Positions 1 through 64,000 of a stretch of DNA of 64,000 nucleotides are shown piece after piece. The notes under the pieces were generated by a model. The model saw only the letters and a program-made list of their open reading frames with translations, ran no database searches and was not told the origin of the DNA. Numbering within the stretch: the first letter of the stretch is position 1; every line of letters starts with the position of its first letter. Made by a program: the position numbers and the translations under genes. Source of the stretch: a virus. The stretch is taken from IMG/VR virus record IMGVR_UViG_3300021961_000021. One strand, 5' to 3'.

Positions 1-163
1 AGGTGCCAACCACCTTGGTGGACTGTTCTTCATCTGTCACAGTCTTAGTGCCCGACATCGAGATAATGATGAGACAAAAAACAATAAAAACAATAAAAAA
101 CATACTAGCACCAGCAACTCCACGCAGAAATTCTTTCAGAAATTCTTTATCAGATTCATTCAT
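1..163 (-). CDS. Hypothetical membrane protein, truncated at window edge
   Basis: Hand-translated MNESDKEFLKEFLRGVAGASMFFIVFIVFCLIIISMSG...; ATG overlaps the preceding gene's stop; one hydrophobic stretch. Confidence 0.6.
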   Translation of the reverse strand, partial: MNESDKEFLKEFLRGVAGASMFFIVFIVFCLIIISMSGTKTVTDEEQSTKVVGT

Positions 164-395
164 TTGCTAATTGCTCCATACCTTTGTCATTCTCTTGATA
201 GAGTTTGTCTAGAGCATTGAGTGCTTGTTGTTCATTGAAACTCTCCCTGAATAGTTTCCAACCTTCTTCTAGTTGTTTGTCTGCCCATCCCCAGGCACCG
301 TGCTCCATACCATCAATCTGGGCAGCATCAATCTCTTGTTTGATGAGATGACGTAGCATATCAATTTGTTCTTCAGTCATTTGAGTTTTGCCCAT
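156..395 (-). CDS. Hypothetical protein (79 aa)
   Basis: ORF track; tiles with neighbours on the coding strand. Confidence 0.6.
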   Translation of the reverse strand: MGKTQMTEEQIDMLRHLIKQEIDAAQIDGMEHGAWGWADKQLEEGWKLFRESFNEQQALNALDKLYQENDKGMEQLANE

Positions 396-592
396 TCAGT
401 AATGTTTGGATCATTACCCTCGTAAGAGTAATTCACATACAGATTATCACCACCGATATTCATATGATACATCTTACCATCATTCATATAGATGCCAATC
501 CATACAGCACGTCCTTCTTCCATCGTTTCGTAGTGTACCATCCTCACATCTTCAAGGACGATTTCATCAGGGTTCTTCACAAAGTGGCTCAT
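377..592 (-). CDS. Hypothetical protein (71 aa)
   Basis: ORF track; ATGA overlap with upstream ORF. Confidence 0.6.
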   Translation of the reverse strand: MSHFVKNPDEIVLEDVRMVHYETMEEGRAVWIGIYMNDGKMYHMNIGGDNLYVNYSYEGNDPNITEWAKLK

Positions 593-738
593 TTACGTTT
601 GATAACAGAGATTACTTTTTGGTCTGGATACTGAGACTGTACTACCTGCAGAGCATCCTCATAGTCGATTGCATCTGAAACTAAATGATAATTCACACAA
701 TACTCTTCATTATCCCAGGTTTGAACTTCATAGGGCAT
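589..738 (-). CDS. Hypothetical protein (49 aa, below ORF-track cutoff)
   Basis: Hand-translated MPYEVQTWDNEEYCVNYHLVSDAIDYEDALQVVQSQYPDQKVISVIKRK; fills the gap exactly. Confidence 0.6.
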   Translation of the reverse strand: MPYEVQTWDNEEYCVNYHLVSDAIDYEDALQVVQSQYPDQKVISVIKRK

Positions 739-739
739 A

Positions 740-931
740 TCAATCGTCAGTAAGATGGTCGGCACACATCAGTGTATCACATACGGGACAAGATTCTTCC
801 TTCAATTTAAGCAATACATCACGGATGTACGTTGTAGATTCAAGAAATTCTTTTGCATTTTGTCCACCCAATCGAACAAAATACAATTCTTCAATTGCTT
901 GATTAATCATTTCGTCTCTCGTTTGTTCCAT
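740..931 (-). CDS. Hypothetical protein (63 aa, C-terminal CxxC)
   Basis: ORF track; downstream of a sigma70-like promoter. Confidence 0.6.
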   Translation of the reverse strand: MEQTRDEMINQAIEELYFVRLGGQNAKEFLESTTYIRDVLLKLKEESCPVCDTLMCADHLTDD

Positions 932-937
932 AAGAAT

Positions 938-987
938 GGGGGGTCATTGGGACCCCCCTAGTTTAACAGATTTTAGTCACCTGTCAA
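938..987 (-). promoter_or_regulatory. Sigma70-like early promoter followed by GC hairpin
   Basis: TTGACA (987-982), 16 bp, TGn-TAAACT; then GGGGGGTC-CCAAT-GACCCCCC hairpin (938-958). Confidence 0.55.
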
Positions 988-1205
988 TCGCTGAGCAGAC
1001 TTCGGCAAACCCTCTTACAGGTCTGCTGATCATCATCACATTCGATGAGGCAGTTAAAGTAATCGTTAATCAACTCAAGTTCATCAGTGCATCGGTCGAT
1101 AGTTTCCTCAAAGTGATTCCATTCCGCTAACTGATTATAAGAAACAAGGTTGTGCATAATGTCCTCCACAGAAATGTATTGCCCATAATGTAGTTGGGTT
1201 TTCAT
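984..1205 (-). CDS. Hypothetical protein (73 aa; start revised to MKTQ)
   Basis: ORF track 984..1235; purine-rich RBS (GGAAAGGTGAG) before ATG at 1205. Confidence 0.55.
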   Translation of the reverse strand: MKTQLHYGQYISVEDIMHNLVSYNQLAEWNHFEETIDRCTDELELINDYFNCLIECDDDQQTCKRVCRSLLSD

Positions 1206-1300
1206 CTCACCTTTCCTACCTCCATATTCTACCAATATCTAGTCTCACTTGATACAAATACTACACAAAAATTTATGCCTACGAGTTTATACTTAGACAC

Positions 1301-1325
1301 AAAAAAAGGACCCCGTAGGGTCCTA
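1301..1325 (-). terminator. Intrinsic terminator after psbA
   Basis: AGGACCC-TACG-GGGTCCT followed by T-run on minus strand. Confidence 0.8.
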
Positions 1326-1348
1326 GTTGGATTCTTAGATTCCTAATA

Positions 1349-2428
1349 TCAACCGATGGAAGGAGCAGTCAGAGCAACAGGAGTTGCTTCAACGCTTGCC
1401 AGGTCCAGAGGGAAGTTGTGAGCGTTACGCTCGTGCATCACTTCCATACCGAGACCAGCACGGTTCAGGATGTCTGCCCAGGTGTTGATCACACGACCTT
1501 GACTATCTTGAATGGACTGGTTGAAGTTGAAACCGTTGAGGTTGAATGCCATTGTGCTAACGCCCAGGGCAGTAAACCAGATACCGACAACAGGCCAAGC
1601 AGCAAGGAAAAAGTGTAGCGAACGAGAGTTGTTGAACGAAGCATATTGGAAGATAAGACGACCGAAATAACCGTGAGCGGCTACAATGTTGTAGGTCTCT
1701 TCTTCTTGTCCGAACTTATAACCGTAGTTCTGTGACTCGTTTTCGGTTGTTTCGCGGACAAGGGAAGACGTAACCAGACTTCCGTGCATAGCACTAAAGA
1801 GACTGCCACCAAATACCCCAGCCACGCCAAGCATATGGAACGGATGCATAAGAATATTGTGTTCTGCTTGGAAGACGAGCATATAGTTAAACGTGCCCGA
1901 GATTCCAAGAGGCATTGCATCGGAGAAGGAACCTTGACCGAAGGGATAAACCAGGAACACAGCAGATGCAGCAGCCACGGGAGCAGAATAAGCAACGCAA
2001 ATCCAAGGACGCATCCCCAGACGATAAGAGAGTTCCCATTCACGACCCATATAAGCATAGATACCAATCAGGAAGTGGAAGACAACGAGTTGGAAAGGAC
2101 CACCGTTGTAGAGCCATTCGTCTAGCGATGCTGCTTCCCAGATGGGATAGAGGTGCAGACCGATAGCATTAGAGGAAGGAACAACAGCACCAGAGATGAT
2201 GTTATTGCCCCACATAAGGGAACCAGCGACGGGTTCACGGATGCCGTCGATGTCCACAGGGGGAGCACCAATGAAGGCGATGATGAAACAAGTAGTAGCA
2301 GCAAGGAGACAGGGAATCATCAGGACACCAAACCAACCGACATAGAGACGGTTATCGGTAGAAGTGACCCAATTACAAAACTGATCCCACTGTGACTCTT
2401 GCCGTTGACGAGTAAGAGTAGCAGTCAT
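1349..2428 (-). CDS. psbA: Photosystem II reaction centre protein D1
   Basis: [56 protein letters not shown]; 359 aa, uninterrupted. Confidence 0.99.
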
Positions 2429-2459
2429 AGTTTTATTAGAGCGGGTGTTAACGTTAGTT

Positions 2460-2509
2460 AAGTAAACAAAAAGTAACGAGATGAAACATTTCGTAACCTT
2501 TGTTTACTT
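2460..2509 (-). promoter_or_regulatory. psbA 5' leader hairpin (PhotoRC-II-like) with 10-bp periodic GT(T/A)AC-like repeats
   Basis: AAGTAAACAAA...TTTGTTTACTT perfect 11-bp outer arms with an imperfect inner stem. Confidence 0.55.
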
Positions 2510-2542
2510 ATTTATAATAGTACGGTTTTCACCCACTGTCAA
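2509..2542 (-). promoter_or_regulatory. Fused early (sigma70) and late (gp55) promoter of psbA
   Basis: TTGACA (2542-2537), 17 bp, TATTAT (2519-2514), overlapping TATAAATA (2516-2509). Confidence 0.85.
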
Positions 2543-2555
2543 GCCCCTAGTCCAC

Positions 2556-2786
2556 TTAATCAACTGGTCCAATGTCGGAGTGCCACTCCAGATAATGCTC
2601 CATCAATTCCTGATCAAACCTTTCATTATCAAATGAGCGATAGATACCCTGCGACAAAATGTAATCTAAAAACTCGTAAGTGTAACTGGTGATACCACCA
2701 TTACAACAAAAAGACCGAAGGAGCCGCAAACGCCACTCCATTCGGTCATCGGTATATCGCCAGTCACTTTGATAGTTACTGTTCAT
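2556..2786 (-). CDS. Hypothetical protein (76 aa)
   Basis: ORF track; tiles on the coding strand. Confidence 0.6.
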   Translation of the reverse strand: MNSNYQSDWRYTDDRMEWRLRLLRSFCCNGGITSYTYEFLDYILSQGIYRSFDNERFDQELMEHYLEWHSDIGPVD

Positions 2787-3069
2787 TCGGAATCATCCTA
2801 ATCTTTCTCGGATTATAGACACAGTTCTCTCCTAGTTCGCACAATTTAATATAATATTCAGCTTTGACCTGGGAGAGATCCATATATTGTTTGAGATCTC
2901 TCCACTCATTACCTGTCTGAACTTGAAGTCTGTATCGTATCCGTGTCACATTAGGAAACCATCTCAATTGATATTTATGCGACGGATACCTCTTCAAATC
3001 TAGAAAGATAATTGTAAGCGTAGTGTGTACGAGCACCGTGGATACCCCATCCAATCCAAGAATAGGCAT
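2776..3069 (-). CDS. Hypothetical protein; true start probably near 2950-2965
   Basis: ORF track; late-promoter-like ATAAATA at 2978-2972 implies a later start. Confidence 0.5.
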   Translation of the reverse strand: MPILGLDGVSTVLVHTTLTIIFLDLKRYPSHKYQLRWFPNVTRIRYRLQVQTGNEWRDLKQYMDLSQVKAEYYIKLCELGENCVYNPRKIRMIPNEQ

Positions 3070-3595
3070 AATTCATATACCTTTCGATGGATTTTCCAGG
3101 AACACGCATCGCTGATTCAATTCGCTTCCACTGAGTTTCATTAGTTAAGTAACGAAGCTGGGTATGAAGTGATGAAGGATCACCACCATAACGGTTAGCG
3201 AAAGAACCAAGACCAATGTACCTGTTAGTTGAGGTCCATTGAATCAAACCATAACCACCATATCTACAAGCATTATACGAGACTCTACTACCACCCTCAC
3301 AAATGTTTGCGTGGAAGTTAGACTCCTGTTTAATGTTGCCCATAATGGCAGCCAACGAGTTTCGATCTCGGATCCCAACTTCTTGGAAATACGCGAGAGC
3401 GAGACTTTCATTGTGGTTACACCCTTTACAAATTAGTCTTGTCTCTTTGGGTTCTGGAGCAACCTCTCTGGTCGCTGTCTTCTCAGGTACTGATGGAGGT
3501 GGACCATCCATTTTGTAATTAGAGAATGGCAGTGTTGCCGTACTGGTTGTAACCGTTACCGCAAGGGGCAGGGCTACTGAAAGGAATTGTTGCAC
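2975..3595 (-). CDS. Putative cell-wall hydrolase (phage tail lysozyme / Phage_lysozyme2-like) with N-terminal signal-like segment
   Basis: AAIMGNIKQESNF catalytic-Glu motif and GYGLIQWT motif; GTG start. Confidence 0.75.
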   Translation of the reverse strand: MQQFLSVALPLAVTVTTSTATLPFSNYKMDGPPPSVPEKTATREVAPEPKETRLICKGCNHNESLALAYFQEVGIRDRNSLAAIMGNIKQESNFHANICEGGSRVSYNACRYGGYGLIQWTSTNRYIGLGSFANRYGGDPSSLHTQLRYLTNETQWKRIESAMRVPGKSIERYMNYAYSWIGWGIHGARTHYAYNYLSRFEEVSVA

Positions 3596-3605
3596 TAAAA
3601 ATAAT

Positions 3606-3670
3606 AGAACTCTACATCCGAATAGAAGGGGGGTACACCTAACCTCTCAGCAGGCACCTTCCTCGGCTCT
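3606..3670 (-). ncRNA. Candidate structured 5' leader RNA of the hydrolase gene
   Basis: CCGA-GGAAGG pairs with CCTTCT-AT-TCGG; internal GAGA tetraloop stem; AGAGC/GTTCT closing stem. Confidence 0.35.
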
Positions 3671-3691
3671 AAATCAAATCACATTCTCATA

Positions 3692-3722
3692 GTAAAAACC
3701 CGCCACATTGTGACGGGTTTAC
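3692..3722 (-). terminator. Intrinsic terminator after lysozyme
   Basis: AAACCCGTCAC-AAT-GTGGCGGGTTT-TT. Confidence 0.65.
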
Positions 3723-3747
3723 ATAGTATCAATTATTTAGGTGTTTG

Positions 3748-4251
3748 TCAACCCTTCTTCCACGCTTCGCCTTCTGCCTTACGGCGGCGAGCAAGACCTG
3801 CTTCTACGTTGGAACCAGGGTTGCGGTACATATAAAGAGCATCAGGAACTAAGTCCCATTCCTTATTTTTAAGTCGCTTAGTAATGGTATTAAAATCACC
3901 ACTACCGTAGAACCCAGCACCCAAATTATAAGCGAAAGAAAGAAGAGCACCTCTCTTACCATCACTCATTTCATTCCAATGAGGAATCTTTTGAAGTGCA
4001 GGAATGAATTGCTTCTTGCACTGATCAATGAGAAGTTCATCTGCTTCTGCTTGAGTGAGAGTATCTCCCATTTGGAATGCAGAACCATCTTTCTTACGGG
4101 TTGAACCCCAACCAATAGTGATTGGAAGTCCACCACTCAGAGGATCGGGATATGCATTTAAATGACATCCTTCAAATTCTTTGATCAATTTGATTCCCAT
4201 CATAGGAACCTCACCACTTGCGGCAGCAGGAGCACTACTGCCGCTGGTTAC
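3748..4251 (-). CDS. GH24 (T4-lysozyme-like) muramidase frame; probably reached by -1 frameshift from 4248..4481, with alternative starts at 4281 or 4203
   Basis: IKEFEGCHLNAYPDP...ITIGWGST, ALLSFAYNLG, GLARRRKAE motifs. Confidence 0.9.
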   Translation of the reverse strand, partial: VTSGSSAPAAASGEVPMMGIKLIKEFEGCHLNAYPDPLSGGLPITIGWGSTRKKDGSAFQMGDTLTQAEADELLIDQCKKQFIPALQKIPHWNEMSDGKRGALLSFAYNLGAGFYGSGDFNTITKRLKNKEWDLVPDALYMYRNPGSNVEAGLARRRKAEGEAWKKG

Positions 4252-4257
4252 TTTCCC
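4220..4257 (-). promoter_or_regulatory. Putative -1 programmed ribosomal frameshift signal
   Basis: G GGA AAG heptamer (4257-4251) in frame just before TAA; 6-nt spacer; 10-bp stem GCGGCAGTAG/CTGCTGCCGC with 5-nt loop (4244-4220). Confidence 0.7.
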
Positions 4258-4481
4258 AGAGGTTTGCCACAATGAGGACATACATCTCCCGTTGGAGCGG
4301 CAGCAGCAGGTGCTGCAGGTGCTGCTGCACCTTTCTTACCTCTGTAGATTTCTGCCCAATCAATGTTATCTTCCAGATACTTGATAGGGAGATTATCTTC
4401 TAACCATTGTACTGCTTTGACGTGGTTAGGGTTCTTCTCATCATAGAATTGAAAGAAGTTGTGTAAATCGATACGTGCCAT
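4248..4481 (-). CDS. 77-aa N-terminal module (DLHNFF...WLEDNLP) with Ala/Pro linker and CPHC tail
   Basis: GAGGAG RBS before ATG 4481; paralogous to the N-terminus of the adjacent C39 peptidase. Confidence 0.8.
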   Translation of the reverse strand: MARIDLHNFFQFYDEKNPNHVKAVQWLEDNLPIKYLEDNIDWAEIYRGKKGAAAPAAPAAAAPTGDVCPHCGKPLGK

Positions 4482-4492
4482 TTTAGTTCTCC

Positions 4493-5164
4493 TCAATCAA
4501 AGATGCGACCCCAACCATCGTTGCCACCTGGGCACCAACGATGCTTAAGAACTGCTTTTGTGTAAACGGTTTTCTTACCGTTCTCAACAGGACCACTGTA
4601 GTTATCATTCAATGAACCATACGGATCATTAACGTAATAACCTTTACCATCAGGTGTCTTACCGATAACAACACACATATGACCACCTGTAGGGTTGGTC
4701 AGAGAACCACGATGTAGGATACCAATAACAACTGGTTTACCTGCATCAAGACTCTTGTCGATATCGGAGAAAGACAAGTTGTAACTAAAATGGGACTTGA
4801 CACCATACGCTTGCAGAACCTTAGTCTGTACAGCGTGGTCAGTTGTGTCACCAATTTCAAATACTTTCTTGACATATTCATCATCGCCTTTAATAGATCC
4901 AGGCTTGAGGAATGCAAGACACATTGCACAGGACGAACTGTTACAAGTTCTATGTGCGTCTCTATAGTTATCTACTTGATTGAAGTAGGGCACATCCAGC
5001 ACTGCTGGTGTGGGAGGTTTGGTACGGAAGATAGAAACCCATTCGGTTTCAGAATCATCCATAAACGCTTCTGGAAGATTATCCTCCAACCACTGCACTG
5101 CGGCAACGTGATTGGGGTTCTTCTCATCATAATACTTAAAAAAGTTATGAAGATCTAAAGTCAT
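4493..5164 (-). CDS. C39-like (papain-fold) peptidase, putative peptidoglycan hydrolase, with the shared N-terminal module
   Basis: LDVPYFNQ...TCNSSSCAM (Gln/Cys), GGHMCVVIG (His), VNDPYG (Asp); late promoter CATAAATA at 5197-5190. Confidence 0.8.
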   Translation of the reverse strand: MTLDLHNFFKYYDEKNPNHVAAVQWLEDNLPEAFMDDSETEWVSIFRTKPPTPAVLDVPYFNQVDNYRDAHRTCNSSSCAMCLAFLKPGSIKGDDEYVKKVFEIGDTTDHAVQTKVLQAYGVKSHFSYNLSFSDIDKSLDAGKPVVIGILHRGSLTNPTGGHMCVVIGKTPDGKGYYVNDPYGSLNDNYSGPVENGKKTVYTKAVLKHRWCPGGNDGWGRIFD

Positions 5165-5202
5165 CGTATGCCGTGATGAGAGGCAAATGTATTTATGTAA
5201 AT

Positions 5203-5226
5203 AAAAAATGCCCCTTTCGGGGCATC
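5203..5226 (-). terminator. Intrinsic terminator after hli
   Basis: ATGCCCC-GAAA-GGGGCAT then T-run. Confidence 0.8.
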
Positions 5227-5231
5227 ACCTA

Positions 5232-5339
5232 TCACCAAATTCCAGGAATGATCTGACCTGTTGCGGCATAGGAACCAATTGCGGCAACGATACCGATCAT
5301 TGCTGCCCAACCATTAATACGTTCTGCATTTTCGTTCAT
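5232..5339 (-). CDS. hli: High-light-inducible protein (35 aa)
   Basis: Hand-translated MNENAERINGWAAMIGIVAAIGSYAATGQIIPGIW; AExxNGxxAM and TGQIIPG motifs. Confidence 0.95.
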   Translation of the reverse strand: MNENAERINGWAAMIGIVAAIGSYAATGQIIPGIW

Positions 5340-5431
5340 TGTTTTTCTCCTTTTTTAGTGTAATAGATTCCGCCACCAACAGTAATGGCAGTAGTGAGTG
5401 CAAAGAATACTACAATAAGTGCTGTTGTCAT
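5336..5431 (-). CDS. Small single-TM peptide (31 aa)
   Basis: Hand-translated MTTALIVVFFALTTAITVGGGIYYTKKGEKQ; ATGA overlaps at both ends. Confidence 0.55.
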   Translation of the reverse strand: MTTALIVVFFALTTAITVGGGIYYTKKGEKQ

Positions 5432-5577
5432 TTATTTTTTTCTTTTGATTTGTTGTAGATAATGATTTCTTCACCATTGTGGGTGAATACTAATTCGTCA
5501 TCGTGCCCCCAGCAGAGTTCTCCATATAGGGCATTTAGTTTTGCCATATCCTCATATAACTGATCAGGATTTGGCAT
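5428..5577 (-). CDS. Small hypothetical protein (49 aa)
   Basis: Hand-translated MPNPDQLYEDMAKLNALYGELCWGHDDELVFTHNGEEIIIYNKSKEKNK. Confidence 0.65.
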   Translation of the reverse strand: MPNPDQLYEDMAKLNALYGELCWGHDDELVFTHNGEEIIIYNKSKEKNK

Positions 5578-6088
5578 AACCAGTCTTTAGATAATCAAGG
5601 ACTGTCATAGGATCACTAACCTCGTAAGGATCTGAGGGGCAGTTGCCAACCTTGCCAGGTTCAACAAACATTTGTTCGATCTCACCATTGTTCACAACCA
5701 TTGCATATCGCCAAGAACGATACCCAAATCCAAGATTAACCTTGGCAACTGACATACCCATAGAGTAAGTAAAGTCACCGCTGCCATCAGGCAATGCCTT
5801 AACCTTTTCAATACCTTGATCTTTGAACCAGGCATTCATAACAAAGCTGTCGTTAACAGACAGGCAATAAATATCGTCAATGCCCAGTGAAATGAAGTCA
5901 TCGTAATACTCCTCGTATCCAGGGAGTTGAAATGAACTACAGGTGGGAGTGAAAGCACCAGGAAGTGCAAACACAACTACTCGTTTGTTATCAAAAATCT
6001 CAGACGTAGTGAGATCTTTCCAATAATACGATCCAATAACTTCGTCGTGTTGACGAGTCTTAAAAGTAACTTCAGGAACTCTGGTCAT
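5564..6088 (-). CDS. Peroxiredoxin (Prx5/type II family)
   Basis: VVVFALPGAFTPTCS peroxidatic motif, CLSVNDSFVMNAW, RSWRYAMVV. Confidence 0.93.
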   Translation of the reverse strand: MTRVPEVTFKTRQHDEVIGSYYWKDLTTSEIFDNKRVVVFALPGAFTPTCSSFQLPGYEEYYDDFISLGIDDIYCLSVNDSFVMNAWFKDQGIEKVKALPDGSGDFTYSMGMSVAKVNLGFGYRSWRYAMVVNNGEIEQMFVEPGKVGNCPSDPYEVSDPMTVLDYLKTGYAKS

Positions 6089-6314
6089 TAGTAGCTTGAG
6101 ATGGAATAACAGGGTTGCGAGAGCGATTCTTAATTACGATGAACGCATCGTTCTGATATCGAATCTCGCCAAATGGAGGTGCCCATTTAGGGTTTGCCCC
6201 CTCAGTTTGGTGGATGCCACTTGTAGAGACTCCACCAATTTCAACTCGGATGTCATCATCTTTTGTCCATCCGAGATTCATCATTGTTTTTACAATCTGA
6301 TCTTCAATTGTCAC
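6072..6314 (-). CDS. Hypothetical protein (80 aa)
   Basis: ORF track; coupled to petF stop. Confidence 0.65.
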
Positions 6315-6601
6315 AGGTTCTCTTCCTGCTCAGTCAGAATCACCACATCGCTAGTGGGATAAGCAACACAGGTGAGGAGATATCCATCAGCAATTTGCTC
6401 ATCATCAAGGAAGGATTGTTCTTCATTGTCCACAGTGCCGCTGATCAATCGACCAGCACAAGTTGAGCAAGCACCTGCACGGCAGGAGTAGGGGAGATCC
6501 ACTCCTGCTTCTTCTGCTGCTTCCAGAATATACTGATCAGGAGCACACACAAAGGTGGTCTCGGTGCCGTCAGTTAGTTGAAGCGTAACGTTGTATGCCA
6601 T
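6311..6601 (-). CDS. petF: Plant-type [2Fe-2S] ferredoxin
   Basis: [15 protein letters not shown]...LLTCVAYP. Confidence 0.98.
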
Positions 6602-6687
6602 TAATAAGTCTCACAAACTTTTTCTACTGATGCTGCCAACAAAACGAAGAAGGCAACAGATGTGATTGTAAAGATAATCGAAGTCAT
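6601..6687 (-). CDS. Small single-TM peptide (28 aa)
   Basis: Hand-translated [28 protein letters not shown]; TAATG overlap with petF. Confidence 0.55.
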
Positions 6688-6700
6688 TGTCAACTATTTG

Positions 6701-6910
6701 TCAGAGGATCCCGAAGAAGAGTTTGCCAGTGAGAGCATAAGAAAGAGCCCCAGCAATAATACCGACCATTGCCCAGCGCCCATTTGCTTTCTCCGCTTTT
6801 ACAGCATAAGGTTCAATGCCATAGCGTTCCAAATCTTCAGCAGTCATATACATCGAAGGTTCTTTAGCAAACATATTCATTTGCCCGAACTCATTTTTTG
6901 TAACAGTCAT
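6701..6910 (-). CDS. hli: High-light-inducible protein (69 aa, start revised)
   Basis: MNMFAKEP...AEKANGRWAMVGIIAGALSYALTGKLFFG; promoter lies between 6910 and the ORF-track start. Confidence 0.93.
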   Translation of the reverse strand: MTVTKNEFGQMNMFAKEPSMYMTAEDLERYGIEPYAVKAEKANGRWAMVGIIAGALSYALTGKLFFGIL

Positions 6911-6914
6911 TGTC

Positions 6915-6964
6915 TTTGTAACGAATTGCAACATAAGTATATATACTTTGTTAAGAAATGTCAA
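6915..6964 (-). promoter_or_regulatory. Sigma70 promoter of hli with HLR1-like direct repeats
   Basis: TTGACA (6964-6959), 17 bp, TATACT (6941-6936); GTTGCAAT-TC-GTTACAAA (6932-6915). Confidence 0.75.
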
Positions 6965-6987
6965 GACCTTTTGTTTTGAAATCCTGA

Positions 6988-7224
6988 TCAATTGTAGTGG
7001 CGATAGGCACCTACTTCAGGATCAGGGTCCAACCATTTTGCATACTCGGGGTCCTCAATCGCAGTCTGCAACTGCATTTCATTGTCGCAAAGGTACATAT
7101 CAGCATACCGTTTTGTCCATTCATTAAATTTTTGAATCCGACAATCGGGTTTGCCGTTAATCTCCAGGGTTCCACACGTCACAAAACGGTAGGGATACCG
7201 CTCTAGAAGGACAACTGGTTTCAT
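6988..7224 (-). CDS. Hypothetical protein (start revised to MKPV)
   Basis: ORF track; GAGG RBS before ATG 7224. Confidence 0.7.
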   Translation of the reverse strand: MKPVVLLERYPYRFVTCGTLEINGKPDCRIQKFNEWTKRYADMYLCDNEMQLQTAIEDPEYAKWLDPDPEVGAYRHYN

Positions 7225-7256
7225 AGAATCCTCAATCACTCTTAAACTATAGCATT

Positions 7257-7290
7257 AAAAAAGGACCCACATAGGGTCCTTGTGACAGTT
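7257..7290 (-). promoter_or_regulatory. Hairpin/terminator with AACTGTCAC half-site upstream and extended -10 downstream
   Basis: AACTGTCAC-AAGGACCC-TATGT-GGGTCCTTTTTT-AATGCTATAGT. Confidence 0.55.
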
Positions 7291-7314
7291 CAAGGTTTGG
7301 CTCCACCAGGAGTA

Positions 7315-7515
7315 TTAAACTCCATATCCAATATCAGAAGCGAGGTGGTCGAGGAAGATTTCGTAATCTTCATCTGGGTCTCCAAAGAATTGGACCCCTA
7401 CGGATTCATAAAAACGAAATAGTTTCTTGAACAGGGATGGGTTTTCCTGATCAAGTGGAATGTCACCGTGGACGACCTGTTTAAGGTAACCGTAATCTGT
7501 TTGACTGATAGGCAT
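7315..7515 (-). CDS. Hypothetical protein (66 aa)
   Basis: ORF track; follows the tRNA. Confidence 0.65.
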   Translation of the reverse strand: MPISQTDYGYLKQVVHGDIPLDQENPSLFKKLFRFYESVGVQFFGDPDEDYEIFLDHLASDIGYGV

Positions 7516-7561
7516 AAGAATACCTCACTTCTATAGACTAGACGTATATCCCCTAAGGGAA

Positions 7562-7634
7562 CGGGTCAGGTAGGGATCGAACCTACGACCGACTGCTTAG
7601 AAGGCAGTTGCTCTATCCACTGAGCTACTGACCC
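7562..7634 (-). tRNA. tRNA-Arg (anticodon UCU), no encoded CCA
   Basis: GGGTCAG acceptor, TAGCTCAGTGGATAGAGC D arm, ACTGC-CTTCTAA-GCAGT anticodon arm, GGTTCGATCC T loop; 73 nt. Confidence 0.96.
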
Positions 7635-7640
7635 AAGTAG

Positions 7641-7790
7641 TCACGTCATATCTACCATATATTGACGGATGGTTTCTGCTAGTTCTTCGGCACGATAATG
7701 TTCGTTATCGTTTACATAGTCGTGTAGTTGATCAATCATAATTTCAAGTGCTTGGTTAATGTCTTCAATGAATTCATTGTCCCAATCCAT
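7641..7790 (-). CDS. Hypothetical acidic protein (49 aa; start revised to MDWD)
   Basis: Part of ORF-track 7641..7916 not overlapping the nuclease gene. Confidence 0.55.
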   Translation of the reverse strand: MDWDNEFIEDINQALEIMIDQLHDYVNDNEHYRAEELAETIRQYMVDMT

Positions 7791-7842
7791 TTTGGTCACC
7801 CATCGATTACTTGTTAAGTATATAGCAACTGTTAAGGTGATG

Positions 7843-8286
7843 TCAAGTGTTCGGGTAGTAGTCTTTTCTATAATACCTGCCAAGAATATTACTGTTGTAA
7901 TAGGCAGGAGCACCATTCAAAGATTCAGTGAGTACATTGTTGAGAAACAATTGCCGTGTCTCTTCATAATTGGTTTTGCCAGGTGTGAGGTGGAGGGAAA
8001 GAATCTCCCTCCTAAAGTTTTCTTTACCAAATAATTTGATGTCGTCTTTTAGTTCTGGGCAAGATCCATAATACTTTTTCCAATCAGACTCTAGTGTTTT
8101 CCGTCGCTTTTCCCCTTTAGGTTTTCGATGAGACCAGAAATACTTTCTGCCAATGTACGATTTTCCTGTTGTGATATTGGTAATCTTATAAACAAACCCA
8201 TAGTGATTCCCAATACACTCGCTAGTAAAATTCTGGTCATTATATAACCAAGGGTTTTCATAATCAGTCTGCCTCTCCATCGTCAT
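7843..8286 (-). CDS. GIY-YIG (Seg-like) endonuclease domain protein
   Basis: GFVYKITNITTGKSYIGRK, YYGSC, NFRREIL, YYNSNI motifs. Confidence 0.8.
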   Translation of the reverse strand: MTMERQTDYENPWLYNDQNFTSECIGNHYGFVYKITNITTGKSYIGRKYFWSHRKPKGEKRRKTLESDWKKYYGSCPELKDDIKLFGKENFRREILSLHLTPGKTNYEETRQLFLNNVLTESLNGAPAYYNSNILGRYYRKDYYPNT

Positions 8287-8413
8287 CTTCTACCTGAATA
8301 CCACTCACAATGTCTTGAAGGTATTTAGATGGATCGGAATATACTTCCGATTCCAGTTCATCCACGATACGACGAAGATCTGCAATCAATAATCTCAGTT
8401 TAAAGTGATCCAT
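8264..8413 (-). CDS. Small hypothetical protein (49 aa)
   Basis: Hand-translated MDHFKLRLLIADLRRIVDELESEVYSDPSKYLQDIVSGIQVEDDDGEAD. Confidence 0.6.
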   Translation of the reverse strand: MDHFKLRLLIADLRRIVDELESEVYSDPSKYLQDIVSGIQVEDDDGEAD

Positions 8414-9071
8414 CGTTTAACTCCAGATTAAGAGATTCCCAGTCACGCTGAAACAACTGGAGTCCACTATCGGTCAACGTGTGATCATACATCTTCCAGA
8501 AGACATCAAGAGGTACAGTGCATATATCAGCACCTGCTCCAAATGCTTTAACGACATCAGGGGCAGACCGTATAGAGGCAGCAAGAATCTCTGTCTGTAC
8601 ATCGTGCATCTCGTAGATAGTGTTAATCTCTCGTACCAAACCGATACCGTCCCAATACTGATCGTGTAGACGACCAACAAACGGACTAACGTAGGTAGCA
8701 CCAGCCTTAGCAGCAAGAATCGCCTGAGCTGCTGAAAAAATAAGCGTGACATTGGTTTTGATTCCATCCTGTGCTAAGTCTGCACAAGCCAATAGTCCTT
8801 GTCTAGTGCAAGGTAATTTAATTGTAACATTTGGGGCAATCTGATAATAATCGACTGCCATATCCAACATTTCTTCTGCAGTATCTCCCATAACTTCGGC
8901 AGATACTGATGCGGTCCAAGAAAATAGTTCGGAAATTCTGTAAATAACGTCTATAGGATCCTGTCCCTGTCTTGCCATCAGTGTTGGGTTTGTGGTAACA
9001 CCGTCAACAAGACCAGTTTCTATAGCGGATTTAATTACGTCAGGATCGGAACTATCGAGAAACAGTTTCAT
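8400..9071 (-). CDS. talC: Transaldolase (TalC/FSA family)
   Basis: MKLFLDS, DGVTTNPTL, NVTIKLP, TNVTLIFS, YVSPFVGR, LAASIR; late promoter ATAAATA at 9104-9098. Confidence 0.95.
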   Translation of the reverse strand: MKLFLDSSDPDVIKSAIETGLVDGVTTNPTLMARQGQDPIDVIYRISELFSWTASVSAEVMGDTAEEMLDMAVDYYQIAPNVTIKLPCTRQGLLACADLAQDGIKTNVTLIFSAAQAILAAKAGATYVSPFVGRLHDQYWDGIGLVREINTIYEMHDVQTEILAASIRSAPDVVKAFGAGADICTVPLDVFWKMYDHTLTDSGLQLFQRDWESLNLELNDGSL

Positions 9072-9110
9072 CGGTCTTTGTCCTACTGATCTACGAGTAT
9101 TTATCCGCAC

Positions 9111-9142
9111 AAAAAAAGAGACTCACTTATGTGTGAGTCTCA
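9111..9142 (-). terminator. Intrinsic terminator after the DUF4278-like peptide
   Basis: GAGACTCAC-ACATAA-GTGAGTCTC-TTTTTTT. Confidence 0.85.
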
Positions 9143-9148
9143 TAACGT

Positions 9149-9298
9149 TCATTTAACTTGCTTACTGGGTTCGTAATGCCTTACATACTTAATGCCACGA
9201 TAAATTTCTTCGCGCCATTGTTCTTGCATTGTTTCAAACTTCGCTTTACGAAGTTCTTCGGTGTCATATTGAGCACCACGATAAACTACCTTAGACAT
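9149..9298 (-). CDS. DUF4278-like small protein (49 aa)
   Basis: Hand-translated MSKVVYRGAQYDTEELRKAKFETMQEQWREEIYRGIKYVRHYEPSKQVK; two YRG motifs; TAGGAG RBS. Confidence 0.8.
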   Translation of the reverse strand: MSKVVYRGAQYDTEELRKAKFETMQEQWREEIYRGIKYVRHYEPSKQVK

Positions 9299-9330
9299 AA
9301 GATTAACTCCTAAAGAAATGAGATGGTTAG

Positions 9331-9505
9331 TCCCGTTCCTTCAGTCGGCTTTTGCGTCTACGAAACAACTTTTCTTTGTGACTTGCTTAACCTCCCACAC
9401 AAGATCATTCTTTTGTTGGTCGGTGACAATTTGACTGGCATTGATTCTACTAATGAGAAGTTGTGCCTGTAAGCAAGTTAAGAAAATCTGTTCCATAGAT
9501 GAACG
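9331..9505 (-). ncRNA. Second glutamine-II-like aptamer with an ORF nested in its variable stem
   Basis: CGTTCA (9505-9500)...CGCAAAAGCCGACTGAAGGAACGGGA (to 9331); 11-bp stem TCTATGGAACA/TGTTTCGTAGA closes the insert. Confidence 0.6.
9341..9496 (-). CDS. 51-aa ORF nested within the second aptamer
   Basis: Hand-translated MEQIFLTCLQAQLLISRINASQIVTDQQKNDLVWEVKQVTKKSCFVDAKAD; stop TGA lies inside GCCGACTGAAGG. Confidence 0.6.
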   Translation of the reverse strand: MEQIFLTCLQAQLLISRINASQIVTDQQKNDLVWEVKQVTKKSCFVDAKAD

Positions 9506-9561
9506 TCCCGTTCCGAGTCGGCTTACTTGCGTTCGCTATTTGGAAATAGCGAATGAACGAT
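9506..9561 (-). ncRNA. Glutamine-II (Downstream-peptide)-like riboswitch aptamer
   Basis: ATCGTTCA-TTCGCTATTTCCAAATAGCGAA-CGCAAGTAAGCCGACTC-GGAACGGGA; P1 CGTTC/GAACG; starts just after late promoter TAAATA (9572-9567). Confidence 0.75.
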
Positions 9562-9565
9562 AATA

Positions 9566-9694
9566 CTATTTAGTTTTTCTCTTTTTGTTTTTGTGTTTTC
9601 TCCTTTGACAGGGTTTAGTTTTATTAAGATCATTCTTGAGTTGCCTCAAGAATCTGATGTGTTTACGAGTCTCTTTTGGATCTAGCATAATCAT
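9566..9694 (-). CDS. Small highly basic protein (42 aa)
   Basis: Hand-translated MIMLDPKETRKHIRFLRQLKNDLNKTKPCQRRKHKNKKRKTK. Confidence 0.45.
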   Translation of the reverse strand: MIMLDPKETRKHIRFLRQLKNDLNKTKPCQRRKHKNKKRKTK

Positions 9695-9830
9695 TTTTCA
9701 TTGCAGACAATGCCCAGGCATCAGTCAGTTTCTTCGGTCCTTCGTTCAACAACTGGATTTGAAATGCTGATAGACCAGCCTTCCTCTCCAAATACTCCTG
9801 TCTCCACGACTGTGGGTTCTGGTTGTGCAT
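9663..9830 (-). CDS. Hypothetical protein (55 aa; start MHNQ)
   Basis: 3' part of ORF-track 9663..9926; WRQEYLERKAGLSAFQIQLLNEGPKKLTDAWAL. Confidence 0.5.
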   Translation of the reverse strand: MHNQNPQSWRQEYLERKAGLSAFQIQLLNEGPKKLTDAWALSAMKNDYARSKRDS

Positions 9831-10074
9831 CTTCTTGTTCCCATTGTTGTTTAATCTGTTCTGCTTGACGATCAACGTCACGCATAGTTGCTTCAACTTT
9901 AGCATCAATATACCACTTCTCAACATAGGAGAAAAGATATTCCAAGATGATATTAAGAGGCGGTTTTTGTTTTTTAATCCACCTCTTAATCTTCTGTAGT
10001 TCTGTTTCCTTTTCTGGATCGAGAACTACATTAAATTCAAAGTTGAAATCCTGCGAAGGTGTCTCCTGTGACAT
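9721..10074 (-). CDS. Hypothetical protein; start uncertain (10074-10128)
   Basis: ORF track 9721..10128; overlaps the nrdB 3' end. Confidence 0.6.
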   Translation of the reverse strand: MSQETPSQDFNFEFNVVLDPEKETELQKIKRWIKKQKPPLNIILEYLFSYVEKWYIDAKVEATMRDVDRQAEQIKQQWEQEDAQPEPTVVETGVFGEEGWSISISNPVVERRTEETD

Positions 10075-11200
10075 CTTGTTTAATGCCTCCAACGACATAC
10101 GATTCGATCTCAGTTTCTTGGGGAGCATTCTGTTGCCCCTTGCTGTTCAACCAATACTCTGTCCAAGGGAGAGGATTGTTCTTGGCAGCAATGTCATAGA
10201 TAGGATCAATACCAACTGCCTTCATTCGACGATTAGCGACCCACTCAACATACTGACCAAGAAGTTTAGCATTAAGACCAATCATAGATCCGTCTTTGAA
10301 TAGATACTCTGCCCAACGCTTCTCCTCTTCAACACATTCCTTATACATTTGAATTACGTTTTCACGTTCTTCCTCAATGATACGGATCATCACGGGGTCA
10401 TCACCCTGTGCCCACTTGTTCAGAATATTTTGAGTAAGGACAAGATGTTGGCTTTCGTCTCTGGCGATGAGAGAGATAATTTTAGCGGATCCTTCCATAA
10501 GTTTGAGTTCACCAAACGCAAACGAGCAAGCGAACGATACATAGAATCGGATACCTTCAAGGATGTTGACGTTAACAACTGCGCGATAGAGTTTTCTTTT
10601 GAGTTCATAGAGTGTCTCCTGAGCGGCTGGTGTACCTTCTAGATAGTGCTGCCATTGATTACCGCTACCCCATTCTTGAGCAGCGTTAATGAATTCATCA
10701 TAAGCTGCGGTTACAGATTTTGCACGGTTTATGATGTTTTCATCACCAAGAATCGTATCAAAAACTTCTGATGGGTTGCTATACACATTCTTAATAATGT
10801 ATGTGTAAGACTTACTATGAATCATCTCAAAGAATTCCCAAGCGATCATCGCAGATTCCAGTTCTGGCAGAGAACACCAGGGAATAAATGCGAGACCAGG
10901 ACCACGACCCTGAATCGAATCAAGAAGAATCTGATACCTCAAATTGGAAGTAAAGATATGCCTCTGAGTTTCACTAAGACTATGATAATCTGCACGATCC
11001 TTCTGCAGAGATACCTCTTCAGGTCTCCAGAAATATCCCATCTGAGTGGTGGTTAGTTTATCGAACACTGGATACTTAGCACCATCGTATCTCTGGACCC
11101 CCAGAGGAGGTCCGAAAAACATTGGTACTTTATTCGTATCAACTGCGTTCTGATTGAACACCGTAACGCCATCAATAGGTTTAGACTTTGCAACTGTCAC
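10037..11200 (-). CDS. nrdB: Class Ia ribonucleotide reductase beta subunit
   Basis: FWRPEEVSL, ILLDSIQGR, EMIHSKSYTY, EGIRFYVSFACSF, IARDESQHL; probable GTG start at 11200. Confidence 0.97.
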   Translation of the reverse strand: MTVAKSKPIDGVTVFNQNAVDTNKVPMFFGPPLGVQRYDGAKYPVFDKLTTTQMGYFWRPEEVSLQKDRADYHSLSETQRHIFTSNLRYQILLDSIQGRGPGLAFIPWCSLPELESAMIAWEFFEMIHSKSYTYIIKNVYSNPSEVFDTILGDENIINRAKSVTAAYDEFINAAQEWGSGNQWQHYLEGTPAAQETLYELKRKLYRAVVNVNILEGIRFYVSFACSFAFGELKLMEGSAKIISLIARDESQHLVLTQNILNKWAQGDDPVMIRIIEEERENVIQMYKECVEEEKRWAEYLFKDGSMIGLNAKLLGQYVEWVANRRMKAVGIDPIYDIAAKNNPLPWTEYWLNSKGQQNAPQETEIESYVVGGIKQDVTGDTFAGFQL

Positions 11201-13499
11201 AATCTTCTTCCTCCTGTGATTCGATTTCATCAAGTAACTGTTGGATGCGAATTGCATCTCGGATGTTCTGTTCTACATCTGCGTCTCCATCAGTTTTACG
11301 ATCGTAAGTGTTCTGATAATAAGATGTCTTCCACCCGTACTTATAAGTTGTAAGTAGGTCTTGTGCCATAACAGAAACTGGAACCTCATCATTGGGATAG
11401 TTCTCTGGATTATAGGACCAGTTGCCACTGATTGCCTGATCAAAGAACTTCTGCATCACTGCAGTAACTTTAATGTATCCATCATTAGATTGCATATCCC
11501 AGAGCAGAGTGTACTTGTTCTTCAGGTGTGGATACCCAGGAACAATCTGCTTAAGAGGTCCCTTCTTGGATTTCTTAACGGACAAGAAATCTCTAGGAGG
11601 TTCGATTCCATTGGTTGCGTTTGACACAACGGAACTGCTCTCTGAAGGCATCTGTGCGGACAGTGTTGAGTTCCGTAGACCGTGCTCCAGGATAGATGCT
11701 CTAAGAGTTTCCCAATCATAGAAATATGCAGGTGCTACCAACTCATCAACGTCCTTCTTATATGTATCGATGGGCAGAATGCCATCAGCATACTTGGTAC
11801 GATTGAAGTATCCACAGGCACCTTTCTCTTTAGCAAGTTGATTAGATGCTTTGAGAAGGTTGTATTGGAATGCTTCAGTGAGTTTATGTACCTCAGTAAG
11901 GGCATAAACATCATCATACTTTGCACCGATCTTAGCAAGGTAATGTGCCAGACCGATGTACCCAATACCCAAGGAACGACGATTCTTAGTGCTAATCTCT
12001 GCAGCAGAAATAGGATATCGCTGATAATCAATCAGTTCATCCAGACCACGAACAGCAAGATCACAAAGGTTCTCAAGTTCCTCAAGAGACTTCAGTTTAC
12101 CGACGTTAATTGCAGAGAGAATACACAGAGCAATCTCACCATCACCATCGATATGTTCCAGAGGATCTGTTGGAAGAGTGATCTCCTGACACAGGTTGGA
12201 CATATTCACTTTGTCCTTAAAGGACGAGTGAGAATTGCAGTGGTCGATATTCATAATGTAGATACGACCAGTCTCTGCACGTTCCTTCAGCAGGTCCAGG
12301 ATGAGTTCCTGAGCACTAATAGATTTCTTGGGGATGGTTGGGTCTGCTTCGTACTTGGTGTACAGAGCATCAAAATCATCAGTGCCAAAAGCGGCGTAAA
12401 GACCAGGGACATCGTGAGGGCTGAAAAGATGCATAGATTCATTCTTGATGAATCGTTCGTAGAAGATCTTGCTGATCTGTATGCTGTAATCAAGTTTCCT
12501 AACACGGTTATCCTCTGTACCTTTGTTGTTCTTTAGAACGATGATGTCTTCGATTTCTTGGTGCCAGATTGGGAAGTGGACCGTTGCGGATCCGCCCCGT
12601 ATGCCATTCTGAGTGCAGCATCGGACAGTTGACTCAAACTTTTTGAGAAATGGTACAACACCTGTGTGCTGAACCTCCCCGCCCCTGATCTTGCTGTTGA
12701 TGCCACGGATTCTACCTGCGTTGATACCGATGCCCGCCCTTTGTGCAACGTATCTGCCAATAGCCATATCAGAGCTAAAGATACTATCGAGGGTGTCATC
12801 AACATCAACAAGAACACAGCTAGCAAATTGTCTAAGCGGTGTTCGTACTCCTGCCAACACTGGTGTTGGGACGTTGATTTTTCCTTTACTTGTTGCTGTG
12901 TAGTATCGTCTGACATAATCGAGCCTTGTCTCTTGAGGATAGTCTTGGAAGAGAGTTGCAGCGACCATAATGTACATATACTGTGGCGTCTCATACAGAC
13001 GACCAGTGCTACGGTCCTGCACCAAATACTTATCAACGATCTGACGAAGACCTGCATAGGTAAATCCCATACAGCGATCGTGATCGATATAACCGTTCAG
13101 GGTATCCCACTCCTCAGTAGTATATTTGTCGAGGATTCCAGGGTCATATACCCCCTTCTCAATGCAATTTGTGACGTGAGTCCTCAGTGGGATATAACCA
13201 CTAACATTCCATTTAGGGAATACTTGTTTACGAATACTGAACAGAAGTAGCCTTGCGGCTACATATTGGTAGTTTGGGTTGTCTAGAGTTATCAAATCAC
13301 TAGCAGATCTAATCAGGATATCCTGAATCTCAGATGATTTAATGCCATCAAAGAACTGAAGATTTGCATTCATCTCTACCTGAGAGACGCTAACACCCGC
13401 GAGACCATCACAGGCAAACTCAACCATAGCGTGAATCTTATCTAGGTTGAGAGGTTCGGTTGTACCGTTCCTTTTAATAACATTCATACTTTCTTCCAT
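11181..13499 (-). CDS. nrdA: Class Ia ribonucleotide reductase alpha subunit with ATP cone
   Basis: VIKRNG cone, QFASCVL, SNLCQEITLP, IALCILSA, QMPSESSS, C-terminal CDSCKV. Confidence 0.98.
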   Translation of the reverse strand: MEESMNVIKRNGTTEPLNLDKIHAMVEFACDGLAGVSVSQVEMNANLQFFDGIKSSEIQDILIRSASDLITLDNPNYQYVAARLLLFSIRKQVFPKWNVSGYIPLRTHVTNCIEKGVYDPGILDKYTTEEWDTLNGYIDHDRCMGFTYAGLRQIVDKYLVQDRSTGRLYETPQYMYIMVAATLFQDYPQETRLDYVRRYYTATSKGKINVPTPVLAGVRTPLRQFASCVLVDVDDTLDSIFSSDMAIGRYVAQRAGIGINAGRIRGINSKIRGGEVQHTGVVPFLKKFESTVRCCTQNGIRGGSATVHFPIWHQEIEDIIVLKNNKGTEDNRVRKLDYSIQISKIFYERFIKNESMHLFSPHDVPGLYAAFGTDDFDALYTKYEADPTIPKKSISAQELILDLLKERAETGRIYIMNIDHCNSHSSFKDKVNMSNLCQEITLPTDPLEHIDGDGEIALCILSAINVGKLKSLEELENLCDLAVRGLDELIDYQRYPISAAEISTKNRRSLGIGYIGLAHYLAKIGAKYDDVYALTEVHKLTEAFQYNLLKASNQLAKEKGACGYFNRTKYADGILPIDTYKKDVDELVAPAYFYDWETLRASILEHGLRNSTLSAQMPSESSSVVSNATNGIEPPRDFLSVKKSKKGPLKQIVPGYPHLKNKYTLLWDMQSNDGYIKVTAVMQKFFDQAISGNWSYNPENYPNDEVPVSVMAQDLLTTYKYGWKTSYYQNTYDRKTDGDADVEQNIRDAIRIQQLLDEIESQEEEDCDSCKV

Positions 13500-14485
13500 C
13501 CAGTAAATTTTAGTTTTGCTTCTAGACCGTGATAGGTATTAGACTCTATCACGTTTTGAACATCGTGTCCAGCGAGAACCATATCATTGATATCTTTCTC
13601 TGTGATTTTGGAATCCCATATCACAACTCTTTCGCCCCGATCGATTGCTGCTGATATTCTGGAGACAATTTGTGGGTTGCGTGGTTCGTTATCAAAGATC
13701 CACACAAGATCGCTAATGCCCCACTTACGAGGATCAGCATCACTTCCGCACATAGCAATCGAGTTGCGAATGAAGAGCGAATCCAACGGTCCTTCAGTGA
13801 TGTAGACAGTTCGATTTTTGTCCACGCTGTCGAGACCGAAGAGTTTGGGTTTAGTTTCATCGAAGATTACCGTAATGTAACGAAGTTTAGCAGTGGGAGT
13901 TAGAGATCTCCCTTGAATTCCAAACCAGTTACCTTCAAAGTCGGTAAGGGGAAGGATAATTCTTGGACGATCATTCTGTAGATTATCAAAAGTCTGCTTT
14001 TTGGTATTCACATACCTCTTAAATCTATCTGCATAGTATAACCTATCCAGTGATTCTAGTGGCAACTTACGTTGTTCAAGATATACCCTTGCGGGGTGTT
14101 CTTTATTTAGAGATGATATTGTTGGTAGTTTAGTTCCCGTATTAAATTTTGGTGTCGATCTAACTACTGCATCATACTTCGGTGTCTCAACCCTAGTTGA
14201 TTTGCCAGTCAACCCATCACGATACCTCTCCATAACAAACTGATCGTATAGATCTCTAGCATTATCTTTCAAGAAGTTTCCTAGAGTTCTACCTACAGAA
14301 CAATTATGGCACTTAAAGATCAGGTCACTACCTTTAGCGAAAAAATAACCCCTTGCCTTAGACTTCTGCTTTTGAGAGTCGCCGCAATAGGGGCATCTAA
14401 AGTTGTATAGATTTGAGTGCTTTTCTTTAAACAGGTCTAACCGTCCACCCACTAAGCGGGCGTACTTAAGATCAATGTAACTCAC
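13484..14485 (-). CDS. gp61: DNA primase (T4 gp61-like)
   Basis: NFRCPYCGDS...FKCHNC zinc finger; YITEGPLDSLF and KDINDM TOPRIM motifs. Confidence 0.95.
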   Translation of the reverse strand: MSYIDLKYARLVGGRLDLFKEKHSNLYNFRCPYCGDSQKQKSKARGYFFAKGSDLIFKCHNCSVGRTLGNFLKDNARDLYDQFVMERYRDGLTGKSTRVETPKYDAVVRSTPKFNTGTKLPTISSLNKEHPARVYLEQRKLPLESLDRLYYADRFKRYVNTKKQTFDNLQNDRPRIILPLTDFEGNWFGIQGRSLTPTAKLRYITVIFDETKPKLFGLDSVDKNRTVYITEGPLDSLFIRNSIAMCGSDADPRKWGISDLVWIFDNEPRNPQIVSRISAAIDRGERVVIWDSKITEKDINDMVLAGHDVQNVIESNTYHGLEAKLKFTGWKKV

Positions 14486-14907
14486 TTAGTGGCAGTCGCG
14501 GGTGCATTAAGAGTAGCACCCTGAGTTCCTGTTGTCAAGATATTTCCAAAGAAAGATGCTGAACCGATGATGACTACAGCAGCAGTACCAATACCGACAG
14601 TAATCCATCTAAACGTAGCAAGATCGTTAACCCTATTTTCTATGGTTTCGATCCTAGAAATCACAGCAGTATGTTCTTTTGTATTCTGCATCTTCATTTC
14701 CTCAATCATTTTGATGATGAGGTTATCAGCACGATCAGATTGTTCCAATCTTTCTTCGTGTTTGGCAAGAACTTGAGCGATGCGATTGTTTCCTTCGGAA
14801 ATCTTTTCTACTGCTCGCTCAAGTTTATCGAGCATTTCTTTTGATAGGTCTTCATAGATATTAAGTTTGCTTTCAAGGACCGCTAATTTCTGCAGACCGA
14901 ATGCCAT
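14482..14907 (-). CDS. Coiled-coil protein with C-terminal TM helix
   Basis: Heptad-like segment followed by WITVGIGTAAVVIIGSASFFG. Confidence 0.7.
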   Translation of the reverse strand: MAFGLQKLAVLESKLNIYEDLSKEMLDKLERAVEKISEGNNRIAQVLAKHEERLEQSDRADNLIIKMIEEMKMQNTKEHTAVISRIETIENRVNDLATFRWITVGIGTAAVVIIGSASFFGNILTTGTQGATLNAPATATK

Positions 14908-14909
14908 CT

Positions 14910-15536
14910 TTACATCGCCTCCAGACGCTTGCTGTAATAGAACTTCAGCACGTCGGATGGCATCATCCTCTTTACTGACATAGACTTCATAGTTTCTGGT
15001 CTATAGATCTTGCGAAGTCTCAGTTTTACATCTGCTTCGCTAGAACCATAGAAAACAAATTCAATCTCATCAGAGTGAACAAAGAATGGGAAATATTTAC
15101 CAGGAGTTTTCTTCTTCTCCTCACAAACATACTTCCCGTCCTTCATCTTAAACTTACATTTACGAATCTTACCCTTGGGTTGCTTACTCACACCACCCAT
15201 AGGTTGATCAAATCCTGCTGTAGGACCATCAGAATCAGCATCAGCACTAAACCCAGCGGCAGATGATGTGCTTCCTGTGCTCATTGTTGGTGCTTCTTCA
15301 CCAATATAATCAAACTCTTCCTTGCGAGATCTTTCCGCCTGTCTACGCTTATGAAAATCCATATAGGATTCTCCAGGCTTGGCAGTCTTGCTGTAATCGG
15401 GTTTGGGTTTTGATGCTGCAGCACGGTCTTCACGAGCACGCTGGTTAGCACCAGGACCACCCAATCTACGATCTTTCTCGGGATCTGGATGCCAGAAATC
15501 GGCACGTTCTACAAATTGTTTTTTCTGGATACCCAT
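14910..15536 (-). CDS. Hypothetical protein (208 aa)
   Basis: ORF track; tiles with neighbours. Confidence 0.7.
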   Translation of the reverse strand: MGIQKKQFVERADFWHPDPEKDRRLGGPGANQRAREDRAAASKPKPDYSKTAKPGESYMDFHKRRQAERSRKEEFDYIGEEAPTMSTGSTSSAAGFSADADSDGPTAGFDQPMGGVSKQPKGKIRKCKFKMKDGKYVCEEKKKTPGKYFPFFVHSDEIEFVFYGSSEADVKLRLRKIYRPETMKSMSVKRMMPSDVLKFYYSKRLEAM

Positions 15537-15538
15537 AT

Positions 15539-15910
15539 CTACAACCTAGACAGTTCGGAATATATTTTCGGATCTATCTGAATAGTTTCAAATACTCCAG
15601 TATTACTTTCTGGAAGTATATTCAAATAGATGAGGTAGGTTTTTAGTATCGACCAATACTGTTGTTCAACTTTATAAATCAATAACGGTATTGCAGCATC
15701 ACCAAATACATTGAATAGGACAATCAAATGATTAATAATCAAATGATTACGAAGAACCCCAGTCTTTAAATATCTCCCAAACAATCTCTTAAGATATTTA
15801 AATCTCATCATATCTTCCAGAAAATCATCATAGGTGACAGACTGGGGGTTATCGTAATGTTTGATTGCGAACATTATATGGTTGTCCGCTGTAAGCACCG
15901 AAAAATTCAT
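15539..15910 (-). CDS. Conserved T4-like hypothetical protein
   Basis: FAIKHYDNPQ...DMMRFKYLKRLF...NHLIVLFNVFG pattern recalled from T4-like phages. Confidence 0.75.
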   Translation of the reverse strand: MNFSVLTADNHIMFAIKHYDNPQSVTYDDFLEDMMRFKYLKRLFGRYLKTGVLRNHLIINHLIVLFNVFGDAAIPLLIYKVEQQYWSILKTYLIYLNILPESNTGVFETIQIDPKIYSELSRL

Positions 15911-15926
15911 AATATATCAATCAGTA

Positions 15927-16532
15927 TCAGGCATATGTAATTGAAGCAGTATCGGAGATAACTTCTTCAGCGCCAGCATCCGATGTGAGTTTCACACGGA
16001 ACTTGTAACCATCGTAAGTTGCTTTGTCTGCAGCAGTCAGGGTCAGAGTTGCAGTGGTCGAACCACTGTACACACCAGCATCGGTAACATTGGTCCAGCG
16101 AGTTCCAGTTGCTGTCTGCTTCTGCCACTGATAAACCACGCTACCTGCATCAGCAGATGCGGTAACAGCAAAGGTTCCAGTGAAGGGATCAGCAGCACCA
16201 GTTACGTCTGCAGGTTGTGCAGCGATGGTGATTGCCGATGCTGCGTCTGCTGCAATAGCGTCGTCAGCCTGGGTTTCGTTAGCGTTGGTATCAGCATTGC
16301 TGAGGAACATCAGGTGCTCTGCCTTATGGCGGGTCTTACCCGAACCATCGGTGTAAGTACGATATGCCCACCAACCAGGGGCAGTGATGCCGCGTTCTTT
16401 GTTCTCCGAGAGACCTGCCTCGGTATTATCAACAAAGACAATGGTCTCAGTAGCGGACCCAGCACCGTTACCACGGGTGAGACCTACTTGTGTTTTGTTT
16501 GCGTTTGAGTCAGTTCTCCCGTAAAGAGACAT
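15927..16532 (-). CDS. Putative virion structural protein with C-terminal Ig-like domain
   Basis: ITIAAQPAD...YQWQK...TLTL...YDGYKFRVKL Ig pattern; TATAAATA late promoter at 16569-16562. Confidence 0.75.
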   Translation of the reverse strand: MSLYGRTDSNANKTQVGLTRGNGAGSATETIVFVDNTEAGLSENKERGITAPGWWAYRTYTDGSGKTRHKAEHLMFLSNADTNANETQADDAIAADAASAITIAAQPADVTGAADPFTGTFAVTASADAGSVVYQWQKQTATGTRWTNVTDAGVYSGSTTATLTLTAADKATYDGYKFRVKLTSDAGAEEVISDTASITYA

Positions 16533-16578
16533 TGTGTTTCTCCAAATCGTTTCCTATATTGTATTTATAAAAATGTTA

Positions 16579-16601
16579 AAAGGGAGGTCGAAACCTCCCT
16601 T
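16579..16601 (-). terminator. Intrinsic terminator with UUCG loop
   Basis: AGGGAGGT-TTCG-ACCTCCCT-TTT. Confidence 0.75.
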
Positions 16602-16605
16602 GGTA

Positions 16606-16791
16606 TCACTCGGCTGCTTCGCAACCTTTGAGCAGAGCAGTTTTAACGGTAGCAACGATCAAATCGTCAACATCATTATCAGTAGTTGCTACATATTTCT
16701 CAAGAAGTTCTACTACCAGTTTTTTAACTTGGCAGGAACCCATAACTTTAAAGAGGATGGGCTTTACAACCAAAAGAATTGCAGGAACCAT
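16606..16791 (-). CDS. Small hypothetical protein (61 aa)
   Basis: ORF track; GGAG RBS. Confidence 0.7.
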   Translation of the reverse strand: MVPAILLVVKPILFKVMGSCQVKKLVVELLEKYVATTDNDVDDLIVATVKTALLKGCEAAE

Positions 16792-16851
16792 TTCTAATCT
16801 CCGTGAGGATAACTACCTTATATATGAGACCAGATCGGTGCGGTTAATTCC

Positions 16852-17310
16852 CTAGTGGTTGTGACCTTCCGCAATCAGGATGTCCAGTTCTTCCACAGAA
16901 ACATCTTCGTAGATGTTGCCTTCGCCATCGCAAATGGTGTACTGAGAAACGTAATGGGTATTGCCATCAGCATCAGGTTCAGCAAGTTCAATCAGATCGT
17001 GCTGTGTAGGGATGGTTTGGCAGATGCCATACTCAGCGTGCTCCACATAAGATGCACAAATGTGAGTCTTCTTACCCATCTTCTGAGCGATTGTTTTACG
17101 ACGATTCAGTAGGTACTTGTCAGACTTGTCGTGGTCACCGTCGTTGTCGATGTCCTTGTCTTCCTTACCTACGGCATCAAGTCTCTTACGCTTTGCTGCT
17201 TCTTTGAGTTCAGCAATTTCAAATTGGAGAAGTTTTTTAATAGATTCTTTCATTAGTTGTTCCTTCTTGGGGTTGATGGTAATTGCAGTTTTCTTCTCAG
17301 TTAGCCTCAT
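16852..17310 (-). CDS. Hypothetical protein (start revised to MRLT)
   Basis: ORF track 16852..17424; GGAGAG RBS before ATG 17310. Confidence 0.7.
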   Translation of the reverse strand: MRLTEKKTAITINPKKEQLMKESIKKLLQFEIAELKEAAKRKRLDAVGKEDKDIDNDGDHDKSDKYLLNRRKTIAQKMGKKTHICASYVEHAEYGICQTIPTQHDLIELAEPDADGNTHYVSQYTICDGEGNIYEDVSVEELDILIAEGHNH

Positions 17311-19417
17311 TCTTTCTCTCCCTTGCCTTTCTAGGACCAACACCCTTATAAAGACGTGATGCTTGTGCTGCTTTCTTTGCTGCTGTTTCTCTGTCACCAG
17401 AGATTGATGCCTTCCTGCGCTCATTATCTGCCTTCATAGAAGCAGTGAGTGCGAGGTGAGAAGAGATCTCATCGATCTGTTCAACGTCATAACCAAGACG
17501 CTCACGCCAGGAGGTTCCTTCACCCATACGACTTGCTACTTTACCTGCACCAGAGGATACTGCACGAGCAGTCTTGCCAACGACCTTCTTAATGCCACGC
17601 TTAACTGCGCTGGCAGCACGACGAAGCAGAGAAGGTTTGTCACTACCACCGCCAGATGACTTGCTTGAAGAACCACCTGAGGAACCACCAGATGATCTTG
17701 TGGTTGTAGTTGTGGTTGTAGTTGTGGAAGAAGAACCGCCACCACCGCCAGAGGAAGAAGACTTCTTCTGACCACCAGATGAACGAATCTTATCGAGGAG
17801 TTCTTCACCCTTTCTACGAGTTTCTGCATCCTTAGATTCAGGCTTCTTAGGAGCAGGAGAATCGGACTGTGCTTTGGGTTTCGACTTGCTCAGAGAATCT
17901 CTCTTCGCTTTGATTCTTGCTGCTTGGTATTCACCAACGGCGTGACCTGCTGCTCTGGAAGCAGCACCAACAACTTTCTTACCTGCTGCTTTGAGTCCTT
18001 GCTTAGCAGAAGATGCTGCACTCTTAGCTGCTTCGCCTGCCTTGGATGCTGCACTCTTAGCAGAGGATGCTGCAGAACCAACCTTTGCTCTAGCAGAATC
18101 TGCTTTCGACTTGAGAGTAGAACCAACTGCCTTAGCAGCAGTCTTTACTTTCTCAACTCTTGCACGACGAACTGCTGCCTTCACTTCAGGCTTTGCGGCA
18201 TTCTCCTTAGACTTAGCCGCTGCAGCAGCATAGTAATCCTCAAACAGAGGATACACATCATAAGAAGACATCATATCCAATGCTTCATCAAGCATCTCAA
18301 CATCGTCTTCGATCTCAACCATCGCTTCGATGATCACATCCTCAAGATCTTCCTGAGTGAGGAAATCAAAGTCTTCAGCAAGTTCGTCAACCAGTTCCCA
18401 CATCCAAGCTTCGCTTACAGGAACACAGTTGGGAACTTCCTTACCGTTCTTCGTCTTCATACCAACTTGCTTATACCCTTTCCAGCAGGGATCTTCACCA
18501 CCACCGTATGCCTTACCCGCTTCCGAAAGTTCATACTCCATTTCCATATTCAGTTGCTTTTTCTCACCCTTAGTCAGAGCACCTCTTTGCTTTCCTCTAG
18601 CAGCCTGTTTTGCTCTATCATCATCATTGGTTGCCTTATGACCGTAACCGTGGAGACCAGGAGAGGAAGAAGTGGTCTTACGGAAGTCACCCCTTTGTGC
18701 TCTAGCATATCTAGATCTTTGTGCTTCTTTATTCTTATCACCGAAGGTGGGTTTCTTCTCAAGTGCAGTTGCTCTATCTGCTGCTTCACCACCACCAGTG
18801 GACTTAGCAATCTTGTTACGAATTTCGGTCTCATTATGTCCGCGCTTTGCCATTGCGGTTTTTTCATCAAGCATTTCTTCGCCTTCTGCTTCATAAGAAC
18901 TCATAATAGAGCCCTTACCATACTTAGCCATTGTTGCTTGCTTAACAATCTCAAGTGCTGTCATTGCAGACTTGCCAGACGGAGCGGGTTTCTTAGGACC
19001 AACTTTTGCTGAGGAACTATTACCACCTCTACCAGCGCCCATACCGCCACGCTCAAGGCGCTGATCATTCATACGATCGGACTCTTCCTCGGGAAGGAAC
19101 TCTTCTTTTGCAACTTTCTTGCCAGAGATTGATCTTTGTGCAGCAGTTACAGGTCCCTCAGTCGAAGGCTTCTCTTTGATGGTATCAATCTTGCCAGACG
19201 CGCCACTCGGTTTTGCATTAATAGTTGCCATATTCTTGCTTTCAAGAATGATGTCAGCAATCTCAATCAACCGAGATGTCTTGAGTTGCTCTTCGATATA
19301 TTCGTGTGCTTCACGAAGATCTTCAGAGTTATGCGTAGCATACTCCACCACATAAGTTACTGTTTGAACTTCTGAGGGGGTATATTTAAGGAGTTTTGCT
19401 GAAAGATTGATGTCCAT
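17297..19417 (-). CDS. Large low-complexity protein (706 aa), possible internal head/core protein
   Basis: Ala/Lys/Ser/Gly-rich, Thr run, DPCWKGYKQVGMK...VPNCVP motif; TAAATA at 19447-19442. Confidence 0.75.
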   Translation of the reverse strand: MDINLSAKLLKYTPSEVQTVTYVVEYATHNSEDLREAHEYIEEQLKTSRLIEIADIILESKNMATINAKPSGASGKIDTIKEKPSTEGPVTAAQRSISGKKVAKEEFLPEEESDRMNDQRLERGGMGAGRGGNSSSAKVGPKKPAPSGKSAMTALEIVKQATMAKYGKGSIMSSYEAEGEEMLDEKTAMAKRGHNETEIRNKIAKSTGGGEAADRATALEKKPTFGDKNKEAQRSRYARAQRGDFRKTTSSSPGLHGYGHKATNDDDRAKQAARGKQRGALTKGEKKQLNMEMEYELSEAGKAYGGGEDPCWKGYKQVGMKTKNGKEVPNCVPVSEAWMWELVDELAEDFDFLTQEDLEDVIIEAMVEIEDDVEMLDEALDMMSSYDVYPLFEDYYAAAAAKSKENAAKPEVKAAVRRARVEKVKTAAKAVGSTLKSKADSARAKVGSAASSAKSAASKAGEAAKSAASSAKQGLKAAGKKVVGAASRAAGHAVGEYQAARIKAKRDSLSKSKPKAQSDSPAPKKPESKDAETRRKGEELLDKIRSSGGQKKSSSSGGGGGSSSTTTTTTTTTRSSGGSSGGSSSKSSGGGSDKPSLLRRAASAVKRGIKKVVGKTARAVSSGAGKVASRMGEGTSWRERLGYDVEQIDEISSHLALTASMKADNERRKASISGDRETAAKKAAQASRLYKGVGPRKARERKNEAN

Positions 19418-19440
19418 TGTACGATAAGTTCCCGATAGTA

Positions 19441-20589
19441 TTATTTAGACTTTCTAAAGTCGCTGAATTTTTTAACTGTTTGTCCAGGGGTCATTGCCTG
19501 AACTGCATTCCGATATGCATCAGTACCAACCTTCCAGTCATTACCGCTGCCATCATCTGCAGAGTGATGCTTTTCTTCCACCTCATTGAGATGTTGCAAC
19601 CAGCAACGGAACCTCCATCCATTTTCATCTTCAAAGATTGCGTAGTTGGTGCCACGATATACAATTTCACCAATCACACCAGTGTCAAGATGCTCAACAA
19701 TGGTTCCGATTGAGAATAACTGATTAGAGATATATGCTTCACGCAATCCCTGAGGATCAAGTTTAGGTGCAATCTCCCACATCTCAGTAACTGCTTGCTG
19801 TTCATTTGAGATACCCATACCTCTACGAACTGCATTCATTAATTTCTGAGCAAGAGCTTCATCTTTGCCAGGGATACCTTTAGCGAACTCCTTCAGGTTA
19901 CCTTCAGCAGCAAATGCTCTCATCTTTGATGCAGACATACCCTCAACACCATCAGCATCAGGGTCACGCTCACCTGCAGATTCTACTTTGAGTTCTTCAA
20001 AGTTATATGCAGTACCGTTATACTTTGTCAGAAGATTGCTGAACTCAGAAACACGATCACTTCCAACAACCATAGTGACAGAACTATAACCTTCCTCATT
20101 GAGTGCACTGAGAACATTGAAGATGTTGCTCATTGCTTCATCATTGACAATCGCTTCAGAAGCACTGGGATACATCTGCTTCATAAAGTTGATCTTCTCT
20201 TTTGGTTCCAGAGGATTCTTTTTAGGGTCTACAGATCTTGAGGGATAGATTCTGTATGTACCACCAGAACTCATTTGCTCAACCGCATTGATGAGTTTCT
20301 CGTGTCCAACTGTAGGAGGATTGAATCTGCCAAATGTAATTGCAATCGCACCAAGGTCTTCAACACTTGCGTTACCCTCATCTTCAACAGCACCATCCTC
20401 AGCACCTTGCTGTGCAACTGCCGCTTCATCAGGTGTTACCGCAACAAGTCTCTGACCTTTCTCAGACTTGGCAACAATCGCACCAGATTTATCCGCATAG
20501 TAACCGTGTCCAACGTGAGTTAGACCACGCTTTGCAGCAGTTTCTCCAGCGACGGTTCTTGCTTCTGTAAGAAATTGAGTGAATTTCAT
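19441..20589 (-). CDS. Cytidylyltransferase-like (HIGH-family) nucleotidyltransferase
   Basis: TFGRFNPPTVGHEKL, VVGSDR, SAGERDPD...GMSASKMR; ATAAATA at 20620-20614. Confidence 0.85.
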   Translation of the reverse strand: MKFTQFLTEARTVAGETAAKRGLTHVGHGYYADKSGAIVAKSEKGQRLVAVTPDEAAVAQQGAEDGAVEDEGNASVEDLGAIAITFGRFNPPTVGHEKLINAVEQMSSGGTYRIYPSRSVDPKKNPLEPKEKINFMKQMYPSASEAIVNDEAMSNIFNVLSALNEEGYSSVTMVVGSDRVSEFSNLLTKYNGTAYNFEELKVESAGERDPDADGVEGMSASKMRAFAAEGNLKEFAKGIPGKDEALAQKLMNAVRRGMGISNEQQAVTEMWEIAPKLDPQGLREAYISNQLFSIGTIVEHLDTGVIGEIVYRGTNYAIFEDENGWRFRCWLQHLNEVEEKHHSADDGSGNDWKVGTDAYRNAVQAMTPGQTVKKFSDFRKSK

Positions 20590-20620
20590 TATATTTGTCA
20601 GTGTTTCCTATTATATTTAT

Positions 20621-21811
20621 CTAGCCCCAATTCTTGTCTACCGTGAAGTTGGCACGAGAGAACTCCAGGCGGTCAACTAACTTCAGTGCATTACCAGATT
20701 TGATCGCAACAAATCCTTCAGGAGCAGTCACACGGAATCCAGAATCAGTTTGAATGTAGGTTCCGATGTCCTTGACCTGTTCAAGTTTGCGAACAATCAT
20801 AGTCTTTGCAGTGATCAAATTCATATAACTAGCAACCGTCATATAGATTGCTTTGCTATAACTGCGGATGAACTTCAGACCATCATTCTTGATCTTCTCA
20901 TACTTTGCCTTTGCTGCAGGAGTCTTCTTAGAGTCGATCTCTTTCTGCAGAGCATCACTGTAGAACTTCTCAAATCCCTTACCAACTGCCTGAGCATTGG
21001 TGATGGGCTTACCCTGACGAATGAACGAGTTGAAATACACCTTGAACATTGCCGACAGCAGGAACTTACCATCCCCAGTTTGCTTGAGGATATCAAGAAA
21101 CGTAGATGCTTGACGAAGAGAACCTTCTGCCCGATTAACTGCTGCTCGATAAGAAATAAACTCGGAAGTTGTCATACGGGAAGATCCCGTAGCATCAGTG
21201 AAGTTGGATGAGAATACTGCAATGTCGGATACGTTCTGCATACCAGAAACATCCACACCGAAACTGGGTGACATATCACTCAACAAAGGACCACCGCTAT
21301 ACTTGGTGTGAAAAACAATGCCAAGTTTGGCGTGTTTTACTTTATAACCAATATGTGAGTTCGTTGGTATTGCGTAAGTAATAGTATTAGGACGGAAAGT
21401 TAAGCACTGAGTGCCATTGATTTTTGCAGTCTTAAGGTCATTGGTGAACAGAAGATCACCCTGCAGGACTCCATTGATTTTCAGTTTGGGTAGGAGCTTC
21501 AAACAGGTCTTCAACTTACTAGCAAGTTCACCCTGATACCACTCATCAATATCAGATTCAGAAACACAGATCTTAGGAAACTTTGCAAAGACACTCTTGG
21601 TCCCCACAAAGAAATTACCAGTGCCAGGGTGGCGACCACAGATCACAGCAGGAGCACCGTCCCACTTAGTCGTGAGTCTGATGCTGGAGTCTGGTTCGGT
21701 GAGCATCGTGCCGAGTTCCCGAAGGAAGGCGATAGCGTTCCTGCCTCCATCCGAACCGTTGTTCAGGATGTCGTCTTCCAGGTGCTCTAGGTGGGTGTTT
21801 TGCTTTGCCAT
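20621..21811 (-). CDS. Conserved T4-like protein (DUF6267-like; possible ligase-type nucleotidyltransferase fold)
   Basis: NTHLEHLED, TTKWDGAPA, LQGDLLF, PEGFVA, LKLVDRLEFSRANF. Confidence 0.75.
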   Translation of the reverse strand: MAKQNTHLEHLEDDILNNGSDGGRNAIAFLRELGTMLTEPDSSIRLTTKWDGAPAVICGRHPGTGNFFVGTKSVFAKFPKICVSESDIDEWYQGELASKLKTCLKLLPKLKINGVLQGDLLFTNDLKTAKINGTQCLTFRPNTITYAIPTNSHIGYKVKHAKLGIVFHTKYSGGPLLSDMSPSFGVDVSGMQNVSDIAVFSSNFTDATGSSRMTTSEFISYRAAVNRAEGSLRQASTFLDILKQTGDGKFLLSAMFKVYFNSFIRQGKPITNAQAVGKGFEKFYSDALQKEIDSKKTPAAKAKYEKIKNDGLKFIRSYSKAIYMTVASYMNLITAKTMIVRKLEQVKDIGTYIQTDSGFRVTAPEGFVAIKSGNALKLVDRLEFSRANFTVDKNWG

Positions 21812-21818
21812 ACCAGTA

Positions 21819-22649
21819 TCATACCTCGTATCGGATCACCAGGGCGTTCTGACGGACACCTGTAACTTTGTCCTTGCCCCGACCCTTCATTGCCAGGCGG
21901 ACCCCTGCCATCCCCATCACCTCCCTCACCGCTGCCTCATCGATAGGTTTCACACCGTGTTCTGTCATCATATGATCTGCTGCTTTATCGGGATCGGAAG
22001 CGAACAACATAGCGCCTGTCATACATTCGTGTGTCAGATGATATTTGAAACAGTCATAAACATCAGCAACTCCAGGAACTTTCTTAGAACCAAGAACCTC
22101 CTGCAGTTGTTCATTAAGACCACCTGCCTTTTTCATATCCGACAGGATACGTTTTGCTGTAGGCTGATCAACAGTGCCCTTGGCATTCTCACACTTGTTG
22201 TTAATCTTTTCCAGAATCAATTGAAGGTATCCCAGCGCAATAACATTGTTCTCACCACCACCACACTCAGCAGCAACCTTCTTAAGAACATTACTAAAAA
22301 CTTGAGTTGACTTATCAATACCTGCGCTAGTCAACTGGAAAGATTTGCCCCACTTCATTGAGCACTTGTATTTCTTTCCGTTTGCTGTGAACATAATATC
22401 TGTCTTCGGTTCTTCACCACCGCCAGACATTTTCTTATAAGACTTATAGTATTCCTGATCTTTGTTGATGTTGTCACTTTTATAACTATCAACAATCTTC
22501 GTGGCAACTCTTTTAATATCATCACCAATAGAACTGTATTGTGCTGCAGCTGTGTCCAGTGCTTTCTTTTGTTCAGTATCTGGGTTGACGATTCTACTCA
22601 TCGCCTGATACATTACTGCGTGTTCAAATTGCAGTCCCTTGTTCGCCAC
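21819..22649 (-). CDS. Putative PD-(D/E)XK-like nuclease
   Basis: EPKTDIMF...YKCSMKWG resembles a PD..(D/E/S)xK core; own ATAAATA at 22680-22674. Confidence 0.5.
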   Translation of the reverse strand: MANKGLQFEHAVMYQAMSRIVNPDTEQKKALDTAAAQYSSIGDDIKRVATKIVDSYKSDNINKDQEYYKSYKKMSGGGEEPKTDIMFTANGKKYKCSMKWGKSFQLTSAGIDKSTQVFSNVLKKVAAECGGGENNVIALGYLQLILEKINNKCENAKGTVDQPTAKRILSDMKKAGGLNEQLQEVLGSKKVPGVADVYDCFKYHLTHECMTGAMLFASDPDKAADHMMTEHGVKPIDEAAVREVMGMAGVRLAMKGRGKDKVTGVRQNALVIRYEV

Positions 22650-22679
22650 GGTAGTATAAGAATACGACGAAAGTATTTA

Positions 22680-23225
22680 TTAGAATGTACCTGGCTTCTT
22701 GTACATATTCATTGAAAACACTCTACGTCTTCCTTGTGTTGGTGGAACTTCGTGGATTAGTTTGGAATCAAATATAAGCAGTTGTCTTTCTGAGGGATAG
22801 TAAGGACTCGTCCTATCATAGATTATTGGTGAAGAATTATCTTCAAGTCTAAGATAACCAACTGCAGCAAAATCTGCTGGATAGTGGTAATGAGGTTTTG
22901 TGTAATCTCCAGGACCATAGTCTGCTCCCCAGATGTTCTTTGCATAAAAATGCAGGTCGTTGGTGCCATCGTGTAAACCACCGTAGCACCTACCACCTGT
23001 ATTATATACCAGATTGGAAATCATTCTGCAACATTCCGAGACATACTCCTCACATTTCGGCATTTGCAGATCCCATTCAGTTTGTCTGGCGACAAGGTTT
23101 GATGCTGGAGGAGTTGGTTTATCCAACTCATTCCAGTCATCAATTACTTTGTTTGCTTCTTCAATGCAATCCTGTGGAAGAATGAATTCAAAAACAGGAT
23201 AACCAGAACCAACGAATACAGTCAT
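22680..23225 (-). CDS. Putative 2OG-Fe(II) oxygenase
   Basis: PHYHYPADFAAVGYL ... IFDSKLIHEV ... RRVFSMN. Confidence 0.75.
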   Translation of the reverse strand: MTVFVGSGYPVFEFILPQDCIEEANKVIDDWNELDKPTPPASNLVARQTEWDLQMPKCEEYVSECCRMISNLVYNTGGRCYGGLHDGTNDLHFYAKNIWGADYGPGDYTKPHYHYPADFAAVGYLRLEDNSSPIIYDRTSPYYPSERQLLIFDSKLIHEVPPTQGRRRVFSMNMYKKPGTF

Positions 23226-23413
23226 TACTTAGCAATCATAAACACTCCGTGAGCGTAGAATGCCATAAACATAAATCCCAAGCAAGCAGAAATAATTGTT
23301 GCATTGCGATTGTGTCGTCTAATAGCATCGTCCACAATTTTATGGACATCCTCTATGGTTGCCAACTGTTGCTCTGGATCATACATTGGACTAAAAGCAA
23401 GTGGATCAATCAA
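23225..23413 (-). CDS. Small membrane protein (62 aa)
   Basis: AIRRHNRNATIISACLGFMFMAFYAHG hydrophobic C-terminus. Confidence 0.7.
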   Translation of the reverse strand: MIDPLAFSPMYDPEQQLATIEDVHKIVDDAIRRHNRNATIISACLGFMFMAFYAHGVFMIAK

Positions 23414-23919
23414 CGATCACCATCAGCGCGTTCTTCAGAACGTGTAACGGTGAATTCACCTTCTGGATACCTAGCAGCGAGTTTCATAGTATTGCGGAAG
23501 AATACATCTTCAAATCGAAGATCGAGAGCAATGCAGGCTTGAGCAGCATACCAAAGAATGTCGCCCAGTTCTGTAGTCAGATGATCTTTGACATCATCAT
23601 TCCAAGGTTTGCCTTGGAATTTAATCTTCTTAACCAGTTCCATAAACTCACCACTTTCAGCAACAAGACCTGAGGCAGCAGTATCCAATCGTTCAATCTT
23701 ACATCCTTGCTTATTCAGTTCTGCGTACCTGTTGACCAGTGCACCAAAATCCTTGGAAGGATCGCTAGTTACCATATCGACAAACTCAATATATTTATCA
23801 AGGTCGATTTCTAGTTGTTCTTGGCGCTGCTGTTTATCAACAAGTTTTTTTGCTGACGGTGTGGTGAACCCAGGATTATTAATGCCTTCGGGGATACCTT
23901 CTACATTAGGGATAGTCAT
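23410..23919 (-). CDS. mazG: MazG-like nucleoside triphosphate pyrophosphohydrolase
   Basis: GLVAESGEFMELVKK, ELGDILWY, NTMKLAARYPEG. Confidence 0.9.
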   Translation of the reverse strand: MTIPNVEGIPEGINNPGFTTPSAKKLVDKQQRQEQLEIDLDKYIEFVDMVTSDPSKDFGALVNRYAELNKQGCKIERLDTAASGLVAESGEFMELVKKIKFQGKPWNDDVKDHLTTELGDILWYAAQACIALDLRFEDVFFRNTMKLAARYPEGEFTVTRSEERADGDR

Positions 23920-23921
23920 AG

Positions 23922-25301
23922 TTAAATCTTGAATTCATCGAAGTTTTTTTTGTTACCAAAGACGTTGACAATCTCAACATCCTTGTCATCGTCACGACCA
24001 GCATCAACAATGTTCAACTGTTCGTCACAATCATACAGTCGCATTTTGGATCTGTCAATACCAACAACAAATCGTTTGTTCATTGTGGGATCATTGTATC
24101 TATTCTTGAGTTGTTTAATCATAATCTGACCTGCCTGCTCTAAGTCTTCCGATGAGATAAGAGCAAACATAAAGTCTGCAGTAGCAGGAAGACCAAAAGA
24201 TTCTGAAGTATCGGTCAGTTCCACATCTGAGTTCCCATAACCACTTCTAGTAGTTTGAGTAGCGGATATGATAGGAACGTTGCACTCCCCAGCAAGACCA
24301 CGGAGTTCTTCAGCGATTGCTTTAACATAAGTGTAAGAGTTTACAATGGCACCTTTGTATCGTGCAGAGGCACAAATATTCAGGTAGTCTACAAATATAA
24401 CATCAGGAACAAAAGATTTTTTGATCGCCAGTTCCTGCAGCAATGATTTGAAATGTCCAACGTGAGCAGATGCAGTCGGATATTCTTTGATCACAAGTCT
24501 ACCCTGAGTCTTTTCACTCAGTTTAGTGATCTTGTTATCGAACATCATCTTAGGTAGAGTTGCCAACTGCTGAACAGACACATCCAGAAGGTTTGCGTCA
24601 ATACGTTCGGCAATCTTTTCCTCTGCCATCTCCAGTGTGATGTAGAGAACGTTGTACCCCATCATCAAATGTGATGCGGCAACGTGACACATAAACAGAC
24701 TCTTACCAACACCAGTACCTGCAAGTCCAATGTTAAGGGTCTTCCTACCAAGACCACCCTTGGTAATCTTATTCAACAACTCAATATCGAATGGAATCTT
24801 TTCTTCCACCCGATGATAAAATTCAAATCGCTCATCGGCATCATAAATGTAATCGTGACCGATCGAATTATCAAAACTCACTGCAAGAGCATCCGACAAA
24901 ATTGACGGGATAGAATCTCGTGTGCGTTTTGTATCATTGCCGTCAGCAATTTGAATAGACTCAAGCAATGCATTATAGATTGCTCGGTCACGACACCACT
25001 TCTCAGTAGTGTCAATCAACCATTTCAATTCGTGAGGTTCTTCATCGGATGTACGAATCAAATTTACAAGAGTATTGTACTGATCCGCAGTCAGATCTCT
25101 ACGTGTCTCAAGTTCAATGCACAATGCTTCCCGTGTAGGGAGGGCATCATACTCAATAAAATACTTTCTGACTTCATCAAAGAGAACCTTATTAGATCCG
25201 TCTTCAAAGTATTCATCTTGAATATGAGGTAGAACTCTACGAACAAATCCCTCATTAAAAATGAAAGAGTTGACTACAAGAGTTTCTACTGAACTAGACA
25301 T
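23922..25301 (-). CDS. gp41: Replicative DNA helicase (T4 gp41-like)
   Basis: AGTGVGKS Walker A, ITLEMAEE, FVDYLNIC, SATQTTR, QLKNRY. Confidence 0.96.
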   Translation of the reverse strand: MSSSVETLVVNSFIFNEGFVRRVLPHIQDEYFEDGSNKVLFDEVRKYFIEYDALPTREALCIELETRRDLTADQYNTLVNLIRTSDEEPHELKWLIDTTEKWCRDRAIYNALLESIQIADGNDTKRTRDSIPSILSDALAVSFDNSIGHDYIYDADERFEFYHRVEEKIPFDIELLNKITKGGLGRKTLNIGLAGTGVGKSLFMCHVAASHLMMGYNVLYITLEMAEEKIAERIDANLLDVSVQQLATLPKMMFDNKITKLSEKTQGRLVIKEYPTASAHVGHFKSLLQELAIKKSFVPDVIFVDYLNICASARYKGAIVNSYTYVKAIAEELRGLAGECNVPIISATQTTRSGYGNSDVELTDTSESFGLPATADFMFALISSEDLEQAGQIMIKQLKNRYNDPTMNKRFVVGIDRSKMRLYDCDEQLNIVDAGRDDDKDVEIVNVFGNKKNFDEFKI

Positions 25302-25875
25302 AATGGGTGTAAGTGCTAACTATGTACTTATCATTTGAGGTAGTTGGTCTTCCTTTATGTGGAAAGCACCACAGCGGAGGGAAGATAATCATTCTACCAG
25401 ATTTTGGTTTGATTGTCGGACCATTGTGAAAGACTGTTTCACCTCCTTCAGATACATCATTTAGATACCAGAAGATTGAGAGAAACCGTTTTGCACTAGC
25501 GTGGTCACCAACATCAACGTGAAGATCGAATCTATCATCTGTTCCTGCCCGATACTTCTTGATTCTAAATTGTTCAAGTTGCGATCTTTCGGGAAAGAAC
25601 TGACGACATTCAACATCATCCATATACTTTTGAACCCAGTAGTGGGAGGATTCGATAAGAGCATTCTGAAGAATGCCCATATCTTTCCAGTCCTGATGAT
25701 GTTCTTGGTTATCGTCTATCCACTGAGTGACATTAAACTGAGTAAACTTTGGACGACCATTGTGATCCAGTGTTTCTACATCGTGTTCTTCAAATAACCG
25801 AATGGCATTTTTGCAAACATCATCAGGTATTGTGTAGTCGTAAACACGAATGAATTCATTAAGATCCATAACCAT
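25294..25875 (-). CDS. 2OG-Fe(II) oxygenase (prolyl-hydroxylase-like)
   Basis: FDLHVD (HxD), [30 protein letters not shown]. Confidence 0.88.
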
Positions 25876-26875
25876 ACTCTTTCTGTGCACATTCATCCAG
25901 TGCTTGCATTACTTCGGGGGTGAAATATTTTTCGGGATCAGCAAGTATAACAGAAGGATAAACGGAAGATTCCCCAACAACGACGCGATTCCCCTTACGG
26001 GTGAATACTCCGTATTTCTCACCCAGTTCCAGTAATCCGAAATAGCGATCCAATCCGCGTTCATCATAGTACAACCTCGTAGCAACTTTACTGTTCTCTT
26101 TAGTGAGTCGGGATTTCTTCGCCTCACACTTGATAATGTTACCCACTACCTCAGTACCATCCTTCTCCTTAGACTTGCTCAAGAACACAATAGTCGATGC
26201 AGCGTACTTCAGTCCACTACCACCGCCCATTTCTTTGGTTGGCACATAGGCACCCACCACGTCATAGGTGTGGTTGGTAACGATCATAGGAACGTTTGCT
26301 TTACCCAGTTTCAGAGTGAGCACACGGAAGATTGCTTTGACCACCTGAGCACGGGTCATATCACGAGTCTCTTTACCCGCTTCAGAGTCTTCGATTTCTT
26401 TTGTGGTAGACAACATACCAAGACTATCGAGAACAAACATCAAAGGTTTACGTTCGTCAAGTTTCTGCTCCATATACTTCTCAAGGATCTTGAGAGACTG
26501 AGTACGAAACTCCTGCACGGTAGTGACAGGAACAATCACCATACGTTTGCTGTCGATATTACGACTCTCGATCATCTCACGAGAGATTGCAGATTCAGAC
26601 TCAAAATAAATGACTCCAGCATCAGGATCAGTATCGAGGAAATGACGAACGATACTAAGAGCAAAGAAAGTTTTTCCAGTGCTGCTTTCTCCTGCAAGAG
26701 CGGTGATCTTGTTTGAAGGCAAACCTCCATAAATCGAACCACTAAGTAGGGCATTGAAAATATAGCTGCCACTATCAATGTAAGATGCGATATCTCCAGC
26801 AGCAATGCCGTCAGAAACCACACCAGCATATTCGTTGCCAATCTCAGAGACAACGTTATTTAGGAAACTGCTCAT
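25859..26875 (-). CDS. uvsX: RecA-like recombinase
   Basis: AGESSTGKT Walker [25 protein letters not shown]. Confidence 0.95.
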
Positions 26876-29349
26876 ACAAATAGATCTTCTAGGGTTGCAA
26901 TTTTTTCTGCTCTCCAGTTGATCGTGTCAAGGATTACTTGGAGAGGATCGAGGAAACTCTTCTGGAATTGTAGGTCGTAATCAATGGACTTGTCAAGTCC
27001 AAATTCTGTTGGAAGAGTTTGGAAGAACGAGATGATGTTCTCGTTAATTTTATTTGGTTGACGAAGATACAGGAACTTGACCTTTTCACCTTCTTGTATC
27101 AACGGATACTTATGGGTGAGTTTGTTCTTCTTGTTATGGAAATTATATAGGAGTGCTCCACGAACTTGCACTGGAGTTGCCTTTGAGTAAATCGTTACTG
27201 GATTTGAATACTTGCTGAGACCGTTGCAACCTCGGGGGAAAGCGATGTCCTCTGGACGAAGAGATTCAAATTTGTTCCTGAAGTTTGCGACGAACTTTTG
27301 AACGTCGGATTCATCACCATTCATAATTACCTTAAGGGCATCCTTAATGGCAGTACGGCAAGCAGCAGGAGTGGATGATTTAACTGCTTCAATACCCATC
27401 ATTTTAAGTTTGGGTTCAGTGAACCTCACACCTTCAATGTCCCAGGCATTGAGAATATACCTTTTCTTAGCAGTCCAGATGCCTTTGTTAGCGATGGTCT
27501 CTCGCTTCATAAACATCTTCTGCTCATAGGCATTTACATATCGTGCCAGTTCTTCGTAAGAACTTTCAATATAAGGTTCAAGTTCCATTGAACAGACCTT
27601 ATCAAGGAACCCCACAATTTTCTCAGGAGTTTTCTCTCTCCCTTGGTATACACGGTCAACCAGAGGACCCAGGTTGAGATACAGAGAATCGGTATCAGAA
27701 GCAATAACATAATCAACGGAATCAGTTTTGAGGATTTTATTAAGATGCTGGTTCATCTTATTCTCAATCCAGCGGATTGAAAGTTGACCAGAAAGAGTAA
27801 TTGCCTCAGCATTTGCTAGGTTGAAGTACCGAAAATACTGATTACCAATGGCACCATAAGCGGAGTTGAGTTGGATCTTTCGTGCCATCTGAATGTTATT
27901 GCACCGCGAGATCTCATTCTGAAGTGTTGGATCACCAGTCTCCTCAAACTTCTGCTTAGCAGCGAGCATCTTCTTTTTGTAGATGGTACGATCACTATAG
28001 ATACGCTGCATCATTTCGGGCAAGAATCCGTGAATGTCCTTGCGATACTGTGCACCATTAGCACATACACAATAGTCGTTTGCAATCTGAACATTGCCAG
28101 ATAGAAGTTTATCCACCGAAATGCTAGGGAACCTAGAATCAATCAACGTCTCTGGAGAGATGTTGTACTGCATAATCAGGTGAGGATACAGACTATTGAG
28201 GTCAAATGATACGACCCATTCATACAAACCAGGAATGGGTTCTTTCACATATGCGCCAGCATACTTATCATTTTTATCGCTCTCCTGTTTGGGAGGAACA
28301 CAGATCTTGCGTTCTTTAAGGTAGTTGTAGATAAGCGTATCCCACATACGGACCTGTGAATACACATCCTCAAAGTTCACCTTAGCATCATATGCCATAG
28401 TGACAGCAAGTTCCAACAGTTTCATCTTATGCTCAAGACGATCCACCAGTTCCACGTCGTGCACGTTGTACTCAACAAACTTCTGCCAGTTCTGGGTATA
28501 GAAAGCTTTAAAGTTCTCAAACTCGCTGTGATCCAGTTTGTTGGCATTAAGTTCAACAAATGCAATATGATCCAGTCGATATGATTCTTGATTGCTATAG
28601 GTGAACTTTTGGTACAAATCAAGATAGTCAAGGATACTAACGCCCAGGATGTCATAGGCAAGATTCTTGCGACCCTTGATATACACCTCACGCATATTTA
28701 CCTTGTCCCAAGGAGAAAGTGATTTCATCCACTTCTCACCAAGAACACGCTCAATGCGACGGCAAATGTATGGGATATCGTACAAGTTACAGTTCCATCC
28801 AGTCACAATGTCAGGGGTATTATCAACCCACCACTTGTGAAAGTCTGCGAGCATTTCATTCTCAGTCCAGAATACACGATATTCAGTATCGAGTTTTGCT
28901 TCACGAGTTCCCCAGGTAATGAACTTACCAGATGAAAGATCCTTGATAGTAATAAGAAGCATCTCTTCCTGACACGCCTCAGTATCAGGGAATCCATTCT
29001 CGCAAGCAACCTCAATGTCGATCGTATAGATCTTCATATCCTTGAGATTAAATCTCAGGTCACCAGAATACTTCTCGCTGATCCATTGATATACGAATCG
29101 TTCATAACCGTGAACTTCAAATCCATCAACGTCCTTATACTTCTCAATGAACTCACGAGCACGACGAGCACCATCCTGAACAACAGGTGCCATCGGTTTA
29201 CCCTCAAGAGTCTTCCAGTCACCCTTAGGAGAAGGAACAAACAGAACTGGTTTAATAATCTCCTTATATGAAATGGGCGATCCATTCTCATACCCACGGC
29301 AAAGAATGGCATCGCCCAACAGTGTAACATTCGTGTAATAACTACTCAC
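26872..29349 (-). CDS. gp43: Family B DNA polymerase (T4 gp43-like)
   Basis: IDIEV exonuclease, [29 protein letters not shown]. Confidence 0.98.
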
Positions 29350-29582
29350 AGATTCTTCTTGTACCTAACGATGGTTTCTTGTGACGGTTCCACTATAGTA
29401 AGAATGACATCACTTGTCAAGAAAATATCTCGTTGATCTGTGTAGAGGGGGAAAGGTATGATCGTATCATCACCTAGTTTTACACAGGACTGAACAAGGT
29501 ACATCGGTTCCTCATCGAGTTCAACTACCTCCCCCATCAGATGTGTTTGATCCTTCAGAATCACGATTTTCAATGGATTCAT
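29346..29582 (-). CDS. Small all-beta hypothetical protein (Sm-like candidate)
   Basis: LKIVILKDQTHLMGEVVE pattern. Confidence 0.65.
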   Translation of the reverse strand: MNPLKIVILKDQTHLMGEVVELDEEPMYLVQSCVKLGDDTIIPFPLYTDQRDIFLTSDVILTIVEPSQETIVRYKKNL

Positions 29583-29913
29583 TGTGGTGTACCTCTGTTA
29601 GTTTTTCCCATTTTGATTTTACTTCTGGATGCGGTTCGTAAATTGTAACCACTTGACTGACCTGAACCAGTGTTCTGTTATCTACTGATAGAGGAATCCA
29701 AGGAAACAATTCCAAATTTAGATCGTTGATTTTCTGAGGTTCATCAGTGGCACCAGACTCAAACAGCATTTCTGCTGTAGCAGTAAGTGTAATCTGATAT
29801 GGATTGATCAGAAAATATCCAATAGGACTATAAGATTCTTGAGTTGGAAATGCTTCTCTAACGTCAGCAATTACATCTTCACCATTTCCGAGTCTTACGA
29901 TTTTTACGGTCAT
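29521..29913 (-). CDS. Hypothetical protein (Sm-like candidate)
   Basis: VKIVRLGNGEDVIADV...LFPWIPLS. Confidence 0.7.
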   Translation of the reverse strand: MTVKIVRLGNGEDVIADVREAFPTQESYSPIGYFLINPYQITLTATAEMLFESGATDEPQKINDLNLELFPWIPLSVDNRTLVQVSQVVTIYEPHPEVKSKWEKLTEVHHNESIENRDSEGSNTSDGGGS

Positions 29914-30106
29914 AGTTTTTCTCAATTAATTTGTAATAAACACCGCGAACGAGATCAACGAATGCTTTTCTAGTAGTAATGTTTTTCTCATCTGCTAACA
30001 GACGAGACAAGTATAGCATTTCCTCAACGTGTTCCGTAGGAACATCAAGAGTAATACTTTCATAATCTTCACACAGTCTAGGTGTGCAATTGACATAATG
30101 ATTCAT
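29879..30106 (-). CDS. Hypothetical protein (start revised to MNHY)
   Basis: ORF track; TATAAATA at 30169-30162. Confidence 0.6.
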   Translation of the reverse strand: MNHYVNCTPRLCEDYESITLDVPTEHVEEMLYLSRLLADEKNITTRKAFVDLVRGVYYKLIEKNYDRKNRKTRKW

Positions 30107-30121
30107 AGAAAAATCCCTCAA

Positions 30122-30151
30122 CAAAAAGAGACCCCCAGTGGGAGTCTCTTC
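30122..30151 (-). terminator. Intrinsic terminator after porin-like gene
   Basis: AGAGACTCC-CACTG-GGGGTCTCT-TTTTG. Confidence 0.75.
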
Positions 30152-30176
30152 GATTGTATTTTATTTATACAATCTA

Positions 30177-30554
30177 TCAGAAGGAATAACGAACTTTGAG
30201 TTCGCCACCGAGATCGGTAACCTTGGAAAGATTACCATACTCACCAGTAACCTTGGCAGCAACACCAACGTTCTTGGCAACCTTAGCCTTTACGCCAACT
30301 TCAGCAACAGCAACTTCTTCGTTTTTAGTTTTACCAGTGTTCCACTCGTAACCAGGGCCAATCTCACCATAAACGGTGACACCCTTAGCAACTTTCTCTT
30401 CATAACCAATACGAAGTTCGGTTTGAGCACCTTTGTAAGTGCTGTCACCGTTGGCAAAAGCAACACCAGAAGTAGTTTTGCTTTCAACGTAAGGACCAGC
30501 AAGGGCAGGAGCTGCCATCAGGGGAAGGGCAGCAAGAGCGATTGCGAATTTCAT
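30177..30554 (-). CDS. Small outer-membrane beta-barrel-like protein
   Basis: Signal peptide MKFAIALAALPLMAAPALA; alternating beta pattern; C-terminal KVRYSF. Confidence 0.8.
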   Translation of the reverse strand: MKFAIALAALPLMAAPALAGPYVESKTTSGVAFANGDSTYKGAQTELRIGYEEKVAKGVTVYGEIGPGYEWNTGKTKNEEVAVAEVGVKAKVAKNVGVAAKVTGEYGNLSKVTDLGGELKVRYSF

Positions 30555-30582
30555 AAAAGTTTTATGCGATTTACAGTGTCTT

Positions 30583-30614
30583 AAAAAAAGACCTCTACAA
30601 TCTAGCAGAGGTCT
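30583..30614 (-). terminator. Intrinsic terminator between the two porin-like genes
   Basis: AGACCTCT-N10-AGAGGTCT-TTTTTT. Confidence 0.7.
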
Positions 30615-30644
30615 CGGATTTTGTCGTTAAGGTTTAGTTAATGA

Positions 30645-31019
30645 TCAGAAGGTGTACTTTACGCCAGCCTTCACGTTGGTCAGGAGGTTATCAACCTCAA
30701 AACCGTTGGTGGTCGAACCCCACACTTCACCGTAGATACCCAGACTATCGGTAGCGGCAATGTTGATGCCGACCTTACCAGACAGTTCAACTTCGCTATC
30801 GCCACCATCGGGAAGCACGAAGTTGGGACCGAGTTGAGCATAACCAGTCACGTTACCACCCAGAGCACCTTCGACGCCCAGGTGAGTTTCAATGGTGCTA
30901 CCACCATAGTTGCTACCAGCGAAACCTGAATTGGATTCAGCGTTAACGTAGGGTCCTGCCATTGCAGCACCAGCGAAAAGGGGAGCAGCAGCGAGTGCTG
31001 CGAATGCGGATTTAATCAT
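30645..31019 (-). CDS. Small outer-membrane beta-barrel-like protein (paralog)
   Basis: Signal peptide MIKSAFAALAAAPLFAGAAMA-GPYV; C-terminal GVKYTF. Confidence 0.8.
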   Translation of the reverse strand: MIKSAFAALAAAPLFAGAAMAGPYVNAESNSGFAGSNYGGSTIETHLGVEGALGGNVTGYAQLGPNFVLPDGGDSEVELSGKVGINIAATDSLGIYGEVWGSTTNGFEVDNLLTNVKAGVKYTF

Positions 31020-31041
31020 TTTAGATACCTCGTTATTTTCT

Positions 31042-31170
31042 CGCAGAATAATATACCTGCGGATGTAAAGAGACTCGACTTGTCTCTGTTTAGTTCACGT
31101 CACTAGGCGAGTAGTTGAGGCTTCGTTTCGATCACTTATTTATAATACCAAGAATCACCTGTCTTGTCAA
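31042..31170 (-). promoter_or_regulatory. Fused early+late promoter and structured leader of the porin-like gene
   Basis: TTGACA (31170-31165), 17 bp, TATTAT overlapping TATAAATA (31144-31137); hairpins at 31069-31087 and 31042-31061. Confidence 0.75.
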
Positions 31171-31622
31171 GAGATTTCGTAGACCTTTTTCTTTTGATGG
31201 TCTGGAATGACTTTCTCAAGTGAGATGGTCAGCATACCATTTGAAAACTGAACGTCTTTAACAATCACATCATCAGCAATATTGAACCCTCTGGTGAAGG
31301 ATCTATTTGCTACTCCACGATGTAGATACTGAGCATCTTGTTCTGGTTGTGACTTAATAGATTCAATAATAAGGATATTGGATTCAGTAGTTACACTGAT
31401 GTCATCCTTATCCCATCCAGCAAGTGCCATCTCAATTCTCCATTCGGTATTTGAATCTTTAATCAAATTATATGGAGGATAGGAACCGCCAGGATGATTG
31501 GTGCCATATGAGTGCAGACGATTGAATACATCGTCCAGTCCTACACTATATCGAGTGACAGCATCCCTGATGCTATCAAGATCTTTCGTAGTGTAACGAA
31601 CAATTTGATCGACGTTGGTCAT
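31167..31622 (-). CDS. hsp20: Small heat-shock protein (Hsp20 family; start revised to MTNV)
   Basis: YPPYNLIK, IEMALAGW, YLHRGVANRSF, FSNGMLTISLEKVIPDHQK; AAGGAG RBS. Confidence 0.93.
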   Translation of the reverse strand: MTNVDQIVRYTTKDLDSIRDAVTRYSVGLDDVFNRLHSYGTNHPGGSYPPYNLIKDSNTEWRIEMALAGWDKDDISVTTESNILIIESIKSQPEQDAQYLHRGVANRSFTRGFNIADDVIVKDVQFSNGMLTISLEKVIPDHQKKKVYEIS

Positions 31623-31736
31623 TGTAGTTCTCCTTAAAAAGCGAGATTCGTTGTGTGGTCCCCGAAGGCAACCGATAATATTTAACAAAATTACTTCCAA
31701 GTTGCAACTACGGTTATCCACACCAGTAAACATTTT

Positions 31737-31744
31737 CATAAATA
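31737..31744 (+). promoter_or_regulatory. Late promoter for the plus-strand operon, divergent from hsp20
   Basis: CATAAATA 25 nt upstream of ATG 31769; opposite TAAATA at 31684-31679. Confidence 0.65.
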
Positions 31745-31768
31745 GGATCGTAGTGTACTTACGAAGGA

Positions 31769-32248
31769 ATGAAAAAACTTATTCCTCTCGTTATGTTACT
31801 GATGACGGCACCTGCATATGCCGATGTTACACATAAACTGTCAACTTCAGTTCAATTAACTGTTGATGCTGCTGCTTCACAAGCAACCCGTATTGGTTCA
31901 ACTTATTCGGTAAGTGGCAACAACCTGACCATTACAACGGAGGGTGGACTTGGTTCACTTACTTCTGGTACTGCAGTTGGTTACACTCCAACCGACTATA
32001 CAGCACCAAGCACAGCATTCACATTTACAGAATCTTTCATTCAGGGAGATAACGTCCCAACAGGAACAACCGTTACTAGCGGAGTCGTTGGTTCGCTTCC
32101 CGCATATGGAAACGTTACGACCACTGCTGGTGGGGTGGCTGGTTCTCTCGCTGGCACTATCACTACAGCTGGGGCGGTATCGCTAACTGCTGGTGGGGCA
32201 GGTACAAGTGCAACAGGGCAATTCGTGACAGAAATCACTGTCAAGTAA
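31769..32248 (+). CDS. Secreted Thr/Gly-rich hypothetical protein
   Basis: Signal peptide MKKLIPLVMLLMTAPAYA; 159 aa. Confidence 0.8.
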   Translation: MKKLIPLVMLLMTAPAYADVTHKLSTSVQLTVDAAASQATRIGSTYSVSGNNLTITTEGGLGSLTSGTAVGYTPTDYTAPSTAFTFTESFIQGDNVPTGTTVTSGVVGSLPAYGNVTTTAGGVAGSLAGTITTAGAVSLTAGGAGTSATGQFVTEITVK

Positions 32249-32259
32249 GTTGTATAGAT

Positions 32260-32676
32260 ATGAAGAGAATACTTCTTGTGGTACTACTATCGGGATCGCC
32301 CGCTATGGCGGTCCCAGTTGTTCCTAACTTTACTCAAGGAACATTAACTTCCACAACGACAACTAAATCAGTTGTCACTGAAACGATCAACTCCCGTGAT
32401 TATAGAACAGGATGGGAATACACAATTACAGGTACGAACATTACGAATGGTGGGGCGAAAGTAAATCCATCCACAACAGTAACGTCAACCACGACAACAG
32501 GAACTCAATCCGCTCTGGATCTAAATTCACTTGGAAACTACACAATCCAAGACGCAACAAAATCCTGGCAGTTTACACAGACATATTCTGGTCCAGGTTT
32601 AGTAAACGAAACTATAATTCAAAGATCAACAGAAATAGAATCGGTCACAGAATCGGTGTCAGTATTCTCGCAGTAG
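32260..32676 (+). CDS. Secreted Thr-rich hypothetical protein
   Basis: Signal peptide MKRILLVVLLSGSPAMA-VPVVPNF; 138 aa. Confidence 0.8.
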   Translation: MKRILLVVLLSGSPAMAVPVVPNFTQGTLTSTTTTKSVVTETINSRDYRTGWEYTITGTNITNGGAKVNPSTTVTSTTTTGTQSALDLNSLGNYTIQDATKSWQFTQTYSGPGLVNETIIQRSTEIESVTESVSVFSQ

Positions 32677-33425
32677 GTCTTTATGGACTGCCCGCATATG
32701 CTCAGGATGTTGGGGGTGTATCTGCTACTGCTGCTCCTGTTGCTAATAGCAGTGGCAGCGTTACCAACCAGGCGATCCAGGTCTTACAGGGTCCGTATAT
32801 TACAAATACCTACGGGGGTGGTGTATCCTGCCAAGGTCCAACGTTAAATATCACACCATTCATCACAGATAGCAAATCTAGGCAAGTACCCTACGAACAA
32901 TATTATAACGATCCAGTCTATGATATGAGAGATCTGGATGATGATGGTGCACCAGATAACCCTGGCAATGTTCTATTCTACAAGCCAATCAGAACTGGTC
33001 AGAAAGATAGTTTATCTTTCAACTACGGTCTATCAGCAACCATATCAATACCACTGGACTTCAGTCTACAGAGTAAATGTAGGGCAGCTGCTGATGCTCA
33101 GACAAAAATGCAAAACCAATTAATTGCTAACAAGAGATTGGATTTTGAGATTGCTCGTTTAAAGAACTGTGGTGAACTGATGAAACAAGGTATTATGTTT
33201 CACCCAAAGTCACCATACTATGCAATCTGTGCAGATGTGGTATTAGTCACTCCTAAGATACCCGTAGCGAATCACACGCACACTATTTCAGTCCCCGCTT
33301 CAACTGCTTCAAAGACTTCGTTAAATCCGACACAGCGCGGTTCCGATCCCTCTGAGACAGGATACGTTCCCTTACACTCTCACGGGGCGGTTCCTTCCCC
33401 CGTGCCTTCTGCAACTTCGCAATAA
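32640..33425 (+). CDS. Secreted/outer-membrane hypothetical protein; start codon unresolved
   Basis: ORF track 32412..33425; signal-like VSILAVGLYGLPAYA near 32660-32703 with no in-frame ATG/GTG/TTG after 32412. Confidence 0.7.
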   Translation: MGHRIGVSILAVGLYGLPAYAQDVGGVSATAAPVANSSGSVTNQAIQVLQGPYITNTYGGGVSCQGPTLNITPFITDSKSRQVPYEQYYNDPVYDMRDLDDDGAPDNPGNVLFYKPIRTGQKDSLSFNYGLSATISIPLDFSLQSKCRAAADAQTKMQNQLIANKRLDFEIARLKNCGELMKQGIMFHPKSPYYAICADVVLVTPKIPVANHTHTISVPASTASKTSLNPTQRGSDPSETGYVPLHSHGAVPSPVPSATSQ

Positions 33426-34047
33426 TCTTTTTGATTGTCGGTTTAATCAACTTCAACAAAAAGTCCGCGAAAGGTTTTGCCAAGAGTGCTGAAGTAGTTG
33501 CAACTAGAGCAATTGATGCTGTAGTGGTAACTGCTTCAATGGGTGGCAGCAGAGATTGCTCGGGAGTTATAGGTTGCTCAGGCAATACTTTAACGGGAGT
33601 TATAGGTTGCTGAGAATTCTCCTTGGTAGTATTCCCATTCTCGGATGAATTTACGACAGCAGTGTTGATCTGTGCTGCACGTCTTGCGGCATCTAAAGCA
33701 TCTGCCTTCGTCTGTTCGTCAGGTTCCGATTGCAATTTCGGGGGAACAACCTTAGGTCTGCTGAAGGTCATATCATTGGGGTTGTATTCAATCGGATTGT
33801 ATGATGGCATCGTTCCATCACACAAAACCATATTACCCCTAGGATCTTGTGTAGGTAGATCCTTGTTATTGTTCTCTCTGGTCTCCACACAACCAGGAAC
33901 TTGCATAATAGGAGTTCCTATAGTCTCAGTAACTATTGGAGTTCTCGGTATCACAGGAGAAATCTCTGGCACTGCTACCGTAATTGGAGCAACACCAGAG
34001 ATTCCAACATCAAGATTTGGTATACTTACATCCCGTATATCAGGCAT
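33283..34047 (-). CDS. Hypothetical Pro-rich protein with C-terminal hydrophobic segment
   Basis: ORF track; ATG 34047 coupled to the upstream TGA; converges on the plus-strand operon. Confidence 0.75.
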   Translation of the reverse strand: MPDIRDVSIPNLDVGISGVAPITVAVPEISPVIPRTPIVTETIGTPIMQVPGCVETRENNNKDLPTQDPRGNMVLCDGTMPSYNPIEYNPNDMTFSRPKVVPPKLQSEPDEQTKADALDAARRAAQINTAVVNSSENGNTTKENSQQPITPVKVLPEQPITPEQSLLPPIEAVTTTASIALVATTSALLAKPFADFLLKLIKPTIKKIIAKLQKARGKEPPRESVRERILSQRDRNRAVSDLTKSLKQLKRGLK

Positions 34048-34154
34048 CAATCCTCAGTAAAAAAACCAACGATTCCAGAAAACAAGTGGAAGAAGAAAAC
34101 ATATAAAAAGAACTTCCCTTCGGTATCATTCTTCTTCCTTCTGCTAGTAGTCAT
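34047..34154 (-). CDS. Small single-TM peptide (35 aa)
   Basis: Hand-translated MTTSRRKKNDTEGKFFLYVFFFHLFSGIVGFFTED. Confidence 0.55.
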   Translation of the reverse strand: MTTSRRKKNDTEGKFFLYVFFFHLFSGIVGFFTED

Positions 34155-34181
34155 AGTATATGTTTATAGCTACAATATATA

Positions 34182-34481
34182 TCAGAAGGGAATTGCAGGA
34201 CCAGACAGGATTGTTTTGTTTTGTAACGGTAATGCACCGCCAACTTTGGGAATGGATGTCTTAACCAGATTACCGATCATAGGTTTTACTGCATTGATTG
34301 CACCCTCGGTTGCTGCTTTAGTAACAACATCCTTAAGTTTCTTCTCTGCTAGTTCTGCTGCCTTGTCGGTAGCAGATTGAATGATCGCTTCCCTCTTAGC
34401 ATAGACAGTAACACCAACCCCAACCAATGCCAGGTTCATACCAAACGATGCTAGGGCGAGCAAGTTAATTAGTTTCTGCAT
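34182..34481 (-). CDS. Membrane-anchored protein (99 aa; start revised to MQKL)
   Basis: N-terminal TM LINLLALASFGMNLALVGVGVTVYA. Confidence 0.7.
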   Translation of the reverse strand: MQKLINLLALASFGMNLALVGVGVTVYAKREAIIQSATDKAAELAEKKLKDVVTKAATEGAINAVKPMIGNLVKTSIPKVGGALPLQNKTILSGPAIPF

Positions 34482-34485
34482 AAGA

Positions 34486-34848
34486 TTATGTGCGAGGTTT
34501 AACGTAACCTTCCTGAGGTTCTTCACCACCATCTTCCTTCGGTTCATCTTCCCAAATAGGACGAACAGAAGGTTCTTCTTCATCTTTAGGTTTGGCATAA
34601 ACTGGTGTTGCATCACCAGTTGGTGTATTGGTGCCATTACCAGTATTTTTTGCTGCAGCAATACCGAATCCAGCGAGAGATCCAGAGAATACAGAGGCAA
34701 TAAAAGTGGGATCAAAATCGAGAATCTTCTGCCCAGATGGCAGGCGGAAATAAGATGCAGTCAATAATGATGCGCTCCAAACCAGGATTGAAACTTTTAT
34801 CAAATCAGATAACCATTCTCTTTTCTTTTCGTGGTCTTCGTTTTCCAT
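34486..34848 (-). CDS. Two-TM membrane protein (120 aa)
   Basis: VSILVWSASLLTASY and DPTFIASVFSGSLAGFGI; TAAATA at 34855-34850. Confidence 0.75.
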   Translation of the reverse strand: MENEDHEKKREWLSDLIKVSILVWSASLLTASYFRLPSGQKILDFDPTFIASVFSGSLAGFGIAAAKNTGNGTNTPTGDATPVYAKPKDEEEPSVRPIWEDEPKEDGGEEPQEGYVKPRT

Positions 34849-34873
34849 TTATTTAACATAAACGTTTGACACA

Positions 34874-35095
34874 CTATTTATTTTTTGGAGCATTGCAATC
34901 ATTGCAGTAATAAGAAAACCCCCATCTAAAGGTTTTCACTACTTGATAGTGATCTTTATCCAGGGGTTTTTCTATGTCACATTTACTACAAATCCTTGTG
35001 CTGCTTTTTACGGACTCGTTTGAGTTCTTTGAGTTCTTCTTTAATGCGTTTGTAAGCAGTCTCAGCATCAATCTTGTCTCCAAGTTCCATTGCAA
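34874..35095 (-). CDS. Small zinc-ribbon protein; start uncertain
   Basis: CSKC...YYCNDC. Confidence 0.45.
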   Translation of the reverse strand: MQWNLETRLMLRLLTNALKKNSKNSNESVKSSTRICSKCDIEKPLDKDHYQVVKTFRWGFSYYCNDCNAPKNK

Positions 35096-35162
35096 TAATT
35101 ATATCTACCCTAGTACCAAAATGTGCTAGGGCAGTTTCAAATTTGTCTAAATCCTCATACAT
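34986..35162 (-). CDS. Hypothetical protein (start revised to MYED)
   Basis: FETALAHFGTRVDIIIAMELGDKIDAETAYKRIK. Confidence 0.65.
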   Translation of the reverse strand: MYEDLDKFETALAHFGTRVDIIIAMELGDKIDAETAYKRIKEELKELKRVRKKQHKDL

Positions 35163-35589
35163 CAGTAGCAGCCTTTTTCTTGCCAATGTTGTATTTAGAT
35201 TCCAGAATCCATTCGCCTTTGTCTTTGAAAGCGATAACTTTAATCTGATTCAACGGAGCGATGTCTTCGATCTGCTCGTCTGCAACGATACCAACCAGTC
35301 CCCAATCGGAAAGAAGTTTGGTAATACGATTTCTACGCTGAACATCGTTGATTGTAAGGTTTGCGTGTTTGCCATCAAGGGCAAACAGTTCCTTAAAATG
35401 TACGATGTAGTATCTACCTTTCTTATGTAAGATATGGCAGGACTGAAACAGTTTCTTTTCTTTACGAGAAGCAACACCAATACGAGTAAGAGTTTCTCTA
35501 ATCTTCAGAAAGTCATCTGGTTGTTTAAGAGTAACTTCCACCATCATATCAGGTGACCAGCTCAATTCGATGGATTTTTCATCCGTCAT
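35155..35589 (-). CDS. regA: Translational repressor RegA
   Basis: PDDFLKIRETLTRIGVASR, QSCHILHKKGRYYIVHFKELFALDGK. Confidence 0.95.
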   Translation of the reverse strand: MTDEKSIELSWSPDMMVEVTLKQPDDFLKIRETLTRIGVASRKEKKLFQSCHILHKKGRYYIVHFKELFALDGKHANLTINDVQRRNRITKLLSDWGLVGIVADEQIEDIAPLNQIKVIAFKDKGEWILESKYNIGKKKAATDV

Positions 35590-35987
35590 TGTCTTCCTCC
35601 AGTATTCATCTTTTGTTTGATCAAATCAATTTGTTCTTTGGTCAGAATTCGTAACGCATCCCGTGCCTTTTCATCTGAATACTTGAAGTAGTCTTTGATG
35701 AGAGCAAGATCATCAATCTTCTCTTTCTTTTGCCAGGGTGAGAAACGTTTTTTTCGTCTCAGACTATTTAGATAAAATAGATATTGGAGGTCTTTGTCTA
35801 GGTTGTATAACCTATTCATCTCGTTAGCATAGAGGACACTATCCATATGATAAGACAACATCCTGTTGACAATGTAAGGAGGATAATGTTTTTTCCAACC
35901 AGGATCATCGGAATCTAGTAGATTTTCCTTAGAAAAATTAACAGAATTTAGATAGTCCTTGAGAGGATAGTCACTACGAGAACTCAT
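35586..35987 (-). CDS. gp62: Clamp loader small subunit
   Basis: LKDYLNSVN, YPPYIVNR, ANEMN, RRKKRFSPW; position next to regA. Confidence 0.9.
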   Translation of the reverse strand: MSSRSDYPLKDYLNSVNFSKENLLDSDDPGWKKHYPPYIVNRMLSYHMDSVLYANEMNRLYNLDKDLQYLFYLNSLRRKKRFSPWQKKEKIDDLALIKDYFKYSDEKARDALRILTKEQIDLIKQKMNTGGRQ

Positions 35988-35990
35988 AAA

Positions 35991-36830
35991 TCAGGCAAGC
36001 AATTGTTCAATAGGTGATAGACAAGTGAAGTTTGTAATTAGCAATTCTTTCATCCCAGTATTGTTTGGACGATGCTGCATACCATAGGTAATGCTAAATG
36101 GACGTTGATGATAATACCTAAACAACTCTTTGATGTTGTCGTTGATATTGTAAGTGATCATCCAATTCAGATTACTGGCACCACATACATCAGCAAACTT
36201 TTGGTGATCAAATCCCCTGTGCATTGTTCCACCTTTGCCACCATAAAGAAAGTCTTTGATGTCATATGGGGGATCGAGAAACACAAAGGTATTCTCATCG
36301 CCAGGTTCCATAAGAAGATGACTGTAATCCGTATTGGTAATATGCCAATTCTGAATCATCTCAGAATAATGTGGAAGATTTTTAATTCCACGCATCGTAA
36401 AGTTCTGAACAGATGCTTGCGGAGAGAATGACGAATTTTCAGTAAGACCAGAATACGAACACTTGTTCATAATCCAGAAATAAACTGCTGCCTGAAACTC
36501 ACCCTGTTTATCGATGGTCTCTTTACACAGATTAAAGAGTTCTCGTGCACTCTCTTTGGTGTCGTACTTATCTTTGTACATCGCCAAGACATTTGAGAGA
36601 TCTTCACCATACTCCTGAAGGATTGTCCAGAAGTTATAGAGATACCAATACTTATCATTTACCCACACTGGATTATCAGGATTCCTGCGAGTAAACTCTA
36701 GGGCAACAGAACCCCCACCAAGAAAAGGTTCACGATACTCAGTCACATCCCTAGGGATGTTGTCACATAACATAGACGCTACACGAGACTTACCGCCAGG
36801 GTAGCGCAGTGGGGTTTTCAATCCTTTCAT
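35991..36830 (-). CDS. dam: DNA adenine methyltransferase (Dam/D12 class)
   Basis: LRYPGGKS, YREPFLGGGSV, FLDPPY, ELLITNF. Confidence 0.92.
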   Translation of the reverse strand: MKGLKTPLRYPGGKSRVASMLCDNIPRDVTEYREPFLGGGSVALEFTRRNPDNPVWVNDKYWYLYNFWTILQEYGEDLSNVLAMYKDKYDTKESARELFNLCKETIDKQGEFQAAVYFWIMNKCSYSGLTENSSFSPQASVQNFTMRGIKNLPHYSEMIQNWHITNTDYSHLLMEPGDENTFVFLDPPYDIKDFLYGGKGGTMHRGFDHQKFADVCGASNLNWMITYNINDNIKELFRYYHQRPFSITYGMQHRPNNTGMKELLITNFTCLSPIEQLLA

Positions 36831-37063
36831 TCAAACTCTCCAGTACGATTACGAATCCGAGAGGTACTGTAACTAGAAGCAAGTGGCAGATCAGTTACGC
36901 AGGTGACACTAATCATTGTTGACTTAGTTGCTTCTGCCATTTGACGATACCCAAGACCAACGTAGATCTGACCACCGACAACAGCAACTGCCATCGATCC
37001 CCAGAAGATGTAGTACCACTTGGACTTGATCTGATACGGGAGAGTGTTTCGCAATAGTTTCAT
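36827..37063 (-). CDS. Small membrane protein
   Basis: WYYIFWGSMAVAVVGGQIYVGLGY TM segment. Confidence 0.6.
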   Translation of the reverse strand: MKLLRNTLPYQIKSKWYYIFWGSMAVAVVGGQIYVGLGYRQMAEATKSTMISVTCVTDLPLASSYSTSRIRNRTGEFE

Positions 37064-37065
37064 AA

Positions 37066-37614
37066 TCAATAGGAAGGGGACTCCGACTTTAACCATATAT
37101 TACCAGACATCGATACCCTCTGTCCAGCGGATCGGAAGGGATATACATAATGATTTAACCAAGAGGGGAAGATAAAGCAGTCACCGTTCTTTGGTTTGAC
37201 AGGTCCCCATACGTTGTTGGATCCTTTCTGACGCTCACCATAATTGAAATACAGGGATCCTGCTTCTGGTGTTTCATCGTAAATCCCACTGGGGATATCC
37301 AGATAACAAACAAAACTTAGATCACCATCGTGATTGTGAACTGGTTGCCAATCGTTTGCTGTCTGAAAGTTTACCCATAACGGTTCGATATCAATATACC
37401 CCTTATGGTTATTCGTATATTCACGAACGTGATCAAGAATAACTTTCAGTTGATGATCTTCAGGATAGATATACAACTGTTCAGCAAGTTGACCTACCAG
37501 TATTGGTGATGCATCATCTTGTGCATCAAATGCTATAGCGAGCAATTCTTTTCGGAGTTGCTCATTAATCTGCCCTTTATAAATTGAAGGACCGAAAGGA
37601 CGAATCGTACTCAT
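37066..37614 (-). CDS. Putative 2OG-Fe(II) oxygenase
   Basis: PVHNHDGDLSFVCYL, FIFPSWLNHYVYPF, RVSMSGN. Confidence 0.85.
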   Translation of the reverse strand: MSTIRPFGPSIYKGQINEQLRKELLAIAFDAQDDASPILVGQLAEQLYIYPEDHQLKVILDHVREYTNNHKGYIDIEPLWVNFQTANDWQPVHNHDGDLSFVCYLDIPSGIYDETPEAGSLYFNYGERQKGSNNVWGPVKPKNGDCFIFPSWLNHYVYPFRSAGQRVSMSGNIWLKSESPSY

Positions 37615-37615
37615 A

Positions 37616-38224
37616 TCAGTTCAGAGAAAGATCTACCATATTTTGTCCATAAGGACCAAAGTTAACTCCACCTGTAGGGAATGCATTCCAAGCGATTGCT
37701 GCCCTAAGTTCTGGACCGTGATGCGGTACAGACCAGTGGATCATCCAACTTGGCCAAATGAGAAGTTGCCCAGGAGTCGGTTCGACCGCTACAGCGTTCT
37801 CGTAGGTGCCACTGATGATTTCCAACTGGTTCATCGTTCGTGGCGTCAGAGGGTCCTGGAAGACCGTAGGAGACCCCTCTGTGAGGTAATAGATACCAGA
37901 TAGGTAAGAGAAGGGATGACGGTGCGGTTGGTGGCATCCACCGCTCTCTGGACCGCTTACGTTGCCCCAGGCGAGGCACACCTCAAGGTCACCTTGCATT
38001 TGAAGTTGTTCTTCATTCTTGATCTCCTTGAGACAGTCTTCAATCCATTTGATGAGTGGTTGAAATTCATCCTGAAGATGGAGATCCCCTTTAGTAGTCT
38101 CAACCATATTCGGAATATTGAAGAGACCACGCTCACGTTCTAGCAAGGCATCCAAGGTGGGTTGTACCAGTTCTTCGTTATCAAACGAATAAAATCTAAC
38201 TGGGAAGAAATCGTGCCTGTCCAT
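37616..38224 (-). CDS. Putative 2OG-Fe(II) oxygenase
   Basis: HQPHRHPFSYLSGIYYL, LLIWPSWMIHWS, RAAIAWN. Confidence 0.85.
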   Translation of the reverse strand: MDRHDFFPVRFYSFDNEELVQPTLDALLERERGLFNIPNMVETTKGDLHLQDEFQPLIKWIEDCLKEIKNEEQLQMQGDLEVCLAWGNVSGPESGGCHQPHRHPFSYLSGIYYLTEGSPTVFQDPLTPRTMNQLEIISGTYENAVAVEPTPGQLLIWPSWMIHWSVPHHGPELRAAIAWNAFPTGGVNFGPYGQNMVDLSLN

Positions 38225-38783
38225 AATAATTGATGTTCAAGATGGTTCTGTCTTTGTGCTGACGAGGAGCAGAACCAGAATGGTAATGCAACCCATCGAA
38301 AATTACATACTTACCTTTTACAGGATCGATGTATTGTTTGGGTGTGACTTCAGATGGTGGTGTACCATTGTAGGTTTCTTTATATATGTGAGTAGGTCCA
38401 TCACTGTCATTAACATAATAGATCATCACATAATGTGGGTCGGGGCAATCAACGTGTGGTTGAGTGGGAGGAACAAAGTCCTTCATCACTTTAGCAGCAC
38501 GTACACGGATCAACTGTTCAAAGTCCATATCGACATTGTTGAGCATCCATTCCCATAGTTTTTTAAACACTATGTCATACGCTTTAGATGTAATCTCAAA
38601 GTCAGTATGAATTATATGCGCAAAATACGGATGCTCTTCGTACCCAGGTAACTGAAGAACCTCCGCATTGCCGTTGTATTTTGATGTAAATTCCTGATAG
38701 AACCAGGGAAAGGTGTTATCTCTACAAAGAACTTCGTAGATCCAATCACTGATTTCATCAGGAACGTATCCTACCTTAATCAT
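38196..38783 (-). CDS. Putative 2OG-Fe(II) oxygenase
   Basis: PHVD, MIYYVNDSDGPT, VIFDGLHYHSG, RTILNIN. Confidence 0.82.
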   Translation of the reverse strand: MIKVGYVPDEISDWIYEVLCRDNTFPWFYQEFTSKYNGNAEVLQLPGYEEHPYFAHIIHTDFEITSKAYDIVFKKLWEWMLNNVDMDFEQLIRVRAAKVMKDFVPPTQPHVDCPDPHYVMIYYVNDSDGPTHIYKETYNGTPPSEVTPKQYIDPVKGKYVIFDGLHYHSGSAPRQHKDRTILNINYYGQARFLPS

Positions 38784-39067
38784 ACAATGATCTTTTTACT
38801 TGGTGTTTCGATAAGAGAAAACATTTGTTCGTACTGCTCAACAATTTGATCTTGGGTTTCTGCGATGTACACAACATACGATTTAGGAATCTCAAGATCG
38901 ACTCCCCTACCTTTAAGAATAGGTGACCAGGGAGCAAATGCCATAGTCCCAGTGCCAGAAGGAATGGCAACGATAGGGTTACGGATAACAATATTGTCGG
39001 TAAGATTACCAACAAGGTCTGCGACGACATCTTCGCCAGACCACATTCGGATTAGTTTAACGTTCAT
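38780..39067 (-). CDS. Hypothetical protein (Sm-like candidate)
   Basis: MNVKLIRMWSGEDVVADL...FAPWSP. Confidence 0.7.
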   Translation of the reverse strand: MNVKLIRMWSGEDVVADLVGNLTDNIVIRNPIVAIPSGTGTMAFAPWSPILKGRGVDLEIPKSYVVYIAETQDQIVEQYEQMFSLIETPSKKIIV

Positions 39068-40005
39068 TTGAATTGACACTGCATCATAATTTCAGTTAGA
39101 AATGCCACCAAGTTGATCTCTTGATCGGCAACGAAAGCAGACTTGTACTGGTACTCACCCAGGATAAGAACTGCTTGGGGAATGCTCTGAGGTTGAAAAT
39201 ACTCGTAGAGACTGTCATAGATGTTCCTCATAATTTGTGTTGGTTCATTGTCCAGATTAGTTGTCACCCACTTCTTCATCTTCGTGAACTCTTTGGTCTT
39301 CAAATAAGAAACCAGTTCATTAAGATTTAGGTTAGATACAACAGCAAGAATACCATTATCGATCTTACCGATAGAGGCATACCGCTGCAGTTCGTTCAGG
39401 GTACGACGAAAGTCTGGAAAATACTTCTGAACTAGCGCCGCCAGAACACGAGGTTCGGCATCAATTCGTTCGGTTTCAAGAATCTTCTGAACCCGAGTAA
39501 AGAAAGCAGCAGCGATCTTTTGCTTTTCCGACTTGCCGAAGTTGAAGTCAACAACAGAACATCTTGAGTGGAGTGGTTGAATAATTTTGTTCTTGTAGTT
39601 GCAGGTGAAGATGAATCTACAGTTGCGACTAAATTCCTCAATAGACGCCCGTAGGAGGAGTTGTACGTCGCTCCCTGTGTTATCTGCCTCATCAATGATG
39701 ATGACTTTGTGTTTAGCAGTCGATGTAAGTGAGACGGTCGAAGCGAAGTTCTTCGCATTGTTTCGGACAGTTTCAAGGAATCGACCCTCGTCGGATCCAT
39801 TAATGACATAGTAATCGGCACCAATTTCATTACACAGTGCTTTTGCAACGGTAGTCTTACCCAGACCAGGACCACCAGAAAGGAGTAGATTGGGGATCTC
39901 TCCCTTCTCAACAAACTTCAGGAATACATCCTTCACAGATTCGGAGAGAATACAATCCTCAACTTTCTGAGGACGGTACTTTTCACACCAAAGAAAATCT
40001 GACAT
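39064..40005 (-). CDS. gp44: Clamp loader large subunit
   Basis: WCEKYRPQ, GGPGLGKTT, INGSDEG, IIDEAD, SRC, DFRR. Confidence 0.96.
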   Translation of the reverse strand: MSDFLWCEKYRPQKVEDCILSESVKDVFLKFVEKGEIPNLLLSGGPGLGKTTVAKALCNEIGADYYVINGSDEGRFLETVRNNAKNFASTVSLTSTAKHKVIIIDEADNTGSDVQLLLRASIEEFSRNCRFIFTCNYKNKIIQPLHSRCSVVDFNFGKSEKQKIAAAFFTRVQKILETERIDAEPRVLAALVQKYFPDFRRTLNELQRYASIGKIDNGILAVVSNLNLNELVSYLKTKEFTKMKKWVTTNLDNEPTQIMRNIYDSLYEYFQPQSIPQAVLILGEYQYKSAFVADQEINLVAFLTEIMMQCQFK

Positions 40006-40012
40006 AATAATA

Positions 40013-40540
40013 TTAAATCCAGTCGGGTTTACGGTCGGGGATGCGAAGATAATTATCTTTCACCCAAGGTTTAGATGCGATATACCGTTTGTAAGCGGTG
40101 AACGTATCTATTGTATCATCTTCTTTCCATTCAACGGGCATAGCACGAACAAATGGAGTTGGACCTTTGCCAGATCGTCCTGCAGGATCTGGACGGGGAA
40201 ACAACTTGTTAGCAGCAGAAAGAGTATGCAAGCAAGAATGAATCTTGGCATACCGATTGGAATACTCTTCACAGAGTGCTAGACCGTGATCAATCAACCA
40301 CGACCAGTTGTGAACAAATTCTCCTGCCCAAATGGTGCAAGGATGATTACGAAAGGCACCTTTCTCGGTGCTGTATGGAGTTCCATCTACTTTGGGCAGA
40401 GTACCGAAACCTCTACCCCATTTATCAGATGCAATAATAGAAAGCATCTGGCAGCACTCTAGTGGCATCTTGACAATGTGCTTGTCTGGAAGAACTCGTG
40501 CTGAAAGGACGGGAGAGGGATCGGTAACAAAGATGTTCAT
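40013..40540 (-). CDS. Pyrimidine-dimer DNA glycosylase-like protein
   Basis: MNIFVTD, DKHIVKMPLECCQML, HPCTIW, LCEEYSNRY; resembles the endonuclease V-like family. Confidence 0.72.
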   Translation of the reverse strand: MNIFVTDPSPVLSARVLPDKHIVKMPLECCQMLSIIASDKWGRGFGTLPKVDGTPYSTEKGAFRNHPCTIWAGEFVHNWSWLIDHGLALCEEYSNRYAKIHSCLHTLSAANKLFPRPDPAGRSGKGPTPFVRAMPVEWKEDDTIDTFTAYKRYIASKPWVKDNYLRIPDRKPDWI

Positions 40541-41220
40541 TTTGTTTCTGGTTCTAGAGCGATGTAATACTGAAGATCCAATGCTGCAGACTTGGCAACA
40601 AAGTGAGCAACACGTCCTCCAGATATGCTCACATCATAATCAACTTGCTGGAGTCGGAGGTTCTCAACCTTGAAACAGTAACAAAACTCAGTGTCATCGT
40701 CACATTCACCAACAGGAATCTCAAAGGTATTGCTGGTTTCGTTCTTCTTGTCACATACCCGAAGGATAATTTCATTTCCTTTGGTAGTCAGACACAGATC
40801 AGGAACAGCATAGATTTGCGATGCCTTAGAAAGTTTGTCAAGATCTGCAGCAGTTACAGTGAATTGAACATTCACATTGGTCATTGGGATCTCTTTGTTT
40901 GGCGGACGTACAATGAGATCGGGATCGCTGTAGTAGAAACTGGTGCGTCCTCCACGGTTTTGATCTGAGACGATAACCTTTCGATCATCAGTGAAGTCCA
41001 AGACAGGATCTGTAAACAACGAGATACCACTGAGAAATACAGGGAGGTCATAGATTGCGACCTGAGTTGGGAAGTCTTCGTTAACCTTAGCAGAAGCGTA
41101 AATGTTCTTGTTAACAGAAATCGTGCGGATATAAGAACCAGGATCGATAACGATAGACTTGTTGATGGTTGCAAAGTTCTTCAGTGTATTGTAGGTTTCT
41201 TTACTCAGGTTCATCTTCAT
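40537..41220 (-). CDS. gp45: Sliding clamp
   Basis: LKNFATINKSI, AIYDL, FCYCFKVENL, YYIALEP. Confidence 0.93.
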   Translation of the reverse strand: MKMNLSKETYNTLKNFATINKSIVIDPGSYIRTISVNKNIYASAKVNEDFPTQVAIYDLPVFLSGISLFTDPVLDFTDDRKVIVSDQNRGGRTSFYYSDPDLIVRPPNKEIPMTNVNVQFTVTAADLDKLSKASQIYAVPDLCLTTKGNEIILRVCDKKNETSNTFEIPVGECDDDTEFCYCFKVENLRLQQVDYDVSISGGRVAHFVAKSAALDLQYYIALEPETK

Positions 41221-41504
41221 CGGTTAGGGTACTCCTCACGAGTTGCGTTTTTATCATTAAAGTGTAGCAGAAGAACTGCATAATGCAGCACCTTCAAAAT
41301 GTCACGGCGGGCAGTGCCCTTTTTATCATAGCGAGAGGCATACTTCAGGATGTTACTACGGCAGAATGCCTCACCATCGCCACACGCTTCAATCAAATCA
41401 AGTGTCTGAATACCGTCATCACCAGAAGAATAGTGCTGTCGATATGTGTCGGTGATGTAGGTACGCACCTCATCGAGAATTGCTTCTTCGTTGTACTTGA
41501 ACAT
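41217..41504 (-). CDS. DUF3310-like protein
   Basis: HYS...QTLDLI...FCRSNILKYASRYDKKG...DILKVLHY. Confidence 0.7.
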   Translation of the reverse strand: MFKYNEEAILDEVRTYITDTYRQHYSSGDDGIQTLDLIEACGDGEAFCRSNILKYASRYDKKGTARRDILKVLHYAVLLLHFNDKNATREEYPNR

Positions 41505-41528
41505 AGTGTAAGGGGGTGGTATTTACCC

Positions 41529-41558
41529 AGTATAAGGTTTACAGATGGATCGTGTCAA
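41529..41558 (-). promoter_or_regulatory. Sigma70-like early promoter
   Basis: TTGACA (41558-41553), 18 bp, TATACT (41534-41529). Confidence 0.65.
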
Positions 41559-42673
41559 GTGAACACGGTGGGGTTTTCGTTGCTGATAACTTCAATGGTG
41601 TCGGCATTAAAGTCAACATCAATCTTATCGTACAGTTCAAGGAATGCTTGCTTGGTCTCATCATCGAAACGATTGACACTGTACTTGATGGCATCTTCCT
41701 TGGAATTGAAGATGGAGTATGCCTTGATGATATGAACAAGGCGACGAGTGGAGATCACTTCATCAATGCCACCATCGAAGAAGGTCTTACGAATGACTTG
41801 TGCCCAATCACACAGGCGCTTGCAGAAGTCACGGTCTTCCACGCCAAGGTCCAGAGCAACCCCCTCCAGGATCTTCTGTTCGGTCGCAGGGGCAGGATAT
41901 TCTTGTTCTAGGGTGATAGCAAAACGCTCAAGGAATGCTTCATTGAGAACGTTGGTGCCGATAAAGCGACCGTCATCAGAACCCTTGCCCTTGGTGTTGG
42001 CAGTGGCAACAACGTTAAACCCAGCAGCAGGTTTGACAAACTTACCAATTTTCTTCAGGTAAACACCTTTACCCTCAAGGATAGATTGCAGACAAAGGAT
42101 CTTATTAGAAGCAAGATCAACCTCATCTAGAAGCAGCACTGCTCCCCGTTCCAGAGCTTCAACCACTGGACCGTTGTGCCAAACAGTATCGCCATTGACA
42201 AGACGGAAACCACCAATAAGGTCATCTTCATCGGTCTCGATGGTGATGTTCACCCGAACGAACTCCCTATTTAGTTGGGCACACGCTTGCTCAACGGAGA
42301 AGGTCTTACCATTACCAGAGAGACCAGTGATAAAAGTAGGATAGAAAATGCCTGCCTTAAGAATTTTCTTTACGACAGAAAAGTTACCGAACGGGACAAA
42401 TTGATCATCTTTAGCAGGCACAAGGTTCTGATTAACCCGTTCGGTAACATTTACTGCAGGGGCAGCAGCAGGTGCCTGATAGGTCTGCTCAAGTTCTTGA
42501 ACCGTCAGATTCCATTTACCACGACCAGACTTATAGTTATCGAGACGCTTTTTCACAGTGGGAAGGGAAACATTGAAATAGTCAGCAGCAGACAGGAGTT
42601 GGGGAACACCGATCTCAGAACCGAAGTTCTGCTGCAGGTAAGCGATGAGTGTTTCGTTGGTCACAGAGGTCAT
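41555..42673 (-). CDS. cobS: CobS/MoxR-like AAA+ ATPase with N-terminal HTH-like segment
   Basis: GLSGNGKT, ETDEDDLIGG, LLLDEVD, ATANTKGKG, LNEAFLERF, STRRLV. Confidence 0.9.
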   Translation of the reverse strand: MTSVTNETLIAYLQQNFGSEIGVPQLLSAADYFNVSLPTVKKRLDNYKSGRGKWNLTVQELEQTYQAPAAAPAVNVTERVNQNLVPAKDDQFVPFGNFSVVKKILKAGIFYPTFITGLSGNGKTFSVEQACAQLNREFVRVNITIETDEDDLIGGFRLVNGDTVWHNGPVVEALERGAVLLLDEVDLASNKILCLQSILEGKGVYLKKIGKFVKPAAGFNVVATANTKGKGSDDGRFIGTNVLNEAFLERFAITLEQEYPAPATEQKILEGVALDLGVEDRDFCKRLCDWAQVIRKTFFDGGIDEVISTRRLVHIIKAYSIFNSKEDAIKYSVNRFDDETKQAFLELYDKIDVDFNADTIEVISNENPTVFT

Positions 42674-42694
42674 TGGGTTGTTTCGTCTTTACTT

Positions 42695-42751
42695 AGTATA
42701 GGGGTGGTTCCACCCCAATCTGGGGTGGTGTGGACACTTAGGCAACTGTCC
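42695..42751 (-). promoter_or_regulatory. Pseudo-palindrome + hairpin + -10 promoter element
   Basis: GGACAGTT-N4-AAGTGTCC, CCACCCCA-GAT-TGGGGTGG hairpin, TATACT. Confidence 0.55.
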
Positions 42752-44849
42752 TAATGAAGGAGGTCAGGATGCGTTTGTTGCTTCGCTTCGATTTGAACAT
42801 TTTCTTGAACGCACGAGTAGCGGTGGCACGATCAGCACCTTCTTCAAGACTGGAAAGATCCGATTCTTCAATCTGAGTATTGGCAGGAATAACATAGAAG
42901 GAATCGTATCCTGCATTGGTGAGGATGGCACCTTTGTTCTTACGGTACTCTTGAAGTTCGTTGGAATAGTTATCATATCCAAAGATATGACGGAAGAACG
43001 AAGTAACATCTCGTCCAGCGACAAGACGGAAACCCAGAATATTTACATCTGGATGATTGTCCTTCAGGTTCTCAAGGAAAATCCTAGTTTGGATTGTGGG
43101 AGAACCATCAAAACGAGGATAGATTTTACCCAATTTACGATCACGAAGAAAACAACGGTAGTAGATAGCATTGCGATGCAATTGATTGTTATCGTAAATG
43201 CTAGCAGCATTGTATGCGGAAGGTTGTGCTTCACCATCGGTCAGAACCATCGCAGTAACTTTCTCTGCCCGTTTCTTCATATCACGAATCAAAGTATTCA
43301 GGAAGATGATTGACTCATTCAGGGGAGTGCCCGAAAGACCAAACCCAGGTGCTGCGTTGAATGCATACTTACGCCAGTGAGTGCCAGGGCGATTGCCCTG
43401 TGCTCCTGCATTCATAAAGAGGTATCGCAGACAAGCATCCTGATTCTTCTTAGTTTGAGTGGAAGAACAAAGGTGAAGCAACGTTGTCCATTCAACCGAG
43501 ATCACATTTTTCTTTTTATCAATCTCATTGTTGGGGACATAACTATGTGCCAGTCCATCATTAGTAAATGCATAGACATCGAATTCGATGTTTGCTTTTT
43601 GACAGAACCAAACTAATTGAATAACTTGGTTCACGGTATCGATCAAATAATCACACATAGAACCAGACCAGTCAAGAATGAAGATCATTCCGTGGTTTTT
43701 GCCCTCAGGAATCACCGTGACTTTTTTAAAGATGTCGTCACTGAATTTGTAGGAGATCAATCGTTGAGTATCAAGAACTCCAGTACGGGAAGTAGAAGCA
43801 CGAGCATACATTGACGCTGCTTTACGGCACTCAAATTCTTTCAGAAGAAAGTTTACCTCAGGCATAGACTGTTTGCGAAACTGGTTATAATCTGCAGTTG
43901 CTTCATCAGTGTAGATCGAATCCAGACTGGTGAAATGGTTCTTGCAAATTTCAAGAACCCGATCTGCAGAAACGGTAAACTGATCTTTAGTAACTTTGGG
44001 AAGATCGAGATACACATTACCTTGATATGCTCCCTCAGTCAGTTCTTTGAGTTTATCTGACAGTGCTTTATCGGTAAAGGATTCATCCGAATCATACTGT
44101 TCGGCACCACCGTCGCCAGTCTCAGACTCGTCATCCAGTTCAGTGTCACCTTGAACGGGTTCACCTGCAGAACCACCAGACTGTTCGCCATCGGAACTAC
44201 TCTCTACATTGCTCTGATTGCTTTCAGGAGTAACGTTTCCACTTTCACCCGTAGGAGACTCATCGATCTTTTCTTGCTGCTTCTTCTCTTCCTGAGAAAC
44301 TTTCCAGATTTCACGAGCAGCAGCAACTGCCTCTTCAAAGGTTTCTGCAGCGGCAACCATATCGATAAGATAGGAATACTTATCATCGATGGGGATCGGA
44401 GTGAAGGATCCAATCTTGAAGTGAAGATTGATACGATCAATCAGATTGAGTTTGTCGATATTACCCTTAACCGAGAAGAAATCATCCTCATCAAATTGCT
44501 GGTAACCACGATAGAAGGTTTTAGGAAGACCCTGATACCGACGCTTCATCAGTTTCTCAATGCGAGCATCCTCAGTCACGTTGACGAAAGACTGAGGGCA
44601 CTCAAAGTTATCCCAGTCCTGAGGGGTGAACAGAGCGTGTCCAACTTCGTGAGCAACCAGAAGATCGTACACGGCATTGCTTGCCTTCTCCCAGATGGGA
44701 AGAACCAGAACCCGATCAACTACGTTGAAGGAAGCAGTCTCACACTGCTTATGTTCGATGACAATATCTTCGGTGGCAAGCAGTTTGGCGAGGGTATCCT
44801 TGACTCCAGTGTTGACGGTCATTGGTCTTGTGCGTTTCTCTCCATACAA
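42738..44849 (-). CDS. CobT-like VWA-domain protein with N-terminal HExxH metallopeptidase-like motif
   Basis: VAHEVGHALFT, VTEDARIE; ILDWSGSM MIDAS, SGTPL, LTDGE. Confidence 0.8.
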   Translation of the reverse strand: MYGEKRTRPMTVNTGVKDTLAKLLATEDIVIEHKQCETASFNVVDRVLVLPIWEKASNAVYDLLVAHEVGHALFTPQDWDNFECPQSFVNVTEDARIEKLMKRRYQGLPKTFYRGYQQFDEDDFFSVKGNIDKLNLIDRINLHFKIGSFTPIPIDDKYSYLIDMVAAAETFEEAVAAAREIWKVSQEEKKQQEKIDESPTGESGNVTPESNQSNVESSSDGEQSGGSAGEPVQGDTELDDESETGDGGAEQYDSDESFTDKALSDKLKELTEGAYQGNVYLDLPKVTKDQFTVSADRVLEICKNHFTSLDSIYTDEATADYNQFRKQSMPEVNFLLKEFECRKAASMYARASTSRTGVLDTQRLISYKFSDDIFKKVTVIPEGKNHGMIFILDWSGSMCDYLIDTVNQVIQLVWFCQKANIEFDVYAFTNDGLAHSYVPNNEIDKKKNVISVEWTTLLHLCSSTQTKKNQDACLRYLFMNAGAQGNRPGTHWRKYAFNAAPGFGLSGTPLNESIIFLNTLIRDMKKRAEKVTAMVLTDGEAQPSAYNAASIYDNNQLHRNAIYYRCFLRDRKLGKIYPRFDGSPTIQTRIFLENLKDNHPDVNILGFRLVAGRDVTSFFRHIFGYDNYSNELQEYRKNKGAILTNAGYDSFYVIPANTQIEESDLSSLEEGADRATATRAFKKMFKSKRSNKRILTSFIRTVA

Positions 44850-44992
44850 TAAGACCCCCCAGACGGTCTGGAGGGTCGAAGTAGACAGTTCTTCAAGTGT
44901 CTACGCCTTGCCTTGGCTTGGCGTAGTGCTTGAGGTTTTAGGTGGCGTTTCTGTTCCTTCTTGGAATGATGCTGCCAGTTCGGTACGTTCAT
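44819..44992 (-). CDS. Small basic hypothetical protein
   Basis: PNWQHHSKKEQKRHLKPQALRQAKARRR. Confidence 0.55.
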   Translation of the reverse strand: MNVPNWQHHSKKEQKRHLKPQALRQAKARRRHLKNCLLRPSRPSGGSYCMERNAQDQ

Positions 44993-45042
44993 TGTCCTCA
45001 ATGATTTTGTTTAGAACATTATCATACCATAGGGTGTTCTGG

Positions 45043-45360
45043 TCAATCTCGTTGTCTCCAATCATCAGGTTTTTCCCGTTGAAACCAATCTACGATCTCA
45101 TCGGCACTACCAAATCCAGTTCTATGATTCGATGGATCAGGATCACCGATGTCCATAATGTTCATAAATTCATCCAGACTACCTTCTTGCATATCTGGAT
45201 TCGCAGCTTTCCTTCGTGCTTTCCGAATAAGAGCAGCAGCAGATGCATTGCATTTTGCCAACTTTTCTGCCCAGATCATATCAGTCAATTGAACTTCTTC
45301 GCCCTTTGAAATTCTCTCACAAATGAATTCCATTCTCAGGCGATACTGTGTAGAAAGCAT
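45043..45360 (-). CDS. Hypothetical protein (105 aa)
   Basis: ORF track; ATAAATA at 45395-45389. Confidence 0.75.
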   Translation of the reverse strand: MLSTQYRLRMEFICERISKGEEVQLTDMIWAEKLAKCNASAAALIRKARRKAANPDMQEGSLDEFMNIMDIGDPDPSNHRTGFGSADEIVDWFQREKPDDWRQRD

Positions 45361-45391
45361 AAGGGTAACCTATCCCTATCATATGTTATAT

Positions 45392-45727
45392 TTATCCTAA
45401 TGGACGAATGAATGTATTGGCAATAACATTCTCCGCTTCAAATTCTTGCACCATCCAGTCTACACCTTTTTGAGGATCTGTGTGGTCCCCACAGGTGAAA
45501 ATGTCACAGACTGCCATATGATGTTCTGGCCAAGTATGAATACTAATATGACTTTCTGCTAGCATTGCCACACAAGTTACCCCTTGAGGATCAAACTTGT
45601 GTGAGTTGATAGCAAGCAAAGTCGAATTACATTCCCTAGCAGCACCAAAGACGACATCTCTGACGAATCCCTCATCATCGAGTAGTTCTGGGCGAGCACC
45701 TTTAAGGGTAAAAAGAATGTGTTTCAT
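45392..45727 (-). CDS. speD: S-adenosylmethionine decarboxylase proenzyme
   Basis: HKFDPQGVT, MLAESHISIHTWPE, CDIFTCG. Confidence 0.93.
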   Translation of the reverse strand: MKHILFTLKGARPELLDDEGFVRDVVFGAARECNSTLLAINSHKFDPQGVTCVAMLAESHISIHTWPEHHMAVCDIFTCGDHTDPQKGVDWMVQEFEAENVIANTFIRPLG

Positions 45728-45730
45728 TAG

Positions 45731-46306
45731 TTAAATCATAGAGGGGAATCGATCTCGTCTGGTATCTTCATCCAGAGACATCAAAAAGGATATACTCCAT
45801 CGATCTTCATTACTGTGATTGTATGTAACTTCGTGATCTAGATAACCTGGCCAAATCAGAATATCCTTTTCTGTTGGGATATGTGTATGGGTAAATGCGT
45901 GATATGGGCGCACAAGATGAAACGCTTCAACGACAGGAGATGGATTATATAAACTCAAGTAACCAGTATTTGATTCTGGAACAGACAGGTAATAAGTACC
46001 AACAAAGTCCCAACCAGCGTGATTATGCCTGTGTTGGTATCCACCTTTCCCATTGATGTTTACCCAGCAATGAGTCACTTGTAGTTTGTCGTCATATGCC
46101 GCAAAACAAGTTTCAATAAAATCCCTGAAATAGGGATACTCATTGTGGATTCTATTTTGAGATCTGATAGTTGAATACCCAGTACCATTAAAAAGATTAT
46201 CTGCCACACAAAATTCGGATTTGCGTGACAGTAACGATTCTTTTAATTGATCGTGGTATTCAAAATTAGCAGATCCTGTATAAGAAGGAACTTCAAACAT
46301 TTTCAA
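45731..46306 (-). CDS. Putative 2OG-Fe(II) oxygenase
   Basis: HCWVNIN, HNHAGWDFVGTYYL, ILIWPGYLDHEV, RWSISF. Confidence 0.85.
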   Translation of the reverse strand: MKMFEVPSYTGSANFEYHDQLKESLLSRKSEFCVADNLFNGTGYSTIRSQNRIHNEYPYFRDFIETCFAAYDDKLQVTHCWVNINGKGGYQHRHNHAGWDFVGTYYLSVPESNTGYLSLYNPSPVVEAFHLVRPYHAFTHTHIPTEKDILIWPGYLDHEVTYNHSNEDRWSISFLMSLDEDTRRDRFPSMI

Positions 46307-48011
46307 CTAATTTGGAAAAACCATTAACCTTATCAAATTTGATTGTGGTTAAGAACTTATCCATCAGGATTTCCCCTTTATGTGAAATCACAAATAGATT
46401 TGTATTGCTACCAAGTCCCTTAAGAATTTTCAAAAGTTCCTCGGTAGCGTTATTATCTAGGGAGGAATCAAATACCTCATCTAGGATGAGGAGATTTGTT
46501 GTGACGGAGTTTTTTAGTTTAGCGACGTGTCTCCAGGTAAACAAAAGGGCAAGATCTATTTTTTGTTTCTCGCCTTCAGAGAAAGAACTATATGAGAACG
46601 TGTCGCGGTATCTTGATTTTATCACCTCATTGAACTCTTCGTCAAGAGTAAAGTTGATGTATGTATCCATACTAGAGAGGTGCCTGTTAATCGAAGTGTT
46701 GATAACAGGAATATATTTTGAAATGATCTTGGACTTGATACCACCATCTTTGAGCAATGATGATACGATTCTCAGATCTGTTGAGAGTTTACTAACTTCA
46801 GAACAAGATCGTTCCTTTTCAATGTGTTCGTTAAGAAGTCTTTGAAGTTCTGCTTGCTCAGAAGTGATGTCTGATGTATGGGAAAGTTTAGAAATCTCCT
46901 GAAGAATGTTTGTGTTCAATTTGACAAGTCTTTGCTCATCACCGAGAAGACTATTTACTCGATACTGTTTGCGAGTCAGTTCTTCAACAAGTTCTTTAGA
47001 CTTAACCATAGAAGAACGAATCGAATACATTTCTTTTTGCAACGACTCGGAAGCATTCTTATACTCATCCCGTTTCTTACTAAGAATACCAATCTTAAGT
47101 GTACGGAATGATTCCTCAATTGACTGATCACACACTGGGCAGTGAGAGTGCTTGTCAAAAAAATCAGAATCTTTCTGAGACTGCTTTTGCTTTTCCGAAA
47201 TTTTAACGATTAGATCACTGATTCGTTTGTACTGTGCCTCAAGTTTTTCAAGTTCTGTGTTAGAAGAATTTCCATCACTGATTTCTTTAAGAATGCTTTC
47301 AACTTCATTCTTAAGTTTAATCATTGATTTCTCATTCTCATCAAACTGTCCCTGCAGTGCCAAGATTCGTTCATCATTGACTGCAGTTAATTTATCCAGA
47401 GTTTTACGTTGTGAGGTAATTCGTTCTTCAGCAATTTGCAGTTCGTACTGACAATCACGAAGTGACTCATTAGTATCTTTCATCTGCTCCTTGAGCAGAA
47501 TATTCATATGAGAAAATACTTGGATATCCAGGAGATCTTCGATGACTTCTCTTCGATGAGCAGCAGGAAGCTGCATAAAAGGAACAAAAGTGCTACTTCC
47601 CAAAATAACAACCTGAGTAAAAGATTTGAAGTTAAGTTTGAGAATTGATTGTTCCAGATATTTCTGGTAGTCTCGGTTTGCCGCATCTTGGTCAAGCAGT
47701 GATCCCTGCCGATATATTTCAAATATGCCAGGTTTAATTCCACGAACCACCTTGTAGGAAACTGATCCTATTGTAAACTCAATCTCAACGATACATTCTT
47801 TTTCGTTAATAGAATTTACAAGTTGTGGTTTGTTGATCTTACGAAATGGTTTGTTGAAAAGACCAAAGCATAATGCATCCAACAGGGTAGATTTACCAGC
47901 ACCATTGCTACCAATTATAAGGGTGCTTGGTGATTCATTTAGATTTAGTTCGGTAAATTGATTACCAGTGGATAAAAAGTTCTTCCAACGAATCTTTTCA
48001 AATACGATCAT
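46293..48011 (-). CDS. gp46: Recombination endonuclease ATPase subunit (Rad50-like)
   Basis: GSNGAGKST, FSEGEK, LLILDEVFD, VISH; central CPVC hook. Confidence 0.96.
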   Translation of the reverse strand: MIVFEKIRWKNFLSTGNQFTELNLNESPSTLIIGSNGAGKSTLLDALCFGLFNKPFRKINKPQLVNSINEKECIVEIEFTIGSVSYKVVRGIKPGIFEIYRQGSLLDQDAANRDYQKYLEQSILKLNFKSFTQVVILGSSTFVPFMQLPAAHRREVIEDLLDIQVFSHMNILLKEQMKDTNESLRDCQYELQIAEERITSQRKTLDKLTAVNDERILALQGQFDENEKSMIKLKNEVESILKEISDGNSSNTELEKLEAQYKRISDLIVKISEKQKQSQKDSDFFDKHSHCPVCDQSIEESFRTLKIGILSKKRDEYKNASESLQKEMYSIRSSMVKSKELVEELTRKQYRVNSLLGDEQRLVKLNTNILQEISKLSHTSDITSEQAELQRLLNEHIEKERSCSEVSKLSTDLRIVSSLLKDGGIKSKIISKYIPVINTSINRHLSSMDTYINFTLDEEFNEVIKSRYRDTFSYSSFSEGEKQKIDLALLFTWRHVAKLKNSVTTNLLILDEVFDSSLDNNATEELLKILKGLGSNTNLFVISHKGEILMDKFLTTIKFDKVNGFSKLVENV

Positions 48012-48262
48012 AATGGAGGGATTACAAAATCATCTGGTGTAATAATGGCATAAGAGTAACCGTGAGCAAGACAATTTGCCACAACTACATCACGTTCAAC
48101 TTCAGTTACCTCAAGTTTTCTTTTATACTCTGCCTCTTCTAACATCATATGATAACGCGAAGCGTCATCTATGTCAACAAAAATCTGGACAACTTTATCA
48201 TTAGTTTCGTCGTCATTTATGGCATATACGCCTCCAGTTTTTTTGTCGAGTAGCACAAACAT
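48008..48262 (-). CDS. Hypothetical protein (84 aa)
   Basis: ORF track between gp47 and gp46. Confidence 0.7.
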   Translation of the reverse strand: MFVLLDKKTGGVYAINDDETNDKVVQIFVDIDDASRYHMMLEEAEYKRKLEVTEVERDVVVANCLAHGYSYAIITPDDFVIPPL

Positions 48263-49308
48263 TAGATACTAATTGCTTCCATATACAAGGATTTGAGGAT
48301 CTTTACAACGTTCTTCTTGTCGATTGTATCTTCAAGATCTGAAACGTAGCTTTCTAAAATTGTCATAGTGTCTTCAGTTTGGATCGACTCATCGACATCC
48401 GAGAGTTCAAGACTCAAGTCCTCAATGATTTTAAGATCTGCAACACCAACGTCTTGCAAATACTTTACATATCGATCGAACCAAATTTGATTTTGTTTCT
48501 CACCAACAACCAACTTAACATACGATCCAGCAAGATCAGAATGATCTGGAATCGTTTCATATGAGTTGCTAACGTCATCATAGTAGATCTTATTAAAGAT
48601 CGTATATGGATTGGCGTAAAACTGCAATTTAAGAGTATCAGTATTTAGTACGTGGAAACCACGGCGTTGTCCGTAATCATTCCAATAAAGTTGGTATGGA
48701 TTACCCAAGTAATTAATCTTACCCTTACGGGATTTCATATGATAGTGTCCCGAGCAGACAAGATCAAATTTATCATAGGTGGATGGATCTTGACCGTGCT
48801 CCATAACCATACCTGGGACAGCTTCAAAACCATTAAGCTCCAGATGGCCGCAGCACACAGAAGCAAAACTATTTTCGATTTCACTTCTGGTTCTTCGTCC
48901 ATTATCATCACATATCCAAGGCAGAAGAAGAAACTTGCGACTATCAAACACAAGCTCAGTAGGCTCGTCAACAATAGTAATGTTGTCATAACCCGAAAGA
49001 AGATGCGATGGGGCATTGATCTTCAGGGTGTTCTTATAATAGATGTCGTGATTTCCAATCAACATCCACATATGAACACCAAGTTCCTCTAATCGATCAA
49101 ACCACATCTCTTTGGCAGCATCAAGAGAATAGAAGTTAATACTTTTGCGACGATCAAAGGTATCACCCAAGCACATAACGTGTTTGATTTCGTTCTTGAT
49201 GATGAACGGAATAACTACATCAGAATAGAATTGCTTATACTTATCAATGAAGACTTGATTATCATTCCGAACACCGAAGTGTTGATCGGTAATCATCAAT
49301 ATTTTCAC
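48262..49308 (-). CDS. gp47: Recombination endonuclease subunit (Mre11-like)
   Basis: ITDQHFG, LGDTFD, IGNHD, GHLE, SGHYH. Confidence 0.96.
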   Translation of the reverse strand: MKILMITDQHFGVRNDNQVFIDKYKQFYSDVVIPFIIKNEIKHVMCLGDTFDRRKSINFYSLDAAKEMWFDRLEELGVHMWMLIGNHDIYYKNTLKINAPSHLLSGYDNITIVDEPTELVFDSRKFLLLPWICDDNGRRTRSEIENSFASVCCGHLELNGFEAVPGMVMEHGQDPSTYDKFDLVCSGHYHMKSRKGKINYLGNPYQLYWNDYGQRRGFHVLNTDTLKLQFYANPYTIFNKIYYDDVSNSYETIPDHSDLAGSYVKLVVGEKQNQIWFDRYVKYLQDVGVADLKIIEDLSLELSDVDESIQTEDTMTILESYVSDLEDTIDKKNVVKILKSLYMEAISI

Positions 49309-49553
49309 AGTTTGCCTCCAACTTTTCCATCATTAAGAACCCTACTGTTATCTTCGGACCATCCCTCTTGCCTACCTTTAAGGTAGAAACGGGTGCCAGA
49401 GATACACTGTTCTTCAGTCATAGCGGTTACTAATTCTTCACCGTCTTTTGCTGCACTGTGCCACAGACCATATTTAGTTTTATAGACACGAAAGGCATCA
49501 TCAATCCAGTTATGCTCAGCAATCTCTGGATGTTCATTCTTAGTAGGTTCCAT
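49305..49553 (-). CDS. Hypothetical protein (82 aa)
   Basis: ORF track; coupled to gp55 stop. Confidence 0.7.
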   Translation of the reverse strand: MEPTKNEHPEIAEHNWIDDAFRVYKTKYGLWHSAAKDGEELVTAMTEEQCISGTRFYLKGRQEGWSEDNSRVLNDGKVGGKL

Positions 49554-50035
49554 CAGTAGCGGTTGTTCATTTCGATACGACTCTTAATACCATTATACAC
49601 GGTATTGTCGTGATAGTCATCTGTATGAAATACCTGATCAAAACCAGACTTCTCTACGATCTTCTCTCGTATTGCTTGCTGTCTTTTCTCTTTAGCAATC
49701 CTTCTCAGGAAAGCAAAGTAAACAATCTGAGTGAAGTAGGCAAAAGGATTCCTTGATTTTTCTGGATTGAAGTTATCGATATATTGTACACAATTCTCTA
49801 CACCATCGGAGATCATATCCTCCTTGTACATATAGTTGATGAAGTTGGGTCTATATGAAAGGTGGGTAGCGATCTTTAGAAAGCAGTCTCCCAAGTATTC
49901 TGTAATTCTAGGCTTTGGTTTTCCATCTGCAGCAGCTTTCTCCACCCGTGCCTTGTAAGCAACCAAAGCATCGAGAAACATAGAGTTGTCAATGTAATGC
50001 TGATTTTTTGGTTTTCTGGACATTAAGATTGACAT
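49553..50035 (-). CDS. gp55: Late-transcription sigma factor
   Basis: HYIDN, LSYRPNFINY, EDMISDG, NPFAYFTQIVYFAFLRRI. Confidence 0.95.
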   Translation of the reverse strand: MSILMSRKPKNQHYIDNSMFLDALVAYKARVEKAAADGKPKPRITEYLGDCFLKIATHLSYRPNFINYMYKEDMISDGVENCVQYIDNFNPEKSRNPFAYFTQIVYFAFLRRIAKEKRQQAIREKIVEKSGFDQVFHTDDYHDNTVYNGIKSRIEMNNRY

Positions 50036-50061
50036 TCGATTTGTTCTCTAATCATCACAAA

Positions 50062-50090
50062 ACATTATCAGAGAATCAAGATTTTGTCAA
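50062..50090 (-). promoter_or_regulatory. Sigma70-like promoter of gp55
   Basis: TTGACA (50090-50085), 17 bp, TAATGT. Confidence 0.6.
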
Positions 50091-50094
50091 CAGC

Positions 50095-50123
50095 TTGACA
50101 CGCTGACAATAACTAATTATAAT
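50095..50123 (+). promoter_or_regulatory. Perfect-consensus sigma70 promoter facing antisense
   Basis: TTGACA (50095-50100), 17 bp, TATAAT (50118-50123). Confidence 0.8.
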
Positions 50124-50150
50124 CAACACTGTCGGGGTTGATCAACAACT

Positions 50151-50588
50151 CTAAGAGCTTCTATAGAGATCTTCTAGTCTCATACGAGTTTCTTCAACTC
50201 TACCTATGAGTCCCATTGTTTCGTTTACTTCAACTTCTCTGGTGAGCTCAAGTTCGTCTAGATCCACATCTTCATATTCAGATTGGACGAACATTTTATA
50301 CATCATCGTTGCTTCCTCAGATAGAGGAGCAATGCTGAGAATTTTGTCTTCTTGAATAATGAAGAAGTCGGCATCAGAAAACACTTGCCATTTCTTTAGA
50401 CCAACCGCTTGTGCTCGCTTTTCGTTTTGCACCACCTCGCTGAGATGAACTTTGGCAGGTTGAGTGATGAACAAAAGATCTTGTCCTTCGTCTTCACTGA
50501 CACACATCTTTCCTACGATCTCATCTCCATTTTGGAGTTTTGCAGTTCCGTAGAACTCTTCATCGTGTCTGATGTAGTTAATTGCCAT
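50151..50588 (-). CDS. Hypothetical protein (Sm-like candidate)
   Basis: YGTAKLQNGDEIVGKM...GLKKWQ. Confidence 0.75.
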   Translation of the reverse strand: MAINYIRHDEEFYGTAKLQNGDEIVGKMCVSEDEGQDLLFITQPAKVHLSEVVQNEKRAQAVGLKKWQVFSDADFFIIQEDKILSIAPLSEEATMMYKMFVQSEYEDVDLDELELTREVEVNETMGLIGRVEETRMRLEDLYRSS

Positions 50589-50590
50589 AG

Positions 50591-52057
50591 TTAATCTTTA
50601 CCTTTTAGATTGATTTCAGTAATGGAATAATCAAACTTCTCATCTTTATAAAGACGGATGCGTTCAATCATATGATTCAATGTCGAATTACGATGTCTCT
50701 CATTGCTAATATCATCAGCAAAATCATAAAGATATGCCCGAGATTTAGAATCGTGTTTTCTTAGTGCTCTACCAATAGACTGTAGGTTTCTAATTCTTGA
50801 TTTGGAAGGGGAAGCAAATATTACGTTGTGTAGATTTTTTATATTGATGCCAGTTGAGAATGTGCCATATGATGCCAGAATAATTGCGTTATCAGTAGAC
50901 TCGCAAATCTGACGTACCTTCTCTCGTTCATCGACGGCAATGCCACCGTGAACAAAGAATAAATGTTTTCCTTCCCCTTTACTATTTAGCAGATCCCATA
51001 AATGGTCACCGTGACGTTCAATGAAGTTGAATAGTATTAAGGTATTGCCACTCAAATCTCTAGCAAGAGAAGTGATAATCTTGTTCCTTGTTTCGTGAGT
51101 GATGATGTAATCCAGTTCTTGCTGGTATGTGTCGAAGTGTCTGTAATCGTGACGACACAGTAAGATGTTGATCTTTAGATCAGACAGATGTCCTTCCTTC
51201 TGAAGTTGCTCAGTACGAACCACTCGATCTACAGGACCGAACAATCCTTCAAGAACGAGTTGATGTGTCTCAGTGCCGTCAAGTGTTCCTGTCAGACCAA
51301 TGCGATACTTGCATCCGTGCATCTTCGTGAGAAGACTTGTCAGAGACTTAGCCTTGAAAAGATGTGCTTCATCTCCAATAACAACATCAAACCTGTTAAA
51401 AAAGTTACGAGGTTCTTTGTAGATAGACTGCCACGTAGATATGACAACAGGAGACCGTGTATAGCGGTCTTTACCTCCATAGACTTTAGAGCAATGAGCA
51501 TCTGCTTTCCATCCGTATGATTCAAAGTCCTTATACATCTGCTCAACCAAACTGGTAGTTGGCACAATGAGAAGAACTTCCCTATTGAACTGCAGATGCC
51601 ACCGAATGAGGCAATAGATTATGAAAGATTTTCCAGACCCAGTTGGTGATAGTAGAAGCTTACGGTTATGCTTGAGAGCACTATAAAGTCCTCGTAACTG
51701 ATATTCTCTGGGTCTAAAAGGGATACCCAAAGATCGCACAAAACCGTATACGGAGTCAGGGGTGATATTCTCACTTACTTCATTCGGTGTTCCATAATAC
51801 TTATTATCCTTCACCGTGAAGTTGTAACCTTTCTTATCAAACCATTCTTTTAGATAGTCGTAAAGACCAACATATAGTTCTCCAGTGCCAGGAGAATACA
51901 AGCGAATCTTGCCATCCCAATACTTATACTTACGCTGTCTTTGAAGAAACTTGGCATTGGGAATATCAAACGTGAAATAATCTGACAGTTCTTGATGGAT
52001 GTGCGGTTCAGCATCAATCCTTAGGAACACCTCGTTCTTCTTGGAAATAACAGTCAT
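50591..52057 (-). CDS. uvsW: SF2 DNA helicase
   Basis: PTGSGKS, GDEAH, GLTGT, STGINI, QSIGRALR. Confidence 0.95.
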   Translation of the reverse strand: MTVISKKNEVFLRIDAEPHIHQELSDYFTFDIPNAKFLQRQRKYKYWDGKIRLYSPGTGELYVGLYDYLKEWFDKKGYNFTVKDNKYYGTPNEVSENITPDSVYGFVRSLGIPFRPREYQLRGLYSALKHNRKLLLSPTGSGKSFIIYCLIRWHLQFNREVLLIVPTTSLVEQMYKDFESYGWKADAHCSKVYGGKDRYTRSPVVISTWQSIYKEPRNFFNRFDVVIGDEAHLFKAKSLTSLLTKMHGCKYRIGLTGTLDGTETHQLVLEGLFGPVDRVVRTEQLQKEGHLSDLKINILLCRHDYRHFDTYQQELDYIITHETRNKIITSLARDLSGNTLILFNFIERHGDHLWDLLNSKGEGKHLFFVHGGIAVDEREKVRQICESTDNAIILASYGTFSTGINIKNLHNVIFASPSKSRIRNLQSIGRALRKHDSKSRAYLYDFADDISNERHRNSTLNHMIERIRLYKDEKFDYSITEINLKGKD

Positions 52058-52486
52058 TTAGAAACCTGCTTCAAATCGCCTATGTTCCAAGGCATTTTTA
52101 ATGTGGAATGTTCTATTATTGATTTGTTTTAGAACACCCTCAAGATAATTTATAAGGGTTTCAAAATAAGCAATTTTCATTTTCTGTTTCGTGATGTCAT
52201 CATCCGAATCAATGAAAAGATCTAGATCCCCTTTCAGCACTTTCAGATCAAAGGGACTTTCTTTATATACTTCTGGATCTGCTTTACCCGTATAGTACAA
52301 CCACTTCTCTTTGTACATCGAGTTCAGACGAATCCGATTCTCCTCCAAGATCAACTTGTACTTGCAGTAGAAGTCGTGATACTTGGCGTGTAGCGATGGA
52401 ATCTTTAAGGATTCTTTGTCTAGTCTGTCTTCATCAAAAACACAGTCTTGTCCCCAAGACTGCTTAACCATTTCAATTGGATCCAT
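52058..52486 (-). CDS. uvsY: Recombination mediator
   Basis: SLKIPSLHAKY, YYTGKA, INNRTFHIKNALE; position next to uvsW. Confidence 0.9.
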   Translation of the reverse strand: MDPIEMVKQSWGQDCVFDEDRLDKESLKIPSLHAKYHDFYCKYKLILEENRIRLNSMYKEKWLYYTGKADPEVYKESPFDLKVLKGDLDLFIDSDDDITKQKMKIAYFETLINYLEGVLKQINNRTFHIKNALEHRRFEAGF

Positions 52487-52488
52487 AA

Positions 52489-53043
52489 TTACTTCAGTTT
52501 GTCAACACGGTTACCGAACAGATCTTGGACTTGGTAAGAAAGATAATCAAATTCAACTGATGCTGTGAAATATTCTGTGTCTGCCAGGGAACCATCAAAT
52601 TCCAATGTAGTCAGATATGTTGGATTGAGATCTTTAAATACAATATTAAACTTGGGGTTAAAATTGGAATCCAAGACAGACAACGTAGCATCTGCAAAAG
52701 GAAAGTCGCCAATACCTTTTGCTTGATTGATATCTAGTTGCTGAAACTGTTCTCTTTCATTATAGTTGTCTGGCACGCCCAAAGCACGCATCCAGTTATG
52801 GAGAATCATATAGTTCTCCAGATCTTCGTCCACAAGAAATCGCAAAGAAAGGTTTTCGTAATCGAGAACACCTTCTCTATTGATTGTTCTGTATGGTGTA
52901 TCTTGCGCTACCAGCGACATACGGATGCCAGGGATATTTGCAGACTGTGCGAAGTATGCAACCTTTGGATACTTTGCCAGAGTAAAACGGAAGCCACCAG
53001 GACTCAAGAAATTCCTATTGCCAATTTGAGAAGCGAAAGACAT
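52489..53043 (-). CDS. gp3: Tail tube terminator/completion protein (gp3-like)
   Basis: NFLSPGGFRF, SANIPG, FLVDEDLENY...NW, SDATL-like segment; AATAAATA at 53081-53074. Confidence 0.8.
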   Translation of the reverse strand: MSFASQIGNRNFLSPGGFRFTLAKYPKVAYFAQSANIPGIRMSLVAQDTPYRTINREGVLDYENLSLRFLVDEDLENYMILHNWMRALGVPDNYNEREQFQQLDINQAKGIGDFPFADATLSVLDSNFNPKFNIVFKDLNPTYLTTLEFDGSLADTEYFTASVEFDYLSYQVQDLFGNRVDKLK

Positions 53044-53080
53044 TTACTATATTGTGGTTGTTCCGTTCTCAAGTATTTAT

Positions 53081-53248
53081 TCAGTTGGAGAACTCATTCA
53101 CATAATCGAGTACCCGATCGAGAACTTCACTTGCCACTTGACATTCTCTAAACGTGTAGTGCTTACTATTGCACAAATAAGGTAGATCTCGCTTCTGCCG
53201 ATACAAATATGCGAGCATATCTACCTTGGAAATAATACCTCTAGGCAT
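53081..53248 (-). CDS. Small hypothetical protein (55 aa)
   Basis: Hand-translated MPRGIISKVDMLAYLYRQKRDLPYLCNSKHYTFRECQVASEVLDRVLDYVNEFSN; TATAAATA at 53279-53272. Confidence 0.6.
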   Translation of the reverse strand: MPRGIISKVDMLAYLYRQKRDLPYLCNSKHYTFRECQVASEVLDRVLDYVNEFSN

Positions 53249-53278
53249 TTATACCAACGGGATAGTTGTTGTATTTAT

Positions 53279-53307
53279 AAAAAAAAGGACCCCCTCAGGG
53301 GTCCCTT
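53279..53307 (-). terminator. Intrinsic terminator after gp23
   Basis: GGACCCC-TGAG-GGGGTCC then T-run. Confidence 0.85.
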
Positions 53308-53325
53308 GAAGTTATGTGAAAAGAC

Positions 53326-54672
53326 TCACATCAGGTTGTCAACGAGAACGCGACGATAGTAGCGGTTAGCGTTGGCGGTGAGAGCACCGCTGCCTTGTGT
53401 GGTGCCTTCTGCGAAGGGGTTGGCGACGAGACCATAGCGGGTCTTGAAGCCGATCTTCGGTTGGAAGGTGTCCTGACCCACGGCACGAACCATTTGCAGG
53501 GGAACGTAGGGGCAATAGAACAGACCAGCGTCATAAGCGGTAGAACCCTTATAACCAGCAACGTAGAAGTGACGATCACTTACGTTAGCAGAATAAGGAT
53601 CAACGTAGACCTTGATACGACCGTTCAGAGTACCAGCCAGGGTGCTGGAGTTGTCGTCGGGGAGCAGACCGCTGTTACCAGCCAGTGCGGGGGTGTAATC
53701 CAGAACACCTGCCATTGACAGTGCCGAAGCAACGTCAGCAGAGCAGATGAGGATGTTGCCCTTGCCACGACGAGTCTCGTGACCGATAGCGTTCATATCA
53801 CGCTCGATCTGGAACAGGAGACCCTTGAACTTCTCAACGCTCCAGCGACCGTTGGAGTCAACGTCGAGGTCGAAGATACCAGGGTTAGCAGTGTTGTTAG
53901 CAGCGCCTTGGCGAGCAACGCGATAGACGGTACGAACAACCTCACGGTTGATCTCAGCCAGAACCTCAGTGGAGAGGATGTTGGCGAGTTCGGATTCTGC
54001 ATCCAGACCGTGAACTGCCTTCAGGTCTTGAGCCAGCTCAAGGCTGTACTCTGCCTTCAGTGCGCGTGACTTGGCGGTAACGGTGACCTTCTCGATGGAG
54101 AAGTTCATCTCTGCGAAAGCATTACCTGCTGCATCACCCAGAGCCTCAGACTCAGCGGTGGGCATACCGTCAGAAACGGTGTAGGTGCCGCCATCGTTCA
54201 GCAGACCAGGGTTGCTGCCGCTCTGAGCGGTACGACCCAGGTTAGATGCTGCGTTCTCTGCAGAGAACTCGGTATCTGCTTCGTTGAAGAATGACTCAGT
54301 ACCACTGGTACGATCAGTACCATAGCGTGAGCGCATTGCGAAGATCAGACCAGTAGGACCAGTCATCGGCTGAACACCAGCGATGTCATAAGCAATCAGC
54401 TTAGGCATCGAACGGCGAATCAGGCTGATCAGAACGGGGTCGAAACCAGCAACAGGACCAGTAGCGGTTGAAGAACCAGTGAAACCACCAGTACCAGCCG
54501 ACATTGTGGGAGCAGCCTCAGTCAGGATGCCACGCTCTTCCTTAAGGAATTTTTCTTGGTTCTCAAGCAGGATAGCGGTAACACTCTTCTTGTAAGAATC
54601 CTTGATGTTATCAAGACCTTCGCACTCAAGAACGGGTGCCCACTTTTCCTGCAGATGCTCGGAATTAAACAT
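53326..54672 (-). CDS. gp23: Major capsid protein
   Basis: KWAPVL, GVQPMTGPTGLIFAMRSRY, EKVTVTAKSRALKAEY, GLFYCPYVPLQ, KTRYG. Confidence 0.98.
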   Translation of the reverse strand: MFNSEHLQEKWAPVLECEGLDNIKDSYKKSVTAILLENQEKFLKEERGILTEAAPTMSAGTGGFTGSSTATGPVAGFDPVLISLIRRSMPKLIAYDIAGVQPMTGPTGLIFAMRSRYGTDRTSGTESFFNEADTEFSAENAASNLGRTAQSGSNPGLLNDGGTYTVSDGMPTAESEALGDAAGNAFAEMNFSIEKVTVTAKSRALKAEYSLELAQDLKAVHGLDAESELANILSTEVLAEINREVVRTVYRVARQGAANNTANPGIFDLDVDSNGRWSVEKFKGLLFQIERDMNAIGHETRRGKGNILICSADVASALSMAGVLDYTPALAGNSGLLPDDNSSTLAGTLNGRIKVYVDPYSANVSDRHFYVAGYKGSTAYDAGLFYCPYVPLQMVRAVGQDTFQPKIGFKTRYGLVANPFAEGTTQGSGALTANANRYYRRVLVDNLM

Positions 54673-54729
54673 TGCAGTTAACCTCTAAAAAGTAAAAAAG
54701 TGTACTTTGAAATATTATTGGGGACTAAC

Positions 54730-55713
54730 TCACTTAGTCCAGCGACGGAGTGCATCGACGTAACGAGACATCGAATCCGTCATATCTGTATCCACAACAG
54801 GTTGTGCGTCTTCAGCAACAGTCTCTGCTGCCGCAGCAGGCTTGCTGGGGAAATATGATTCCTTCAGCATTCCAACTTTGTTGCGGAATGACTCTTCATC
54901 TTCAAACTCAACCCCTTCTGCAAGACCGTGAAGCTTCTCCTTTTCAGTTGAAGCGAGTCCTTCAGAAATTTCGTTCACAATCCCATTCTTGATATAAGCA
55001 CCAATGGTCTTGGTGAGTTCAACGTTTGCTTCAATTTGCTCGTTGAGTTTTGTTTCCATCGAATCAAGTTCTGACACCATTTCTTCAACGATGTCAACCT
55101 TTTCGTCGGGAACCTCAATGTGGTTCTCAACAAAAACTTGCTTAAGACCAGCAACAATCGACTCAGCGATCTCGGCTTTCAGACCATTTTCGATCGAGAG
55201 TTCGTTGTTGTTAATCCACTGCTGAACAGCATAGGTCAGATACTCATCTACCTGCTCAGCAAGATCGGTCTTAATTCCTTCTACTTCTTCAGCGAGAGTT
55301 GCAGCATACTCATTGTGTACGCGCTCCATCTCTTCATTCAGACGAGAAACAACCGCTGCTTCAAAAATTGTGGTTGCTTTCTCTCTGAATTCTTCAGAAA
55401 GATCTTCGCCCATCATCAGGGCATCTACATCAGCAGTCAGATCCACTTCAATCAGATCCTCACCTTCCAGTTCAGCAGACTCTGCTTTCTGGGGGGATGC
55501 ATCTGAGGGTTTGGTCTTAGGTGCAGCAGCCTGTGTTTGTGACGGCGACTTCATTTTATTGCTGTCATCAGTCGGCTTGCTGTTCTGGGGGGTAGGACCA
55601 CCCAGATCTTCTACGGAACCCAGAGAAGAACCATCAGCAACGGCACCGTCGAATTTAGCTTCGGTGACTTCTTGCTGTTCTTCGGATACCATTACCTGTT
55701 CATCTTGCGACAT
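54730..55713 (-). CDS. gp22: Prohead core scaffold protein
   Basis: LSEEFREKATTIFEAAV, YLTYAVQQW, KESYF; GATAAATA at 55758-55751. Confidence 0.9.
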   Translation of the reverse strand: MSQDEQVMVSEEQQEVTEAKFDGAVADGSSLGSVEDLGGPTPQNSKPTDDSNKMKSPSQTQAAAPKTKPSDASPQKAESAELEGEDLIEVDLTADVDALMMGEDLSEEFREKATTIFEAAVVSRLNEEMERVHNEYAATLAEEVEGIKTDLAEQVDEYLTYAVQQWINNNELSIENGLKAEIAESIVAGLKQVFVENHIEVPDEKVDIVEEMVSELDSMETKLNEQIEANVELTKTIGAYIKNGIVNEISEGLASTEKEKLHGLAEGVEFEDEESFRNKVGMLKESYFPSKPAAAAETVAEDAQPVVDTDMTDSMSRYVDALRRWTK

Positions 55714-55759
55714 TGGTTGTCTCCTTAGTAGTCTTTGCTATTCTTAGAAATATTTATCT

Positions 55760-56410
55760 TTACAGAGTTTTCAGGAATGCTGAGAACGCGGAAAGCTTTC
55801 TTTCTTCCAGGACTCTGCGAGATGCTGCATTGTCGAGTTGTCTTTTAATGTTAGCAATCTCGGACTCTTTAAGAATACCGTTTTGCCAAACCCACTCTTT
55901 ACCTTCCATAATTCCCTGAACAAAAGCGTCGGGGGCGGAGGGGTCTGCTACAATATCTGCAGCAGTAGCGAGCATAAAATCATCAGCGACAATCTTTACA
56001 CCATCACGGGATTCTCTCAGTGAACCAATACCACGAGAAGAAACGCCGAGTTTTACGCCTTCATCCAGAAGGTTACGGGCAATATTGCCCATAGGGGTAT
56101 CCAGGATTCTGGCACGACCACGGAAATTATTTCCCTCTTGTGTAAGAGAAGTAATCAGGTGGGAAACGCGATCAAGGTTTACTGTTGGACCATCAGGATG
56201 ACCCAGTTCGCCAAGTGCGCGACCAGTTTTAACAAACTGCTCATTGTATTTATCAACTTCCCTTGCAAGGGTTGCGATGGGGTACATACGCCCGTTGCGA
56301 TTTTTTAGTTCGCCTTGAAGAAAGGTTCCCTCAATGTAAAGACGTTTGGCACCACCTTTTTCTTCGGTGATGATTTGTACGTCTTCAATCGTCTCCGTGA
56401 TCAGTTTCAT
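55760..56410 (-). CDS. gp21: Prohead protease (start revised to MKLI)
   Basis: KNRNGRMYP, ALGELGHP, GVSSRGIGS, DIVADPSAPDAFV. Confidence 0.95.
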   Translation of the reverse strand: MKLITETIEDVQIITEEKGGAKRLYIEGTFLQGELKNRNGRMYPIATLAREVDKYNEQFVKTGRALGELGHPDGPTVNLDRVSHLITSLTQEGNNFRGRARILDTPMGNIARNLLDEGVKLGVSSRGIGSLRESRDGVKIVADDFMLATAADIVADPSAPDAFVQGIMEGKEWVWQNGILKESEIANIKRQLDNAASRRVLEERKLSAFSAFLKTL

Positions 56411-56579
56411 CTTGTTCGATTTCCTCTTCAGGTTGTAAGAAATTTTTTGCAATTTGCTGTTTTTTCAACTCAAGTTGTTGAACAGCAACTGCTTTCATAG
56501 CATCATCAACTTCTGTACTCAGGTCTTTTGAACCCGAAAACAATTTGTTGACGATTTCCATTGCTTCAATAGACGGCAT
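56385..56579 (-). CDS. Small prohead core protein (gp67/68 position)
   Basis: 64 aa between gp20 and gp21. Confidence 0.65.
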   Translation of the reverse strand: MPSIEAMEIVNKLFSGSKDLSTEVDDAMKAVAVQQLELKKQQIAKNFLQPEEEIEQDETDHGDD

Positions 56580-56603
56580 AATTAAAACCTCATATAATAC
56601 TAT

Positions 56604-58229
56604 TTAGAATTCTCCGCGTTTGTAATCAGCAGGAGCAATTGCTTCGATTCCTGTCGGACCCAGATCTTCTGGTGCTTGCTCTTGTTGTGCCATAGGATCT
56701 TCCAATGGCATACCAGTTGCAGGATCAATGGATGCTGGATCTACCAGTTTACCGTCTGCAATTTCTTTCTCAATTTGCTTGTCAATCTCCTCCATTTCCG
56801 CATCAGTCTGTCTAAGAATTTGACGACGAATGTAATCAATGGAGAAGTATTTACCAGCATAGGGATCCATTGCACTAACAAGATTCAAACGTTCTGTCAG
56901 AATTTCTTTCTCTTTCAGTTCGCTGAAGTAGTTGTCGGCAACAAAGTCATACTGGATGTGCTCTGACATCTCATCCCATTCTTCAATGGAGATGATACCT
57001 TTCAGAACAAGTTGTGTCTTCAACAGATCGTGGAAAAGTTCAGAGAACTTTTTGCGGAGACGGGTGACAAACTTTTGAAATTTAACTTCGTCACGAGTAA
57101 TCTCTGCAGCACGACCAAGATTGAAAGTGGATTCCGATTCCAACCGTGACTCGGGCACGTTGAGTGCACGGTAGAGCTTACGCTGGAAATACTTAACGTC
57201 TTCCAGTTCGCCCAGGTTCTGCCCGCCAGGAAGGGTAGTGATCTCTGTCCCGCGCCCTCCCTCGCGTCGAGGAAGCCAAAAATCTTCCAACATAGACATA
57301 AATTTGCGATCATCTCTGATCTCACCCGTATCTGCGTTATAGACAAGTTTGTTTCTATAACGAGACATAACCTCACGAAGGTATTGTTCTGCTTTTTGTT
57401 TCGGCAGATTACCAACGTCGATATAAAAGATTCTGCGCTCAGGAGCACGAGACAATCTGTAGATCACCAGACTATCTTCGATGATTCTGAGTTGGTTCAG
57501 TGCTTTAATTGCCTTGTGCAAATGTGACATAATCACATTCTTATTCATATCCTTCAGCCCAGAATGGGAAAAGGCGATGGCATCGGGAGCAATCTTTACA
57601 CCAGATGTTTCAAGACCACGAAGACCTTTGGGATTGTAGATGTAGTATTCAGCTGCTTTGGGAGCAAGTTGTGCTTCCATAGTTCTGGGATCTACATACT
57701 GACGATCCTTCTGCTGTTCGTACTCAATAACTTTACGAATCTTACGAGGATCGATATAGCGAAGTTCCGTAATTCCACGACGGGGATTCTTTACATCGAT
57801 CATCTTGTGATAATATAGTTTTCCGTCAATGTACCAACGACGGAAAATGTCATAAGCCTTTTTATCAAAATCTAGCAGGCGAAGAATATTGTGAAACTCT
57901 TCTCTGATTTTCTTTTTGATATTATTACTTACTTGCAGATTTGAGAGTTCGACTTCTACGGGAGTATCATCGAGTTCACCTGCAATTGCTTCATTAACCA
58001 CGTCATCGATAGCACGATCACATTCTGGATGGATCGACATTTCTCGATAACGACGAATCAAATCTGCTTCGTCTTTGTAGGAACCATCTAGATCAATAGA
58101 CGTTCCGAAGAACCCACCTCCCGCCAAGGGTGTGGCGGCATCATCAGATTCTTTACGCACGAAAGAAGGACCAGTCGCCTGGCCCTTCTTAGCGCGTTCA
58201 AGAGAATAACCAAAAAGTTGGGACATCAA
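56604..58229 (-). CDS. gp20: Portal vertex protein
   Basis: FRRWYIDG, IEDSLVIYRLSRAPERRIFYIDVGNLP, EDFWLPRREGGRGTEI; ATAAATA at 58255-58249. Confidence 0.97.
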   Translation of the reverse strand: MMSQLFGYSLERAKKGQATGPSFVRKESDDAATPLAGGGFFGTSIDLDGSYKDEADLIRRYREMSIHPECDRAIDDVVNEAIAGELDDTPVEVELSNLQVSNNIKKKIREEFHNILRLLDFDKKAYDIFRRWYIDGKLYYHKMIDVKNPRRGITELRYIDPRKIRKVIEYEQQKDRQYVDPRTMEAQLAPKAAEYYIYNPKGLRGLETSGVKIAPDAIAFSHSGLKDMNKNVIMSHLHKAIKALNQLRIIEDSLVIYRLSRAPERRIFYIDVGNLPKQKAEQYLREVMSRYRNKLVYNADTGEIRDDRKFMSMLEDFWLPRREGGRGTEITTLPGGQNLGELEDVKYFQRKLYRALNVPESRLESESTFNLGRAAEITRDEVKFQKFVTRLRKKFSELFHDLLKTQLVLKGIISIEEWDEMSEHIQYDFVADNYFSELKEKEILTERLNLVSAMDPYAGKYFSIDYIRRQILRQTDAEMEEIDKQIEKEIADGKLVDPASIDPATGMPLEDPMAQQEQAPEDLGPTGIEAIAPADYKRGEF

Positions 58230-58254
58230 ATTGTAGCAGTTACTCTATTATTTA

Positions 58255-58941
58255 TCAGATTGCGCCAGACCCACTATTGTTGCCTGTGTTGACATCGGTA
58301 TCGTAGGTCCAGTATTGTACTTGGAATTCTACGGTGTACTCTTCGGGGGTGTCATTGTTGCCCCAGTCGAGTTCAATTGCACCGATGTTGCTCGGCCAAA
58401 TACCTTCAAACTTGTAGGTACGAACAACGTTACCTTTGCGATCCAGTTGGCGAACCTTAGCGGATGCCTGATAATCTGCAATGGTGTTTGCGTTCTGATA
58501 GTTCTGCTGCAGTGCTTGAATGTTGGATGACCAAGACTCAAAGAATGCGCGGAACTTGAAGGACTGATCGTTAAGAACGGTAACAGTCCAGGGTTCAAAG
58601 GTACGATCGCCAGCGATCTTCAGCATACGACCACGATAAGGAACATCAACCACGCCCACAACAGAAGCGGGAATGTTTGCTGCCTTAACAAGGAAAGTAC
58701 CGAATGCTGATACCTCAGGAGCACCCAGAGTGGATGCACCAGATGCTGTTTCACTAGCGTTTGCTGATGAACCAGCTACCCCGCCGATAGAAGGGCTTAC
58801 GCCCCCCTGCAGAATCGGCGGTGCATAGATTTCGCATTGGAAAAGGTTAGGACGTGCGAAATCCTTTACTTGATCTCGGAAAGTGAAGATTGGAGCTCTC
58901 ACTGAAGAGAGCTCAACCTGTCCAGGTTGCTGTTCTGCCAT
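58255..58941 (-). CDS. gp19: Tail tube protein
   Basis: ARPNLF, KIAGDRTFEPWTVTVLND, FEGIWPSNIGAIELDW, VEFQVQYW. Confidence 0.94.
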   Translation of the reverse strand: MAEQQPGQVELSSVRAPIFTFRDQVKDFARPNLFQCEIYAPPILQGGVSPSIGGVAGSSANASETASGASTLGAPEVSAFGTFLVKAANIPASVVGVVDVPYRGRMLKIAGDRTFEPWTVTVLNDQSFKFRAFFESWSSNIQALQQNYQNANTIADYQASAKVRQLDRKGNVVRTYKFEGIWPSNIGAIELDWGNNDTPEEYTVEFQVQYWTYDTDVNTGNNSGSGAI

Positions 58942-58970
58942 TGATTTGCTCCGTTGTTAATTCTCTTGAA

Positions 58971-61751
58971 TCAGTTAGTGACCTCTGCGAAAGAAGTACC
59001 AGTTCTTGTCGCAGTGAAGGTGAGGGTGATGTAGTTGATCGAACGTGTGGGCTTCACGAAGATTTCAGCGAAGAATTCGCCACGATCGATTGCTTCAGGC
59101 GGGTTGTTGCTGCTGTCGCAAACTACGAGGAAGTCAATAACACCTCTACGTGACTGGATTGAACGGAGGAAGGGTTCAACGATATTCTTGAATCCTGCAC
59201 GAGTAAACTCGTCATTCAGTTCAAACAGTTGGGTCTTAGCAGCGTTGCTGATTGCATCTTCCAGAACCAGGAACAGGCGACGAACGTTGATACGGTCGAA
59301 AGCAGACTGGTAAGCAAGTGCAGTCTTATCACCGAACAGGACAATGCCCTGACCAGGGAATGCAACAACAGGGTTAACGCGAGCAGCGTACAGACGATCT
59401 CTGTGATCCTTCAGAGGGGAATATGCAAGCTTGATAGCATTGCGAAGTTGACCTCTGTTGAAACCAGCAGGTGAATACCAAGCTTCACCATTGAGAGTTG
59501 TCGAAAGTGTCAGACCTGCAACGTCAGCGTTGCAAGGAATGTAACGATACTTGTCGTTGTACTTATCGTAGATGTACTTGTAGTTGTTGTCGAACACTGC
59601 ATATGAAGTGCTGGACAGTTGATTGAAGAAATCAATACTACGGTTTACAATGACGTTTGTATCGGTTTGACCGATAACGTCATTTCTAGGAGGAGAAACG
59701 AATGCCAGACAATCCTTACGGGTTGCTGCAATGTCGATGATCTTTTGTGCCTTGGCGATAGTATCAGCACCATCTGCCAGTGAGGGACCCATCAGGATGT
59801 AATCTACATCCACAGTTTCCTTGTCGCTAATCAGTTCGTATGAACCCAGGATCTCGGAACGATTCAGGGTGTAACCGTCAACACCACCAGCAAGACTGAA
59901 CTTAGCGGTTGAACCATTGGTAGTACCGATCAGTTCTCTTGCAGCAGCAGTTTCGGATGACTGAATTGCTTCTGCTTGCTGGAACAGGTCAAATGATCTG
60001 CCAACACCACTCAAACCGATAGAACCGTTTGCACCAGCGTCAACATCGAAAATCGATGCTGTTTCGTGTGAACCCCAGAAAACATATGTGGAGTTGTTCT
60101 TGATGACATCCTTGTAGTAGACAGTTTCGCCTTGTACACCACGAGCATCGGATGCTTTGGAGACGAACAGGAACTTCTCAAGAACCGAACCAGGAGTACC
60201 AGTCAGTTTGCCGTCACCGTCGATGACCAGGATGTGCATTTGGTCATTGCGACCTGCACGATCATCTACCCAAGGTGAAGTTGTGGGACGAGGAGCAACG
60301 TTGATCCACTTCTGGCTACCACCGAAGTAACGCTCTTCGTAGTCTGAACGAACAGACAGGATCTGAACGTTTGCAGAACCACCACCGTTGTCATCTTCGA
60401 TCATATAGTTTGGAGCAAACAGTTCTGCGCCTGACGCACGAACGGTGCGAAGTTGACGCTCAATAGTTTGAATTACTGCAACATCACCAGTTCTTGAACC
60501 ACCAGTTTCCAGAGTCCACAAAGCGATAGCATCGCCAGGCTCCAGAACATCGGAGGAAAGAACATAGTTGACATTCAGTTCCAGTTTACGAGTAACGGGA
60601 TCGTATGCAACGACCTCACCCTGTACGTCAATCGCAGACGGTGTGAGGGAATTGGTTTCTGCTCTCCAGTATTCGCCAACTCGGAAATCACCAGCAATAG
60701 ACTGTGATGCAAGAGTTGCAACGATTGTGTATGAGTAGACCTTACCACTTGCATTACCCAGTGAATATGCAACATCAGCAGTACCACTGAAGTCCCATTC
60801 GTTTGCTGTGGGTTGTGCCAGTGACAGAATCTGATCGGCACCAGCGTCTGTCATTACAACACGGATGGAGTTGCCATAAACACCAGGAGTGCGTGAACCC
60901 CACTTCCAGGAGTTAGAACCACCTTCAACGGATGCCTCATACTGATCCAGGTTGCGAATCAGGGGAGCAACAACACCAGTGGAGGTTGTTTCATTGATAA
61001 CAGTAACACCAGCAGTAACTGTCAAACGAGTTACGGTAACGCCATCAGTATGTGAGGCAGCGGTTGTGCTCAGAGCACCACGCTCAACGGTCAGATCTTC
61101 ACCAGCAATTGCAGATACGCGAACGACTTCATCTTCAACTTGCAGATAGTCGTTGACTTGAACTGCCAGAGTTGCTGCAGAAGAAACTGTGATTGTTGTA
61201 GCACTGGATGAAAGCGTACCACCCTGATTCAGAGTTGTTGCTGTACCAGCGTCTTCAATCAGAGTAATCTGTGATGCTGCTTGGTGAGATGTTGCTGCTG
61301 TTGCCAGTTGACCACGGAGAACCGTCAGGTCATCTGCATTAACTGCAGTGACTCTCAATACTTCTGCGTCAATCAGGAGGTAATCATTGACTGAAATGCC
61401 TGTTGCAGAACCTACTGTCAGCGTGGTATCTGACGCTGAGAAAATTGTGGTAACATACTGTGCAGTATCAATAGCGTTCTTAAGTGCGCTAGAGTCTGCT
61501 CTGATAACCTTCAGTGTACCACCGTACAGAAGGAACTGTGCTGCTGAATACCAGTATTCGTAGTTGTAGTCGTTAGGGCGACCGAAAATTGCAAGTAGTT
61601 CTTTTTCGCTGGTGATGTCAACGATCTGGTTGACAGGACCTTTCTCGAAAGAACCCACAATAACGGCAACATTATCAAGAGTTGCGTTAGCAACTGTAGT
61701 CAAATCCCTTTCAAGTACAACGACCCCTGGTGAAAGTTGGGTAGATGCCAT
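58971..61751 (-). CDS. gp18: Tail sheath protein, enlarged (926 aa)
   Basis: SPGVVVLERD, WYSPAG, RINVRRLF, FVKPTRSINYITLTF; ATAAATA at 61797-61791. Confidence 0.95.
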   Translation of the reverse strand: MASTQLSPGVVVLERDLTTVANATLDNVAVIVGSFEKGPVNQIVDITSEKELLAIFGRPNDYNYEYWYSAAQFLLYGGTLKVIRADSSALKNAIDTAQYVTTIFSASDTTLTVGSATGISVNDYLLIDAEVLRVTAVNADDLTVLRGQLATAATSHQAASQITLIEDAGTATTLNQGGTLSSSATTITVSSAATLAVQVNDYLQVEDEVVRVSAIAGEDLTVERGALSTTAASHTDGVTVTRLTVTAGVTVINETTSTGVVAPLIRNLDQYEASVEGGSNSWKWGSRTPGVYGNSIRVVMTDAGADQILSLAQPTANEWDFSGTADVAYSLGNASGKVYSYTIVATLASQSIAGDFRVGEYWRAETNSLTPSAIDVQGEVVAYDPVTRKLELNVNYVLSSDVLEPGDAIALWTLETGGSRTGDVAVIQTIERQLRTVRASGAELFAPNYMIEDDNGGGSANVQILSVRSDYEERYFGGSQKWINVAPRPTTSPWVDDRAGRNDQMHILVIDGDGKLTGTPGSVLEKFLFVSKASDARGVQGETVYYKDVIKNNSTYVFWGSHETASIFDVDAGANGSIGLSGVGRSFDLFQQAEAIQSSETAAARELIGTTNGSTAKFSLAGGVDGYTLNRSEILGSYELISDKETVDVDYILMGPSLADGADTIAKAQKIIDIAATRKDCLAFVSPPRNDVIGQTDTNVIVNRSIDFFNQLSSTSYAVFDNNYKYIYDKYNDKYRYIPCNADVAGLTLSTTLNGEAWYSPAGFNRGQLRNAIKLAYSPLKDHRDRLYAARVNPVVAFPGQGIVLFGDKTALAYQSAFDRINVRRLFLVLEDAISNAAKTQLFELNDEFTRAGFKNIVEPFLRSIQSRRGVIDFLVVCDSSNNPPEAIDRGEFFAEIFVKPTRSINYITLTFTATRTGTSFAEVTN
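61023..61445 (-). repeat. Two tandem ~65-aa repeats inserted in gp18
   Basis: T.TV.SA...VNDYL....EV.RV.A....DLTV.RG.L.T.A.SH appears twice (about aa 103-165 and 179-243). Confidence 0.8.
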
Positions 61752-61836
61752 TGCTTAATCTCCTGAAATTGCTTTCATTTGTGCTAAAAATATTTATGAT
61801 TTAGAAAGTCTCAACTGGGGAAACACTGCGTGAACA

Positions 61837-62067
61837 TCACCAATCTGGATATGTGTATCCAGTAGAATCCAATTTATTGTCCCTTTGTGCTAAAACTCTC
61901 TTGATGGTACATACCTTACATTCATATGCATATGATGATGGTATTGCACCTCTTCCTTTTCGTGTGCGATAAAATCCATCAATGAGATCTTTAACTTCAC
62001 CACACGAGCGACATTTACGATCAACAAACAATAGATGTTCTAATCCAAGTTGATCTTCTAAATCCAT
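61837..62067 (-). CDS. Small zinc-ribbon protein
   Basis: CRSC...FYRTRK...YECKVC. Confidence 0.7.
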   Translation of the reverse strand: MDLEDQLGLEHLLFVDRKCRSCGEVKDLIDGFYRTRKGRGAIPSSYAYECKVCTIKRVLAQRDNKLDSTGYTYPDW

Positions 62068-63716
62068 TATCTATATTCCCACATATACGCTCTATCACCG
62101 TATTCATCCAGATGCCATAGATCACCCTCGGCATCTACAAAAGATGACTCTCCAAGACCGTCGTCCATAAAACCAAATGGTGCCATATCAGACTCTATGG
62201 CTTCCCGTTGCTCTTCATACATTCTTTGGCGAACATCATTGTCGTGGAGTTCTTTAAAGTATGGTTGAACGGATAACCAAGCAAATATAACCAAGCACAT
62301 TGCTAGGTCATCATTGCAACCTTCCTCTGCCTGCCACGAATTACCCTTTTGAATAAACGTTGTCAGTTCGCTGATAATTTCATAATCAGAAACAACCATC
62401 TTATCGCCTTCCAACAGTTGCTTTAGATTGGAACACCCAACCTTCTTAACTGCCGAACTCATCTTGACACCAAGTTGTACTTTACCGCCAGAGAATCCCT
62501 GACCAACAACTTGACCTGCACGACCGCGCATAGCGCACATCAACAAATTATCGTATTCAAGATCAAATTGGATGATGTCTGCAACCTGAGCGCCGATATC
62601 ATTCACCTCACACATTATGTATGCGTGATTATATGCCTTTGCCGTTTGAACAATAATGTCGGGAAACAGCATAGGTTTAACTTCATTGTTTCTATACTTC
62701 GCTACCAATTTATACGGAATTGTGCTAGTATCAAACAAACAAAACGCTGAGTAGTCTCCGTCTATGCCTCTAGCAACGTCAACGGTCATTGTGTAATTAT
62801 GTTCTGGAATCGGATCCTCATAGACATACAATCCTGCGCTCGATTTAATAGGATCATCGTATGCCATTGTTCTGAGCTTATTAGGCGATATCAGAGTATC
62901 AACGGATCCTAAGAATTCGCACTCAAACTCAACTCGGAACTGTTGCTCCGACGTGTTACGAATAGTTTGCTCTTTCCACTTTTCATCTCTACCAGGAACT
63001 TCACTCCAATGAACTTCAGTTGGAATATATTCATTAGTACCACGCTCGGCATCGTGCCATAGCTTGTAGTACATATTCATCCCGTGCGGTGTAGAGATGA
63101 TGATAACTTTTGTGGATTTACCAGATGAAATTGTTGGATATACTGAACTGAAGAACTGGTCTGCGATGTTGTTTGGAACGAACGCAAATTCGTCCAAGAA
63201 GATCACGTTAAATGACATACCACGAACAGCAGATGCTGATGTGGATGCTGCCAAGATACGACTTCCATTCTCAAGTTCTACACTACCTTTGTTCCATCCA
63301 ACAATGCCTTGCTGCATCCACTTGGGTAAGTTTTCATAAGACAATTGCAAACGTTGTAGCATCTCTCTAGCAGTTGCTGCTTTGTTAGCAAGAATGGCAA
63401 CGTTTACGTTTGCATTAAAAATCACATACCATAATAGGTATGATGTAACCACGGTTGACTTACCAGACTGACGGGGAAGTTTGGCAATATTGAATCTATT
63501 ATCGTGAAATCTTTGCACCATCTCTTCTTGGAAATGGTACATATCAAATGGAATGACACCCTCATCCAGAGAGACAATCCTAATATATTTCTTAATAAAA
63601 TATACTGGATCCGTACTACATTTTATAAATTCCTTAACCTGATCTGGAGTAAAGTTAGTTGCAACGTTTGCTTTTTTTAGGTTAGGATTACCAAGATATA
63701 CGGAAGTGTCAGCCAT
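62067..63716 (-). CDS. gp17: Terminase large subunit
   Basis: LPRQSGKST, IFLDEFAFV, IIISTPHG, TVDVARG, DDLAMC. Confidence 0.97.
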   Translation of the reverse strand: MADTSVYLGNPNLKKANVATNFTPDQVKEFIKCSTDPVYFIKKYIRIVSLDEGVIPFDMYHFQEEMVQRFHDNRFNIAKLPRQSGKSTVVTSYLLWYVIFNANVNVAILANKAATAREMLQRLQLSYENLPKWMQQGIVGWNKGSVELENGSRILAASTSASAVRGMSFNVIFLDEFAFVPNNIADQFFSSVYPTISSGKSTKVIIISTPHGMNMYYKLWHDAERGTNEYIPTEVHWSEVPGRDEKWKEQTIRNTSEQQFRVEFECEFLGSVDTLISPNKLRTMAYDDPIKSSAGLYVYEDPIPEHNYTMTVDVARGIDGDYSAFCLFDTSTIPYKLVAKYRNNEVKPMLFPDIIVQTAKAYNHAYIMCEVNDIGAQVADIIQFDLEYDNLLMCAMRGRAGQVVGQGFSGGKVQLGVKMSSAVKKVGCSNLKQLLEGDKMVVSDYEIISELTTFIQKGNSWQAEEGCNDDLAMCLVIFAWLSVQPYFKELHDNDVRQRMYEEQREAIESDMAPFGFMDDGLGESSFVDAEGDLWHLDEYGDRAYMWEYR

Positions 63717-63720
63717 TAGA

Positions 63721-64000
63721 TCATTCTACAAGTGTACCGTTTTGTCTACGAATCTCTTTGAGTTCTTCAAAGTTCTTTTGCTTGGTTCCACCATCGTATG
63801 CCCAAGCATATCCTTCTTCAATCATTTGCTCGTTGAGAGACAACTCTGCGTCCCCAACGTATAACCAACCCAGAAGGCGACCGTACTTCCCGAAACCACC
63901 AACAAGTTCAGTCCTAATAATGAGATCATCAGCACCAGCAATAGCGCCTGCCAATTTCTCCTCAAGCCAGTGGGTAGCATCATAACCCAATGCTTTTTCT
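63721..64000 (-). CDS. Staphylococcal-nuclease-like protein, 5' end outside window
   Basis: GKYGRLLGWLY...LNEQMIEEGYAWAYDGG. Confidence 0.8.
   Translation of the reverse strand, partial: EKALGYDATHWLEEKLAGAIAGADDLIIRTELVGGFGKYGRLLGWLYVGDAELSLNEQMIEEGYAWAYDGGTKQKNFEELKEIRRQNGTLVE

Follow-up and report, generated by a model that had tools for sequence, protein, structure and literature searches.

A conserved, probably programmed -1 ribosomal frameshift site within a modular endolysin gene of uncultured cyanomyoviruses

In tailed phages, programmed -1 ribosomal frameshifting is encountered chiefly in the genes for tail assembly chaperones and less in capsid and replication genes. The E. coli dnaX gene, which yields tau and gamma, presents a layout of a slippery heptamer, a spacer of ~6 nt and a stem-loop, and we know of no requirement for a downstream hairpin at the lambda gpG/gpGT site. 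The lambda G/GT site itself reads G GGA AAG with a stop codon directly after it, and ~4% of the ribosomes shift there (PMC3296357); in E. coli, G_GGA_AAG is among the heptamers that are highly shift-prone (PMC5009743). Single endolysin genes can also specify two polypeptides, through in-frame internal starts, as described for CTP1L, Lys170, LysIME-EF1 and phi2638A (PMC9430671, PMC4777826, PMC7098653, PMC12203907). A survey of these two-polypeptide endolysins set aside the phages of Gram-negative hosts, most of their endolysins being single globular domains, and it makes no mention of frameshifting (PMC9430671). Frameshifting and lysis genes have been brought together elsewhere: PRFect lists 'lysins' among frameshift-containing genes, citing a 1994 lactococcal paper with the wording 'encoded by two overlapping genes', and an announcement for Alteromonas virus vB_AspP-H4/4 names a slippery sequence and a -1 shift that leads from an endolysin ORF into the next ORF (genes 39/40), much as proposed below. 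The downstream part in vB_AspP-H4/4, however, is an internal virion protein, the virus is an unrelated podovirus, and the claim is a single annotation presented without comparative or experimental support (PMC5658483). In the full-text literature on endolysin and cyanophage frameshifting, we found no report of an endolysin whose non-catalytic module and catalytic domain are joined by a conserved programmed frameshift.

The DNA analysed here, hereafter the window, is a stretch of 64,000 nucleotides from the IMG/VR virus record IMGVR_UViG_3300021961_000021. A first-pass annotation of its letters had proposed that the endolysin is assembled by a lambda-type -1 frameshift; comparison with relatives strongly supports that proposal, and we consider it highly probable that a conserved, selected programmed -1 frameshift site lies inside this modular cyanomyovirus endolysin gene. 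The gene content of the window (psbA, ferredoxin, hli, transaldolase and peroxiredoxin) points to a T4-like cyanomyovirus. Its nearest GenBank records are the Synechococcus phages DSL-LC02 and DSL-LC03 (Kyanoviridae), at ~79% nucleotide identity, and the GenBank comparison returned no cultured phage closer than these two. The lysis cassette lies on the minus strand and consists, in order, of a terminator-like hairpin with CATAAATA, a gene joining a module to a C39 domain, the 77-aa ORF, the GH24 lysozyme and a second terminator-like hairpin. Its features, in the direction of transcription, are as follows.

5207..5226, minus strand: terminator-like hairpin closing the upstream (hli-like) unit, just 5' of the lysis cassette (hairpin scan and sequence reading)
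5190..5197, minus strand: CATAAATA, a look-alike of the T4-type late promoter (TATAAATA), lying 26 nt upstream of the start of the C39 gene (direct reading)
4493..5164, minus strand: gene of the cassette's first enzyme, 223 aa, a ~50-aa N-module plus a Peptidase_C39_2-type domain (PF13529, E 6.2e-15)
4332..4481, minus strand: ~50-aa helical N-module, resembling a cell-wall-binding domain by its domain partners (HMMER partners, AF2)
4248..4481, minus strand: 0-frame ORF, 77 aa plus stop, with its start ATG at 4481-4479 (sequence reading)
4266..4280, minus strand: CPHCG knuckle, kept in the split forms and replaced by CSKCG[KR]G in the in-frame variants
4251..4257, minus strand: slippery heptamer G GGA AAG, of the X XXY YYZ type (sequence reading, relatives)
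4248..4250, minus strand: 0-frame stop TAA adjoining the heptamer; TAA or TAG in relatives (sequence reading, relatives)
4220..4244, minus strand: stimulatory-type hairpin of 10 bp with a 5-nt loop (folding, relatives)
4201..4215, minus strand: GGTGAGG with ATG ATG after it, where a free lysozyme of 151 aa might start internally (sequence reading)
3748..4251, minus strand: -1-frame continuation of 167 codons plus stop, linker 2 (VTSGSSAPAAASGEVP) and then the GH24 lysozyme (sequence reading, Pfam)
3751..4203, minus strand: GH24 phage lysozyme domain, including the KEFEGC motif (PF00959)
3694..3717, minus strand: intrinsic-terminator-like hairpin CCCGTCAC-AAT-GTGGCGGG plus T5, at the cassette end (direct reading)

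From established knowledge of T4-like late promoters, the octamer at 5190..5197 would be a putative late promoter. The C39 gene matches phrog_10051 (endolysin), and its N-module is 64% identical to that of the gene with the proposed frameshift. The hairpin at 3694..3717 is missing from the output of the scan that found the one at 5207..5226.

When re-read from the sequence, the first-pass coordinates of the ORF, heptamer, stop, spacer and stem all proved correct on the minus strand. The 77-aa ORF comprises the N-module (residues 1-50), an Ala/Pro-rich linker 1 (residues 51-67) and a CPHCGKPLGK tail (residues 68-77), and its 3' end reads CTG GGA AAG TAA. The heptamer is in phase with the 0 frame, and re-pairing one base back would exchange GGA for GGG and AAG for AAA. 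A spacer of 6 nt (4250-4245), within the 5-9 nt of the canonical bacterial -1 layout, leads to the hairpin, in which GCGGCAGTAG (4244-4235) pairs with CTGCTGCCGC (4229-4220) across the loop TGCTC (4234-4230), one of the 10 bp being a G-U pair. A 68-nt segment of the window has a minimum free energy (MFE) of -32.9 kcal/mol vs -20.6 +/- 3 for shuffles (z = -4.1); a search for an Rfam family at the site found none. Read from G4251, the -1 frame runs V T S G S S A P A A A S G E V P M M G I K and on to the TGA at 3750-3748, passing through an Ala/Pro/Ser/Gly linker 2 into a lysozyme that matches PF00959 over profile positions 1-125 of 125 (E 5.8e-23; 82 bits against a gathering cut-off of 22.3). 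The fusion would be 77+167 = 244 aa long.

This signal shares with lambda gpG/gpGT the identical heptamer G GGA AAG and the adjoining 0-frame stop (PMC3296357, PMC5009743); in lambda the short product predominates and the fusion with the extended C-terminus is made in small amounts (~4%), and the same is proposed for the endolysin. The two differ in that the proteins are unrelated, a tail chaperone there and an endolysin here, in the strong hairpin that follows the heptamer of the endolysin gene by 5-6 nt, and in that the part fused to the endolysin's short product is an enzyme domain that relatives also carry fused in frame. The gene falls outside the lambda G/GT-type chaperones, which are encoded between the tail tube and tape measure genes, as its products are a peptidoglycan-hydrolase module and a lysozyme in a lysis cassette and only the recoding signal is common. 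The resemblance to dnaX lies in an X XXA AAG heptamer, a spacer of ~6 nt, a stable stem-loop and two products in a fixed ratio, as proposed here (PMC5009743). The shifted product, however, is short in dnaX and long in the endolysin, and dnaX uses an upstream Shine-Dalgarno-like stimulator, whereas none was evident when the window site was read. Judged from sequence, the recoding signal is canonical; what is new is its apparent use to join a targeting-type module to a lysozyme and its conservation across an uncultured cyanomyovirus clade.

Comparison with relatives establishes both this layout and its conservation. Among 80 IMG/VR loci fetched with the 77-aa protein, 22 are split as the window is, always into the -1 frame, and the short ORF of every one of these similarity-recovered forms (22 loci plus the window) ends CPHCGK[PS]LGK-stop. 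Pattern scans were built on CPHCGKxLGK, first seen in these same forms: the motif was back-translated with every codon left free and sought across IMG/VR and a metagenome collection. The scan returned 63 distinct contexts, 60 of the endolysin type and three unrelated chance matches, and all 60 distinct endolysin contexts read [CT]TG GGA AAG TA[AG]. The other Gly codon of the same ten-codon motif is GGC in 18, GGT in 29, GGA in 12 and GGG in 4 contexts, and 53 of the 63 use AAA for the other Lys. By Fitch parsimony on a FastTree built from the coding flanks (~8 substitutions per site in total), the third positions of the heptamer have undergone 0, 0 and 0 changes vs 4-20 at neighbouring third positions; of the 183 third positions in the flanks, no more than 4 show 0 changes. 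The synonymous constraint on the heptamer is not explained by an RNA helix, since no conserved pairing partner was found and the predicted partners vary (mid in 28 contexts, upstream in 16, start region in 14). The split examples are all metagenomic: among cultured phages in GenBank, the junction DNA had no match and tblastn found no split form.

Coding continuity across the junction is likewise established by sequence comparison. In the 60 split contexts, the distance from the 0-frame stop to KEFEG takes the values 62, 65, 68, 71, 74, 77 and 80 nt; all seven lengths are 2 mod 3, so that indels in this would-be intergenic stretch are always multiples of three, and a -1-frame stop between the 0-frame stop and the lysozyme occurs in none of the 60. 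Of 23 loci, 9 have a stop in the -1 frame four codons upstream of the 0-frame stop, which reduces the overlap to ACC/TCT-GGG-AAA-G; with the -1 frame closed upstream, the heptamer is the sole remaining shift site. The first-pass annotation had pointed to two alternative starts, and both exist in the window: ATG 4281, preceded by GGAG and lying in the -1 frame, and ATG 4203, preceded by GGTGAGG. Neither holds up as a general start for the lysozyme, however, as many relatives have a -1-frame stop that cuts off ATG 4281 and ATG 4203 is missing in six distinct split contexts, which lack any ATG before the catalytic motif. One locus, L170, has no ATG, GTG or TTG before KEFEG in an intact lysozyme frame of 170 codons, and upstream its -1 frame is open over just four codons, the whole of the overlap; a shift at the heptamer is the only way we can see for this allele to yield an active enzyme. 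The window and most relatives have, ahead of the domain, an ATG ATG equipped with a GGTGA-type Shine-Dalgarno sequence, so that lysozyme could be made there without a shift, and free lysozyme initiated at the internal ATG 4203 is a possible third product of the window's gene.

Each of the 53 distinct downstream segments forms the hairpin; the core stem begins 5-6 nt past the heptamer, and the structures have 9-15 bp and energies of -14 to -25 kcal/mol. A fixed 40-nt window downstream of the heptamer has a mean MFE of -19.5 kcal/mol vs -10.7 kcal/mol for linker 1 from these genes; the two in-frame CxxCG variants fold at about -10 kcal/mol over 52 nt, and in the linkers of fused genes the best 40-nt window averages -15.7 kcal/mol. 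Two stem families, GCGGCAG.../...CTGCCGC and GGGCAGC.../...GCTGCCC, occupy the same position and encode different peptides. Pairs were counted on a covariance-model alignment (A6) and on a subgroup of equal length (A8), a MAFFT alignment (A1) having been dropped because it misaligned the 3' arms. In the first family 99.7% of cells are paired, two pairs show double-sided change and the covariation score was reached by 1 of 500 shuffles; in the second, G:C to A:U and C:G to U:A double changes occur and covariation was reached by 2 of 500 shuffles, which brings the stem pairs with compensatory double changes to four over both families. The strength of this covariation is moderate because the stem is triplet-periodic and most of its variation is one-sided wobble, and, the stem consisting of GCN/NGC triplets, 92% of cells remain paired when the first-family stem is slid by 3 nt. 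Linkers of Ala, Pro, Gly and Ser are, moreover, prone to hairpins on their own. With wobble mostly one-sided, a triplet slide that still pairs and fused linkers that also fold, we take the hairpin as supportive rather than decisive evidence. It probably evolved out of linker codons.

In other relatives the same two parts are joined without any break. DSL-LC02 and DSL-LC03 carry the same module and the same lysozyme in one ORF of 222-223 aa with an Ala/Pro linker, and ~57 of the 80 IMG/VR loci described above are module-lysozyme genes fused in frame (220-224 aa). The fused arrangement may be ancestral to the split one or have arisen in parallel with it. Three loci (L044, L060 and L061) contain an in-frame CSKCG[KR]G (CxxCG) segment followed by a second linker and reach 241-244 aa, and a protein of 232 aa (P0061) reads ...GDVCPH|SPVAAQSQTSGDD..., an in-frame deletion that joins CPH to the linker of the split form's -1 frame. 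As relatives encode such a chain in one frame, the long module-lysozyme polypeptide is a real and viable protein in this family. The first-pass annotation had called for an alignment of homologous loci, and this has borne out its reading: many are fused in frame, and every split form keeps GGGAAAG, the adjacent stop and a compensated hairpin. Split and unsplit forms are intermixed on the flank tree, with at least 8 changes, which suggests that the linker segment has been moving by recombination or that the forms interconvert. Both designs are therefore viable; as a fusion without a free module is among them, two products may not be required. One contig (P0125) seemed to offer a second kind of split and was set aside, its lysozyme being broken into several pieces, probably through error-rich assembly.

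The arrangement could be thought to represent two ordinary genes left by an old frame-breaking insertion, with the lysozyme starting at ATG 4203 (or 4281) and the heptamer not used in any meaningful way. The ATG ATG after GGTGAGG, found in the window and in ~60 of 66 distinct contexts examined, and the stand-alone GH24 lysozymes of related phages, such as that of S-SRM01 (155 aa), are what such genes would look like. Yet two ordinary genes would leave unexplained why the heptamer shows zero synonymous change while neighbouring sites show 4-20, why the stop always adjoins it, why indels in a supposedly non-coding spacer preserve the frame and why the hairpin keeps a fixed position, and several lineages are without the ATG, L170 without any canonical start; we judge this explanation unlikely. 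Even less probable, to our minds, is a device for translational coupling or attenuation, in which stop and hairpin together unmask the lysozyme start and no frameshift takes place. The MFE fold of the window does contain a helix between the CCUCUGGGAA region and the start region UUCCUAUGAUGG that encloses the hairpin, as such a device would need, but this outer helix is not conserved, the heptamer being assigned to differing partners (28, 16 and 14 contexts, as above), six contexts have no ATG to unmask, and the frame-preserving indels are not accounted for.

That the frame break is an indel of sequencing or assembly, or marks a recent pseudogene, in this single phage is scarcely credible. The bare fact of the break would fit, but the same -1 layout, with an insert of 54-80 nt, recurs in 60 distinct contexts from many samples and projects, with the lysozyme frame intact in all 60 and a flank tree of ~8 substitutions per site. 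A sequencing indel, against which the first-pass annotation had itself warned, is excluded by this recurrence across many metagenomes. Transcriptional slippage was also considered and rejected, as runs of three G or three A are, from established knowledge, too short for it.

We infer that slipping takes place at the heptamer, and a programmed frameshift would then operate as follows. Ribosomes translating the 77-aa ORF would meet G GGA AAG with the hairpin positioned at the mRNA entrance. Most would stop at the adjoining TAA and release the N-module with its CPHCGKPLGK tail, while a fraction would slip one base back, re-pairing from GGA to GGG and from AAG to AAA, and continue through linker 2 into the GH24 lysozyme. 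The shifted product would be the 244-aa chain of module, CxxC, linker and lysozyme, and the ratio of free module to full-length enzyme would be genetically fixed. The two products might act together, either as hetero-oligomers or in competition for binding sites; the first-pass annotation had suggested that the free module could be a competitor or inhibitor, or a lysis timer that responds to metal or redox conditions. The CxxC could serve as a Zn or disulfide link between two chains, the knuckle having only two cysteines. In a more elaborate version, speculative and in our view doubtful, the stoichiometry of a heteromeric endolysin would be fixed by the frameshift. The CPHC knuckle of the abundant free module would hold the rare full-length enzyme, and possibly the C39 peptidase with its copy of the module, through an intermolecular Zn(Cys)4 'hook' or a disulfide; how strongly or when lysis occurs would then depend on metal or redox conditions in the infected cyanobacterium.

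In outcome, a frameshifted endolysin of this kind would resemble the two-polypeptide endolysins made from internal starts, in that one lysis gene yields the full-length enzyme together with extra copies of a non-catalytic, binding-type module. The internal-start enzymes, however, rely on internal initiation, release a C-terminal module and come from phages of Gram-positive hosts, whereas recoding is proposed here, and they are known to hetero-oligomerise, as the products proposed here might. Their class is defined by an in-frame internal start and a common stop; the two products predicted here share their start and differ at the C-terminus by frame. The gene would accordingly work like the two-polypeptide class in outcome and stand outside it by mechanism. 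An uncultured group of cyanophages of freshwater or estuarine type thus appears to build its lysozyme by a conserved one-base backward slip. If this is confirmed, the theme of "two polypeptides from one lysis gene" extends to phages of Gram-negative-type hosts by a different recoding route, and the relatives provide a natural series (fused, fused with a CxxC insert, frameshifted, and deletion revertant) for probing the role of the free module. Confirmation would also mean that annotation pipelines split the gene, its relatives being labelled "hypothetical protein" plus "lysozyme".

Domain partners of the kind found with the N-module are typical of cell-wall-targeting domains. In a whole-library HMMER search, the module occurred in only 47 representative clusters, its partners being GH24, Peptidase_C39_2 and Peptidase_M15_3; it is internal in one lysozyme-module-M15 protein, and a single PHROG profile, phrog_3617, spans module, C39 and lysozyme. 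No Pfam family matched the module, known cell-wall-binding families such as PG_binding_1, LysM and SH3 included. With a more diverse alignment, AF2 predicts for the 77-aa product a small helical domain (pLDDT 75-90 over residues 1-50) and a disordered tail; for a natural in-frame homologue of 244 aa with a shallow alignment, the pLDDT was 41. Searched with this moderately confident N-module model, Foldseek found no match in the PDB and a VIA-wide structure search gave a best Z of 2.0. An Atlas search returned mostly viral rows, led by the module's own lysozyme and C39 clusters, together with weak, unrelated bacterial rows. Such negative searches do not in themselves make the fold a new one. 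Two proteins (P0138 and P0166) contain two matched N-module stretches each, which suggests tandem copies, and from these copies and the pattern of partners the module is a putative cell-wall-targeting domain. An uncharacterised unit of ~50 aa is in this way common to three classes of cyanophage peptidoglycan hydrolase.

Split alleles, in which the module ORF stops at the heptamer and the GH24 lysozyme follows in the -1 frame, and fused alleles, in which module, linker and lysozyme share one frame, are intermixed on a tree of the flanking sequence (86 alleles), with at least eight changes of state. This intermixing suggests that co-occurring cyanophages exchange the linker segment by recombination, or else that the two forms have repeatedly changed into one another. 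One natural allele, the 232-aa homolog P0061, looks like a split form mended by an in-frame deletion; the lost stretch includes the second Cys and the heptamer with its stop, and also the hairpin's 5' arm. In a related contig (L186:1501-2216), the lysozyme gene is called as three separate pieces; this arrangement was considered as a second type of recoding, a reading that is probably to be rejected in favor of an error-rich assembly or a pseudogene.

Linkers of the fused-type loci (L017-L084), where the genes are joined in frame and frameshifting is not needed, also fold fairly stably, the best 40-nt window averaging -15.7 kcal/mol. Such folding may reflect mere complementarity among GCN codons, or it may have a role of its own, e.g. 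in pausing or in internal initiation at the conserved Met. At the junction under study (4195-4262, minus strand), the minimum free energy fold pairs the heptamer region with the region of the lysozyme ATG, thereby enclosing the hairpin; this outer helix is not conserved among the relatives compared. No tRNA-Lys or tRNA-Gly that could affect slippage is encoded within the 64-kb window, whose sole tRNA gene is the following:

7561-7635, minus strand: tRNA-Arg (anticodon TCT)

The N-module, an uncharacterized helical stretch of ~50 aa, heads two neighboring peptidoglycan hydrolases, and a further gene follows the lysozyme:

4332-4481 and 5015-5164, minus strand: N-module copies at the N-termini of the two hydrolases
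2975-3595, minus strand: next gene downstream of the lysozyme, 206 aa, with a Phage_lysozyme2 (PF18013) match

Both copies follow the pattern D-L-H-N-F-F-x-x-Y-D-E-K-N-P-N-H...W...Y-R, for which no Pfam family was found and structure searches returned no match. Outside the window, the module is also joined to Peptidase_M15_3; one homolog (P0154) places it between lysozyme and M15 domains, and two others (P0138, P0166) each have two stretches matching it, which suggests a tandem arrangement. A single PHROG profile of 405 positions (phrog_3617) covers module, C39 peptidase and lysozyme, and all three thus seem to be encoded as one polypeptide in some phages. The 206-aa PF18013 protein, which has a signal-peptide-like N-terminus and is without the N-module, would be a third cell-wall enzyme of the neighborhood.

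What the first reader, a model, noticed from the sequence alone, without database searches (positions are those of the whole stretch)
9331..9572. Tandem glutamine-II-like riboswitches, the second wrapping a whole protein-coding ORF
Seen: after a late promoter (TAAATA 9572-9567) comes aptamer 1 (CGTTCA, a hairpin, CGCA..GCCGAC..GGAACGGG). Directly after it CGTTCA recurs (9505-9500), followed by TCT ATG. The matching 3' half (CGCAAAAGCCGACTGAAGGAACGGGA) appears about 150 nt later. The intervening 51-codon ORF is closed by an 11-bp stem (TCTATGGAACA / TGTTTCGTAGA, two G-U pairs) that contains its start codon. Its last codons (DAKAD-stop) are the aptamer core itself. Established: Downstream-peptide (glutamine-II) riboswitches occur in cyanobacteria and their phages, often upstream of DUF4278-type peptides. 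Inference: a coupled circuit in which aptamer 1 gates translation of the nested ORF, and ribosome transit or termination unfolds aptamer 2 and gates the DUF4278 gene. I know of no description of an ORF nested in this aptamer.
Basis: partly seen in the sequence, partly recalled or inferred. Interest (0 to 1): 0.9.

Follow-up and report, generated by a model that had tools for sequence, protein, structure and literature searches.

The report
Gene nested inside phage glutamine riboswitch
In this cyanophage a real, conserved 51-codon gene sits inside one hairpin of a double glutamine-sensing RNA that precedes a glutamine-synthetase-inhibitor-like gene, so sensor folding and translation of that gene must compete on one RNA; I found no paper that describes this layout.

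Summary
On the minus strand, 9559-9334 carries two glutamine-riboswitch cores. The hairpin of the second core is replaced by a 51-codon ORF (9496-9341). Its AUG lies in an 11-bp closing stem, and its last five codons plus the UGA are the aptamer core.

The ORF is a real gene. In 88 unique related inserts the frame is open in 84, against 1 and 0 in the other two frames. dN/dS is about 0.2, two Cys are invariant, and it belongs to phrog_504 (683 homologue clusters).

About 80% of 118 related IMG/VR loci carry such an insert, and the first core can hold a homologous gene.

The interpretation needs two corrections:
- The cores score as glutamine-I-like (RF01739), not glutamine-II.
- They are probably not independent tandem aptamers. 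Each has half an E-loop, the linker is always 3-5 nt, and their AGCCGACU segments covary (G-C, A-U, G-U in 202 of 203 units). This fits two interlocked cores sharing a helix.

The regulatory logic is inferred, not shown. This scan has already reported the same architecture on at least 50 other genomes. I found no published description of it.

The parts
9567..9572 (-). TAAATA hexamer, possibly a T4-type late promoter; unverified
   Evidence: Sequence only. No sigma-70-like site here. Only 5 of 108 relatives have TAAATA, while 67 have a sigma-70-like promoter.
9554..9559 (-). CGUUCA(1): 5' strand of a P1 helix plus the junction A. In the interlocked model this is the outer P1, pairing with 9338-9334.
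   Evidence: Aligned to RF01739 positions 3-8. Invariant in 18 un-split units.
9532..9553 (-). Plain hairpin (P2 of the first or outer core). In 43 of the 123 first-sample loci this loop holds a 62-69 codon gene (ORF-A, phrog_6471).
   Evidence: The stem covaries in the un-split units (helix 2: all 4 pairs change on both sides).
9524..9531 (-). CGCAAGUA: ligand-site CGC plus the 5' half of the E-loop. Core 2 lacks this half.
   Evidence: Alignment to RF01739. All 113 core 1 copies read in the first sample (found by a pattern for core 2 only) carry AAGUA.
9516..9523 (-). AGCCGACU(1): one strand of the proposed shared helix (P3)
   Evidence: Covaries with 9343-9350. Pair 5 is G-C 119, G-U 48, A-U 35, A.C 1 in 203 unique units. 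79% of cells are paired, against 1-36% when slid.
9500..9514 (-). GGAACG(1), 3-nt linker GGA, CGUUCA(2): local hairpin, the inner P1 in the interlocked model
   Evidence: Predicted in the minimum-free-energy fold. The linker is 3-5 nt in all 141 unique units.
9489..9499 (-). 5' strand of the closing stem; contains the ORF's AUG (9496-9494)
   Evidence: The first 5 pairs are conserved (94-100%). The extension to 11-20 bp occurs only in the window's subgroup.
9341..9496 (-). Nested gene: 51 aa plus UGA, a two-Cys helical-hairpin protein of the phrog_504 family
   Evidence: ORF; open frames; dN/dS 0.21; phrog_504, E 5.7e-6; C8 and C44 invariant in 79 sequences; 683 homologue clusters; AlphaFold2 pLDDT 87, helices 8-20 and 26-38.
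9357..9367 (-). 3' strand of the closing stem. It also encodes C-F-V and the start of D.
9343..9356 (-). CGCAAA plus AGCCGACU(2): ligand-site CGC of the second core and the second strand of the shared helix. It also encodes A-K-A-D and the U of the stop codon.
9334..9342 (-). GAAGGAACG(2): 3' half of the E-loop plus the 3' strand of P1. The GA belongs to the stop codon UGA.
   Evidence: Together with the CU of 9344-9343 (CUGAAGGAA, 9344-9336) it is complementary to 9318-9310.
9307..9318 (-). UUUCUUUAG overlapping the Shine-Dalgarno AGGAG. Likely expression platform of the downstream gene: it pairs 9 of 9 with CUGAAGGAA of core 2.
   Evidence: at least 7 of 9 pairs in 82 of 142 unique leaders, and no control position reaches 7. 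The SD is predicted only 14-23% unpaired without ligand.
9149..9298 (-). DUF4278-like (IF17-like) 49-aa gene with two YRG motifs
   Evidence: Pfam PF14105 at 22.9 bits, E 1.1e-4 (cut-off 25.3), and phrog_5049. 90 of 92 orthologous downstream proteins match PF14105.
9118..9141 (-). Intrinsic-terminator-like hairpin followed by a T run; ends the two-gene unit

Best explanation
The region 9566-9118 (minus strand) is a two-gene cyanophage unit whose leader is a double glutamine sensor related to the glutamine-I riboswitch.

Architecture. The two ligand-binding cores are most likely interlocked rather than independent:
- CGUUC(1) pairs with GAACG(2) to form an outer P1, which has a complete E-loop built from one half in each core.
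- GAACG(1) and CGUUC(2) form an inner P1 closed by a 3-nt loop.
- The two AGCCGACU segments form a shared helix between the cores.

Nested gene. The hairpin of the inner core is expanded to hold a real 51-aa gene. Its AUG is buried in the closing stem. Its last five codons and the UGA are the aptamer core itself.

Mechanism (inferred):
- While the RNA is being made, the AUG is free, so the nested gene can be translated.
- Once the 3' half is transcribed, the closing stem and the sensor can form only if the ORF ends are free of ribosomes. Translation of the nested gene and folding of the sensor therefore exclude each other.
- The glutamine-bound fold holds the strand CUGAAGGAACG in P1 and the E-loop. 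This releases UUUCUUUAG/AGGAG and turns the IF17-like gene on, as in the gifB riboswitch, while hiding the nested gene's start.
- A ribosome terminating at the UGA inside the core would transiently melt both the sensor and the anti-SD pairing.

What is shown: the anatomy, the coding status, the conservation and the covariation. What is inferred: glutamine binding, the direction of each output and ribosome coupling.
For: Cores:
- RF01739 match to aptamer 1.
- Un-split relatives with the same halves pass the Rfam gathering score.

Real gene:
- 84 of 88 unique inserts are open only in the ATG frame.
- dN/dS is 0.14-0.21.
- Both Cys are invariant.
- phrog_504 and phrog_6471 matches.
- 683 homologue clusters.
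- 19 of 19 unique close relatives found by protein alone are nested.

Closing stem: covariation at positions 3-5.

Interlocked cores:
- Complementary E-loop halves.
- Linker of 3-5 nt in 141 of 141 units.
- Shared-helix covariation found in both search directions.
- 92.9% of cells paired in 18 un-split units, against 29-54% when slid.

Expression platform: 9 of 9 complementarity in the window, conserved in 82 of 142 leaders, and none at control positions.

Kinetic window: the AUG is 62-67% unpaired in the nascent RNA and 2% once the 3' strand exists.

Direction of the downstream output: in the gifB leader glutamine turns translation on (Klahn 2018, PMC6212724). Huang 2019 proposes a model of the same kind (PMC6698751).
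Against: - No ligand-binding, structure-probing, transcript or ribosome data exist for this RNA.
- The P1 strands are invariant, so covariation cannot tell outer/inner pairing from two separate P1 helices plus a kissing helix.
- Nearest-neighbour energies do not separate the two topologies (-65.6 against -67.3 kcal/mol). Both lie about 11 kcal/mol above the ligand-free minimum.
- The shared helix keeps two C.A mismatches in most units.
- The compensatory change G-C to A-U may rest on few independent events.
- In the window the 11-bp stem is predicted to hide the AUG with or without ligand, so glutamine may add little control over the nested gene here.
- The nested gene has no Shine-Dalgarno sequence.
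- No promoter is established in this window.
Confidence: 0.55

Rival explanations
1. Serial tandem circuit. Two independent aptamers fold separately. Glutamine-bound aptamer 1 switches translation of the nested ORF on. Ribosomes crossing or terminating in aptamer 2 unfold it and so gate the DUF4278 gene.
For: - Each unit aligns end to end with RF01739.
- Published work treats glutamine doublets as tandem, pseudo-cooperative riboswitches (PMC9481103).
- The tandem fold is not worse in nearest-neighbour energy.
- The ORF's AUG lies 13 nt after GGAACG(1), where an expression platform would sit.
Against: - Each aptamer alone lacks P3 and half of the E-loop.
- Core 1 and core 2 are consistently different in complementary ways.
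- The AGCCGACU segments of the two cores covary with each other.
- The linker is fixed at 3-5 nt.
- The nested ORF has no SD or anti-SD element for aptamer 1 to control.
Confidence: 0.2
2. Passenger gene. The hairpin loop is a structurally tolerant site into which a small gene was inserted, like homing-endonuclease genes in peripheral loops of group I introns. The closing stem merely restores the sensor. There is no regulatory link between the gene and the sensor.
For: - All four combinations of plain hairpin and gene-bearing hairpin exist at both positions.
- The same protein type can sit in either slot and takes the tail that the core dictates (L056).
- The ORF interior evolves as coding sequence without conserved RNA structure.
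Against: - The start codon is always 3-5 nt after CGUUCA, inside or next to the conserved stem.
- The stop codon lies inside the core in 90 of 95 cases.
- The protein family was found only in this context.
- About 80% of loci keep the insert.

This degree of overlap is more than a neutral insertion needs.
Confidence: 0.17
3. The cores no longer bind glutamine. The element is a structured leader or processing signal derived from a riboswitch.
For: - Scores are below Rfam's gathering threshold in the window.
- P3 is missing from each unit.
- There is no experimental data.
Against: - All nucleotides reported as ligand-contacting or more than 97% conserved (CGUUC, CGC, GGAACG) are invariant in every unit examined.
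- The link to DUF4278 genes is the same as for validated glutamine riboswitches.
- NtcA-box-like sites upstream in relatives point to nitrogen control.
Confidence: 0.06
4. The insert is non-coding RNA and the ORF is an accident.
For: - The insert folds well in this window (z -4.35).
- It has no Shine-Dalgarno sequence.
Against: - 84 of 88 are open in one frame only.
- dN/dS is about 0.2.
- Both Cys are invariant.
- The interior structure is not conserved.
Confidence: 0.02

Closest known systems
Glutamine-I riboswitch (glnA RNA motif, Rfam RF01739), for example the Synechocystis gifB leader (Klahn 2018, PMC6212724)
   Same: - The CGUUCA-hairpin-CGC...GGAACG core.
- E-loop elements.
- Position in front of a DUF4278/IF17-like gene.
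- A strand of P1 that can instead pair near the ribosome-binding site.
   Different: - No unit has its own P3 hairpin, and each has only half of the E-loop.
- Two cores appear to share one helix.
- One hairpin (in relatives, either or both) encloses a complete protein gene that overlaps the core.
- The split form is invisible to the Rfam model.
Glutamine-II riboswitch (Downstream-peptide motif, Rfam RF01704; structure in Huang 2019, PMC6698751)
   Same: - The same ligand-site nucleotides.
- Found in marine picocyanobacteria in front of short DUF4278 peptides.
- A CGAC-type segment follows the CGC.
   Different: - No P2 helix flanks GGAACG, so there is no H-type pseudoknot.
- RF01704 gives no hit in the window and only 19-26 bits (gathering score 33) on un-split relatives.
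Tandem (doublet or triplet) glutamine riboswitches (Weinberg 2010, PMC2864571; Sherlock 2022, PMC9481103)
   Same: Two cores lie in series on one leader. 157 doublets have been reported.
   Different: - Published doublets are read as independent, pseudo-cooperative aptamers.
- Here the cores covary with each other, and genes lie inside them.
ORFs in peripheral loops of group I and II introns (homing endonucleases, maturases), and the tmRNA reading frame
   Same: A protein-coding frame is looped out of, or embedded in, a structured functional RNA whose distant halves must pair.
   Different: - Those RNAs are ribozymes or a ribosome-rescue RNA, not ligand sensors.
- Their ORFs do not share codons with a ligand-binding core.

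Membership tests
Glutamine-I riboswitch (RF01739) | Covariance-model score at or above Rfam's gathering score (35 bits) | tested here: not met
   In the window, aptamer 1 scores 30.8 bits and native aptamer 2 gives no hit. Un-split relatives with the same halves score 36.9-39.4 bits.
Glutamine-I riboswitch (RF01739) | P1 (CGUUC with GAACG), a hairpin after CGUUCA, and the conserved CGC ligand-site strand | tested here: met
   Present for both cores. Invariant in relatives.
Glutamine-I riboswitch (RF01739) | Own P3 hairpin and a complete E-loop in each aptamer (three-way junction) | tested here: not met
   Each unit lacks P3 and has only half an E-loop. A complete junction arises only if the two units combine through the AGCCGACU helix.
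Glutamine-I riboswitch (RF01739) | Selective binding of L-glutamine | not testable with these tools
   Needs in-line probing or ITC.
Glutamine-II riboswitch (RF01704) | Covariance-model score at or above 33 bits, and a P2 helix flanking GGAACG (pseudoknot) | tested here: not met
   No hit at E<=10 in the window. Relatives score 19-26.4 bits. No flanking complementary strands are seen.
DUF4278 / IF17-like (PF14105), downstream gene | Pfam gathering score (25.3 bits) | tested here: inconclusive
   The window protein scores 22.9 bits, E 1.1e-4. 90 of 92 orthologues match at E<=0.01. Inhibition of glutamine synthetase was not tested.
phrog_504 (nested protein) | Profile match | tested here: met
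   E 5.7e-6 for the window protein and down to 5e-25 for relatives. The family has no known function.
Independent tandem (pseudo-cooperative) riboswitch | Each aptamer is a complete, self-sufficient fold with its own expression platform | tested here: inconclusive
   Against:
- covariation between the cores
- half E-loops
- fixed 3-5 nt linker

Not excluded: P1 partners cannot be assigned, because the strands are invariant.

The most novel reading that the evidence does not exclude
Cyanophages use a new riboswitch architecture. One interlocked double glutamine sensor has protein genes written into its own hairpins, so a single RNA gives opposite translational outputs. The nested two-Cys peptide is made while the sensor is unfolded (during transcription or at low glutamine). 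The IF17-like peptide is made when glutamine locks the sensor. The two peptides may act together on host nitrogen metabolism.
Probability: 0.35. Interest if true: 0.9.

Novelty: new variant of a known kind. Interest (0 to 1): 0.8.

Why it matters
Riboswitch aptamers are regarded as compact non-coding domains, and surveys concluded that phages rarely use them. One survey found only two glutamine aptamers in cyanophage genomes (PMC5473149).

Here a ligand-sensing core shares nucleotides with the start, the last codons and the stop of a conserved gene. The sensor can fold only across 140-190 nt (up to about 400 nt when both slots are filled). Standard covariance-model scans miss it, yet it is common in cyanophage contigs.

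If the inferred competition between ribosome and sensor is real, it would be a new way to couple metabolite sensing, co-transcriptional translation and control of a second gene. It would also show how phages tune host nitrogen assimilation. Two unstudied small-protein families (phrog_504 and phrog_6471) would gain a nitrogen-related context.

Tried and rejected
- Glutamine-II (RF01704) membership: no hit in the window and sub-threshold hits in relatives.
- One covariance model spanning the insert: model R1, built from 18 un-split units, finds the 5' part (28.8 bits) and the 3' half (12.5 bits, E 1.1) separately, not as one match. Natural un-split relatives stand in for it.
- Conserved RNA structure inside the ORF: RNAalifold finds none. 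The window's long interior hairpin is kept only in its own subgroup.
- Programmed read-through of the UGA into the DUF4278 gene: in frame and stop-free in the window, but so in only 10 of 75 unique loci, about my rough chance estimate of 15%.
- Signal-peptide or lipoprotein reading of the hydrophobic N-terminus before the first Cys: rejected by eye, with no predictor run. The segment is as short as 7 residues, starts with an acidic residue, and the residue before Cys is mostly T or S.
- Function by homology or fold: Pfam, NCBIfam, PDB sequences, the ESM Atlas and Foldseek against the PDB gave nothing significant.
- Host copies: the core 1 20-mer occurs in only 4 contigs of 185,579 species genomes. 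At least one of these is a known phage-sized contig from a single-cell assembly.
- Tools not available for this window: own-genome search (66), sequencing runs (65), complex prediction (98).
- Ames and Breaker 2011 is not held in the library.

Full report
**Context.** The window is a T4-like cyanomyophage. nrdA/nrdB-like ORFs lie at 13499-10037, and a 236-aa ORF that I read, by recall and untested, as a transaldolase lies at 9110-8400. A tRNA lies at 7634-7562. The nearest database relatives are Synechococcus and Prochlorococcus myophages. The feature lies on the minus strand.

**Observation.** Reading 9700-9100 gives the following elements in order.
- TAAATA (9572-9567).
- CGUUCA (9559-9554), a 22-nt hairpin (9553-9532) and a core ending in GGAACG (9531-9509).
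- Three nucleotides, then CGUUCA again (9505-9500).
- A 51-codon ORF (9496..9341).
- A second core (9356-9334), an AGGAG Shine-Dalgarno sequence (9311-9307) and a 49-aa ORF with two YRG motifs (9298..9149).
- A terminator-like hairpin (9141-9118).

The 11-bp stem 9499-9489 with 9367-9357 has two G-U pairs and contains the AUG. The codons for D-A-K-A-D and the UGA lie inside core 2. The minimum-free-energy fold keeps this stem (z -4.35).

**Are these glutamine aptamers?** Rfam's gathering scan finds only the tRNA. With an E-value threshold, aptamer 1 matches RF01739 (glutamine-I) over the whole model at 30.8 bits, E 1e-4, below the gathering score of 35. RF01704 (glutamine-II) and aptamer 2 give nothing.

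S-PM2 has the same leader with an ordinary hairpin in place of the ORF. IMG/VR relatives with the identical 3' half and a short hairpin reach 39.4 and 36.9 bits for RF01739, above the gathering score. They reach only 25-26 bits for RF01704, whose gathering score is 33. The two halves in the window are therefore the halves of a recognisable glutamine-I-like aptamer split by about 130 nt.

**How general is the split?** An exact search for the 25-nt 3' half in IMG/VR gave at least 120 loci. Across 123 loci (these, two annotated phage loci and the window) the results were as follows.
- In 97 of 118 scorable loci the partner GTTCA lies 138-195 nt upstream. The other 21 have a 12-17 nt hairpin.
- In 95 of the 97 an ATG follows GTTCA by 3-5 nt.
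- 90 of the 95 frames run open to the UGA inside the core.
- The first core can also carry a gene (ORF-A, 62-69 codons, 43 loci). In 20 of these the UAA lies inside core 1.
- All four combinations of hairpin and gene occur: 53 hairpin/gene (as in the window), 37 gene/gene (as in P-HM2), 13 hairpin/hairpin and 6 gene/hairpin.

S-SRM01, DSL-LC02 and P-HM2 annotate these ORFs as hypothetical proteins.

**Is the ORF a gene?**
- Of 88 unique inserts, 84 are open in the ATG frame, against 1 and 0 in the other two frames.
- Median pairwise dN/dS, leaving out the RNA-constrained ends, is 0.21 in the window's own subfamily and 0.14 in two others.
- In 79 distinct proteins two Cys (C8 and C44 of the window protein) are invariant. 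The ORF-A family also has two invariant Cys.
- A profile-profile comparison aligns the two families Cys to Cys: probability 92%, E 5e-7.
- One ORF-A-like protein sits in the second slot with the DAKAD tail (L056). The tails are therefore dictated by the RNA core.
- The families are phrog_504 and phrog_6471, both of unknown function.
- 683 homologue clusters exist, all unnamed.
- A search with the window protein alone found 19 unique close relatives, all nested in the same way.
- AlphaFold2 gives a confident two-helix hairpin: pLDDT 87, helices 8-20 and 26-38. It has no significant structural or sequence match.

**Closing stem.** In 67 unique stems the first two pairs are invariant, and position 3 was used to find the partner. 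Positions 4 and 5, which were not used for selection, pair as follows.

| Position | Paired | Pair types |
|---|---|---|
| 4 | 96% | A-U 28, U-A 14, C-G 14, U-G 7 |
| 5 | 94% | U-A 32, A-U 19, U-G 7, C-G 5 |

Slid controls give 15-50%. The stem extends to 11-20 bp only in the window's subgroup. The rest of the window's interior hairpin is not conserved.

**Tandem or interlocked?** Notes from earlier follow-ups in this scan suggested that the two cores are nested, so I tested this myself.
- The Rfam alignments show that core 1 keeps the 5' half of the E-loop (AAGUA) but lacks the GAA before GGAACG. Core 2 is the reverse. This held in each sample for the core that the search pattern did not fix.
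- The linker between GGAACG(1) and CGUUCA(2) is 3-5 nt in all 141 unique units. The two P1 strands around it form a hairpin in the minimum-free-energy fold.
- A scan for variants at position 5 of AGCCGACU in core 1 returned 53 loci, all G to A. In 46 of the 47 with a readable core 2, position 4 of core 2 is U instead of C.
- The reverse scan found that AGCUGACU in core 2 always goes with AGCCAACU in core 1 (11 of 11). All other variants keep pairing.
- Over 203 unique units this pair is G-C 119, G-U 48, A-U 35 and A.C 1. The helix is 79% paired, against 1-36% when slid.
- A-U versions occur in both marine and freshwater-type lineages.

The two AGCCGACU segments therefore pair. With that helix in place, the nested topology is the natural fold and needs no pseudoknot. 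In it the outer P1 is CGUUC(1) with GAACG(2), the inner P1 is GAACG(1) with CGUUC(2), and the outer core becomes a canonical three-way junction with a full E-loop.

The P1 strands are invariant and cannot be assigned by covariation. Nearest-neighbour energies do not decide either: -65.6 against -67.3 kcal/mol. Two separate P1 helices plus a kissing helix remain possible.

**Expression platform.** The nine nucleotides ending in the AG of the Shine-Dalgarno sequence (9318-9310) pair 9 of 9 with CUGAAGGAA of core 2. In 82 of 142 unique leaders at least 7 of 9 pair, and no control position reaches 7. By eye, the freshwater relatives DSL-LC03 and S-SRM01 instead show a segment just 3' of GGAACG that could pair with the Shine-Dalgarno sequence (sequences).

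This matches the published model in which glutamine stabilises P1 and frees the ribosome-binding site (PMC6212724; PMC6698751). The downstream protein is DUF4278-like: 22.9 bits against a cut-off of 25.3 in the window, and 90 of 92 orthologues match.

**Likely mechanism (inferred).** In the thermodynamic model the nested AUG is 62-67% unpaired until the 3' strand of the stem is transcribed, then 2%. The downstream Shine-Dalgarno sequence is 14-23% unpaired without ligand.
- The nested gene can be initiated mainly during transcription or while the sensor is open.
- Ribosomes on it prevent sensor folding.
- The glutamine-locked sensor hides its start and exposes the start region of the IF17-like gene.
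- A ribosome stopping at the UGA covers CUGAAGGAACG, so it would open both the sensor and the anti-SD helix.

None of this was measured.

**Promoter.** No sigma-70-like site lies upstream in the window. Of 108 relatives, 67 have one ending 7-11 nt before CGUUCA(1), and 5 have TAAATA. Of 102 unique relatives, 83 carry a GTA-N8-TAC NtcA-type box within 90 nt upstream, against a background of 0.033. The window has none.

**Literature.**
- Tandem glutamine RNAs are known (PMC2864571). A survey counted 157 doublets and read them as pseudo-cooperative (PMC9481103).
- The link to DUF4278/IF17 is known (PMC6212724).
- A survey found only two glutamine aptamers in cyanophage genomes and concluded that phages rarely use riboswitches (PMC5473149).
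- Searches for nested ORFs in aptamers found nothing relevant.
- Ames and Breaker 2011 could not be read.
- The core 1 20-mer is almost absent from 185,579 prokaryote genomes.

**Verdict.** This is a new variant of a known kind. The same architecture has already been reported by this scan on at least 50 other genomes.

Noticed in passing
L006-L125, 90 nt upstream of the first CGTTCA (window equivalent 9560-9650, where it is absent): 83 of 102 unique related loci carry a GTA-N8-TAC palindrome (the NtcA-box consensus), mostly 58-62 nt upstream of the sensor. The background is 0.033 per 90 nt. This suggests transcriptional nitrogen control stacked on the riboswitch. The window lacks it.
   Followed up: partly
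Window 9560-9620 (-), compared with relatives: 67 of 108 relatives have a sigma-70-like promoter ending 7-11 nt before the sensor. The window has only a TAAATA hexamer in an A-rich stretch, so its promoter and expression timing may differ.
   Followed up: partly
Proteins P0115-P0117 (metagenome contigs): These are natural 108-aa fusions. The core stop UGA is UGG, and the nested protein reads through a 14-codon linker into the DUF4278 protein. This hints that the two products work together.
   Followed up: partly
Window 9343-9296 (-): The UGA of the nested gene is in frame with the AUG of the DUF4278 gene, with no stop in the 14 codons between. Only 10 of 75 unique loci share this, so it is probably chance.
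   Followed up: yes
L056:1690-1887 (-): A protein of the ORF-A type (normally in the first slot, ending GRK) sits in the second slot and ends DAKAD. The C-terminal tails are therefore imposed by the RNA core, and the gene cassettes move between slots.
   Followed up: partly
L034:1071-1268 (-): A manA RNA (RF01745, 174.9 bits) lies directly downstream of the riboswitch/DUF4278 unit in one relative. None occurs in the window.
   Followed up: no
L181, L183 (genome contigs): The phage-type sensor occurs on short contigs binned into an Acetobacteraceae MAG and a Poseidoniales archaeon MAG. These are probably cyanophage contigs that were mis-binned.
   Followed up: no
Window 9589-9651 (-): A weak match to the freshwater-2 RNA (15.9 bits against a gathering score of 49.9, E 7.6) sits over an AAAGGAGAAAACA stretch. 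It is most likely chance.
   Followed up: no
Window 9566-9694 (-): A 42-codon, very basic ORF ends with its TAA inside the TAAATA hexamer just upstream of the sensor. Its coding status was not examined.
   Followed up: no
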